Shown here piece after piece: positions 1 to 59,404 of a DNA stretch of 59,404 bases. The notes under the pieces were generated by a model. That model was given only the letters and a program-made list of their open reading frames with translations. It was not told the DNA's origin and did no database searches. This DNA comes from Kudoa neothunni (taxonomy: Eukaryota; Animalia; Cnidaria). The stretch is from the NCBI GenBank assembly GCA_964304625.1, contig OZ199840.1, positions 8,287,053 through 8,346,456 on the forward strand. The letters are read 5' to 3'. The translations under genes and the position numbers were made by a program. The stretch's first letter is position 1, and the number at the start of each line of letters is the position of its first letter.

Positions 1-3000
1 ACTTGCGCCTCATTCCTCAAGCCCATGACGCAACTCCCTGTGAACAAGCAGTAATGTTCATTTCCACTGTGAATTTATAACTAATACTACTACAAAAATA
101 TTAGCAAAATTAAAATAATACGCATTGAAAATTATGAAACAAATTTAACCTAGTATAATAATAAAATCTGTTGTTAGTCTACTGCTAAAAACGGGTGATT
201 GACAAGTATTTTGATTTTCTGATTAAGAAAAATATTTATTTGCTGTAGATTTTTTCAAAAAAAGGTATTAACCTCATTATTTTATGGTAAGATGTGGTAT
301 TTTATTTGTTCCGCCAATCGAAAAGAGCAATATGTAGATTAATGCAATTTTTCCCAACTTGAAGAAGGTATGAGGATCCATCATAGCTCAATCAAAGTTA
401 ATTTTGCAACTATCATAAGTGTATAAGTATATAAGTATAAGTATGGGGATGCTATCATACATTTTATTTTGATATATTTGTAAATAACTACAATTTAAAT
501 AAACTAATTAATTGAATGAATGAAGTCACACAAAAGTATTATTTCCGTTTAATTTAAAAAGATAAACGTTAAAATGAAAGCAACATTATCAACTTGCCAA
601 TATGAATAGATGTACAAGGGGTAGAAACATCGCAACAATATTTTTGAATAACTGGTGCTATTAGTTATTTCAAATACAATATTTATCAATAAAATGCGTT
701 GTCTGTCTATTACCATAAGTAACGCATGTGCGATACAATTTATCCTCTTTAAAATTTTTCATTAATTATTAAAAATTTATAGATTTAGAATATTCGAATA
801 TATGGCGTATTTGTAAATTTAATATTTTTAAGCGCATAACACGACTTAAAATATAGGATTAACATTCGCTTATTTTGGAGAGATAATCAACTAATGTTAA
901 CTTTCACCCTAAATATTAAAATCTTCCCTTAGTCAAATTATGTATCATCACTCTGTATAGAGTAGTTATGTGTGTGCAAATAACGGGTGGAATGAGCGTA
1001 TTAAATGTTACCTCAACTCAACGAAAATTAATCCGAACAATAAAAATTAATCGCAACAAGTTTTCACTTATCTATCAAAATTTTACAATCTTTAATTAAT
1101 TTTACTTAAAAATTCTTTAAAGAATTAAGTTTAAACCAATTTTTAATTATATCCCTTCTTCAATGTACTAAAATATTTTATTTTTGTTTTAGGAGATTTT
1201 CCAAACCAGTCATATCCAATCCCGAGAGAAGCCGGGAAGTCCTTCCTAATTTTTAACTAGGGATCGTAATTTTCGACGACTAAAATCGACGTTTATTTGG
1301 GCTTAATCATCAGTACGCATGCGTGAGTGTTTGAACATTCCACATTTTAAAAAATTTGAAACAAGCTCCTCATAACAAACTTTTCTTATCAAATAATTAT
1401 AGCGAAGAACGCCAAGAACAATAAAATAACCAAAATTTTCCCCAATTTTGCTATTTTTTTCTATTTCTACAAAAATAACTGGCAGATAAGTGGCTTGAAA
1501 CGCTTTTTAACGATGTTTCTTTGATTTTATCTTTTTGTAAATTTCGTTTGTTGTGGGGATAATTTCACGTTGCAAGATTTACAAGCAAACCCATTTCCCA
1601 CCTTCTCTATGTCGATCTATTCAACAAGAAAGCTATCAATTTCCCCTGTTTACTATCCATTTCAAGTTTTTCCGGAAAATAAACATCGAAACTTTTTTAA
1701 AAAATTCGACAACTAAAATCTGTTTTAATCGAAAATTACGATACATACTTATAACAAAACTCGCTCGATGAAAATAAATTATCATTGCTAAATTTAAAGG
1801 TTGCCATTTTATCATAATAGATATCATTTATAACTCAAAAATTTAACATGAAATATAATTAATCAATTACGTAAGGTGCGGTTGGTATACATTAAAAGTT
1901 TCATAGAGGGTACAAGTCGATATGAGCTGGGAATCACTGATTCAGAGAGTAATTTCGACACACAAAATAATGTGATATATATTAGTTACAGTGAGGGATC
2001 CTTTACATGTAAAAAGTGTAAAACATGAATTATTATTGCAATTTAAACATTATTTAATAATAATAATAATAAATGATTGTATCAATAATGAATAAAGAAT
2101 TTATTTTCTTTACAAAAAATAGCTATACAATATTGATTTTATTTGGGGGATATATTTTTCTACAATGATAAAAATTAAATAAATATTGATAAAAATCAAT
2201 AATTCAATATCCATTATTTTAAATTTTGAGTAAGTTTATTTTTAAATATACATCATCATTGAGCGACAGAATTTAATCTAAAATATTTATTTCAACGCTT
2301 CTAAAATTACTCAAAATTAAATTATGAATCTCAAGAATAATGAATAAAAAATTAATCACAATCATTAATACAATTTTAATTTATCATTTTCTAATTAATT
2401 TATAATTGGTTCCTATAAAACCAAAATTATTAATTATTTGCAAAGAATACTATTTTAATTACAAAAAAATAATATAAATTTATTATTTCTAAATTGTTGT
2501 TTTCTTCTCAATAATTCAATCAAAAATATTACCATAAATTTATTTTATTTAATTTTTCTTAGACAAAATATAAACCAAACAATCAATATATCTTTCTCAA
2601 ATTAAATGAAATTAATTTTATTGAAAAATGAATAATAACGCCACTAAATAAAACGCGCACGTGCTTTTAGATACAACTAAATACCTTTATACATATTTTA
2701 ATTGCACAACTCATAAATATAATAATAATTTTTATTATGAAAACAAAAATTTTATTAAATCTCCCAACTACCTCGTAAAAGAGCAGATCTTTACCACGTA
2801 GACAACTCTATTGAATCATTATGTTAAAATTATTTACATAAGCTTTTTAGAACTAATTTATAAATTAGCGACGGAATAAAAATGTAGACTCGAAAAGAGA
2901 GCAAATTCAGCTAAAAAACTTCTAATCCAAGAATACTCGATGAACAGTTTTAATATTGCATTTTATATCACTAAAGTTCATATGTCGTCGTAAACTAAAC

Positions 3001-3975
3001 GCAGAAAAATCATAGATTTACGAAATAAACGAACAATTTGTTAAATACATCATTATTTATATACTTAACTCCTAAAGATGAATACAACTCAAATTATATA
3101 AAATTAAATTACTCATTTCAATTTTAATACAATTAATCACCGATTTTACGTCATCCCCTCGAGATCGCGGAAAAAATGTGTGAGAAATTGGTAACGTCCA
3201 GTTTTACCCACTTATTAGCACACGTATATAATAATATACGTAGCTATTTAATTGCATACATTTAAGAAACAAATAATTTCTCTCATTTAGAAATAAAATA
3301 ACTAGTTAAGTTGGTCATAAAAAATTCGTCCAAATATTTGAAACACAGCTTCACCATCGATCGATATTTTTTGTCAAATTTAGATAATTTATTAAACTCA
3401 TTTTAATAAATTCGCAAATGAAAACAATAATCGGTTTGTGTTCAATCACTTAAACAATTTTATTTTTGTTTTTTAAAGTGTCATAGGGGTTGGATATGAA
3501 GGATATATTATTTGGTGCTTTATAGTAACAAAATTGGTGGATTTTGTTATTATATTATGGACGTATTTTATTATTTCATGTTTCGATTTAATTTAATTCT
3601 TTCGAATATTCAACAAAATTCATCTATTTTTTAAAAAGCGTTCAAAAAAAAGCACGAAAAATAAAACAATCTGGAAAATTCCCAACCTTATTATATTATT
3701 TAGATCAGAATTCTTTAATAAAAACATTTTAAAAAAATAATATATTTATTGTATATTTGATTATTCAAATTATTTTCCTTTTTTTAAAAAGTGCGTAAAA
3801 CCGGTCACCAACCTACCCAACCCTACCCTATTGTATATGTTTTGTATATTAATTTTTTACTAAAGCATTAATTGTTTGGATTATAAAGATTAAAAATCTG
3901 CTTTTTAGAATCAGAATATATTATTTATTATGGAAACGCAAATAAATAAAAGCCTAAATTGCATTCATCTAATTA

Positions 3976-6409
3976 TTAAGCACACTCTCCATAGCAGCGC
4001 CAAATTTTATAAAAAATAGTACTCTTTTTGTTGTTACTGGATACAGTAAACTCGATCACACGTAAAACATCTGGCGAATCTGACGCCTAAGGAGCACAAT
4101 TAAACGTTGAACAATTATGTCCTGATAAGAATAAGACAGAAAATGATTCTAACCGTAGATATGGTAACGCTTTGAATTTTCGAAGTAAGGATGGATAAAT
4201 AGGAGTGTTTTTCAAAGAAACTTTCCTCAATCATTCTGTTCGCCTCTAACCATTACATTTTGATTAATTAGCAAGCAATCTCAAATACTTACCTATATAA
4301 TTCAACTGTTTAGCCAACTCGATGCGAGTATTGATTCTTGTAAGCAATGCTTGGATATAACTATCAATTGTTTGGGAGGTCAGGATTTTAAGTATCTAAG
4401 ATCAACCTCGAACTATACAAACCTAGTCAAATTGGTTAGATAGATACGCTTTGGTCTTTAATATCCGTTAATTTGAGATTATCACCAAGAAATTGAACCC
4501 AATTATAGAGCCTATCAATTGCTAAAACTTGGAAAACCCAAACAAAATACTTGAATCCATGATGAGTCTTGGATGGCGTATCCGAGAAAAACAGCGAATC
4601 AAACACCGATAGGCTGTTCAAAAAATTGCTAGCAGACATTTAATAAAAAATCATCCAGAAAAAGATTACAAATTGTCTTGCGGAGCTTGGGTAGCTTGGG
4701 TAGCGTTAAATTTCAATATAGGCTTCAGAAGAATGCTCTCCAATGATGGGTCAAAAACAAAGTCCAACAACAATGATAATATTGACTGAAATCGATCTAA
4801 ACCAACCTATATATATATAAATATAGAATTCATCATATACCGTTGGTATTTTTGAGCGCGAAACGAACGACATATTCAAACGTTTTGGATGACTAAAAAA
4901 TACAAATAATCTAAACATTTCGAATATTCACCCACATTTTTTTGGTTTGAGTTATTTAGTTTGTTACAATCAATTACTTTCACCTTGTATTTGATACCTA
5001 AACAACAATTCAAATCACTATCTTGATCACAATAATTTTATTACGATTAGTATAGGATTCATTAAGATGGCAGAAATGGAATAATTTTGTGTACAGAATG
5101 AACAGCGGTCTACACCAAATTTTATAATATCCAAAACAAATGATAACAATAAAGATTGAGGCATACGGTGGTAGTTTTGAAAGAATATTTTGGTTCAACG
5201 ATACAACACAGCAGTTTTCATTAATCAATAAATTCTCAATAGGTTCCGCAGCCTAGATTTTAGTTATTTATAGAAGGAAAAAATATAATATTGATAAATA
5301 TTATAATATAGAATAACTCAGTGTGACTTGTAACAATTAATAATTAAATCAACCTGAGTAAAAAATGCAGCCAAAAATCAAAAAAATGCTGTAACCAGGA
5401 TTCGAACCTGGGTTATCACGGCCACAACGTGAGGTACTGACCACTATACGATTACAGCTCGGGGGAGCTTCGGAATTTACCAAATATATATAGTATATAA
5501 TTACTTTAAGAATGTCTCCCAAGAAGGGATTGATTGAATTCAACATTTTCAAAAGATTAGTAGTAGTGAGTTTTAGCAGCTCAACTTTAGTTTTAGACTC
5601 TTCAACCAATTGTTTGTAGCTAATTTGTAGCAGAGTAAACAACACAGTGAAATAACAGAACGCGAATTGTCTCACCGTTGTCGTTCCTCTATCTCGAAAT
5701 GTAATCGTTTCATCAATTGTTGATGCTGTTCTGTTTCACTTAGGTTATGGATGTTGGAGTCTTCTATTGTTTCAGGGCAAAGATCCAATTCTGAGATGTT
5801 GTATCTAATAGAAAATCAACTAATTAATTATATTGAAAGTGAAAAAATTACAATTTGACACTATATGAATTCATTTGCTGTTTTAGCAAATCGATTTCCG
5901 CATACAAACTTTGAAGTTCGTACACTAGCATGTCAACTTTTTCATTTTGCTACAGTACCGTTTTTTACCAACAAAAACACACAAAATAACAAATATTATA
6001 ATAATACAAATCATCATTAAAGTAGGATAATTGCTATTTGTTCAAATTTTATAGTGAGATTAAAATTATGAAGGAGTTTGGTTGGAGACTTAATTTTATT
6101 ATCAACAAAAAATGGATATACCTCGGAAACCAATCTCTTTTGTTGGTCATAATGTTCTCTTATTTCACAGCTTCGTCGTTTGATTTGAGACAGGGTTATC
6201 AGACCATTTTTGAGGATATCCTCATTGGAATCCTATCCAAATAGAAACCCAAACAGAAAATTTCATATCACTTTTGAGTTCAAATTATTCAGTGTCTTTT
6301 TGAATTTTTCACAGAGATTCACCGCAATTATTGGTAGATTAAAATCATCCATTTTTGATGTTGAAAGTGCCCGAATGTTGACGAGGTGATCATCTGTGGT
6401 GGTTTTCAT
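3976..6409 (-). CDS. THOC5: THO complex subunit 5 (FMIP) homolog, multi-exon
   Basis: Spliced minus-strand exons read ...NEKVDMLVYELQSLYAEIDLLKQQ..., HQQLMKRLHFEIEERQR, NPFLGDILK/AAEPIENLL, LSKLPPYASIF and RLYNWVQFLG, colinear with THOC5 motifs (KVDAYHLQLQNL, HQQTLARLDWELEQRKR, ARHLPPPLY, PYLWVQKLG). ATG at 6409; 3' end approximate. Confidence 0.8.
5387..5458 (-). tRNA. tRNA-His(GTG), intronic in THOC5
   Basis: Reverse complement GCTGTAATCGTATAGTGGTCAGTACCTCACGTTGTGGCCGTGATAACCCAGGTTCGAATCCTGGTTACAGCA: cloverleaf, A/B boxes, GTG anticodon, followed by a T6 Pol III terminator. Confidence 0.96.
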
Positions 6410-6534
6410 GCTGTTCTCACTGCATCCTCTGCATTAAAAATCACTTTAAATAAGTAGATTGACGTCATTTTTATTTTAATAAATATCTCAACAAACGATA
6501 CATTACTGATAATCAATCAACAGGTCGTTTTGTA
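6410..6534. promoter_or_regulatory. Bidirectional promoter THOC5/GNB1L with CRE-like palindrome TGACGTCA (6460-6467)
   Basis: 125 bp between divergent ATGs; perfect TGACGTCA palindrome inside. Confidence 0.5.
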
Positions 6535-8000
6535 ATGATTAATTCCAGTGCCTATTCAAACCATCCTATCATATCGCTGAGGGCTTCCAATAAAACATTC
6601 ACTAGCTTTCAACTACTTGCTAATTTGTATGCGCTAGCCGGGTATTGTTTGGTAGGTGTGGTTGTGAGATGTGAGGATAATGTAGGTCGATGGACGGTGT
6701 TGTTTCCGTGTGGTATCTACCGTTACGGAAGTGTGTTTTTAAACAGATGGTCGGAGAAGGAAACGCTGTTATTTATATGAGCGTTGTTTTGGAAAATGAT
6801 AATTCGACTAGATTTATATGGTATGGGCGCGAAATGATTAAACCATATCGAACTGAAGTATTATTAGTCATGCGAGGTCGAAGTGTGTTTGTATTTGCGA
6901 GTTGTCCCTCAAAAAATCCACCTCTATTAACACTGCTTATTGCGATGACATTAAATTGACCATCCTTCATTCGTTCCCAGTTGATTGTTATTCGTTTTTA
7001 ACTGCAAATTATTTCGCTCGTGGTAATATGCTCGATTAAAATAGTTTTTTTGAACAATTATTTTAGCAGAGAACCACTATATATGCATTCCTTCGACGGA
7101 TAGTTCGAAGGTGGATTTTTGGTGCCCCTTGAATTGCTTTTTATAGATGATGTTAATTTTTGTAGATTGAAATCTTTCAAATCGATTCGCAGCTACGAAT
7201 AATTAATAAGAAATGTAGCCCTAATCTTCCTCAGAAACATGGTATTCTAAATGATCTTTTTGTTACAATCTAAACTATTACTGTTACTAGGGACAATTAT
7301 AAGCTATTCAGTATACGAAAGTGAAAGTGAAAGTGAAAACGAAAGCGGGGTGAGTATGTTAATAGGGTATGAAGATGGATCTTGTTTGGATTATGACCTT
7401 ACCGCCAAATCTGTAAATGGAGAAATCATCAAAGTTTTCAACTCTATGAGTAATTTATTGACGAAATCTTAATGATTATGGCCATTTAGTAACCACTATT
7501 TACGTTGATACTCGGTTGAATCAAATCTATTGTGGATCGGTGGGAAATCACCTAAAAATATATTGTCTTCGTAGCAAACAGCTTCTAAATGACATTGAAA
7601 TCGGAATATCCGGAATTCATTACATTCTACCATTAGATAGCTTGGTTGAGGAGAACAACAAAGAGAAGATATTACTATTGGTGCCGTGGGTTGGTGTGGG
7701 GTAAATTATGCTGTAGTTTTTTAATATAAACTTATTTGTTCGTTCAGGTTGAAGAAAGTAACACTTGATTTGAACTTCAGTGAAAATCCAAGCCAAAAAG
7801 AATGTGATGTTATTTCTAACAATGAGATTTTTCAAGATGGAATTAACTCTGTGTTTATTTTGGAAGGGCCGTCGCCTAAATTCGCCGATTTTAGAAATTT
7901 TGCGGATGGTTTACGGTTCCGCAAATCAGGCCAAAATAACAAAACCTATTTAACAGTTCTGTTCAATAGAGACCTACTGTCTATATACAGTTTTGTGTAA
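6535..8000 (+). CDS. GNB1L: WD40 protein GNB1L/ASA1-like, multi-exon
   Basis: HPIISLRAS..., DGVVSVWYLPLRK, ICIPSTDSSK/IEIFQ, MLIGYEDGSCLDYDL (cf. LLAGYEDGSV) and QIYCGSVGNHLKIY occur in GNB1L order. Confidence 0.72.
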
Positions 8001-10537
8001 GTGCTCTCTTTGTTGTTGTTAAATTATGCGAATTTTTTCGAATTTTAACCCTTCAATGTAGAAAAAAACAACCGCATTCTAATTATAATAAATCAACGCT
8101 TCCCCATTCATTGTAATTCAATGTAGAATCCACATCTCTTACCAAAAAAGAGATTTAAATATAGATTAATTTGTTGGCGGGAAAAATATTTTAACTAAAA
8201 TTACATTAAAAATAAAAAAACCGTCGACTTCAACACGAAAACAAATGTCAATTAAACATATACAACTAATAATAAAGTTAATGTTTTGACTTTTCCATGT
8301 CTTTGTTGGACATTAATTTGATAAAGATATACATAAATCATAACTTTTGAATGAACAAGATATATATTATTTTGGTGGAAAATATCAGATGTGAACCGCT
8401 GCGCGTGCGAGAAATTATGATATCAGTTTTTTGTTCTAATCATAAAATTAAAATAAGAGAATAAACACATGACCCAACCTCGAGAGTAAAGTTTTAGATT
8501 ATATAATTTTGTAACGCTGATCTATTATAATTTGAAATATGACAATAAAAAATATAGTCTTGACGCTAATTAAAGTTTAATACTTACTTGACATATAGTG
8601 TACGTAAAAAAAGAAATAATAAAATTTTTGATAATGCAACCCATTTAAAACATAATCTGATTGTATTTATGAATAAAAACGAAATAAATTATCATTTTTA
8701 TTTCATATGCTAATAACGAGAAAATAGTGGATTGAAAACAAATTAATTTTCAGTTAAATTCATCAAATGACTATTTGTCTATCAGACTTATCTCAGCTTC
8801 GATCATGCACAAATCGCAAGTAACATATTTTCGAGAGAGATTCTGATTAGTTATAATTGGTACATTATGTACGAAGCATATTGGGACGTAAAATTTTTCC
8901 GTTGACTCAAGGTAAAGTCTCGGATCCACGGTAACTGTCTCGCGGACTAGGGGTGGTCAAACATTAATTTTTATCCTAAAAATCAATTATTTAATATACA
9001 CTCAATTAATTTTAATTGTAATTATTATAAAATTATTGACGATAATCCAATATCACTGGAGATCATTTATATTTTGGCATAAAAAGTTTCCATTAGTTAT
9101 ATTAGTTATTTCGGCCGAAAATAAACGTAACAAGAAATTTATCATATTTTTAAACATTAATATATAGTTTGAATAATAGAATTTAATTAGTGAGTATAAG
9201 GTCTAAACAATTGTATTCGAAATCTCATAGGGAAAGTTCAATACTTTATTAACAAAATTTATCTTTATTTAACGCATCCAAAATTTGAACCAAGTTATGC
9301 AACGTATATCTGGACGTTTATTGAAACTACGTAATAATCCGGTGTAAAATTAAATAAATATTTTTTCCATCTATCATTTTATTTTTTTAATAAATAATAA
9401 AAAAGTCCAAGAAAATAATAAATTTCGACACACAAGATATTGCATAAACTAAATACAACAACAGAACTATAAAAGAGAGCAGAATTAACTACGAATTCTA
9501 AATTTGATGAAAAACCTTTCTATATAATTCTATTTCCCTATAATCTTTAAATGCTCCTTGAAATATTTGCGTTTCTAGATTTATACGCGAGTAATTTTGG
9601 CCGACGTCGTCAAAGGTATAATTAGCTCAGCTGAATTATCTTCCAACCAGATTGGAGGATGATAGAATAAATCTTGTGTCCGTATAGTGATGAATTTCAA
9701 TTTTTGTTTCCAATTTTCCTTTTTGGGGAATTGAAAGCAAAATAATAGGATTCGATAGGAGTCAGTCTCATCTATTAAAATTTATTCGAACAATTTTAGA
9801 TTGAACACAGCATGTTTCCCTCCAGAAGTTAACTCCTCAATTCTATCCTCCTGAATTTCGAAAGAGTCGTTTTCAAAATTGTTCGAGTGCATAATATTTG
9901 TATTTCTACACAGAGGTTCATACAGTATAGGGTACGCTTTAACAATTTGGTCGAAAAATATTTTTCGTGTGCTATAATAATATTAGGTTTCTGCAGAGCC
10001 AATGTTATTGAATAGAACTTTTTTAAATGGCTACGCAATTCAAAAATTTATAAATTTTCTCTTGGCCTTAGATGATTCGTCATCCCCTTTTATTGATAAA
10101 AGCAAGTTCAGCTAAATAACACTTTATCTTTTCGTATCTGCCGACAACTTCAACTCTATTGGAACTGGAACATCTAGTATCATTTTTCAAAACATGTCTC
10201 ATATGAGAGAATGTCCCAGGAAATCAGAAAAGTTTCGACTCAGCTTTTATTTGATTTGAGATTTTTCCCGTAATAAGTCATAATTGCAAATAAATTTCAG
10301 TTAATTGCGCCCACTACAATCAATCATTGAATTTATAAAGTCTATTGCAATTAATTAATTCTCAATTAATTTTTGACTACTCATGCTTCGGGAAGCCCTG
10401 GTTTATATTAAAAAATTGACATAAACAAACTTTTCAAACAATTTCTCTAGTAATTCATTCAAAGGTAAAATCATACATCTACTAATAGAGTAAATAAATA
10501 AATAAATTCAGCGTACTTAATTGATGAATTGATAACA

Positions 10538-11572
10538 CTATTTCTGTTTGATTGCCATCCAATCTATTTCCGCAATGTGACCCAAGGCGGAAATAATCTG
10601 TTGTATGTTTATGAATTGTTTGAGCAATGCGAATGGTGCAAAAACCATTGACAACATTGCTAAAATATTAACATTATTGTTTGGACCCAGTTTTATTTGG
10701 TCTAAATAAACAATTAGTTCACATTATTCACTTTGCTTATTACATGAAGAATTCCCATAAAAGTGGTAACCATAGAGGCACAAGAAGAATCCTTCGTTGG
10801 TCACAATGAGAAAAGTCATAAACAACTATACAACAGTTAATGACAGAGCCGAATCAAAGGTTGTATACTCGGCACACGTAATAGAAGCGAAGTAGTTTGA
10901 AATCATTATTGTTGATCATTTTATGGCTATGTTTCTTGGAAATAAGTGTACTATTTCAACTCAGAAGTGAAACTATCACCCAACCAACGTAACTCACTAG
11001 TACATCTGAGCCCAATGACTTGAGATATCAAGTGAAGATAGGATTTGAAAGAATGGGGCCCATTTTGGATAAAATACACACAATACCATTTGAAGTGACA
11101 TGGTGGAGCATCTAAAGTGGATTTTATCAAATAATCGTCTATGTAAGTGTGTTTGTTTAATTTGGACTAACCTATCTATCACCATGTCCAACACAGATCC
11201 ATATACTGAGCCTATGTTTAGAGATTTCAGTCAAATCTAAAAATAATACAAAATCATGCTCACATTGTTTGAGTCGTCGAGCACATTCACCATCCACAGT
11301 GTCGAGCAACACACTGACAGCATAGAGAGCCATAGCAACTTGTGGATTTGTTTGCATGTAGAAAAATGAGGCGATAGCTGTAACTACCCGTCCGTAATCT
11401 ATAGACAATTGGGTAATAACATTGGAGATGTTCAATTATGAAACAATTCGAATAATTGGACAAAGTCATTGAAACGGCCGAAATACATACCAATAATGTT
11501 GGGAATAAAAAATGGAACTGGATTCCATGAGTTTTTGTTTTTGATGGAATCTGGAGAGTTGGACATTTTCAT
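10538..11572 (-). CDS. CDIPT: CDP-diacylglycerol--inositol 3-phosphatidyltransferase (PI synthase), multi-exon
   Basis: PFFIPNII/DYGRV, the CDP-alcohol motif LLDTVDGECARRLKQ...LDMVIDR, LDISSHWAQMY, and C-terminal PFALLKQFINIQQ...*. Confidence 0.93.
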
Positions 11573-11773
11573 TTGTCAGGAACTGTTAAATAAAATGTCT
11601 CGGTTTAAAATAACCCCATAAACATCACATCTACCTTTCGTTTAAGCAAATCAAAACGTTTGGGTGATTAGCGTGACAATCAGTAAAACGACCCTCGGGT
11701 CCGATTAGCTCTGCTTAATCTGATGCACCAGTTATCTCATAAATAATGGAGCACGTGATACAGATCGGTTGTG

Positions 11774-13006
11774 ATGTCTGAGAACCGTCCGCGTCATTTT
11801 CATTCCAAAACGGAAACCACTTTCATAAAAATGCATCCAACCACAGATTTGATTGCGTTATGTCATTATAGTGGTCGAATAAGATTGTACATTGCTCGTG
11901 TGTGTGTGTGTAGGGGTGGTTTTATAAATTTTGGCAGTTTTAGTTATGAGGATGGTAATAAGTTAAAGAAAGTTTATGACGTTAGACCATTTATCGATAT
12001 TAGTTGTAATAATATTGATTTTAATAATGACGGAACAAGTTAATTGATTGGTTTGGTTTTCCGAATATTGAGTTGTTATAGATTTTTTCAACACTTTCTC
12101 TAACGGATCGATCACTATTCACGATCTGGAGAAAGAAGTTCTCCTCAACAGTTATTCTAATCCAAAGTTATTTCCATCCGGAGTTATATTGTTAATTCGT
12201 TTGGATTTTCTATTAGAAAAATTTCATCCAATATAGTTCGTTCTATAAATCAAAATCTATTTGTTGCATCTTATGAATGTGGGGATTTTAAAGTGATTTA
12301 CTTACTGCTGCTAAGAATATTTTTTAAAAGTTCATCTTCATGATTAGATTTTCGACCGAAGACTTGCAAACGAATCAGCAGTAGTTTCAACATTTAGTCA
12401 TCCAGATGAAATTGTTAACGATGTTGCTTGCCATCCCAACAAAAACGAGTTAGTAGTCACAGTATCCAGCAACGGATTCCTTGATGCATACAATATCAAA
12501 AAAAATAAACTTATTGATCAGAGTGATCCGCAGTTGTGTGATTTGATCAGCGTGGCATTTTATTCGCACAAAAAAGTGCTTGTGGGAAACGGATCTGATG
12601 ATGGATGTGTTAGTGTGTTCAATGTGGATGAGTGGGGAAACAGTGTAGACCGAATTATGCTGAAAACCAATTCATCTGTTGATTATATTTCGGTATTGTC
12701 GAATGATAACGTGCTGTTTGGTACTGCTGATGGACCCTTGATGTGATTTTTGAGAGTGTGAATTAATATAATATTTGAGTTAGGTTATATTCTTTGTATC
12801 CTCACAGACAATTGGCAAAATTTGGCGGTCATATTAAAGCTCCATTGCTTGGCATGACTGTGTCCAATGATGAACGACTAGTTGCATCTTTGATTGAAAA
12901 TACTGTCTACTTCTACAATATTTATACTCCAGATACTTCGATTCCTCGCAAGAAACCAACCAAACGAAAACAACCTGTCGTTTCCACGTTTTATGATGAT
13001 ATGTAG
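11774..13006 (+). CDS. WDR55: WD repeat protein 55 (JIP5-like), multi-exon
   Basis: MHPTTDLIAL, FSY, GFLDAYNIKKNKLIDQSDPQLCDLISV, GSDDGCVSVFNVDEWGNSVDR, FGTADG and C-terminal FYDDM, matching WDR55 order. Confidence 0.85.
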
Positions 13007-13121
13007 ATTTTTATGTGCCATTTTTTGATATTTTTTGTTTTTTTTCGAGGGAAATAGTAATAATCTAAAATATGAATAAAATTTATGTTTATTGAAATGA
13101 ATAACACTCAAGAATCGATTT

Positions 13122-13122
<1 letters not shown>

Positions 13123-13156
<34 letters not shown>
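13123..13156. repeat. (TA)n microsatellite
   Basis: Uninterrupted TA run of ~34 bp. Confidence 0.95.
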
Positions 13157-13159
<3 letters not shown>

Positions 13160-13318
13160 CAACCTAATATTTTTTTAAATATAATAAAAATGTTTTCTGT
13201 CATTTTTAATCCCCTTATATAATTAAATGTGAATAATGTTTAATTTTTTCTTATTATTTTGTTCCTATAATAAAGTAAATAGTTATAAGAAAACTTTACT
13301 GACCATATAACTCTAAGT

Positions 13319-13867
13319 CAGTATTTCCAAACTGCGTTTCTATCGCGCCCCACCTTCTTCAAAGGTATTGATTTTTTTTAACTTAAACTGTTTATAACAT
13401 TGAATAAAGCTCCCTATCACATTAAAATTAAAATGTATTCGATTATCTCTAACTTAATTTATCAGTGGACCTTAAAAATTAACATCTTTGGTTCTTCGTG
13501 TCGTCAAAAATAGCGTCAAATGAAACTCGTGATAATTCTACCTTCATTAGGAAAGACTTTGGTGTCTATGGGTCAAATAACCGGACAACAAATAATATAA
13601 ATACAATATTAATCAATATTATATTAGGTTTAATCAAAAAGGGCAAATACGATTTTATTCGGGTAAAGGACGCGTTAAATATTATTATTAATTGTTATAT
13701 AATTAGTCATTAATTTTTGTTTTTTATGATGCCGTCACTTAAAAATAAGCAACATCGGAAATCTCCAGATTGACTTCAAAGTATATCATACTGCCAAATT
13801 ATCCTACCATTATCCGTGTCACAAGGGTACTCGGAATTTTCCACGCACACCAAATTGGGAAACACTG
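13319..13867. mobile_element. hAT-type non-autonomous element (MITE)
   Basis: Termini CAGTATTTCCAAA... / ...TTGGGAAACACTG; 8-bp flanks CTCTAAGT and TTCTAAGT (7/8, TSD-like). Confidence 0.6.
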
Positions 13868-14007
13868 TTCTAAGTGATTGATATTTTATTTGGTTTGATA
13901 TGAAATTTCTTTATAAAATGGGATAACATTAATTCATTCAATTTTTCATTTTTTGTTTTTATTGGAATTAATTTCCATGAAGCAACGCTGGAAAAAATCC
14001 TTTATAT

Positions 14008-14623
14008 CGAGGGTTCTCAATCGTTTTTTTTTAATTTATCTCCCCGGCTTAATGATAAATTCAAATTTAACCCCTTTTACTTGGAAGCAATATTTATATT
14101 CTAAGATTTTGTATTAGTTTGGCTGTGACAGAGGCTATTTTCAGGGTAAATTCTGATCCTATAAGACTTGTACATTTGTACACTTGTGTAACGACAATTT
14201 TTAAGTCCATCAACTCTTACTCACAAAATGTCTGCAGATTTAATTTTTTAGATTTTGCTAAATTAAATTATGTCTGAACCATTCCTTCGCTCTTATGGGC
14301 CTATAAAAATTAAAAATGGTCAAAACTAGCGACATCTGAATACTATTTACCGATAAAATAGCCATTTTGATTATTATTATTATTATTATTAGGCAACATT
14401 ATTTAAATATAAACTAGCCATAAAAGAAAGAGACTGATTATAATTTTATAAATATTTGTTCTTAAAAACATTTTAAGCATTTCTGCAAACTTCTGATGGA
14501 GTTTAATAACCCCGAATAATATAATTCGTTATAAATCCTTAAGTACGTAACAAACTCCATTATGCAAAAATTTTCCCTATCCAATTTTGATGTTATTTAA
14601 TCTTCCCTCGGCTGAGAACCTTT
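14008..14623. mobile_element. Possible decayed hAT MITE
   Basis: GGGTTCTCAA at left and TGAGAACC at right in inverted orientation; no clear TSD. Confidence 0.35.
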
Positions 14624-15067
14624 TTCATAAAATATTCGCACATAAAAAGTTAAAATAGACGACCAAGGTAAAATCTGGGTAATATAAGTGAAAATCAAAT
14701 ATACATTATTGAAGAATGAGAACAACTAATATAAAATTATGATTAAAAAATTTCCATTGAATTGAGTTTTAATTTAATATCATTATATTATTCATGAAAG
14801 GGGTTTTTATTGTTTATTTATATGTGAAAATATTTGTAGATATAATATATATAAGGATTGTAATTTCTAAATGTGTGGGGTCAACATTATGTTATCAGTT
14901 GTATATTTAATGTTACATTAAAGGTAATATGATCTTACACTAATTCTCTCAATTAATTGAGCTAAATAAATTATAAGTCTAGATTATCTCAAACTATGAA
15001 TGCTCTATTACGAATATAATCCATTATAAATACCTATTTGATTGTTCCCTTATACACAAGCAAAAAT

Positions 15068-16445
15068 ATGTTGTTTTTTTCAATTCTCCCTCTATTGTTA
15101 GCAATAATTTCTACTGGTATTTGTTCATTCGTCAACAATAGCTATATTTCTTGATTAAGAAAGAGCGTTACCTAGTTACGATATGGATGTAGGTCAACCG
15201 CCTACTTGGATGGAACCAGGAGAACAAACCAAGGCTGTGGTTGAAAGATGGTACGTTGATAAAAGTGACGCTACCTGCAAACCCTTTAATTATCTTGGAT
15301 CCCTTGGAAATTTTAATAACTTTGTCTCAAGAGCTGCTTGCAATAATCACCGTATAACAAAAATTCTCAGACATTTTGTAATACCAATATAGTTCGATTC
15401 ACATCAGAGGAAAAGGCTGATGCATGTAAAGAGAGACAACATGATGGAGCATGTGAGCTGTCAGGTGATAAAACCCAAACGAGGTGGTACTTTAGCAAGG
15501 ATCCCGTTGGTGAAGTATCGAATGCTTGCCACAAGTTTCAATATAAGGGATGTGGTGGAAACGCAAACAACTTCGAAACTGAGACAGAGTGCAAACAAGC
15601 TTGTCAAAGTGAATACATTTTGATAACTAATGAACAATAAAGATTAAATTACTCTAAAATTAGATTAATTTTTCTATAAAATAGATAATATAAACGGCGG
15701 AATGGCTGAGAATTCCAGCCCTAATTCTATGACATCTGTTCCAAACGAATTCGACTGCACTTTTAGAGCTGAAGTAAAAACTCAATCTCCAAAAATGGGA
15801 ATTGTTCCTCATAAAGATGGCAACAGATGCGTTTATGCCGCTGTTGGAAATCTTGCAACGAGGGGATTTTTCAAGGATTTGCCATCGTGTGTAAAATCTT
15901 GTATTAGTAACACATTTATGGTTACAATTTCATTACTAACTACCCATAGAAAAGTTGGCACCTGCATGTTCAGCCGATGGTCCGCATCAAATACCTGTGG
16001 CATCGGAATACACAAGTAGTGTAAATATATATTACTACTTTAAAAAGTCTGAATCTGTATGTTTGCCTTTCATGTCAAAAGCACCAAACGAGGATACGAA
16101 AATTAATGATGGAAAACTAAATATATTCAGTTCTGCCGAGTTATGTGCGAGCTATTGCCCCGCAAGTATTTTTAATCTACGATAATATGCTGACGTATTT
16201 ATTCAGCTGGTCATATCGGTCAATTAAAAGCTGTTGAAGCATGCACTCTTCCTAAGGCAGGTGAAAGAACAGAAGCCGACAATTATAAGTTAAGAAGATA
16301 CTACTATGACGCCAAAGAACCTGATGAGAGTAAGAAATGCAAGGAGTTCTTTTTCAATGGAAAGGATATGAACCTTAATAACTTTGCAAGTCAAGTCGTT
16401 TGCGAAGGAATCTGCAAAACTCCATTGTCTACTCCTAATAATTAG
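15068..16445 (+). CDS. Secreted protein with five tandem Kunitz/BPTI-like domains, multi-exon
   Basis: Signal peptide MLFFSILPLLLAIIST. Kunitz motifs RWY...CKPFNYLGSLGNFNNF, RWYF...CHKFQYKGCGGNANNFETETECKQAC, YYYF...CLPF...NIFSSAELCASYC, RRYYYD...CKEFFFNG..NLNNFASQVVCEGIC, plus one degenerate domain (CTF...C...FKDLPSCVKSC). Confidence 0.85.
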
Positions 16446-17879
16446 ATGTACTACTTACGTTCATATTATGTACGGTAGAAAATTCTCAGTTTATTAGTAT
16501 TCTATTATTTAGATAATAACAAGTTATTATTTTAGTTTTTTATTCATTAATTTATATATGAAATTTTTCTAACCAGAAAAATTCAAATCATTTTTTTATT
16601 TACCATACAAACAAAATAATAATGTACTTTGGCTGACAAAAATCAATCTAAATATGTTATTTAATCACAAAACAGCACATTAATGTTTAAAAATATTATC
16701 TAACTTGAATAATTGCATGACTACCGGTGAATATTTGAATTTTTGTTATATTCAGTATTTACTCATGTTGAATTTATGGTAAAAATAAATTAATATTTAT
16801 TGATATTTTTCGTTCTAGTCTTCACTGCAATTAAAAACAAAATCTCATTATAACATTACTTCAAAATATCGTCAAATATAAACTAATTGTTTACGAAATA
16901 TATTATTATAACGTTTTAATAATTGATAATCGCTCACTATTCATTCTTTCATTTCTTTTTGGTCGCATAATCGGTGTTAAAACAAAATAAGGAATAACCA
17001 CCTCTCTAAATAAATATTTACAGAAGTTGCTTTCCGATTTTATAAAAAATACTAACTAAAATTATACACCTTCACTCTCTATGAAAATTTAAACTACGAC
17101 TGAATGGTACGTTATTATCCATCAAACTTAATTCCAGAGGAAATTAAATCAGGATTGTAGAGAATTTAGAAACATACTCTTACGATTAGACCTTCTATTA
17201 TTTTAGCATTATTTTGTAATAATCTCTCTATTAAATAAGACAGAAAAATTCTTTTTAGAGGTAATACGGTAGACGACGGGTGGTTCGTAATTTTGGATAG
17301 ATGCGGGCGGTTTATGATTTCAAATCACGCAAAGTAGATGAGGTTGATAATTAGAAAAATTTATTATTATCATTATTCAATGTTCTTTCTTTTAAATATC
17401 CATGATATATTTGTATCTGACCCTCCCGGTCCGAAGTGGGGTAATTGATGACCTCATGTGAGCAATTTTGCTTTTAACTCCAAGAATTCTGACCTCACCA
17501 TTAATGCATCTAAGAATGCCTCTATAAAACTATAGATTTTTACTTAAACTTATTTTTATCTATTTTAACCATTTGAAAAAATAGTTATACCACATTTCTT
17601 GTGAGGAAAGATTATTTTTTGTTTTATTTTTCAACAAAATAGTATTACAGTAAGTAACCAATTTCACGCACTTTTTACGGATACTACTTGTTTATTATTT
17701 AGTTAAGCCAATATTTAATACCAACGAACTCCTAAACTATATCTATTGTCGAAGAGTACAATATTACTCATCATTATGAAAGGCTTCAATCGAATGGTCC
17801 AAAAACTGCCCCCGTGTCACATGTTAAAATATCGATTATCTCGACTTCTAATGGCATCCTAGAGATGAAAAATAAAATA

Positions 17880-17940
17880 ATCAAATCAGAACATTTTATT
17901 TACAATGTAGACGAAACTGCCTTATTCTGCCGATAGCAAC
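17880..17940 (+). mobile_element. Small pogo/Tigger DDE transposase fragment
   Basis: Reads FIYNVDETALFCR (N.DETxL motif). Confidence 0.45.
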
Positions 17941-19067
17941 TGTTTCATTTTATTAATTTTTAAATATATTTTACAATAATTTGTTGTTAATTAAGAATTA
18001 ATGCTAAACCAACTAGTAAAATATATAAAAGACCTATGTATCTAAAAAATGAAGTAAAGTGTGTTATATCTGACAAACAATATATTACTAATTTCCTATT
18101 TACGTTGTTTCGTTTATTTATATAATTAACTTACTTAAAAAATAGTTATTCAAAAATTAATTGTTCAAATATTTTTTTTGTCAGATATTGAATATTACGA
18201 TTGTTAAAGATTCATTATATTGTCATTATAGATATTTCATGATGAAAGTTTTATGATAACATGATTATAACTATTTTTATAATTCGGATAAAGTAACAGA
18301 AAAAATTTATAAACTAAAAAAAAGATACTTCCTTGTATTATTCTTTTAAAAGGTTCATAGTCGATACACCAAAACTGATAGAGAAGATAATTCATAATAA
18401 GATGTGGAAGGTTTAATTAAACGTCTAAGTCGTATAATTTTGAAACGACCTACTACAAAAAATGTTATTAGGACGTATAATAAATGTAAAAGTTAATATG
18501 TGCATAATAAAATGGTTTTTCGTTGGTTATTGGAAATTTGACGAAGATTTCACGCGAGCCGACGATGTTATATTCAGGATTTTGTACCAAAATTAGGTGT
18601 TATCATAATTCGCTGATATACTTCCTCTCAGTATTCTTTTATCTTAATATAAAGAATAGACGAAAAAACGATGTGCAGAAGGATGTTTTTTAGGTGGCAC
18701 ATCCTACCCTATTACCCATCGACGGGTTGACTAATGCGATTAATACTTCACACGAATTATAAGAACTTTTAATTTCTAAACGTAGGTAAACTCCACTCCG
18801 GAGGAAACTGAAAAGTTCCAGGATAGAACTGTTTATTTTGATTAACATTGTTGTCCAAAGGGCGATACTATGATTGAGACTTGTTTATTACTCTAATTGA
18901 TGGGTCAGTTTAAAGATTATTTGTATTCTTTAAAGTTTTTATAATTAAATGCTCCAGTTATTGAGACAAAGCCGGATGATTCGATAAAAATCAAATTTTT
19001 AATTTACCAAACACTATTATCAAAAAGATGATATTATAAACAAATTATGAGTTTATATTTTTCGGCT

Positions 19068-19170
19068 GGGGTTGTATATAGGGATTAATATATTTTTTCA
19101 ATTTTCCAAGGTATTTCTTTTTACTTTAAATTAGCACACTCCCAAGCAAAGCCGGAGTTTTCGCGTTAGT
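19068..19170 (+). repeat. Dispersed repeat, Helitron-like 3' end (copy 1)
   Basis: TTTAAATTAGCACACTCCCAAGCAAAGCCGGAGTTTTCGCGTTAGT matches the 27.3-kb copy at about 38/46; GC hairpin ~11 nt before a CTAG-like end. Confidence 0.45.
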
Positions 19171-20454
19171 CTACTATATATACAAAGTTCTTATGTCTGT
19201 CAGTGTGTGTGTTTGCAACAGTTCGCATGTGTCATGGGGAAACTTTTTTAAATACAGCTTTTAATATACATTTAGAAGAATGACACTATTACGAAAAATC
19301 GTTAATTTACTTAGAAGTACGAATATAATCAAATAAGAGATTAAAAAATATCTGCATACTATTGATGTTTGTTTACTTCAGAGTAATAATCAATTAGAGT
19401 GAACTTTTTCTCACTGTACACAAAGGGAATCTGTTAATTATGGTATAGAATGTTTAAAAATGTTATGTATACCGTTTGGAGTAATTTTAAGACAGACAGC
19501 GTCGTTAGAACCATATTTACCAGAAATGTTGCATTCCCTTAAAGTTAGTGGCATAACCAAGTTATTTACGATGTAGATTCATTTCAAAAACGTTATGGAT
19601 ATGTTTAGGCGAAAAAGATTATAATAATTCTAAATAAAATATATAATTCGGGATTATGAATTGTTGCCATCATGGAATAATTTGGTGGTTCTATAAGCAT
19701 GCTAAAAACGATGTAAGATCTGTGTAGAGTTTTCAATAAATTAATCTTTTCGATAACTTTTTACCCATTTTTTGGTTTTCCTAAACATTATTGCAAAACA
19801 ACTGGCATAATTAATTCAATAATTTTCTATATTTGACGAGATGATTTTTATGTAATGCTTAAGTTCCCGTTAAACTGAGAATAATTAAACAAAAGAGTTA
19901 TTCCGATAATATCAAATAGTACATTTATTTTTTAAAAAGAGCACCCCAGAGAAAAAAAAATTGATATTTAAATATTACTGTAATTTATCAAACCAAAAAC
20001 ACCTTAACATTTTATATTTAATCATATTTTGTTAATTCAATTATTTTATTTCTTATCATTTATAGACTAATAATAAGCTTTAGGATTAGAATTATTAGTT
20101 TTTATCGCCAAATTTTGAAAGAATTGAAAGTCCTATTTTAAATTACCTAATAGCTTTTTTAATAAGTAAATAAATTTTAATCATTGTATTTTTAGTCAAT
20201 AATTTGTATAACAAACTTAAAAATATTCATTAATTTTCTCTCGATACCTCTATTTATATTTTACTGAAAAGTGCATGCACATTTTGGCGTATCTAAATCA
20301 CCACTCAAAAAGAAAGCTAAAAGTTAAAATTTTCCGTCACACGATACCAGGCAAAATTGGACATTAGTGCTAATCTATAATATTTCACAGATTTTATAAA
20401 CCACAATGAAGTAAATAATAAAATAATAATTATTTAAATAAAATCAAATGTTAA

Positions 20455-23448
20455 ATGCCAGTTTTCAGTGAAATTTTATGGATGAAACGGAGTGATAACC
20501 TACCCGATTTAATCCGAACACCCTAGAATCACATCGTTAATTTGAAGTGAGTAGAACGTTTTTTTAACTTAATTATCATCCGTAATCAAGTGTTGATGTC
20601 TTTGTCAGATTATAATTTTAATATGATAAACTTCACTCCATTGAACCACTCAGCTGACATGAACAAATGGATTAAAGATACTGAGGGTATTGTTAATAGT
20701 TTAAAGTCATTAAATACACTAGAACCTCAAGAATTATGGATTAAAGTAATTTATGTTGGAAATTTTTCTTATCTCAATTTTAGTTCAATCTCAACGATAA
20801 TTTTAAGAAATTTTTGAGTTTGTATTTGGACACAGCTGTGAGGTAGCGTTTTATTTGATTATAGTCAAATAATATTACAATGTCAAATTAGAAGTTATGA
20901 AAAGGTTTATTTACAATCAAAGTACGCAGATGGTCTAAAAACGGAACAAGAAATTTATCAATTAGTTTACGAGATCGTCGTGAAACTCCTCCAAACAATC
21001 AATGTGTGATATTCGTTTATTATTATTTTAATAATCCGATAAATATTCTAATGATTCACATAATATTTATTTTTTTAGTTTATTGGCTCCAACACAAACA
21101 TTGAAAATTCAAAGAATAGAGATGGATTCTCTAATTATATTGTGAATATCTTTGACGTCTCAATGTGTGTGAATATTTGCTGTCTTTACTTTCATTCGAC
21201 ATCTATCGCTAATTTACTCAATCATTATATGAGGAAATTTGAGGATTATTTGTATGACTTGATATTCTTTCCCTCCCAAATTATTATTTACTAGAAAGCC
21301 TCAACTGGAGCAATATGTTGCCGCTTTCACTGACCTACTGTTGCTAGATGAAGGCAGTAGTTATCTGAACGAAATGATTCACACTCTTATTTGTGTTTGT
21401 CATGTGTTGCCCGACTCGCAGAAGAAGTTCGTTACGAATGTTATAATAATAAAGTTATAATTCGGTATGGTGATTAAATTAAGTGAGATATAGATTGGTT
21501 AATATGGCGATGTACAATGAATCCTTATTCGATAAGTCTGGTGATGAGGAAGCAGAAATAAAATTAACTAGAGCGCGGCTAGTTCATCTGATTTTCGTTT
21601 ACATCTCTCAAATCGAACTGTATGTAATTTTAATGGTGGATATGTTGATAAGCGACTTCACGTTAGGACAGAAACCAATTCTGATAATGTGAGAAGCATT
21701 TTTGAATGTATTCAGCATTTTCCAGAGTAAATAGAATAATAGAATTTACTGGGAGGAGAACTAATTGTAAGCTCCGTTGCTGGTTCTCTAATAGCTCATA
21801 ACTATTGTATTAATTCATGGTCTACTGTAAATTCTATTGATAACTACAAAGTTGGTTTGTAGATGGAATTAAGATAAAACTTTTAATATGCTTAAAATTG
21901 ACTGTGATTAATTATCAAGGACTCTTTAATTGTACATAAATAGTCGCATTCGCTGTGAAATAATTAGAAGGATTGTTAAAATATGAAAATCTTAAATTAA
22001 CTTTAAATAATGAAAAAAATGCATGGTAATGGTTTTGAATTAAAGAAATTACCAGAATTACACTTTCGAAAGAATACTTATGCATCTAAAGGTTACTTAG
22101 AATGATTTTTACGTAATTATTTACTCTTTAATCAACTAAAATAAATGAATATAATTATTGATGATCTTTTTGGCATTTTAGTCTCTCCTCCCAGTAAAGT
22201 ATACGTAGTTGCGTACATTAGGACTATAAAAATATGTACATAGTTTTATTCTTCCGCTGAAAAACATATACAAGATTGAGCATAAAATTAACTTCAAACA
22301 AAACCTTGATCCAGACGATTACAACTTTATCAGAGCATGCTTAGTAAATTGTTCTGAGAATGAAGAATTTATCTTGCTCGAAGCCGATGCTTCATTCTCT
22401 GCTAAAAATACGTCGACAGTAGTTGATAGTACTTCTATTAAAGATCATTCTGATAGTATTTGACATTGGATTTTGACTCGCTGATTGTGATTTTATTGTA
22501 GAAAAACAATTAGATCAATTATTCGAATTGTTTCCTCATCTATCAATAAATATTCTCACTAAATGTCATTCCGAATGCAACCATGACATTCCAAAAACTA
22601 TAGATTTTATCTTTACTCATGGTGATCATGAGCAAACTCTTGAAGCTGTTTTAAGTGATTATAATTGATTGAAGAATCGGAATCTAAGTTGAGTTTTTGT
22701 TTTTAGGTCACGATAAAAACAGCTCTCTAGAAGATAGCAACTGTTTCCTACCGCCCTCCAATTTCTCTCTACCAGACGCAAACAAAAACACTGAATTTAA
22801 CGCTGAATCGATTAAAAAACTTACTTTAAGTTTGGTAAGAACACAAAATGAAGAAAAAGAGAGGGACGAAAACAAAAGTAACCCAATCATAATTTATTTG
22901 GTTTTATGAAGAGATTATTTTTTTCTAGTTAAACATCTTGCCGAGCGTTACTTGCTTACTCCTGCGATGGCTGCTTCTCTACTCAATCTTCAACTCGATC
23001 AATATGAGGATGAGTATGATGAAAATTTCGAAGCTGATGACAATTTCCAATACATCAAGAATTGGATGAGTAAGGTGGATAAAACTAGAAAGTCAGACAA
23101 GCCCACCGAACCTCATTTTATTACTCCAAAGAATCGAACGGTTTTCGATAAAGACTTACGTATAATTTCTGTTTATTTTTATTTTCTTTATCTTGATGAA
23201 TGTGTAGAGAATTCCGGAATTAATCATAAAAAAGAAAACCAGCATATTTCAGGTAATGGGAAGGAATCTCCAACCGTCCAATTATCAAACAATCCTAGAG
23301 CTAAAGTAGTTTTATATTTTAATAGTCAAAATTTGATAATTTATAGGGATTCAACCCCTCTACAAAAAAGCCCTCGCCCATTAAATCCTATAAATCCTCG
23401 CAGAATCCTAGGAATAAAACTCGAAAACCCAGAGGAAATAATACTTAA
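20455..23448 (+). CDS. ASCC2: Activating signal cointegrator 1 complex subunit 2 (CUE domain), multi-exon
   Basis: IVNSLKSLNTLEPQELWIK..NDNFKKFLSLYL, NIFDVSMCVNICCLY, CUE domain QLDQLFELFPHLSINILTKC...IDFIF, and YEDEYDENFE (cf. YEDEYDDTYD). Ends approximate. Confidence 0.8.
21749..22194. mobile_element. Tc1/mariner-type MITE inside an ASCC2 intron
   Basis: TA|CTGGGAGGAGA ... TCTCCTCCCAG|TA: inverted termini with TA flanks. Confidence 0.65.
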
Positions 23449-23692
23449 TATAGAATTTCATTGTAACTGTGGATTTGTAATGTTTCGTTTATTATGCGGT
23501 GGCTGTTTGTATAATGATTTAACTTAAATTATCTTTTATGTATTAATAATAAGAATAAAATATACATCAACTAAATTACTTTTTATAATAAAATAATAAC
23601 ATTTATTATTGCTATTAGTATTTAAACGAATAGCGTTAAATATGAGCGTTGGTCTGGTCGGTGGCGAGTGATCGATATTCTAAAAATTTTAA

Positions 23693-24750
23693 CCCTCTAT
23701 TGGTATATCTTTTTATACAGTAAGCCAATACTTAGTAAATTCCAGTTATTCTTCTAATGAAATTTTGTCTTTGGTTTAATTTTTATTTTATCTTGTAATG
23801 GTCTTTGGGGTAAAATGTACCCCATGCTTTTTTGGATTCAAAATATTTCAAAAAATGTATAATACTCCGAACTTAATTATAATAAAATTCCTATGAGCAG
23901 TTTTTGTATAAAGTAAGGAAATGTTAGATCAATTAATTAAATCGCATGCGCGAATCATATGAAGATGTGCGATTCTAGCGATTTAATCGATGAATCTTGT
24001 TTATCAGAGAATGAATATCACGTTGTTGAGGAAAATTTCTTCTTTTCAATGTTTCTTGTTGAAAAAATTGATCATAGAGATATTACATGAGAAAATAAAG
24101 TGGCACTACCTTTCCCCTAATCATCATTAAGTAGTGCTCGTTGGGTCAGCATTTTTGTTTGCTACACAAAGTATATGTTGGTACCTTATGTTCCCAGTAA
24201 AACAAAATGCGTGATTTTCTTAAAGAAATCGCTGAAAAATTATACAAAACAATCTAAACAGGTTCTAGCATTGTTTATGTAACCCAACAGGAACCTCTTC
24301 TGAATACAAAGCGAGAAACGTGTGGATACAGTGAGAGGAAAATGATAAAAATCTAAATGGTGTGAAAATTGTTATAAGTTTTATTGTCCAATTCATGCAT
24401 TTAAAAACTGTTTTAACTTCGTATAATTTTCAAGAATTTTTTTAAAGGTTTTGTTTTAATATTTCAACTGGAGCAACACATTTAATTCCGCTGAATCAAC
24501 GCAATTACTTTGTTAATGAACATCGATGTGTACCGACATAAGACGGATCGTAAACGAAGCCGATTATCGCGTGGATTACATCAAAATTTAATATATATTT
24601 GCCAGTGTTTCATTCATAAGAATTAAAACTTATTCTACAATATTGATTATTAGATTTTTTAAAGCGTTATACTTCAAAAAAAATGTGGGGTAAAATTTTC
24701 TTCAAAGTCCATTACATGTTCATCTCATCGTTTTCGGGTTCATTAGGGGG
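23693..24750 (+). mobile_element. piggyBac deletion derivative
   Basis: TTAA|CCCTCTATTG ... CATTAGGGGG|TTAA; internal remnants LVPYVPSK and Cys-rich CENCYKFYCPIH..NCFN. Confidence 0.65.
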
Positions 24751-25429
24751 TTAATCAAGGTCCTGTCGAATAATCAATATCAAAATACTCTGAAACAAGT
24801 CAGTCCAGGTCTTATTTAAAATTCCCGCTAAAAATAGGGATTTTTCGAGCAGTGCAAATAAAAAAAACAAAATTTTTAATTAATGTAATATTTATAGCAG
24901 CGATTATATGCTCTCATTATTCTGGGATTACTTCTCTTCTGAGGCATTTCACAAAGTACCTAAGCATCTTCCCGTAATACCCAGAACAATCACCGGAGGT
25001 AATACAATAGGCAATCGAATTTTCGTACTTTTTAACTTATTGTTTCTCGTTTACTTTGAAAGTTTCTGTAAAATTAAAGATTAGAATATCATATTAAAAT
25101 TTAATTAAAAAAAGTTTACAAACAAAAAAAATGAAAATACGAAAAATCCATCGTTGCGGATTTTACGTACTTTTATTTGAAATTTTCGAGGGAACTTGAG
25201 GGTTTTTCGTAGTTTTCAGATGACACAAAAAAAACATAACAATTAAGGAGGAATTTGAAATAATTGAATTTTTGGAACACTTGCCTAATAAAGGAGCGGA
25301 GGACGCTACTGTTCGATATTTTAATCTTCTCACAATTTCAACATTGGATGGCATTCTTAATAAGAGAGAAGTAGTGAAATCCCACGAAGGTAGGGTAGGC
25401 TAGTGTCACCGAAAAAAATTGAAATATAG

Positions 25430-26610
25430 TGCCAACAAAGAGCTTGATTCGGAGAAGTTTGAGTGGATTAATTTGCTGCGCTCAAATGGTTCGTGTGTGT
25501 GGATTCATCAATAACCGACGGTTTAAGTTTAAGGGGTTTTAATCAATATTCAATCTAAAATTGCAAAATTATCATGATGACGAGACATTTAAAGTGGATT
25601 CCGATGTTACTAGATATAATAAAGGGCCGCTCACCCGATTGTGTTTTTAAAATCGACGAAACTGCGCTATACTATCAGCAGCACGAGCTAAAACTTTTGT
25701 TTGCATAGTTTTAGGAAGGAGCTATGCCACAACTAAGGAGAATGTCTATAACCGAATAAAAAAGAGAAAAAAAGGAATGACAATCCTCTTTGGTGCTTTC
25801 ATATCTGCCAAATCGAGGTGCTCCAAAAATGTAAAAAATCTTCTACTAACGTACGAGTACCGCAAAAAAGCATGAATGACTGATTATATGTTTATAAAAT
25901 ATATAACTGGTTTAAATAAGTTTTTTGAATAAATTACAATAAAATTGTTTTATATTCGACAATGCAATTTCTAATTTTCACATCGATTTGAGCCATAATA
26001 AAAATGGTTTTTCTTCCTCAAAATACGATAAGCGTTTTTCAGCCTTTAGCCTTTAGATCAGAGCATTATCCACTCGTTCAACGTGGCATATAAAGAGAAA
26101 TTATAAAAAAGTTATTGCATTCACAGAAGTTGACTCTCTCCAAAATTCCTCAGATTATCCGGAATCTATTTTTTTAACTAAAGAAACGTGAGAGTCTGTT
26201 AGCAATAAGACTATATTAAATTGTGTTAAAGCTAGATTTTCTTCTGCTGACGATAAAGATATAAATAATGAAATTACGCTCCACGAACTAGCAGAAATTG
26301 ATGCGGAAATTGATGAGATGATTCTAGAGGAGCACGATAATTTTCTATGGATAATGAAGATTCAGTTAACTCACAGCATAACATAGAAAAGGTAAACGAA
26401 CCACTATGAGGACGATATATCCTAAGGTTTACCAATCAACGATATTTCTTCGGAGGTAGTCACAGAATAAATTCAAAAACTTCATAGTTTCGTAAAGCGT
26501 AATGCAATTGATGAGTACAACTTGGTCATAAAATTGGAAAGTAGTACACTGTCAAAAATATTATTCAACAAAATTTAGCCAAACTAAGATAAATGATTAT
26601 TTCCACCTCG
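25430..26610 (+). pseudogene. Decayed pogo/Tigger (CENP-B-like) transposase
   Basis: Fragments VFKIDETALYY, Y..KKA*MT, FLPQNTISVFQPL, LDQSIIHSF and terminal QTKINDYF, with stops and frameshifts. Confidence 0.75.
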
Positions 26611-27311
26611 TTTCTTAGATTCAACTTTCCGGTCAATTAGACTTGAAGAAATAATCATGGCGACTGTGGTTCCTTTAACTGCTACATTCTCAGCAATAAG
26701 CGAGTTACTTTATCCCTTTTTGCTATGCTTAATTATCATTCTCCTTGCATCTTTGTATATTGTTTGCCTTTTATTTTTTCGAGTAGAAGGTATTATTTGA
26801 GAATCGTTTGTGTTATCGTAAAGTTTAATCAACTAGATTTCCCCAAATAGTTTGAATTATTTAACCATTCCTCATGTATTTAATAACGTCAAGATCGTCA
26901 GGATATATCAGTAACCCACGTGTCGTTAAAGCTCGAAAAACCCTATATTGCTAGGCCTTATTTTCGAGGAAACATGGTGTTATTGCCATTTTATTCATAC
27001 GTTCCTCAATTAAATTGACAAAGTTTACAGCCAATTAAAACCTGAAGTAAAAATATAGGCAGCAAAAACCCAAGGAGATTTGCTAAAAATGTATTAATTT
27101 GAGCCAACAAATAATGTCTGAAGTTAATTGTCAACCCTGTATTCAGCATTCGAAATCTTATATTGTAGTTTTATTGCGAAAAAAATAAATAAAAAGTTAT
27201 ATTATTCAATAATTTTTGTAAAGTTGTATTCAGGTTTATAGTTTTCTTCATCTTTATCTTGATCGTGAAATACTGTATTATAAGTAGATTGTGAATGTAT
27301 TCTACGCAACA

Positions 27312-27412
27312 AAGGGTTATAAAAGTGGATTAATATATTTTTTTGATTTTTCGAGATTTTTTTAAATTTAAATTAGCCTACTCTCAAGAAAAGCCGGGGT
27401 TTTAGCGCTAAT
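27312..27412 (+). repeat. Dispersed repeat, Helitron-like 3' end (copy 2)
   Basis: TTTAAATTAGCCTACTCTCAAGAAAAGCCGGGGTTTTAGCGCTAAT; similarity to 19068-19170 extends upstream (GGATTAATATATTTTTT). Confidence 0.45.
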
Positions 27413-27790
27413 ACATTATAAAAATCTCATTGTGTTAGAAAACTACCCCGAACTTATTAGAGGGTTAATATTTTGATATTTAGTTTAGACCAGTGTTTCT
27501 AAGTCTGGGGTGGAGTCTGCGCATTTATTTTAACGAGATCGTTAGAAGGTCTTTATTCTTAAAAAAATTAGTCTTTCATAATTTTCTCACTATAATAACA
27601 TCCGATTCTAAAAACATAACCTGGAACAAAAATATCATAAATATTTATGGTTAAAAGATTTAGGGGTTCGGATTCATTTAACATGGCTAATCAAGTGCCC
27701 GAAAACCAACAAGGTTAGGAAACACGTGGTTAAATTAAGAGTCACAACTCCGGTCCAAAGCATAATCCGATCATCGATTAACTTTAAATA

Positions 27791-29031
27791 CAGTATTTCA
27801 AGACCTAAATGCAACTCGTCTAGATCAAAATGCAACCAATCTTTAATATACATTAGATCTTTTAATATGAAATTAATTGTTTATTGGATTTTTTAAATTA
27901 TAAAAACATTTTTGTATTAAAACCTGGTTTGAACACGTGCTGAGATAGATGTCGGATCAAAACACACCCTCATCAAATTATAATCAAAATAACCCAAATC
28001 AACGGAAATATGTGACATTACCTATGGACGTGCGAAATAGGGTTGTTAATTTAGCAAAAGTAATTGATTTTCGTTTGATTTCTTGTAAAATACCCTAGAA
28101 ATATACAAATGAGTACATAGCTGAGTCCATGGGTGTTCACAAATCAACGATTGGACGAATTTTAAGACGACATCAGGAAGGTGTTTGCCCGGTCAATAAA
28201 AAAGGCGGTGATCGACGATCAAAATTATCCGATGTGCACAAAGGATTCATTATAAATTTTGTAAATGATGATTGCACAATAAGTTTGTCGATGATTACCA
28301 AAAAACTCAAAGAAATACATAATATTCAAGTTACTAAGCAAACAGTTAGCAACTGCCTAAATCATTTCCACTATTCTTTAAAAAGAATATCACTTGTTCC
28401 AATCGCTAGAAATTCACCTGATGTTATATTAAAAAGAAAAAAGTTAGCTTAATTTTAATAAAAAATAAATTAAAACTTTATAGTTATGTTATGGAATATC
28501 TTCAATGTAGACCTAATCACCCGACTATCATTTACATTGACGAATCTGGATTTTCTCTATCCATGAGAAGGTCTTTTGGCAGGTCACCTGTAGGAGCTAG
28601 AGCAAACCTTAAAGTTAAATTTATCCGTTCAAAAAATGTTACATTAATTGCCGCTATATCATCAGAAAAGGTATGGACAACGTGAGGTTCCATAAAACTG
28701 ACATAATTATGCGAAAGATTGAAATTAATGGTCACAGACTCCTCTTCTTACCACCCTACATCCCCTTCTTGAACCCAATTGAGGAATTTTTTCATCAGTT
28801 AAAATCTATTGTACGCAATAAAAATCCTTCCACCCAAGAAGAACTGTTTAACGCCATTATGGAAGGGCCAGATGAAATTACATCCCAGCACTGTTTAAAC
28901 TATTGCAATCATTCGGAATCATATTTTACTTGTTGTTTAAACTCGGACATTATTGAAAATTAGAAATATGTTTCATTTTAAAAAAGTTGCATTTTGATTT
29001 AGACAAGTTGCATTTAGGTCTTGAAATACTG
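27791..29031 (+). mobile_element. Tc1/IS630-like DD34E transposon with intron-containing transposase, internally deleted
   Basis: 46-bp TIRs (27791-27836 and 28986-29031, 2 mismatches), TA TSD. ATG 27949; introns 28060-28098 and 28443-28483; HTH, IDESG, MDNV...NPIEE (D34E). The segment between LIAAIS and MDN is missing, with a frameshift. Confidence 0.92.
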
Positions 29032-30862
29032 TATTTGATTCTCGACTAACACTATATAAGTCACAATTTGTGAATTTCTTCAAAATAGTGATCTATAATT
29101 TTATGTCTTTTCTTACCTCTGTATCAAAAAGTTAACGTGGAACTAAAATAGATAAGCTTTGGTACGAAATGATCATAAGAGGTTTTATCGTACAAAGTTC
29201 CCTTTCAATGAAGCTACTTTTTACAGTATTCTTATTCTATCCACAATAATTATATTATTAGTCGGTATATTTCACATTTACTTTCGCAGGTGAGAAGACT
29301 TAATAAAAAAAAGTCTGTTAAGGTTAAGGGAGTGTGACCACCTTCTACACTTCTCACCTAATTTAACACTGCCACTAAATAAGATATAATTTGATTTAAA
29401 TGATATAGATTAATTACACAGAGTTATTATTAAATGGCTAAATTTTCAAATAAGAGTGGAATAAAGTGAAATGTGTTACTAATCTACCTGGATATTAGCA
29501 ATAGTGGCATTAACTAATAATCCATCGTATATTAGCGGCAATATCTATCGCGTTCTCTCGGTTGTCTAATAAATATTTTTTGACTCGGCGCCAACTGCGA
29601 GTGTAACAAAATGAAATAATCGAATTGGAATAATATGAAATATGTGAAAAAATAGTTCTCTGTAAATCAAATACAATGTTTAAGAAAGCGGGTCAAAATC
29701 AGAAAACGATCATTAATCTTAGGGGCAACTCTGGGAACTCCAACGAGAAATAAAAGTTGGTATTTACGACCAAACTAAATAATTGTCTATGATATAATCA
29801 TGAATATTTAAGAATCGGGTGATTACAGTCACATAATGAAGGATTTACCGACATTATAAATACTCATTGTGATATAACGAAGACGAAATTTTAAACATAC
29901 TGAATCCGGGAAATATATTCTGCATTGTGGTCAAAATATAATATTAAGCATGTTAGCGGAATAACAAAATCACCAATAATCACCTAAAGAATCCACAACG
30001 ATAGCACAAATCCTCTTGCAAAACTAATAGGATTATTTACCGAGAGTAACTTTTGATGATTTCGGCCGATGTGTTAAAAAAAGCTGTTGGCTGACGATTT
30101 TGTACTAAAATATATAAAATTGTTGGGAATGATTTATAGTATAAGCTGGATAGAATTTAGTAGTTATTTATTATGGATAGCTATTTGTTAGTTGTCGAGA
30201 GTAATACCAGGTTCGGATAATTTTACTTTATTGACCTAATGAAACGCATAATAAACACACTCACATGTACGATTATTGTTGATATCATTGTTTGGATATA
30301 TAATAAGAGTACCAACCGGATTATCCATCAACTTGATTAATTGTTTATGAAGATGGCGGTGACAACACAACACCTTAAATAGTGTTTACATTGGATATGA
30401 ATTCTAAAAAAAAAACTTGACTAACTCCAAATGTGTAATCGACTTAATGTAATCTGTTGCAATAAGAGTATGTGATGATGCTTTTTATGTTTTCTTGTCA
30501 GCAAATAACTGTTTATTTTACATCTGTCCTCTTCAAAAATAATTTTCCCAAAAACATATAATATTAAACTGATTCTGAAAGTGCAAACTGCAATATTTTC
30601 TAAATTAACCTAATAGAAAATAATAATCAATAAGAAGGATGAAGATTATTTCCCTGAATAGAAGGAAATTGTGGATTTATTCCTAAACCACATCGATCTC
30701 ATACTACTTTCGCGCGAATATATTAATAAAAGTTTATGCGAATCCAGCCTAAAACATGTGATGCTATTTGGTAGGTGGATTGACAGAGAAAACCACACAA
30801 AATAGTTTAAACATTGTCGTCAATCGTAATAAGATCACAGTGTCGGACCAGGTCGCATCCCA

Positions 30863-33800
30863 ATGGGTGGAAAGATAGAGCAACACTTTGAACAAATTAA
30901 GGATTTGAATTCATTACAGGTGAACTGTTGTTTATTAATTAATTTCCTAGTAGTTAGCGTGATTGTAAATTTGTCCGGCGTTTAATTAATTTATATGGAT
31001 TAAATGTTTGTTTATGATTTTGGTGGCCCTACTAAAATATATCGCAATTAATTTCATTTACTAGAATCCTATTGGGTTGTATGAGTTGTTGCAATGTGTT
31101 GGATCTGGAACCTATGGAAAAGTTTACAAAGTAACTAGTTAGTTAGACTCAACGACTATATTTGGGGCTCAAATTAATTGATTTGAGTTCGCCCAGCAAC
31201 ATTTTTATTAATAACCTTCCTACCACAGGCCATCCATAAATCGTCCAGTGTAGAAGTGGCTATAAAAGTGATGAATATTGATCCGGTAAACCATCAACAT
31301 TCATATTCATTTACGGTCATCTAATATTCTACGTATTTGCAGGAAGATGAACCAATCCTCATGGATGAGATAAACACATTGATACGCGTAACTTAACAAA
31401 AACTTCTCCATATGCATAGCTTGTGATGATATTCAATATTTCATATAGGCATCTGAACATGCTAATGTAGCTAAATTTTATGGTGCTTATGCCAAGCGTG
31501 AAACTGGGTCAATTATCCTTCAAGAACTATGGGTAAATAATACGGGTTTTATGATGCATAAGCATGATTTTGTTTTATCATAGATTTGTATGGAGTATTG
31601 TGGAAGAGGAGCTTTAAATAGTCTTATAAAAAGTAGTTTAACAACCACAACTTTATATTATTTGCGAAATCTGTTATCTAGAACTTTTGCCGGAACATTT
31701 CAAGGAGGACTGGATATCCTACGTTATTCAAGGAGTAATAATGGTACGTTGTTTTTATTACCCTCACACAAAGTGATATATTTTACGGTACGATTTTACA
31801 AATTTTAGGGGGTCAAATACCTACACGAACAGCACATCATACATAGGGATATCAAAAGTCATAACATTCTTATTACAGACAAAATTCGAGTCAAACTAGG
31901 TATTGTTTATTTGATTTAAATACATTACGTGTGTATTGGTGTTAACATCTTCAAAAACTCATATTAGTTATCCTATTTAAAGATTTGTTGATTTAAGCAC
32001 ATTCTAACTAAACATCATATTTTAAAAAACCAACTCTACTCAGTTATGTAATAATTAAATTGTTATAGTGGACTTTGGAGTGAGTGCTCATATGGAAAAA
32101 ACTCTCAATCGAAGAAACACTTTCATAGGCACCCCTTATTGGTAGGTTGTGTTTACGTAATTGAGTCGATTCAATCATTTTTAGGATGGCACCAGAAGTT
32201 ATATTATGCCAGGAGGAAGAGGACGGCAAAACCTACGATATTATGGTAAAATACGAGAAATAACAAATGCTTGTGATTAACAATTACACGTTTTCATACA
32301 CAGTGTGACATATGGTCGATCGCAATAACCTGCATAGAAATGGCGGAAGGAAAACCACGTATTTGTTGCTATTTGATTTTAGTGTAATTTTAGTTAGCCC
32401 TTTCTGACTGTCATCCAATGCGAGCGTTATTATTGATAGCCAAAAACAACCCTCCCAAATTGAAAGCGCCCGACTTATGGTCCTCAAAATTTCGAAGTTT
32501 TCTCGAATGCACTCTAGTGAAAGATCCTAGTAAAAGAATGCCGACGACTGAGCTTTTGCAGGTAATTGTGAACTTTTAGCGTAGGAACTTTACCAAATGC
32601 TTTAATCCAGCATCCATTTGTTACTCGATGCACCAAAGAGTTGGCCAAAAAGGTTATTCGTGAAATAAAAGATGTATTTGAAACTACCAATGGTACGTAT
32701 TTGTTTTGGATTTATTATTGATGAGTGTGTCACGTTTTCTAAATTTGTATGTGTATTTAGCTGGAACTCCAGCAATTAGAAAATCTGGGTTGGATGATCC
32801 ACAAGAGTTCCTCAGTAATCAGAGTGAGACTTTGGTTGAGGAGTAAGTAGAATACATTTGAGATTCTTTCTAACACGAGTTTCTTTATAAGAATTGACAC
32901 TCTTGCTGATTGTATGTCGTTACGACTTAAGCTGGCGCAAATTCAGGGACTAAATTTGGATTCCGGCTCATCCCAGTCCCTAAATGATGACGGATCTGTG
33001 CAGGACGAAGATGATTCTGGAATTAAAACTATTCTACGAGTCAAAAACAAAGATATTGACATAGTGCCTCCAAAGGAAGCTCCAAAAAAACTAAGCATCA
33101 CAGATATTTTCAAACCGAAAAAACGCCATGATCGAACAGAGTCATCCACAAAAATAACCACGAGTATAGGTGCACGATTTGAGGAATCTATTCACTCGTT
33201 TATACACCCTTACCTTGAAAAAAGTCAAAATCCTAAAGCAGAATCAGTTGAACAAGATCCTGCGGTACAAGTAAGCATCTTTTTTTTGACAACAATTGAA
33301 TTAATTGTTTAGAAACTTTTTAAATGTATTGAATGAATGTTCCAACGGAGATATCCATGATTATCTAAAGTTTCACAAAGCTGAACACGAACTGATACCG
33401 GTATATTCAATTTGAATTTTTTTTTTATTTATTGTTTTCACATTTATTGAAAACATATGTTGAATTTAATGACAATAATGATTATTATAATAATTATATT
33501 TATGCTACTATTAGGTTCGGTATAAAACCAAATTAAAGTCTCAAATAAATTCAGCCTGCTTTTGGGGTAAACTTACGTTTGGTTTCCAAATCGTATATCA
33601 CAACTTTCTCTTGATAGGAATGAACATGATTCTGGCTACCGATATCGGACTGTATTTTTTGGATCGAAGCAATTCCGGAATAAGTTATTCTTAATATTTA
33701 CCCACAGAATAAAAATTGATCCTTATTTTTTGCAGTTACCTGTCTGGTACAAGGTGTTATGTTCCAAAAAGTTGATATTATAGAAAATCACGGTATGCTA

Positions 33801-35047
33801 GTATGCACATCAGGTAAATGATACTATTATCAAATTTTTCTTTTCACTCAATAAAAACAATAATCACTTGTGTAGGAGCGAATCGTCAAATATGTATCTA
33901 CAGCCTGCTGTCCTTTGAACAATATCTGGGGTTGAAAGGAGGCTCCTTTAAGGTAGAGAAATCACAAACTTTTTCTCAAATATTCGATTCCCATAGAAAA
34001 AAGACAAGGTCGAATTTACAACTTTGAATGGATTGGCCAATTGCCATGCCTACAAAAATTGGTATGTTTGATTATTTTTTAACTTTTTTCAAATGAATAA
34101 TAGTATTTGTGCACAATGTGTTGATGTTGATTGCCGCTGTCGAGAAAGACATTGAAATTTTTGCTTGGGCAGCTGGAAAAGAGCAACGTTTTATGCCATT
34201 AAAAGTAACCTAAGTCTATTATCTATAAAAATAAGTCCAACATTATTTGCTTTGTTATCACTGATTTTTTAGTCATACACCAATCTTCCACACACCCCTT
34301 TGAGTATTTACGCTGGAATCAAAAATAAAAAAGTTCTAACCATATTTTACATATCCGAGATTGGTATGCTGGTTGATTGATTGTATAACATTTAACATGG
34401 ATTTGAATTTTCTTTAGGATTTCATGGATTTGAGTTTGGTAAAGGCGAAGTTTACGATATCTGGCTCCCTAGACATGTACGCCCTCGAATAACCGCCACT
34501 TTTATTTATTATAACTTTATCTATTTCTTAAATATAGGGATACAGTTGTAGTTGTCATTGTATGCTTATTTATAGCGATAAGAGTATACAACGTTTCTTT
34601 CTTGTTGCCAATAGTAACAATTTAACATTTTTTTTCGCGATAAAATCATTCGGCACATAGATGAAGTAAAAGAGGCCATATTTGAAAATACAATCACCAT
34701 TTTACATGTATTCTCGTATAAATCGATTCCATCGTTCATAGGTATGAAATTCGACATTGAGAAAGTTTTTAATGAGTTTTTGGATTATATAGCTCCATTC
34801 CAAAACTCAGCGTTTATATTGGCAATGGTGGGATGATTATATCGAAATTAGACACATTATCAACGGTCATATTCGATCATCTTATGTATTAGATAAAATG
34901 TATGCACTGAAATATCTATCCCAGAGAAACGATAAAGTAAGCATCTACTATTGTGGAGGATTGGTGTGTTTGATAATACGTGTAGATTTTCCTGTTCGAC
35001 CACAAGCCACCCCATGCCGTATGTATACTGTGTTGATGCGATGGTAG
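30863..35047 (+). CDS. Misshapen/MAP4K4/TNIK/MINK-type STE20 kinase with C-terminal CNH domain, multi-exon
   Basis: VGSGTYGKVYK, AIKVM, MEYCG, IIHRDIK..NIL, VDFGVSA...RRNTFIGTPYWMAPEVI, HPMRAL; CNH motifs FWG.N...TD.GL.FLDRS, IFAWA....RFM..K and GFH; ends ...MRW*. Confidence 0.92.
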
Positions 35048-36351
35048 GATGTAAATTACTTGGCTTCAATTAGTATTATATATTGTTGACAATTTTTAAA
35101 TTACAAATTTATAAAAATTAATTTGAATGTGTTTTTCTTTTCTTATTACCAGCGGATTATTTGTTTATCTTGTTATATATCTTGTGAATATTTTGGAGTA
35201 TTAAAAAATAGAAAAAAATTAATCGTTTGAGTCACGTAAATTTTGACGAATGGTTAAGGTTATCATTGTAACATTTTTATTAAAGTCTCGCCTTCACATA
35301 TTATTTATCATATTTTCAATAACGCGATTTAGAGGTTTTCTGACAAAGTTAAAAAAATATTGTTAATAAATCATTCATATTTTAAAAGAAGGAACATAAA
35401 TTTTGTATAATGTGTTGTATACGGAATTATATTTATGAAATTGAGTGCATAATTCTTTAATGCCCAATTTTTTTACAACCTGCCGATAACATATCCTGTT
35501 AAAGTGATTAGTTATAACGGTTTAGAAAGTAAAAATTCTCAAAACATTTTGGTCAGCCATTTTATCAAATTTTCAGGAAAAAGTGAAAATTCAATGATAT
35601 GTTTTAAATGCACTCAAAATTTATCTTGTATCCGAGTTGTAAACGATAGTTCGGTATAATCAATATATTTAAATTGATCAGTTATTTAACGCACGCGCAT
35701 TATTTTAGTCAACTTTCCGTTTTCAAAATTATTCCACATCTAAACTTATTTAAAGCTGAAGCTCTAAAAAAAGGTACAATAGATTGAATTTTAGTATATA
35801 TATATATATATTTTATTGCATTTAAGCAGACATATTATGTAATTACAAACAATGACGATAATTATTTATTATAGATAATACACAACAATAATCCCCAAAT
35901 ACTTTTTTATAATTAAAAAAACTTTTAAATAAATTCAGATATTTTAAAATATGACATATAATATCAAATAATGTCTTTTATGGATTATATTACGATTATG
36001 TCCGCAAATAAATTACATTGTTTATAATGGCGCCATTTTAAAATTTTGAGTGCATATTCTGGCTTTAAAATTCATTAAAATTATTATATATTTTTTTAAA
36101 TAGATAAAAATCACAAAACGTTTTTAAACTATTTTAGAGAGAATATTCAAATTAGAGTGCCATATAGGCGTATTTTTTCTGTTATTTATAATTTAAATGA
36201 AAATTAGGGCACGAACAGGTCTAAAAGTAGATTGCGGCCTTTAAACAGAAATTTTAACAGTAAAAATATTAAAAAATGAAGAAATAATATAGTGATATAT
36301 CAACATAAGCAAAAAATAACAAACAGATGAAAATTAAAAACAAATAAAAAT

Positions 36352-37726
36352 CTATTTCTTTGGCATGTTAACTCTTGAAAAATTTGAGACAGCATTGCTA
36401 TTTTTGGGCGTAATGATTGTACATATTTTCGTGATTTTTTTTATTTATAGTTTCAAAAATTGATGTAAGAGATTTTCTAATATCTAATACGTAAATAGAA
36501 AGTTATTAATTTTCAATAAGTTGAAGAAAAATTTACTGTTTGAATCACTTTCGATTTGATCCAGATTAAACTTGGTTATTTTGGTGGTGAATAACTTGCT
36601 TTTAAGTAGCTTTTTTAGTTACAACGAACACAATGTATTAATAATGATGAATATGGTAAAGAGCTAAAACAGGAAAATATTTAGTACCACAGCGACACAA
36701 AATTAACGGTGTTCTTACAGCGGGTTGGGTTTGAAGAATAAACAATAACAACAAACCAACTGGTAAAAGCAGAATTTTTTTATTCACAGATTTGTACTAT
36801 TTACCCAATCATCAAAAGACTATTAAAAGAATAAAAACACTCACCAATGAGATCATTAGACATCCTACATAGATAGTAGGTAGAGCCCCATATGGATCAC
36901 ACTCCACGCAATTATTAAACCACAAGGCGCCCTTATTAGCGAAATAGTCAGGAGGCACCGATCTAATACACCCCCGAATTATCCAAAACGGCAGAATTCT
37001 AGTAAAAATTATTCCTGCTTCCTAAAAATTCATCTTCACTTTATAAAAAAATATAAAATTACATTGGCAACGATTAGAAATGATGTTTTCACAACACTAA
37101 CCATGTCTTTGGAACCACGATGTACTATTTCGTTATTTTCTACCTTGTCTCTTAGTGAAAATGCATATTTTTCAATTGTTCCATATTTTTCACGTTGTTT
37201 ATATCTGAAATATACATCTAGAATAGAGTTCAACGATGATATCCTTATAACAACGGATTTATTCACATGGAATTTTCGATAGAATATTTATAACAAAAAT
37301 TGGCAATATCTGAACACCACAGGCCAAATAAATGATTCCTTCACACTGTACGCGGTGATAAATGGTTTGATTGCCATGTAACATATCCAAGAGAAAACCC
37401 CCTCAAAAGAAGGTTCCTCCAATTCCAACATCGTATCCACAGAGCCCAAATTGCTGGGAGTGCCTTGATCCATTTTTCATGGATGATATATCACCAACCA
37501 ATTTCATGCTATTATCGTCGTGATGTGGATATTTTTAGTAGATTCGAAAGGATCAATGTCCCATGGTGTAATAGGGTTATTAATATTAGATGAAGACATT
37601 TGTTTAAATTGGATTATTCTTGCCGTATGGCGTAGAATATTCCCGTAGAAATTCTAGTTTATATTTATCATTAACATTTGAGTTATTGTGTGGTACTTTA
37701 GGGAGGCAAACGTAACGAAGAATCAT
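36352..37726 (-). pseudogene. OXA1/COX18 (YidC/Oxa1 family) mitochondrial insertase, apparently disrupted
   Basis: Presequence-like MILRYVCLPKNFYGNILRHTARIIQFKQMSS; family motif ILPFWII...GALWFNNCVECDPYGALP (cf. GGxLWFxDLTxxDPxxxLP). In-frame TAA at 36619-36621 and TGAs at 37477-37479 and 37504-37506 under the simplest exon model. Confidence 0.6.
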
Positions 37727-38196
37727 TTTGCGCGTGATTGCGCGTGCGTGGATAATTAAATTTAATATTAAAATTTTATGGGTTTATTCCATTATTTAAT
37801 CTTCATTATAGAAAATTTTTGTTATTAAATAAGAATTGTAATTAATTAAACATAGAAAAATATTAAATCGTAAATTTCATCGAACAATCAATAATACAGC
37901 CCTTCCTAAAAATATATTTTTTGTTATAATCTAGTTAATTATTAATTTAATATTAATTATATCATTATCTCGAAACAGCGTTGTATGAAATTTTAATATT
38001 TAATCCTTAATATAATTCAAACAATTGGTAAGACATCTGTTGAAATCCCAATCAAACGCAATATATGCAATGCAATGCAATAATAATTAATTCTTTTTAC
38101 TTGGGATAAAATATTTCAAGACGAACTCTGTTTAATATAAAATTTACCCGTACAATTAAAGAATGAATTTTACTGAATAATATATATATATATACA

Positions 38197-39321
38197 CAGT
38201 ATTTCAAGATCAACTTGCAAATGAGGCGAATAAAATTGCAATCGGCGCTCGCGTTAAAAAAGATGCCGGACGACTGTTCGAGCGACTCGGACTTTTCAAC
38301 TTTTACAATTGGAATTCCACCGAGAAAATAATATTCAAAACTTTCTTCGGCCACATGAGCAGTTATTGTTAAATTTGACTATGTTTGATTAGGCGAATTT
38401 GAAATTATGTTAAATTTTATTTTTAAGAGGGAAAATACAAAACAACAGATTGCTGAAGTCATCCTAATACTGTAGGTCGAATGATAAAACAATTCGACGC
38501 TACATTTAACGATTCTAAAAAAATACTTTAATGTCTCGACTCCGATTGCACTATCACCTTAAAATCACTTGCAGATGCATTAAAAACAAAATACCAAATA
38601 AATTCGTCGAGAAAAACTATAAGAATTTTTTGGGGGGGAGTTTCCATTACTCCATAAAACAATATCACTAGTCTATGTCGGCCGAGAATATAATTAAAAG
38701 AAAAAGGTGTTGTTAATTTAATTTTAATCTAAATGTTTTTAGTTATATTTTATAATGTCATAATTTACAACCAGAGTTACCTCATATTATGTTTGTTTGT
38801 GTTCATCGGTGAATCGGGATTTTCGCGTCAATGCGAAGAACCTTTGGTCGATCATTAATTGGAACTCGATCAAAGAATATCATTCGGGTTGCAGCTATCG
38901 CCTAGCCTACACCAAACTTTGGACCTTCAAATTATGTGAATGATCAATGAATTCGATAATTTTTTGGATTATGTTATTCAACTTTTCTCGGATTTTGATG
39001 AAAATAACTTTCCAAATTCATTAATAAAAATTGACGACGTGAAATTTCATAAAACTGATGCTGTCGTGGAGCATTATTAATATCAGTAGAAACAAAGTTC
39101 CCTCTGTTCCACCGTGTTACCCTTTCTTAAATCCCGTTGAGGAGTTATTTCATCAACTTAAATCTATTGTTAGGAGCAGAAATGCACGAAATAAAAATGA
39201 TTTGATTACAGCAATAGAGAACTCACCACAAGAAATGTCTTATCAGCCATGCTCAAATTATTTGAAACATGCAGAGACATACTTCGCTAGATACCTTAAT
39301 TCGGAAATTATAGAAAATTAA
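38197..39321 (+). mobile_element. Decayed copy of a related intron-containing Tc1-like transposon
   Basis: Left TIR CAGTATTTCAAGA; fragments FHYSIKTISLV, IGESG, DDVKFHKTD, PFLNPVEELFHQLKSIVR...IIEN*; intron after KRK as in the 27.8-kb copy. Confidence 0.8.
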
Positions 39322-41376
39322 CCATTATATATTATTTTTTGTCATATTGAGAATAAATTTCTTGTTTAGGGACAGCCTTTTGCATCGTATTAAACTAACG
39401 AATGAAATTGCGTAAAAATTTAGAAATCAAAATAAACTTTTATAAATGGGACTTCTTGGATGGGAAATATTAATTATCTTCAAGCAGTATTTATTAATAA
39501 ATAATTTCTTCTAGAAAAATGCCTATATGTGATTTTACGTAATTGTTGTAAACCTAAATAAGGATTTTTATAAATATATGAAAGATTCGCTGAGTAATAT
39601 TATGTCTTCAATGCATAAAGTTACGTAAAATTTTGTTTATTTTGAAATAATGATATTATGTCAAAATAAAGACAAAAATTGAATTATTCAAATTTTCTCA
39701 TTTTTTAATTATTAAAGTAAATTTATAAATTTAACTACAAATTTTTAAATAAACCTATGTTGATTTAATTAAGTAAAGTTGGTTATAATCTTAGAGTTCG
39801 GCTCCATTTGACATATTATACATGCGCACGCATCAATTGCTATTTGATGTTGAAATACCGTGTGAATAAATGGTTAAAAAATTAAGAACGGTAAATTCGA
39901 CATCATAAATAGATAGAATAAGCTCTAAACTATTTATAATTTATAATTTACAATTAACGTTTTTTTAATTTTTTATCGTTGGTTTCGTTGAATTAATATT
40001 AATTGGTTGAATATTAGCTATTTGGCTAAGTAATTTCAATTAACACTATCGAAATACAACAAAATTTTATGAATTAGTGATTTTTTTACCGAAAATAAAA
40101 TTATTTCAAATACATTATTCAATTGTTTAGCTAAAATGAAATTTAAATTTACATTAATTAAATTGAATAGTTTGTAATTTATTAGTGTCATTATTTATGA
40201 GATATAATTGGACTGTACCAGATACATTATTTTATTTACAAATTTCCTTTAAACCATAATATATTTATATTTAAAAATAGATAGATAAAAAGACATCCAA
40301 TATAAATTTCTTATTAAAAATTAGATACAATATGAGCGATAATTGATTGAAAATTAATCTATAAGAAAAATAAAAACTATTAAGAAAAGTATGTATAAAT
40401 TTTATGAAATATATTAAATGCAGAGGGGAAGACATCAAACGCCCCCCTACGTGGATAGCAAAAATAGTGTAAAATTACAATTCTACAATTTGAAATGATG
40501 CAGCACATTACTTTAGAATGGTTGAAAATATTCATTATTTATTTTATCATTATCTCTTTTGGATTTTTTAAAATGAAAAAAGTAAACGACTAATGTACAC
40601 CGAAATAACACAGCTCACACCGGTAATAACCGTACTCTCTAGAAATTACTAAAATATCATTTATTCGATATTTGACCGTATTTTCTTGAATAATTAAGTT
40701 AAATTCATGACGGTAACATCCAGTTATTTTCCAACTCTCCTACTTGTAAATATGGTTTACACATGACCAACACCTTACTTCAAGTTATACAAATCAGAAA
40801 CTAATAAAAAACATTAATAGATAATATTTATTTAAATAAACCCATCATTTATTAAAATATCAGGTAAGAAGTAAATTTATTACAACTTTAGATAAAAATA
40901 TCCGCCTATGTAATAATTTAATTATATTATACCATCAATATATTGACTAATAAAAATACATTAATTGGAAAAAATGCAAAAATCGTGACAAATAATATAC
41001 TTACTCACTTGTACAGTTCAACAATTAGAAATATTTAATATTTTGATTAGAGATTTAAGTAAATACTACCCCAAGTTACTTCGAGAAAATGTTCTATGCT
41101 TGTATTTTTATATACGAGTGAAGGTTTTTGTTATAAACATTTCAAATTTATAATTATAATCAAACAAAAAGAAAGGACGAGTGAAACTGTATACAAAAAA
41201 CTGTTTAAAAGAATTACAACACGTTTTCTAAATAATAAAAGACTCAAGAGAGATAAAAATTCGCAAAATGAATTTTCAATTAAATGCGCATTGATAATGC
41301 TCTAGCAATCAATATTTGGCATACTTTTCAAAAAAACCACTAATTAAATAAATAGTTAAGTGGTTGTAATATATAG

Positions 41377-42298
41377 CTATTCAGAGTAATCAATATCTTC
41401 ACTAGAACTATTGTATTCGTTGTTACGGTTTGTGCGAGACGATGCTCCAAATATGGACGATGATATTTGAGTTTTCTTCTTCCTACGTTGTTCTATTGGA
41501 TCCCGAGTCATACTTGATTTGATGACTCCGATTGACGATAATGCCCATTCAAGACCTAAAAATGCAACCAACTCGTCAAAATGCCAACTCAAAATATCCT
41601 AATAATACATTCGGCTGAATTTCTCAGTGTATAATTTTGAAACTGATAATCTCCAACAAATCCGTGGAAAAGAGCAGTATTTTTAAACACGAAAATAGTT
41701 GGAATATTTTTATCGGGATAATCTTTGATGCATTCGGTGGCAACCCCTCTCAAGAATTTAATTTGAGGAAATTTGGTTGCCAACTGATTGAGTGACTCAT
41801 TTATTAATTTACATTTTTCAACGCTAAATAAAAATAAATCAAACCTCATTGTTAAATTTAAATGGAATTACTATGATTGATAGAGATGTAATACAACCCA
41901 TACATCTTCACCAGCTCCATTCACCTCTTCGTTATAGTTTGAAGCAGTGATCTCAGTGACAGTACCAAACCTATGAGCTGCTTTCAGGCTTTTCAATTCT
42001 GCCAATCTCTTTTTTCTATATAGATAAGGTTTTGCAATCTACGTTGGAACTGGAAAAAAATTTCTAACCTTATTTGTTCTAACTGAGACTCTTCAATAGA
42101 ATCCTCGGCTTCGTTTAATTGTTCCAGCGTAAAATTTTCAACATTGCTGGCCTCATTTTGTTTCTCAATATAATTGTCGATTGTTTCGTTGGCGAGGGAT
42201 AAAAACTGTTCTTCGGTTATCTCCTTGTTTTTGTTTGGAATGATGCCATGTTTTCTTAAAACATCATTCCATTCAGTGTCCAAATTAGGATCCTGCAT
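41377..42298 (-). CDS. PDCL3: Phosducin-like protein 3 (VIAF), 4 exons
   Basis: MQDPNLDTEWNDVLRKHGIIP, WVVLHLY, LATKFPQIKFL, CIKDYPDKNIPTIFV, LEWALS. Confidence 0.95.
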
Positions 42299-43994
42299 AT
42301 TCAGTTCGCCTACTTACGGGTATGATGCTAATCTAGATTATATTTTTGTTGATCGGTTGTGTTTAATATTTCTTATTACATCTCAACTATAATTTAAAAT
42401 GATAAATGTTTTTGATCTCAACTTTTGAAAGGTATTTTTGAAGAGGAATCAGCCAAATCAATATTTTTTACATCAGAAACGAGTTCTGCCGAGGATTTGC
42501 CAAGGAAAACTTAGAGGGCATTTGTTAATACATTCAGAATGACTTGCTGATACTCTGTACTTTCTATAAAAGAATAAGAATTGTCAAATTAAATTTTTTA
42601 CTTTTGATGAATATGTTCGGAGTTTTAACGGATTTGTTGTATATACCTCTCTAACGAAAATTCCCAATCTTAAAATCAGTCATTTAATAAAAATATTAAT
42701 TTACAATATAAATTTACATTATTTTAATTTTACTCTCTTTGTATTCGTATATACTTTCATTTTTCTATAATCTTATTACCTTTAATCAGTTAAAAATATA
42801 CAACAAAGTTTCATGAGAATTCGTTTAAGGTAGATTGGCTACAACATTAAACACTGGAAGTCATGACAGATTAAGAGTTTGCTGTTTTTAATTTTGGAAT
42901 ATTAATTAAAAATTTTTAATAATATTTTTTACTATAAATTTTATATTACATTGTTACACTTTTTTGCATTCTTGGCTAAATAAAATGTTTATTATTATTA
43001 AGAGATGTTGTTTACATTTAATATAAGTTTCGAATAAAAATATAAGTAGAAAATTATTAGAAGACTAAGGATATGAATCTATCTAAATTGTGTTGAATAA
43101 CATGACTCGATTTATTAAGTTAAAATATCATATATGTAATGTAACATGAGAAAATTAAGTTTTGAAGCAATTTAATGTTATTATGAGATCATTCTTGTAT
43201 ATAAAAATATTTTTGGCTTTATTGAAACGGAGTAAAAGAAGAATCACCGAGCACATTATTTTGATCGTTTTAAAGGGTTCTTCATCAGATTTTTCAAATT
43301 TGAAATAATGTTATGTAACATAGAATATTTAAAAACACACATTTATGTGTGTTTATTTGGATTATTATTTGACACTCGTACGTACGCCCAAAAAATCACA
43401 CTACTGCATAAACTGGGTCCATTGAACCCCAAGTGTACGTACAAATGTTAATGGGCCCTCATAAACACCACTCTATAGATATCAGAAATGACATTAAGTT
43501 GTCCGAATTTTAATTTTCACTAAATAGAACTAAATTAAGTCATCGAAAATTTTCCTTTCGTACTAAATTTTTTGATATCGCTACAAAGAATTATAATTTC
43601 AAAACTTTTACTAAAAATAATTTAGTAATTACATATGAATGACAAATAGTGTTTTATTATAATTTTTAGCAAGGTTATTATCTCATAACTAATTCTAATG
43701 TATTTTGGATTTTATGATTTCGTTTTTTTTGTAAAATAAACTGAATTAACTATTCAATTATTATTTAGAAACAAAGTAATTATGAACCCCCGAACAATTT
43801 AATTAAAAAAGAATTGCAAAATATTAAAATGTCTACTTATAAATAATAATTTATTGTAACTAATAATGATTTATTTATTATTAAAAATAAATATTTGAAT
43901 TTTATTCGCTAAAAGAATTCTTAAGTAAATATTATGATTAATCTGATTAGATCCGAGCGACTAATAACTAATCGGTTTCTAAGTATCAAACCCG

Positions 43995-44360
43995 ATGAGA
44001 GAACTGTTAGAAGAAAACTTTAACCAATCCTTATTGGAGATTCAATCTGCAGCCAAAGAAGCACAAACATTTTTAATGAAAAATGATGAGGTAAACTTGT
44101 GATCGAAATTTTTAATCAATTACTATTAGGTGATATTGAAAAATCTTGATGTGTACGATAAAATAGAAATTAAAAATAAGATTCTTGAAGATATTGATAT
44201 TTTGGAGAATATTCAACTACATTACGATGACATAACCTCCCAAAAGTGGGACATATCCTTCGAGCATATCAACCATTTGTGTAATATGGTTCAAATGATT
44301 CATGAAAAACTGGATATGATCGATAAGATCATCAAATTTTTGTATAATAATAACAACTAG
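43995..44360 (+). CDS. Small predicted coiled-coil protein (2 exons), unassigned
   Basis: ATG 43995 MRELLEENFNQSLLEIQ...; GT-AG intron 44091-44129; in frame to stop at 44360; heptad pattern. Confidence 0.5.
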
Positions 44361-44854
44361 ACTCAAACACAATATCATTGAGTTTCTATTTTGTTATTAT
44401 TTTTTTCCAAATATCAACAATTACGATTCCAACTTTAAATTCTTTATAAAGTGATCCTACGTAGAAACAGATAATCAACTATTATTCCATGTTTCTAGTC
44501 TTATGTTGAGAACTCCATTAATGTTAAAATAATGATATTTGCTTTCAAAGAATAAAATTAAATATCTGATAAAACTTATCCCTATCTCAAATGGACTGGT
44601 CTTTATTTTCACATTTATTTCAAATTTTTTAGTGCGTATTCTAGTATTACACTTATTTTAATTATTTTTTACTCGTTTTTAAACCAATAAAAATTACAAT
44701 AATATTTCATATCTATTTTGGATCAACTATTTAAAATAGAGCATAGTGGAGGTGAATTTTTTCTCTAGCTCATTTTAATTTTAAATGAGTATTTGGTAGG
44801 AATGGGTTGATATTTTGCATTGTCTTGAAAAAACAGAATAATTATCATCTAACT

Positions 44855-47578
44855 CAATGGTAGGCACAACTTTTAGGGATGTGGGCCATATCAACGCACT
44901 ACAGAAGCTTGGAGGGCCGCATTGTTGACTCCTCGTTTTTTTGATAATTTAAGTACCTGTTGATGGCTTTTCTAACATTTTTGGTACAATAAAAATAGTA
45001 AATACATAAATTAATTTAAAAATTCTCCCAATTAGTAAAACTTAATAAGGAATTAAATGGATTTTTTAAATATAGAAATTTTGTGAATGGCATACTATTG
45101 TAAGCTGCGATTAAAAAAATAGGCTTTTTACTTAATAAACTTTAATTTTAACTGAAGTTATGAAAGGTTAATAATATTCGTTAAGTAAACATGGAATATT
45201 TAAACAATGACTCTGATAGAATTATTTCGTATTTATTTTAAACATAGCATTCAATATAATATATTCTCTAAAAGAGGTCTAAGTTATAAATATGAATATA
45301 ATAAAATTAACCAAAAAATTACATTTATGATAGTTCAGATTAGATCAAATTTATTGTGACCTAAATATCACCAACGCGTAGAAGAAATTTTCTTAAAATT
45401 TATTACGAAATATTTCAATTCCGATGTATAATATAAATAACTTTAAATTACAAAAATCGTAATTTTTGGTAATTATCAATGTAATATTCATGTGTTTTAA
45501 GGTTTTGTATAATGATTTTTCAGAGGAAAAATTCAAACCAAAAAAGTTATCATAAATTGTTATATATTACCCTTAGTTATTTCTTTCAATTTCACTTATT
45601 TATACCAATACATAAAAGAAATATTTATCATAAGATTTTAACACTGAATTGACTGATGTTGCTTTTATAAGTTTCAAAGTATTTTGAGACCGTTTGTTCT
45701 TTATTGCTATCGTTAGTTTTCTCACGGAATTCCCTATGTTTCATTTGGTGCTGCCACTTCAAGTTATATTCCTTTAATACAGGAACTGATTCGAGACAGA
45801 GCCAACAAACCGCGTTATTCATTCAATGTGTGATAAAATATTTTTGAGTCCAATTATCATTAAAATCACGGTTTTCATCATTAATTATACGCCTTCAGGG
45901 GGAATTTATGTTAAATGGTACAAGCATGTGATGTCAACAAACGACGATTAATAAGGGTAGTTTGAGCGTATTATCACTTAAGAAAATTAAGAAGATAAAT
46001 AGAAAATCATGCCTACATTAAGCCGATAAATTTTGATACATCTCTATTATAAACCTTTATAGTTAAAAATCTAAGGATATCTAAAAATTATACAATTACA
46101 TCGACTTTATGCCTTTTAAAATATAGTAATAATTAATTTTTTCGTTAATGCATCCTTTGTAATGAAAGATATGATAATAGTTCATATTGCGTTAAACTTA
46201 TAATTTAGATACGAGTATTGCAGGCTCATGTTTTTTAACATTTAGTTAATTTTGGATTCTTTTGTCCTAAATTGAATCTCAAGTGCCAGTTTTTTCAAAA
46301 TTTGTCTACCTATTATTTTGTTTTAAGCGCGTATTAGACCTTACTTTAATCACTATTAGAGGGATGGCCAAACCGTGGCTCATGAAAAATTTTGTATGAG
46401 TTTGATTTTTTTTAAGTCAACCAGCACGATAATTCAGAGAAGTACAACGTTCAAATTGTTTAATCATGTGAAGAAATTAAATCTTTAATCGCAAACTAGA
46501 TAATATTTTTGATAACTCAATATAGTTACAAACTACCATATAGTTTAATATTTGATGCAAACTAGAATTACAACTAGTTTTATTAGGAAATACAATTAGA
46601 ACTAATGTTTATCCATTACCAAAGTGATAGATATCGAAAGAATAAAACACGCGTTAAAGCTTTAAAGTTGATTCATAATTGCAACTCACCAAGCGAATTT
46701 CGGAAATACGTTCCAGAAATTAAATATTCAAAATTAAAAGAAAGTTGGTTCAAACTTGTTTCTATCCTTGGAACAACTTACTGTTGTGAGTTTATTTATT
46801 CAACAATGGAGTTTGTAAAGTCGAAGCATCGCGGATCCCTCCCTCACAAACACCTGGAGGAACTAATTCGTACAGCGTTAACAGCGTACGAACCGGATTA
46901 CAGTCAGCTCATTGATAATATGGAAACAGAAAACTTGCTACATTAGAAAAAATTTATAAACAATTTTCTTCGAAAGAACCAAATTCTTTTGTTATTACTT
47001 TATTCGTAAATATTTTATTTTATTTTTTGTCAGACTATCAAACATGAAAACTACTTGAACTTTTGCGACCCTTTTTAATAGAGAAAAAATGTCTTGGGTC
47101 ATTAACTATTAAATTACTTTTTTGGAAAAACCATCACAAATTATACCTGTAAAATTATATGTATGTTTTCCAGCGATTAATTGGTTAAGGAAAAAAATTA
47201 ATCAACCTTTATTTATAATTCTACAACATCTTATCTTAATATTTAACAAAAATATTCTAAAAATGTAAGTTTTAAATAAGGAAGAGGTACATAAATGTTT
47301 TTAATATCTTGTGGCTTTTGGAATTTGAGCAACCTTAAAGTTGGCTCTCGATCTGGGCAAATCTGGCCACCTTTGCACTATTACATTCGATAATAGTACG
47401 CTGGGTGCAAGCGTAAATAAAATATCAAATCAGATTATTGAATCATGTAGAATTAACGTTTGTGAATATAAAATATTTGTCAACGAGTTATTTTTTTAAT
47501 TAGTTTAAAGAAGAAAAACGCTATTTTGGTGTTTTAGCCTTCTAGGCTCGTCCGCGGGCCACACTTTTCCCACCAATG
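44855..47578 (-). mobile_element. hAT (Charlie/Buster/GTF2IRD2-like) element remnant
   Basis: Imperfect TIRs CAATGGTAGGCA / CATTGGTGGGAA; flanks ATCTAACT and GTATAACT. N-terminal transposase fragment ENRDFNDNWTQKYF...AVCWLCLESVPVLKEYNL..H..KH at 45628-45890. Confidence 0.6.
46359..47375 (+). mobile_element. Nested hAT element carrying a transposase C-terminal fragment
   Basis: Perfect 8-bp TSD CACTATTA (46351-46358, 47376-47383); termini GAGGGATGGCCA / TGGCCACCTTTG; ORF 46605-46946 LGTTYCCE..YSTM..VKSKHR..L...HL (hAT dimerisation domain). Confidence 0.85.
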
Positions 47579-48449
47579 GTATAACTCAACAAATAAACAA
47601 CAATACCACGCAATAAACAACTTTCGCATATTAGCGAGTCTCATATATGATTGAAAATATTTTTAATTTTCAAATACGTTAACATGTTGGTAAATTAATA
47701 TCACAATGAAGGACTTATTTTTATATTAGGAATTCTTTGAAATGATAATTACAGAATATCAAATCTAGACTGTAAGTGACCAGAAAGAAATTGGTTTACT
47801 GCACACGTGTATAGTTCGTTCACAGTCGCTAAACTAAAACGGGTGTTGGCGTGGACTTGCAATCCCTGCTTCTACATTCGTCCTATCTAAACTTAATTTT
47901 ATAGGATAAAAATATTTTATTCGTTTCTTCACGAGATATATTTTCATGAGTCGTAATCATACCTTGCTAATCTCAGGTAAATGATTCTATTTTGTGCGAA
48001 ATTAAAGACTGGTTCATCATTCATGACTTGATGAGCTGTTTCATGCTTTGTTTAGTCTTTAATTTTTGAAAAAGTATAAAAAATATGTCAATAAATCCAA
48101 TCACCGGAGATTTTTTATTAATTAGTAACTTTTTTTTGTATTTATTGACTAATATCCTTCTTTTTGTATTTATTAATTAGCGTCCTTTTGCAATCCTGGG
48201 ATTCTTTTATTTGAGCGAAACCTTCTAACTCATCAACGTTTTACTTTAAAGGTAGATAAAACATGAATTTTTTAAATATATTTTCCGTCACACGATGTGT
48301 TTGGAATATGCAATGTAATTGTTATTCATAATGTCAGAAATCTTGTATACCATTTTTTACTATATAACGGACTGCAGTCGCGAAAATTCCAACAAAAATA
48401 CGACATATAATCTAGATCAAATACATGTTCATTATTCCTTCGATAATTG

Positions 48450-49300
48450 AACCAAGTTCAAGTCCCTTATATCTTTTACGAAAAATATAATCTGATATAG
48501 AATCATATATGGGGTTTTCATTTTTATTCGTTATGTTTTGATGTTTTCTTTTAAAGCCATCCCAAGTAGTATCTATTTGTTAGTGTACACCCCAATTCTA
48601 GAGACATATGGTCACGTATGACGGTCTATGCCATATTAAAAGCTAAGATCGCTGAGACGATTGTTCTTATCTATTCCTCAGTCTAAATAATAGAATTTCC
48701 GCTGATGTTGTGAAAAATAACGCTTTCAGAGACAGAACTTGATCTTATTTTCGTCGGTTTGAAGAAACCTTCATCTTTATCATCGATTCCATCGAAGATT
48801 AAACTATATTTGATTTTTTAGTAGTTTCTCGACATTATATTTCCGTTTTTTATGATAATCTTATAATGGAGAACTACATTTTTTCTCAAATTAGTTTTTT
48901 TAAAATAATTTTAAAAGTAATAATATTTCTTACAAACTAATTTGACTCTCATATCGTTATTGTGATAACATTTATACATTTTTTTTCTTAAATGATCTTA
49001 ATAAGTTGTATCTTTTTATCGAAGAATGCAAAAAATTTTCTACATTGACAGCCTCGAACGTTTAAATATGTTTTTTCAAACAATTGGGACATCGCAAAAA
49101 ATAAATCTTGCGACGTTAGTTGGTAATTCTATGCATCATTGTCCCATGTGTGCACTTATTCGCGAAGGAATGAGGCCGAGATTTTGAAACGTTTTTATTA
49201 TATACATGGTATCGGATTTAATATAAACATAATCCATCGTATTGATTGAATCTATGTACTCTAAAGCAAAATCTCTTCCAAGTTTCCATTTTCTGAACAG
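48450..49300 (-). pseudogene. Decayed Merlin/ISXO2-like (IS1595-related) transposase
   Basis: Fragments FQNLGLIP...LRCPNC (Zn ribbon), LIFDGIDDKDEGFF..IRS, HNISGNSII*TEE* and GVYTN..DTTWDGFKRK in Merlin motif order. Confidence 0.55.
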
Positions 49301-49799
49301 TTAAGGAAAGGTTGCAAGCGCACTCCTGTTATGTAAAGTTAGTCATCATGGGTATTTCAACAACAAAATAAATTAAAGCAAACACTTGACCATGAGTTGA
49401 CCTAGTTGACCTTAAAACAATAAATTTGCTGTCTAAGTGGAATGTGCTTTCCAATTTAAAACAGTAAACTGTATAGATATTAGTCTAATGTTTAGATTTT
49501 TTCTTAATAATTTTTCGGAATATATAGCGGTTTCATTTTGGTGTAGTTCAAAATTTGATCTATATTGCGATATCCTATGTTATTTATTTTTCAATTAAAA
49601 ATATGTTCCCACTGAGGTCGTTAGTATTTTTGAACGCATATTTCACTATTGCTTTAAAAAAATATCTCAGCCAACTGCACCTAGAGCACACAAAAATTTT
49701 TCTTTTCCTTTTAAGTTTTGGAATATAAAGTATTAAATCTTCAAGAATTTAGGCAATTTTTTACATAAAAATTTTTCCAGAATTATTATTTTATTCATT

Positions 49800-50140
49800 C
49801 GGCTCCAAATCTTAGTGATTATTACATGAAGGGAAGTATCGAAAGTTTTTATTTTCGTTTGCAACTTCCGTAGCGTCCATTTGCCGCCATCCAACATCAA
49901 CTTATGTCGACACGTAACAAATGAAACTTAATTTTCAGCATCTCGATGCTATCGGTACCGACAATACTCATCATCTATATTTACGCCAATGCTAACAATC
50001 GGTGACCTTTATTCTCGTTTCCTCATATGGCACAAAATACAGCGACATGTCTTTAGGAAAAGGTGGCGACGCATAAACTTCTAACTAGCGCCGTTAGAAT
50101 CGCCACAAAAAAGTTCACGTAGGTGGCTGCAAAAACGAAA
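49800..50140 (-). mobile_element. Decayed 5' end of an older relative of the tRNA-Phe-inserted retrotransposon
   Basis: Translates with frameshifts and stops to MSLYFVPY..KGHRLLAL..EY..RH...KWTLRKLQTKIKTFDTSLHVIITKI, versus the element N-terminus MSLYFLAY..KGHRLPTL..EY..RH...KSSLKKLRTKLKTAETSLQVVLCKF. Shares the 21-nt 5'UTR hairpin. Confidence 0.8.
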
Positions 50141-50142
50141 AA

Positions 50143-50178
50143 TGTCGAAACCCGGGATCGAACCAGGGACCTTTAGAT
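50143..50178 (-). pseudogene. 3' half of tRNA-Phe (from nt 38 to the discriminator); downstream copy of the target duplication
   Basis: ATCTAAAGGTCCCTGGTTCGATCCCGGGTTTCGACA identical to 57334-57369; abuts the retrotransposon 3'UTR. Confidence 0.95.
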
Positions 50179-50234
50179 TAATTATACAACAATTGACTAC
50201 ATGAGAAATTGTTTTTTTTATCTAATTAAATTGT

Positions 50235-53200
50235 TTATAGGTGGTTGGATGGATGGATTATTGGGTGACTGGGTGGACTTGTTCGCCAATTGGTTGTAGA
50301 TGTAGATGCCGAGGTGGTAGGTTTAACGTGTCTGTTGTAGATCAAACGAGACGCGTTAAGGGTGGATGAAGTGATGGAGTAGAGAAGGCGGGTCTTTCTC
50401 ATCTTCTTCAGCTTCAGGGCGATATATACCTCATTGTTTTGGGGGTGGTGGCTGCCGAGCGATCCGTAGGTAAGTGCGTAGAGGTCACATTGGTAACCTT
50501 TCTGCTGGAGTTCCATTTTTTCACGTGTATATTTGGTCATTTTCCTACCTTTGACTTCACTCATGCGAGACGCACATTGTTCATAGCAAATTGCTATTTT
50601 AATGATTATCACCTCACGAGTTTCTTCATTGATAAGGACAATGTCCGGCTTACGCATCGACGAAATCATGGGGACTTGCTTACCTAAACGTATGGACCAT
50701 TGCGAAGGGAGCTTGATGCTGTCTGCAACTAGTTGCATGATATCATCATGGCGTTTCACAATGCCAGCGTTTCCAAATTGGCAGCCGTTCAGGACATGAC
50801 CAAGAGATTCCGAGTCGCAATTGCAACGTCGGCATCTCATGTCAGGGGCCATCTTAGCTTTCTTCAGCACATATCTCACTGGTAGCACGTTGATTCTGCC
50901 CTTCACCGCAAATTTGAAAGTAGCTATGCTCATATCGCATTTACGGATCCACGCATTACTCACCGGCGACCAGCTAAAGCAATCCACAGATCGACCTTGG
51001 TCTTTCTGCGAACGCCACATGTGCCACCAAACTTGATTGCAGTGCCAGCGAAGACGTCTGGTTCTTGTAATCGAGACAGTTTGATGAGGACGAAGATGGG
51101 AGGGTTCGTGTAAACTTTCACGATTAAGTTCAACTAGCGTCGGTTTATCGGAATCATCAATAAGGTGAACACCGAGAGCTTTTCTATTAATTCTGATGGA
51201 AGATAACAAGCTTCTGATGTCACGCGTATGGGTTGATTCTCGATCTTGGTTGAGGTAGTCGACAGGAGATGTTGCACTGGATGGATTGGTTCGATGTCGG
51301 ACGATTTCTTTCAACGCATTGCCAGCAATGGTTTGAATTCTCTCGTCCCTTGAATTGAGGATATCCAGTCCAGCTGCAAGACGAAGGCAAGCGTAGTCTT
51401 TATGCAGATAGCGGAGGCCGAGGCCACCCATTGATACTGGCACATAGAACATTGCCTTTGTCGATGACTTTGGTAGTTGGAGCCATGCTCTCACGTTTGA
51501 GGCAATGAGAACATCAATTTTCTTTATGTCTTCAATTCGAAGACAGGCCGTTTTCATTGTGTACTCCAATAGAGGAAAGAGATACACACGCAATAGCTCC
51601 AGCTTCTGGAAAGGGAACAAGGGTGATATTGATACCAACCTTAGCTTTGCTTGGAAGTTAGCAAAGGCAGGCGGAAGTTGCTTGAAGGATTGCAAGTTAC
51701 TTGTAGTGCCAAGGTATTTGTAAAAGTCGACCAGCAACGGAATATTTTGTCCACATACTTGTAGAGGTGGGTCCTCAGGATTGTTGACGACACGGCGGTT
51801 GCGTTGATAACACACAAGTAAGCTTGCACATTTGGAGTGGTTGATGACCAAGTGGTTATTCTGAACAAATTCTTCAAGCTTTAAAAGGAGCTGATTCATC
51901 TGCTCAGGTTTCTGGCTTATAAGAACGATATCATCAGCATATGCTAATGCACCAATCTTTTCGCCACAAAGTTGATAGCCAAGAGGGGAATCGTCGATTT
52001 CTTGAAGGAAGGGATCGATGATAGCGTTGAATAGAAGCGGAGACAAGGGACATCCTTGTCTCACACCTTTTCCGTTTAGAGGAATGTGTTCGATAGCGCC
52101 AGAGCGGTCACGAGCCACATTGTAGCAGTTGGAATACAGATTGGCTATCAGTTGTTGAATGGATGGGGGGACACGATGTTTTTTCATTTGGTCGAATAGT
52201 TGTTGGTGAGGGACGGAGTCGAAAGCACTCTTCAAGTCAATCCAAGCCACTTGGAGCTTCTTTCTGGTGCGTCGACTGTCATCAAGTATTTCTTGAAGTG
52301 AAAAACTATGCTCCACACAGCCGTCTCCTTCAAGAAAACCTTTCTGGGATGGAGATAGTTTTACAATGGCACAAAGTTTTCGGTTGAGGACAGACATGAA
52401 GAGTCTGTAGATGGTTTGGGTGATGGAAATGGGTCTGTAGTCGCCTACAGCCCGAGGGTTGGGATTTTGCTTCTTTGGAAGCAAAACCAGTCTTGACTCG
52501 CGCCATGAATCTGGAATAAAGTTGGATTGAACTATTCGATTGAAGAGGGGTTGCAGAACAAACTCCACATTTGGGAGTTGTTTCCAAAAAGACATCTGGA
52601 TCCCATCCGTTCCCGGAGTGGTATCTTTACGAGCTTTTTGAACAGCGAGAGCCACCTCTTCTGGTGTAATGAAAAAGTCGGAGTAGTGGTTACCAGAGTT
52701 GTATATATCATCATCACGGACGGTGGTATCTTCAACGGCGATGGTAACATTTGATGTGGTGGTTGGACTAGAGGATGAAAAGTGGCTGGAGATATCTTTC
52801 GCAGACGCTTCACACCATACAGGAGCGGGTTCCGTTATCTCACGGAAGCAGCGCTTTTGATTAGTCCGGTAGAGTCCTCTCAGTCTCTTTGTTTGCTCTT
52901 GGTTCAATTTGTCGACTGGAGGCGGAGGATCTTTCACTGGAATAGGTCCACTTGGAATAATGTAGAATTGGTTGAGAGATTGAGACGCCATGGTAGCTTG
53001 TTCAATAAAGTTATTAAAGACAGTGTCCATGGGGAGATCGTTTTGAGTGGAGAGCAATCGAAGGAGGGCAGTTGATGTGTTCTTCTTCAATTGTTCTCGT
53101 TCCACCTTGTTCATTCTTCTATTGGAGGGTGTAGTGTTATTCTCGCTAGCTGATGATGAATTTGGCACGAGGTTTGTGATTAGAAGAGAAGGGACTCTCA

Positions 53201-53718
53201 TACCATTTTCGATTTCAGCTTGCGGGATTTCCGCAGGTACAGATGTAGGGAGAACAACATTGGGGTCTTCATGAAAGTTTGGGGTAGAATTATCTTGAGA
53301 GAAGTTGTGATTTCGCGCGTCGGCAACAAAATCATCAACTTCTTGTGAAGTTGTGTTGTGTATAAGGGAGAAAAAAGTGGCTACATTTGTGGCACAATGG
53401 GAATCGAATTTACTCGTCTTTTGGGATCTTTGCGACGTAGCAGGGCTATCAATCGAGTCAAAAGTGATGGGAAAGAAAGTAAATTGATTTTCATCTTCGG
53501 ATTCAGATGAAACTGTGCCGCCAAAGGTTACAGTTCTCGTTGGAGAAGCAGTAGAACTGCATCTTCTTTTCTTAGGGGTCATAATAGAATCTTCTGGAAT
53601 GACAGTTGACAAACATTCACCCGCATGATGTTCATCAATTGTGAAATGAGGATCATCAGAAGATTCAGCCTGAACACGTCTGGATGGTCGAGCAAGCACG
53701 AAAAAGTTCTTCTTAGCA
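50235..53718 (-). CDS. RT-endonuclease ORF, C-terminal part (RT, CCHC knuckle, PD-(D/E)xK-like endonuclease)
   Basis: PGTDG, YRPIS, QKGF, WIDLKSAFDSV, GVRQGCPLSPLLFN, YADD, YKYLG, CRRC..ESLGHVLNGC, RHD, RKPDIV. Confidence 0.95.
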
Positions 53719-53723
53719 TCAAG

Positions 53724-53852
53724 TGTTATACGCAGAGTATTAACTTTGTAGTGTTTTTACCCTTCTATAAAAAGGGTTATTACGATATCGATTGGGTCCG
53801 TAAATAAGTGTTTCTATGGCGTGTCCTGAACAGAATTCGAACGACATTAACA
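53724..53852 (+). repeat. 5' LTR (129 bp)
   Basis: TGTTATACG...ATTAACA identical to 56256-56384; contains TATAAAA inside the inverted repeat ACCCTT/AAGGGT. Confidence 0.96.
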
Positions 53853-54583
53853 ATGGCGCAGTGAGCAGGATCGCGAGGCCGCAACTATATGATGGAAAGA
53901 GCTGTCCAAAAAATTGGTTCAGAAGATTTGAGCTTTCCGTGAGAAGACAAAACTTGAATGTTGTCTTATATAGTTCTGAGTTGTTGCTATCATTGGATGA
54001 TAACGTTTGGACGATGGTTTCATCAGTGGGTCTGGATGAAAATACGCCATATGAACAAATTAAAGTTTACATCATGGAACGATTTGGCCAAGAGATTGAT
54101 CATTATGATGCAATGAAATGTTTTGTGAATCGGATGCAGCGAGAAGATGAGAATGTGCAACAATTCGCGGAAAACCTGATAGCACTCGGGCGGAAGTGCT
54201 ATACAACCATGCACACAAGTGAATTTGATCGAGTGATATGTAACCAATTCATCAGAGGACTTCGTTCTGAAGATTCTAAGAAGTTTTTGTTACTTGGGAA
54301 CATGACTAATGTTCATGATGCCCTTAGAGCCGCTAAACGACTTGAAAGTCTGGATGGATCATCAAATGTCATGGTTAATTCTGAAAAAAAAGAACGTTTG
54401 CTTGCTTTAAAAACGGATATTAAGAGCTCGAGTGTTTCGGAAAGAATTCGTGAGCTAGAGGAGGCCATAAAGTCATTGAGACTGAATGTGGAAAATGTGA
54501 GTCCTCCGCGGAAAAATATATCAAAAGGTTGGAATGGAAAGAATAGAAGATGTTTCAGAAAAAGTTATGGGATATTCAAGTAG
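53816..54583 (+). CDS. Gag (truncated at the start of the zinc knuckle)
   Basis: PQLYDG...WFRRFE, QREDENVQQFAENL..L..KC, QFIRGL; ends RRCF and then runs out of frame. Confidence 0.85.
   Translation: MACPEQNSNDINNGAVSRIARPQLYDGKSCPKNWFRRFELSVRRQNLNVVLYSSELLLSLDDNVWTMVSSVGLDENTPYEQIKVYIMERFGQEIDHYDAMKCFVNRMQREDENVQQFAENLIALGRKCYTTMHTSEFDRVICNQFIRGLRSEDSKKFLLLGNMTNVHDALRAAKRLESLDGSSNVMVNSEKKERLLALKTDIKSSSVSERIRELEEAIKSLRLNVENVSPPRKNISKGWNGKNRRCFRKSYGIFK
53854..53871 (+). other. Primer-binding site, complementary to the 3' end of a tRNA-Ser
   Basis: TGGCGCAGTGAGCAGGAT; reverse complement ATCCTGCTCACTGCGCCA resembles eukaryotic tRNA-Ser 3' ends plus CCA. Confidence 0.75.
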
Positions 54584-56228
54584 AGTTTTAACGGACCAAG
54601 AGAAGAATTATTCGACAAATCGAAAGGAATTGCTCGCGATAGTGAATGGTTTGAAGGAGTTTAGACCGTACCTGTTGGGAAGGAAGTTTACCATACGAAC
54701 TGATCATTCAAGCTTGAAATCGTTAATGAATTATAAAGATTTGACAGGGCAACTAGCAAGGTGGATGGAATATATTAGTGATTTCGACTTTTGTATAATT
54801 CATAGAAAGGGTCAAATGCATGACAATGCTGATGCGTTATCGCGTACAACCCAATGTGCTATGGTTGAATTGGGTGCTGGAGTTTGTTTGGATGATGAAA
54901 TTAAAGAGAGACAAATGAGTGATTCGTGTATTCAAATGGTGATGAATAGTTTACGAGAGAATAAATCATTGAATGTGAGATTACTTGATAAAAGAACACA
55001 TGCTCTGTGGATGTGTAGAAGCTCATTGAGGATAATTGATAATGTGCTGTATAGAGTATGGTCAGATAATTTCGATAAAAGTCATTTAAGAATTGTTATT
55101 CCCCAATCAATGGTTAGCAAGATAATTGAATTAGCACACAACAGTTTGACATCTGGTCACTTGGGCTCAGATAGAACTCTAAGCAGACTACAACCCATTT
55201 GTTATTGGCCTCTTCAGAGGAAAGACGTCGTACGATGGTGTTTGTCTTGTCATGTCTGCGCTCAAAGGAATCGTTTGAATAGGCCTTACAAAAGAGAGCT
55301 AATGTTAGACAAATCAAGCGAACCTTTGGAAAGAATTGGTGTAGATATTGTAGGGCCGCTTCCAATTACTGATCGAGGTAATCGTTTTATTTTGGTAGTG
55401 ATGGATTACTATACAAAATATTGTGAGGCATATCCATTGCCCGATCAGTCAGCGAAAACAATTTCACAGGTATTGGTAGAAGAATTTATCGCCAGATACG
55501 GCATCCCCAAAAGTATTCATTCTGATAGAGGTGGCTGTTTTGAGTCTGAAATTTATGGTGAGACATTGAGATGTTTGGGTATAAAGAAGACGAGAACTAC
55601 AGCTTATTATCCGCAGTCAAATGGAATGGTTGAAAGGTTTAATCGGACTCTAATTGACTCATTGGCGAAAATTTGTACTGATAAGAAAAACTGGGATAAC
55701 TACCTTTTTTTTGTATTGTGGGCTTATCGGTCATCAATTCACGAAAAGACAAAAGCTACACCTAATTTGATGATGTTTGGTCGGGAACATAGAACAACTT
55801 TGGAGCTGATTCTTGGAGAAAATCAGAATATTCCAAATCATAACAGAGAATTTATTTACAATTTTAATAACATTTACAAGAAGGTGAATATGCAAATAGA
55901 AAAAGAAAATCTAAGGAGATTGAATCAATCTCATAAGATCACACATGGACCGACATATTTACCAGGAGACAAAGTATGGTTAATGAAGCAAATTCGAAAT
56001 AATAAATTAGATGATTACTGGATTGGACCTTATTCAATTATTAAGAAGATTAATGAAAGGATTTACAAAGTTGATATCGATGGGAGAGTGGAAACAATAA
56101 ATTACGATAAGCTCAAACCGGCTGAAAATTATAAAGAAGATACTTATGGCAACTTTGGTGGTGCAAATGAAGGCACGGAAAAAAGAACACGAAAATCTCC
56201 GTCGTGGTTAAAAGATTTTGAATGTTAA
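54534..56228 (+). CDS. Pol remnant: C-terminal RNase H plus complete integrase (HHCC, DDE, GPY/F)
   Basis: GYSSRVL..EKNYST..ELLAIV, TDHSSL, ADALSR, H..GHLG...CHVC, VDIVGP, SDRG, NGMVERFNR, GPY. Confidence 0.92.
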   Translation: MERIEDVSEKVMGYSSRVLTDQEKNYSTNRKELLAIVNGLKEFRPYLLGRKFTIRTDHSSLKSLMNYKDLTGQLARWMEYISDFDFCIIHRKGQMHDNADALSRTTQCAMVELGAGVCLDDEIKERQMSDSCIQMVMNSLRENKSLNVRLLDKRTHALWMCRSSLRIIDNVLYRVWSDNFDKSHLRIVIPQSMVSKIIELAHNSLTSGHLGSDRTLSRLQPICYWPLQRKDVVRWCLSCHVCAQRNRLNRPYKRELMLDKSSEPLERIGVDIVGPLPITDRGNRFILVVMDYYTKYCEAYPLPDQSAKTISQVLVEEFIARYGIPKSIHSDRGGCFESEIYGETLRCLGIKKTRTTAYYPQSNGMVERFNRTLIDSLAKICTDKKNWDNYLFFVLWAYRSSIHEKTKATPNLMMFGREHRTTLELILGENQNIPNHNREFIYNFNNIYKKVNMQIEKENLRRLNQSHKITHGPTYLPGDKVWLMKQIRNNKLDDYWIGPYSIIKKINERIYKVDIDGRVETINYDKLKPAENYKEDTYGNFGGANEGTEKRTRKSPSWLKDFEC

Positions 56229-56242
56229 AGCAAGCTTCAATC

Positions 56243-56255
56243 GGGAGAGAGAAAG
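56243..56255 (+). other. Polypurine tract
   Basis: GGGAGAGAGAAAG immediately 5' of the 3' LTR. Confidence 0.85.
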
Positions 56256-56384
56256 TGTTATACGCAGAGTATTAACTTTGTAGTGTTTTTACCCTTCTAT
56301 AAAAAGGGTTATTACGATATCGATTGGGTCCGTAAATAAGTGTTTCTATGGCGTGTCCTGAACAGAATTCGAACGACATTAACA
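56256..56384 (+). repeat. 3' LTR (129 bp)
   Basis: Identical to the 5' LTR. Confidence 0.96.
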
Positions 56385-57241
56385 TCAAGGAGATTGCAAG
56401 AGAGTTCTTCATCAGCATTTGACGCATCTTCCCGCGGAGCGTCTTTTTTGCTCATATCATCAGATCCATCCAGAGTATCTTGCTCTTGATTTGTAGCCAC
56501 CTGGGGTGCAAGCTCATCTGCTTGCGTACAAAATTTGGACGCCACAGCACCATTGGATGACTCAGAAATCGCCAAATTTTCTTCGCCATTATCGGTCAAG
56601 CGCTGCTCGCGCGTGCTGTCGTCCGTCAAAATGCCAAAATCAGCAATTTTTGGCATATTCGCTTCCTCATTAGAATTTTTGAGATCGTCATTGTCGATAA
56701 CTAATGAGGGGCCATCTACTCTCCTCAAAGGCGCAGAATTTTCTTCAACCGTCACCGCGAGCTCACCATCAACTGATTCTGACGAATTCTTTGAAGATGG
56801 CTCTACGACAACAACATCATTAGAATCAACATTACCTCGATTAGCAGTAGGAACAAGCTCAGAAACATCAAGCGTCAGATCTGGCAGAACGAGCACTTTG
56901 TCGCCATTGATGAGTTCGCTTGGAAGTTCGCCTAGGCGAACTTCCTCACGCACTCCATGGCAGAACTTACAAAGTACCACTTGAAGCGATGTTTCAGCGG
57001 TTTTCAGCTTCGTTCGAAGCTTCTTCAATGAGGACTTCTCATCACTCGTCAACGGCTCATGGCGTCCAAGTAGCGATGAGATCTCACTATCAGCACTCTG
57101 TTTTCGCAAACGAATGCGTTCATATTCTCCAGCTAACTTCACTAACGTTGGCAAGCGATGTCCTTTACCTCGACCATTAGTATAGGCCAGAAAATACAAC
57201 GACATAATGTCGCGTGGTGGGGTTTCACAACTTCCACTCAT
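56385..57241 (-). CDS. N-terminal part of the retrotransposon ORF
   Basis: Removing the Gypsy element and one TSD gives the in-frame join EELSCNLLD-AKKNFFVLARPSRR; 857+3484 nt = 1447 codons (1446 aa plus stop). Confidence 0.9.
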
Positions 57242-57333
57242 CGCACAATCTTCTAACTAGCGTCGTTAGATTCAGCAGATAAAATTAGATAAAACTATCC
57301 GCAAAAAGTTTATCCAAACTCCCTCAAAAACAA

Positions 57334-57406
57334 TGTCGAAACCCGGGATCGAACCAGGGACCTTTAGATCTTCAGTCTAACGCTCTCCCATCTGAGCTAT
57401 TTCGAC
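57334..57406 (-). tRNA. tRNA-Phe(GAA), intact
   Basis: GTCGAAATAGCTCAGATGGGAGAGCGTTAGACTGAAGATCTAAAGGTCCCTGGTTCGATCCCGGGTTTCGACA, followed by a TTGTTTTT terminator. Confidence 0.97.
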
Positions 57407-58043
57407 CTCCGACTGTTGGGGTTGGAATGATTATCTAAAATATAATGAAAGATTGTTGGATATTTCAGTGTAGAAGTTTTGTTTATTATACAAGGTTGTA
57501 TTTTAAAATGTTTTTTATATAATCGCTTTTATTATACCGGTGTTAATAATATTGATATAACGTTTCTTAACATTAGAAGGCACTTGTTATTAATTTAATG
57601 TGGCGCTGTAGAAAAACACTCTGTTTATAATGATACCAGATAAATGCCGCTTAGAGGGATAATCTATTGTTTATTATACTGCATATGTTATTTAACATAA
57701 GCAATCCCGTCACACACTAGAAAAAATTAGCATAAAGCACAACGTACCTTTTTTCCGCTACTAAATTAATGAAATAAAATAACCAAAAATTTCATTATTT
57801 TGTGCAATTACTTCGTAAAATAGATTATCTTTTATGGTCCTCACACCGAAATTGGGAACAATAATCACATAATAATAGACTCTTTCAACAAAATTTTGGC
57901 GCAAATTGCAACCAACAATTTGTGCGTTAATGATTTTATTAATTAGTTCTGAATTCAAATTTGTTTCTTCGAAATCAATATCTGCTTTTATTAGCTCTAT
58001 ACATGGGATCTGAAAATATTCCTTTCTTAGTCTGCTTCTTGTA

Positions 58044-58470
58044 TCATAACCTTAGTTCGGATTGTTTTTGACAATAAAACAATAATAAGTTCCAAGCAGT
58101 TATATTTACTAGATTATACAATATTGTCGTAAGACATTCTTTATTTATTATTTTCATCAAGTGATATTTTACATGCTGGTTTAAAATGGCTACACCTCCC
58201 CTTGTTGAGTTGTGGTATTCGATTACTATCGGTTTTCTTGATTTTTCGTCGAATTTGCAAGTATTTAGTAGAAAACTGAGTAAAACTCGAGATTTATGCT
58301 TATATGCATTAAACCTGGAAAATGTAACCTTGTTTTGAAACCAGAAAAAACGTATGCTCACAGTACCTTTCGAATATTGAAGTTTTTTGTAACTAAATTC
58401 TTTCGTTTTTTCTTAGAGTCCCGAAAACAGTCTGTTGTGTCCAAATTTAGAAAGCGGTTAGCAAAAGAAA
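58044..58470 (-). pseudogene. Decayed piggyBac (PGBD-like) transposase
   Basis: KPIVIEYHNSTRGGVAILNQ...LYNLVNITAWN (cf. KP.II.YYN.TKGGVD.LDQ...FYN.LDIA..N). Confidence 0.75.
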
Positions 58471-59404
58471 ACACGATGACACAAAATACAACAAAATAAA
58501 GAGAACTAGCAGCTAATTTGGAGTTTATATAAGATGAATCATTATTAGCGGCAGTCGCATTGTGGAGGAATCATCGGGAAGGGAACGACATTAGGTGTGT
58601 GTGTATGTGGAAGACAGGGAGACAGATATGGATGATTTTCCTTTACCATTTCGTAGATGCGTGCATAATACAATTGGGATAATTATACAGAGGATGATTG
58701 GTCTTGATTTTGATGGCATAGATTACTTACAGTGGATTCTTCCAAGAATTTGTCATAGCTGGGAACAGATTATGTACATAACACAGTCATTCTTCGTTCA
58801 AGCAGGTATGTAGCCAATAATGATGTAATGAAAAAGCTATTCATTGTGATATAACGCCCTGACTTGGGGAGGAACATTGACTAGTACGTAACAACATTTT
58901 CACTTTGATTTGATCCTTACTGTTTATTTTCTTTCCAGTAATATATCATTCCATTATAAAAACTCTCTCAATTAAGTTATAGTTATTTATAATTTTGATT
59001 GAATTTCTCAAATAATAATCTCACAGGCGAGATTTTGTCTATTTTATTCCTACTAGATCTTATATCAAATATTAAACATGAGGTGCTTTGTTTATAGTTA
59101 TTGGGTGGAATGAGTTTTTACCACTTTTTTTCATAATGTAATCTCCAAAATCCTTGTTTTTACATTTTAAGAGACTCATCGAGATAACGGTATCCTAAAT
59201 TTTTTTTAGTTTAGTCAAGATGATTTCTTTTAATATTCATAATGTCTTACAATAAAATCGTCCGACGAAATTACTAAGCTTCTCAAGAATTTTATTGTCA
59301 ACAAATTCTATCGGTGTATTATTTGAAGAATTAATGATTCTAATATATTTCAAAGTTTACGCTGGTAACTTTAAATATATTTTCACCACAGAGTCTTATT
59401 TTTC

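What the first reader, a model, noticed from the sequence alone, without database searches (positions are those of the whole stretch)
50141..57406. tRNA-Phe-targeting R2/NeSL-type retrotransposon that regenerates its target tRNA gene
Seen (minus strand): intact tRNA-Phe, then a ~90-nt UTR, then an RT/CCHC/restriction-like-endonuclease ORF, then a 56-nt UTR, then the tRNA-Phe 3' half starting in the anticodon loop (GAAG^ATCTAA). A 38-bp direct repeat (tRNA nt 38 to the end plus TT) flanks the element, and a T5 Pol III terminator follows the upstream copy. Known: RLE retrotransposons (R2, NeSL, Utopia) insert site-specifically by target-primed reverse transcription; R9 of rotifers makes a long TSD; some NeSL-clade families are reported to target tRNA-Arg or tRNA-Glu. 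Inference: first-strand cleavage in the anticodon loop, plus either second-strand cleavage ~38 bp away or a tRNA half carried at the element's 5' end, leaves a functional tRNA, i.e. a harmless and reusable landing site. I do not recall a tRNA-Phe-specific family with this restoring geometry. It could be relevant as a safe-harbour insertion tool.
Basis: partly seen in the sequence, partly recalled or inferred. Interest (0 to 1): 0.92.

Follow-up and report, generated by a model that had tools for sequence, protein, structure and literature searches.

The report
Retrotransposon that rebuilds its tRNA target
A dead copy of an R2-like jumping gene sits inside the genome's only detectable phenylalanine tRNA gene yet leaves that gene whole by duplicating its second half, and related elements do the same at about 15 other tRNA genes of this genome.

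Summary
On the minus strand lie an intact tRNA-Phe(GAA), a 92-nt leader, one RT/CCHC/restriction-like-endonuclease ORF, a 56-nt trailer, and a second copy of tRNA nt 38-73.

- The ORF is split by a young nested Ty3/gypsy remnant.
- The second nuclease acidic residue is Lys in this copy.
- The sequence after the half-tRNA is the decayed 5' end of an older related element.
- This family is single-copy in the genome.

Support comes from relatives at 40-52% RT identity. 15 of 18 RT clusters in the 40-Mb assembly begin just downstream of an intact same-strand tRNA gene (about 0.07 expected by chance). Every readable 3' end abuts a tRNA 3' half starting at position 37/38(39), for at least 11 different tRNAs. 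Two metagenome assemblies and one contig in a fish assembly show the same layout. tRNA-Phe and tRNA-Cys are single-copy here, so regeneration looks necessary.

I found no published description. The closest are the NeSL/LIN tRNA-specific families and Phytophthora Utopia/U2 arrays. The 5'-junction mechanism (staggered cleavage or a carried half) and the clade assignment (R2 or NeSL) remain open. The scan had already noted the Cys and Lys cases in this genome.

The parts
57334..57406 (-). Intact tRNA-Phe(GAA), the 'head' gene. Nt 1-37 come from the original target. Nt 38-73 are the upstream copy of the duplication.
   Evidence: ARAGORN. Rfam RF00005 67.1 bits. It is the only full match in the 40-Mb assembly.
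57329..57369 (-). Upstream copy of the direct repeat: tRNA nt 38-73 plus TTGTT.
   Evidence: the repeat finder D3, 41 nt at 98% identity.
57242..57333 (-). 92-nt leader. It holds a T5 Pol III terminator (57330-57326) and the clade-conserved motif GCTGAATCTAACGACGCTAGTTAG (57276-57253).
   Evidence: Sequence. A related TCTAACG-type motif is readable in about 11 related units. The fold is not better than shuffles, z -0.79.
56385..57241 (-). N-terminal piece of the single ORF (285 codons plus 2 nt). It carries the clade-specific helical N-terminal domain.
   Evidence: ORF list. No Pfam domain. The motif YFxAY..GK..KLPxL is conserved across families. AF2 model with pLDDT 80 and no fold match.
53719..56389 (+). 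Nested, internally deleted Ty3/gypsy LTR retrotransposon. LTRs are at 53724-53852 and 56256-56384. The TSD TCAAG is at 53719-53723 and 56385-56389. ORFs are at 53816-54583 and 54534-56228.
   Evidence: 132-nt repeat at 100% identity. Sequences show TGTTA..TAACA ends, a PBS and a polypurine tract. Pfam RT_RNaseH, Integrase_H2C2 and rve.
50235..53718 (-). C-terminal piece of the ORF. RT lies at about 52478-51774, with YADD at 51941-51930. The CCHC motif is at 50834-50781. The RLE motif RKPD is at 50654-50643. Lys (AAA) at 50600-50598 stands where relatives have D or E.
   Evidence: Pfam RVT_1 E 6e-36. PDB R2 proteins E 5e-74, two aligned stretches. Motif alignment. Coordinates.
50179..50234 (-). 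56-nt trailer ending in TTGTATAATTA. Similar 3' ends occur in related families.
   Evidence: Sequence. The same ending occurs at the L008, L012 and L016 junctions, with variants in other families.
50138..50178 (-). Downstream copy of the repeat: tRNA-Phe nt 38-73 plus TTTTT. This is the disrupted half of the target.
   Evidence: the repeat finder D3. Whole-genome BLAST hit covering nt 38-73 at 100%.
49811..50137 (-). Decayed 5' end (leader plus start of the N-terminal coding region) of an older, related element.
   Evidence: blastn 81% over 43 nt and a tblastx hit. tblastn aa 34-92 at 37% identity, E 6e-5. Alignment at 75% mean column identity.

Best explanation
This is a relic copy of a site-specific non-LTR retrotransposon that carries a restriction-like endonuclease and whose target is the tRNA-Phe gene.

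Shown:
- The element lies between a complete tRNA-Phe and a second copy of tRNA nt 38-73.
- It encodes RT, a CCHC motif and an RLE of R2 type.
- It belongs to a clade whose members all sit in this position at other tRNA genes.

Inferred from the R2 paradigm of target-primed reverse transcription:
- The protein nicks the antisense strand at position 37/38, on the 3' side of the anticodon loop.
- It primes cDNA synthesis on the trailer, which ends in TTGTATAATTA.
- The 5' end is joined downstream of the tRNA. Nt 38-73 plus the first flank bases therefore end up on both sides.
- The 5' joining comes either from second-strand cleavage at least 38 bp downstream, or from pairing of the cDNA end with a tRNA half carried at the RNA 5' end.

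Result: a complete, terminator-equipped tRNA gene upstream, which can be hit again, and an inert half downstream. Repeated hits stack elements head to tail, youngest next to the tRNA. Here that gives the LTR-interrupted copy followed by an older stump.
For: - Anatomy of the locus and protein domains.
- Genome-wide, 15 of 18 RT clusters lie 1.1-4.6 kb (distance to the first RT match) downstream of an intact same-strand tRNA. That is 15 of the 38 tRNA genes listed. I estimate about 0.07 expected by chance.
- About 20 readable junctions in at least 11 different tRNA species start 13-15 nt before G53, i.e. at nt 37/38(39).
- At tRNA-Cys the repeat starts at the same canonical position and runs on for at least 300 nt at 100% identity into the next unit.
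- Independent contigs show the same layout: L033, L034, L038 and L036.
- Distal units are the most decayed in the C2:7.57-Mb and C3:3.35-Mb arrays (stop counts) and in the window.
- tRNA-Phe and tRNA-Cys are single-copy. Only insertions that keep the gene whole could persist.
- Long duplications by RLE elements are precedented. The S6 figure of PMC4640811 shows LIN15_SM junctions at about nt 26 and nt 66 of tRNA-Arg.
Against: - This family has one copy, so its own specificity is not shown directly.
- No empty tRNA-Phe site is available, so the true extent of the duplication and the native flank are unknown.
- No reads could be examined, so there is no transcript start and no check of the assembly.
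- This copy has Lys in the nuclease motif and a nested LTR element, so it cannot itself be active.
- Three of 18 clusters have no listed tRNA upstream. The tRNA list is a lower bound, so this is not decisive.
- Arrays could also grow by unequal crossing-over.
- No cleavage has been demonstrated.
Confidence: 0.78

Rival explanations
1. The element targets the region just downstream of Pol III genes by binding the transcription complex, as Dictyostelium TRE3 and Skipper-2 do. The tRNA is intact because it was never cut.
For: The ORF starts 92 nt after an intact tRNA. Elements that insert 8-150 bp downstream of tRNA genes are known (PMC5911963).
Against: This model does not explain why every element's 3' end abuts a tRNA 3' half starting at nt 37/38, identical to its own head tRNA: 36/36 for Phe, and 100% for Cys. 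The protein is RLE/R2-like, not APE/L1-like.
Confidence: 0.05
2. The duplicated half and the arrays arise mainly by unequal recombination or tandem duplication between tRNA halves, not by repeated retrotransposition into a regenerated target.
For: Some neighbouring units are identical. L004, L005 and L006 give equal scores. The leaders of Cys units 1 and 2 are 100% identical.
Against: The first half-tRNA at each locus still needs an insertion event. In the window the two stacked units are very diverged, with 37% aa identity at the N-terminus. One tRNA (C2:1.04 Mb) hosts two separate RT lineages. Distal units tend to be the most decayed.
Confidence: 0.12
3. Mis-assembly: the half-tRNA and the element were joined by collapse of repeats.
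For: None specific. Reads could not be checked.
Against: The nested LTR element has a perfect 5-bp TSD and leaves the host ORF in frame. The same architecture appears at 15 loci and in four independent assemblies.
Confidence: 0.02

Closest known systems
R2 (28S rDNA-specific RLE non-LTR retrotransposon; structures 8GH6, 9DOU, 9NL3)
   Same: One ORF with a central RT, a C-terminal CCHC motif and a PD-(D/E)xK-type endonuclease. Phmmer gives E 5e-74 to 1e-61, aligning both RT and RLE. The 3' junction is precise and the orientation fixed, as expected for target-primed reverse transcription.
   Different: - No N-terminal zinc finger or Myb; a clade-specific helical domain instead.
- The target is a tRNA gene.
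- The duplication is at least 38 bp, instead of a few bp lost or gained.
- No HDV-like ribozyme or R2 3' UTR element is detected.
- Only 26-34% identical to the nearest non-clade RLE proteins.
tRNA-specific NeSL-related families: NeSL-1_TV (tRNA-Pro), LIN15_SM (tRNA-Arg), LIN25_SM (tRNA-Glu); Kojima & Jurka 2015, PMC4640811
   Same: RLE non-LTR elements with sequence-specific insertion inside tRNA genes. LIN15_SM ends in ...GTTGTATAATAATAAT..., which resembles the TTGTATAAT 3' ends seen here. Its two junctions imply a duplication of about 40 bp.
   Different: The LIN15_SM 3' junction is near nt 26 and its 5' junction lies inside the T arm, so the upstream copy is not a complete tRNA. The paper describes no regeneration, no arrays at single-copy tRNAs and no Phe family. 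Kinship with the present clade could not be tested because no reference sequences were available.
Utopia in Phytophthora (U2 snRNA gene-specific, NeSL clade), PMC4640811
   Same: The geometry matches. U2 fragments starting at nt 39 lie downstream of each element and intact U2 genes lie upstream. Elements form arrays and several lineages are kept in a low-copy target.
   Different: The target is U2 rather than tRNA, and an RNase H domain is present. The authors read the pattern as deletion of the 5' fragment, not as regeneration.
Prokaryotic phages and genomic islands that integrate into tRNA genes
   Same: The logic is the same: the crossover lies in the anticodon or T loop, and a copy of the tRNA 3' part restores the gene (my own knowledge, e.g. 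Williams 2002).
   Different: Those use tyrosine integrases and attP/attB recombination, are reversible, and are not retroelements.
R9 of bdelloid rotifers; Dictyostelium TRE5/TRE3; Dada DNA transposons
   Same: R9 is an RLE element with a very long (126-bp) target duplication (my own knowledge). TRE elements use tRNA genes as safe sites. Dada elements insert inside tRNA genes near the anticodon.
   Different: R9 targets multicopy 28S. TRE elements insert beside the gene, not in it, and are APE-type. Dada elements are DDE transposons that disrupt multicopy tRNA genes.

Membership tests
RLE-bearing non-LTR retrotransposons (R2 group in the broad sense) | Reverse transcriptase domain of non-LTR type | tested here: met
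   Pfam RVT_1 E 6e-36. YADD box at 51941-51930.
RLE-bearing non-LTR retrotransposons (R2 group in the broad sense) | C-terminal CCHC motif followed by a PD..(D/E) restriction-like endonuclease, with no APE domain | tested here: inconclusive
   The CCHC motif (CRRCNCDSESLGHVLNGC) and RKPD are present and align to the R2 RLE. No Exo_endo_phos hit. In this copy the second acidic residue is Lys, whereas relatives have D or E. So the family meets the feature and this copy is mutated.
RLE-bearing non-LTR retrotransposons (R2 group in the broad sense) | Sequence-specific insertion with a precise 3' junction | tested here: met
   Met at clade level: 15 of 18 clusters lie at tRNA genes, with junctions at nt 37/38(39). 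This family has only one copy.
R2 clade in the strict sense | N-terminal C2H2 zinc finger(s) plus a Myb DNA-binding motif | tested here: not met
   No such Pfam hit in the window pieces, the L012 ORF or P0002. A more distant homologue, P0004, does show zinc finger plus Myb. The AF2 model is a helical hairpin.
R2 clade in the strict sense | Target is the conserved 28S rDNA site | tested here: not met
   The flanks are tRNA-Phe.
R2 clade in the strict sense | HDV-like self-cleaving ribozyme at the 5' end | tested here: inconclusive
   No Rfam match at E <= 1 in 49700-57600. R2 ribozymes are divergent, so absence is weak evidence.
NeSL clade (NeSL-1, R5/LIN, Utopia) | RT groups with NeSL-1, R5 or Utopia in a phylogeny | not testable with these tools
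   No Repbase or Dfam reference sequences are reachable. The tree only shows the clade as monophyletic against unnamed R2-like proteins.
NeSL clade (NeSL-1, R5/LIN, Utopia) | N-terminal zinc-finger motifs (one to three; PMC4640811) | tested here: not met
   No Pfam hit. No conserved Cys/His pattern in the N-terminal alignment.

The most novel reading that the evidence does not exclude
An undescribed clade of R2-like retrotransposons has divided its host's near single-copy tRNA gene set among its lineages.
- Each lineage lives only in 'its' tRNA gene.
- All are joined at position 37/38 of the anticodon loop.
- All rebuild the gene by duplicating its 3' half, probably with the terminator.
- The regenerated gene is the landing pad for the next insertion, a homing-like life style that needs no multicopy target.

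A bolder sub-reading, which I put at about 0.2: read-through of the downstream tRNA half lets the RNA itself help choose the target. That would make retargeting easy.
Probability: 0.6. Interest if true: 0.85.

Novelty: new variant of a known kind. Interest (0 to 1): 0.75.

Why it matters
Site-specific retrotransposons are thought to survive by hitting multicopy genes, where a broken copy does not matter (PMC3706591, PMC4640811). Here the targets look single-copy and essential. The element avoids harm by leaving a whole gene behind, which is the solution bacterial phages and genomic islands use at tRNA genes, reached by a retroelement.

This could explain the puzzle Kojima and Jurka raised about how RLE elements persist in low-copy targets such as U2.

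It also offers natural R2-like proteins with about a dozen different short, universally conserved DNA targets and a non-disruptive insertion geometry. That is of interest to the groups turning R2 into an insertion tool. The window copy itself is only a relic.

Tried and rejected
- **Wider flanks:** Array heads other than Phe and Cys were checked by coordinates only.
- **Reads:** There is no expression, transcript-start or long-read check.
- **Other Phe-family junctions:** two pattern scans of metagenome contigs found none.
- **RNA elements:** Rfam found no ribozyme or R2 3' UTR element. The leader and trailer fold no better than shuffles.
- **N-terminal domain:** the AF2 model (pLDDT 80) has no Foldseek match at E <= 0.001, only generic helical hairpins.
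- **Staggered cleavage versus a carried half:** I compared the bases after the tRNA end in an array that holds two lineages. About 17 nt are shared, but the leaders stay partly alignable beyond that, so it is inconclusive.
- **Remnant extent:** relatives' proteins found no further remnant outside the element in the window.
- **Atlas look-alikes:** only generic RT clusters.
- **Organism:** not identified.
- **Clade assignment (R2, NeSL, R4, HERO or CRE):** not possible without reference sequences.
Full report
**1. What is at the locus**

All features below are on the minus strand.
- ARAGORN calls an intact tRNA-Phe(GAA) at 57406->57334. Rfam scores it 67.1 bits.
- TTG and a T5 run follow it. 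The leader is 92 nt long and the ATG is at 57241.
- The ORF ends at 50237-50235. A 56-nt trailer ends in TTGTATAATTA. The next bases, ATCTAAAGG..., repeat tRNA nt 38-73.
- The repeat finder reports this as a 41-nt repeat at 98% identity, 57329-57369 against 50138-50178. All 36 tRNA bases are identical.

**2. The protein**

- The 1154-aa piece (53699-50235) has Pfam RVT_1 at E 6e-36.
- It matches solved R2 proteins (9NL3, 9DOU, 8GH6) at E 5e-74 to 1e-61, in two stretches covering the RT and the CCHC/endonuclease region.
- YADD, the CCHC motif and RKPD are present.
- No APE domain, zinc finger or Myb is detected.

**3.

(a) The ORF is interrupted.
- A 132-nt repeat at 100% identity resolves into two 129-bp LTRs with TGTTA...TAACA ends, at 53724-53852 and 56256-56384.
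- They are flanked by a 5-bp TSD, TCAAG. A PBS follows the left LTR and a polypurine tract precedes the right one.
- Inside are RNase H and integrase domains of Ty3/gypsy type but no RT.
- By coordinate arithmetic the two host pieces (57241-56385 and 53718-50235) share one frame, giving about 1446 codons.

(b) The nuclease motif is altered. Seventeen aligned relatives have D or E fifteen residues after the PD aspartate. This copy has Lys (AAA, 50600-50598). By analogy with R2 this residue is catalytic, which is my inference, so this copy's nuclease is probably dead.

(c) The DNA after the half-tRNA is not neutral flank.
- 50137->~49811 aligns with the element's own leader and first codons.
- blastn gives 81% over the leader motif, and tblastn gives 37% over aa 34-92.
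- It is the stump of an older related element.

(d) The family has one copy in the 40.26-Mb assembly. The other RT hits are 32-55% identical, and the full-length ones 40-50%.

**4. The test through relatives**

- An Rfam tRNA scan of the genome lists 38 genes, which is a lower bound.
- The 53 RT matches fall into 18 clusters.
- 15 clusters have an intact tRNA on the same strand, 1.1-4.6 kb upstream of the first RT match. I estimate about 0.07 expected by chance.
- In every locus where a 3' end can be read, the element is followed by a tRNA 3' half beginning 13-15 nt before G53, i.e. at position 37/38(39). This holds for at least 11 different tRNA sequences.
- The ends themselves resemble one another, as variants of (T)TGTAT(A/T)A(T)T.
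- At tRNA-Cys (L018) the repeat starts at the same canonical position and continues for at least 300 nt at 100% identity into the next unit.
- The layout is therefore [tRNA 1-37][38-73, element][38-73, element]...

**5. Other sources**

- The same layout occurs in ENA metagenome contigs L033, L034 and L038.
- It also occurs in a 12.8-kb contig of the Muraenolepis orangiensis fish assembly, with three tandem units. The half-tRNA there has an ATCGAAA T loop.
- An exhaustive HMMER search of 1.84 billion representatives finds only six cluster representatives at 46-49% identity. Identity then drops to 34% or less.
- The clade is therefore rare in public data and well separated from other RLE elements.

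**6. Tree**

This is a quick IQ-TREE run; the careful search did not finish.
- The tRNA-resident clade is monophyletic, with aLRT 100.
- Targets are conserved between this genome and the metagenome relatives: L013 with P0003, L017 with L034a, and L002-L004 with L033.
- One lineage (L012, L014, L015) sits at three different tRNAs.
- One tRNA (C2:1.04 Mb) hosts two lineages.
- So both long-term fidelity and target switching occur.

**7. Why regeneration matters here**

BLAST of the tRNA-Phe gene finds only itself and the half. The same holds for tRNA-Cys. With targets this scarce, a disruptive insertion would remove the only gene. This differs from the usual rationale that targets are multicopy (PMC3706591; PMC4640811).

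**8. Mechanism**

Shown: the anatomy and its recurrence.

Inferred:
- Target-primed reverse transcription from an antisense-strand nick at 37/38.
- A 5' junction placed beyond the tRNA end.

Two ways to reach that 5' junction remain open:
- A sense-strand cut at least 38 bp downstream. This matches what LIN15_SM implies in tRNA-Arg, and R9 in 28S (my own knowledge).
- Annealing of the cDNA end to the target through a tRNA half present at the RNA 5' end, as in R2 co-transcripts.

Both give identical products. My attempt to separate them from shared post-tRNA bases was inconclusive.

Distal units are the most decayed in the C2:7.57-Mb and C3:3.35-Mb arrays (stop counts) and in the window. This fits serial insertion at the regenerated head gene, although unequal crossing-over probably adds copies.

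**9. Comparison with the literature**

- Kojima and Jurka (PMC4640811) list tRNA-Pro-, tRNA-Arg- and tRNA-Glu-specific NeSL-related families. The LIN15_SM junctions do not restore the gene.
- The same paper reports, for Phytophthora Utopia, intact U2 genes upstream and U2 nt 39-end downstream, in arrays. It reads this as deletion of the 5' fragment. This is the closest published geometry.
- A 2018 review of Pol III-gene targeting lists only elements that insert beside tRNA genes.
- Six successful full-text searches found no description of a tRNA-regenerating RLE element.
- Repbase and Dfam could not be searched.

**10. Verdict**

The window copy is a broken relic of a Phe-specific family. I rate it a new variant of a known kind, with interest 0.75. 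The same scan had already flagged the Cys and Lys cases in this genome.

Noticed in passing
window 53853-53870 (+), and L012:5094-5130: The primer-binding site of the nested LTR element (TGGCGCAGTGAGCAGGA) is the exact complement of the 3' end plus CCA of the 82-nt tRNA that heads the L012 array (…TCCTGCTCACTGCG). The LTR element therefore appears to prime from a tRNA that is itself occupied by an RLE element.
   Followed up: partly
window 57253-57276 (-), and the leaders of related units in L008, L009, L011-L015, L017, L018, L024 and L030: A motif, (A/T)TCTAACG(A/G) and near variants, often with GCTGA before it, recurs 55-115 nt after the tRNA end in about 11 units despite otherwise divergent leaders. 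In the window it forms a small hairpin, CTAAC-N7-GTTAG. Function unknown; it could be a promoter, a start site or a protein-binding site.
   Followed up: partly
G000, whole genome: Only 38 tRNA genes were listed in 40 Mb. tRNA-Phe and tRNA-Cys each have a single detectable gene. The host seems to run on a near-minimal, mostly single-copy tRNA gene set.
   Followed up: partly
L036 (GCA_027704905.1, JANIIK010003181.1, Muraenolepis orangiensis assembly): A 12.8-kb contig in a fish assembly consists of three tandem units of this clade. It may come from an associated organism rather than the fish. In one unit the N-terminal motif is in a different frame from the main ORF.
   Followed up: partly
window 58044-58361 (-): A short ORF with weak similarity to the C-terminus of a piggyBac-type transposase (DDE_Tnp_1_7, E 6e-4, below the Pfam cut-off), just upstream of the tRNA-Phe gene.
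   Followed up: no
window 5387-5458 (-) and 5340-5386: tRNA-His shows no element in the ~290 nt read downstream. It is followed by T7-GA-T5-GG-CTGCA-T6, a double or triple T-run flank much like the bases that follow the occupied tRNAs. The terminator region may therefore be part of what gets duplicated.
   Followed up: no
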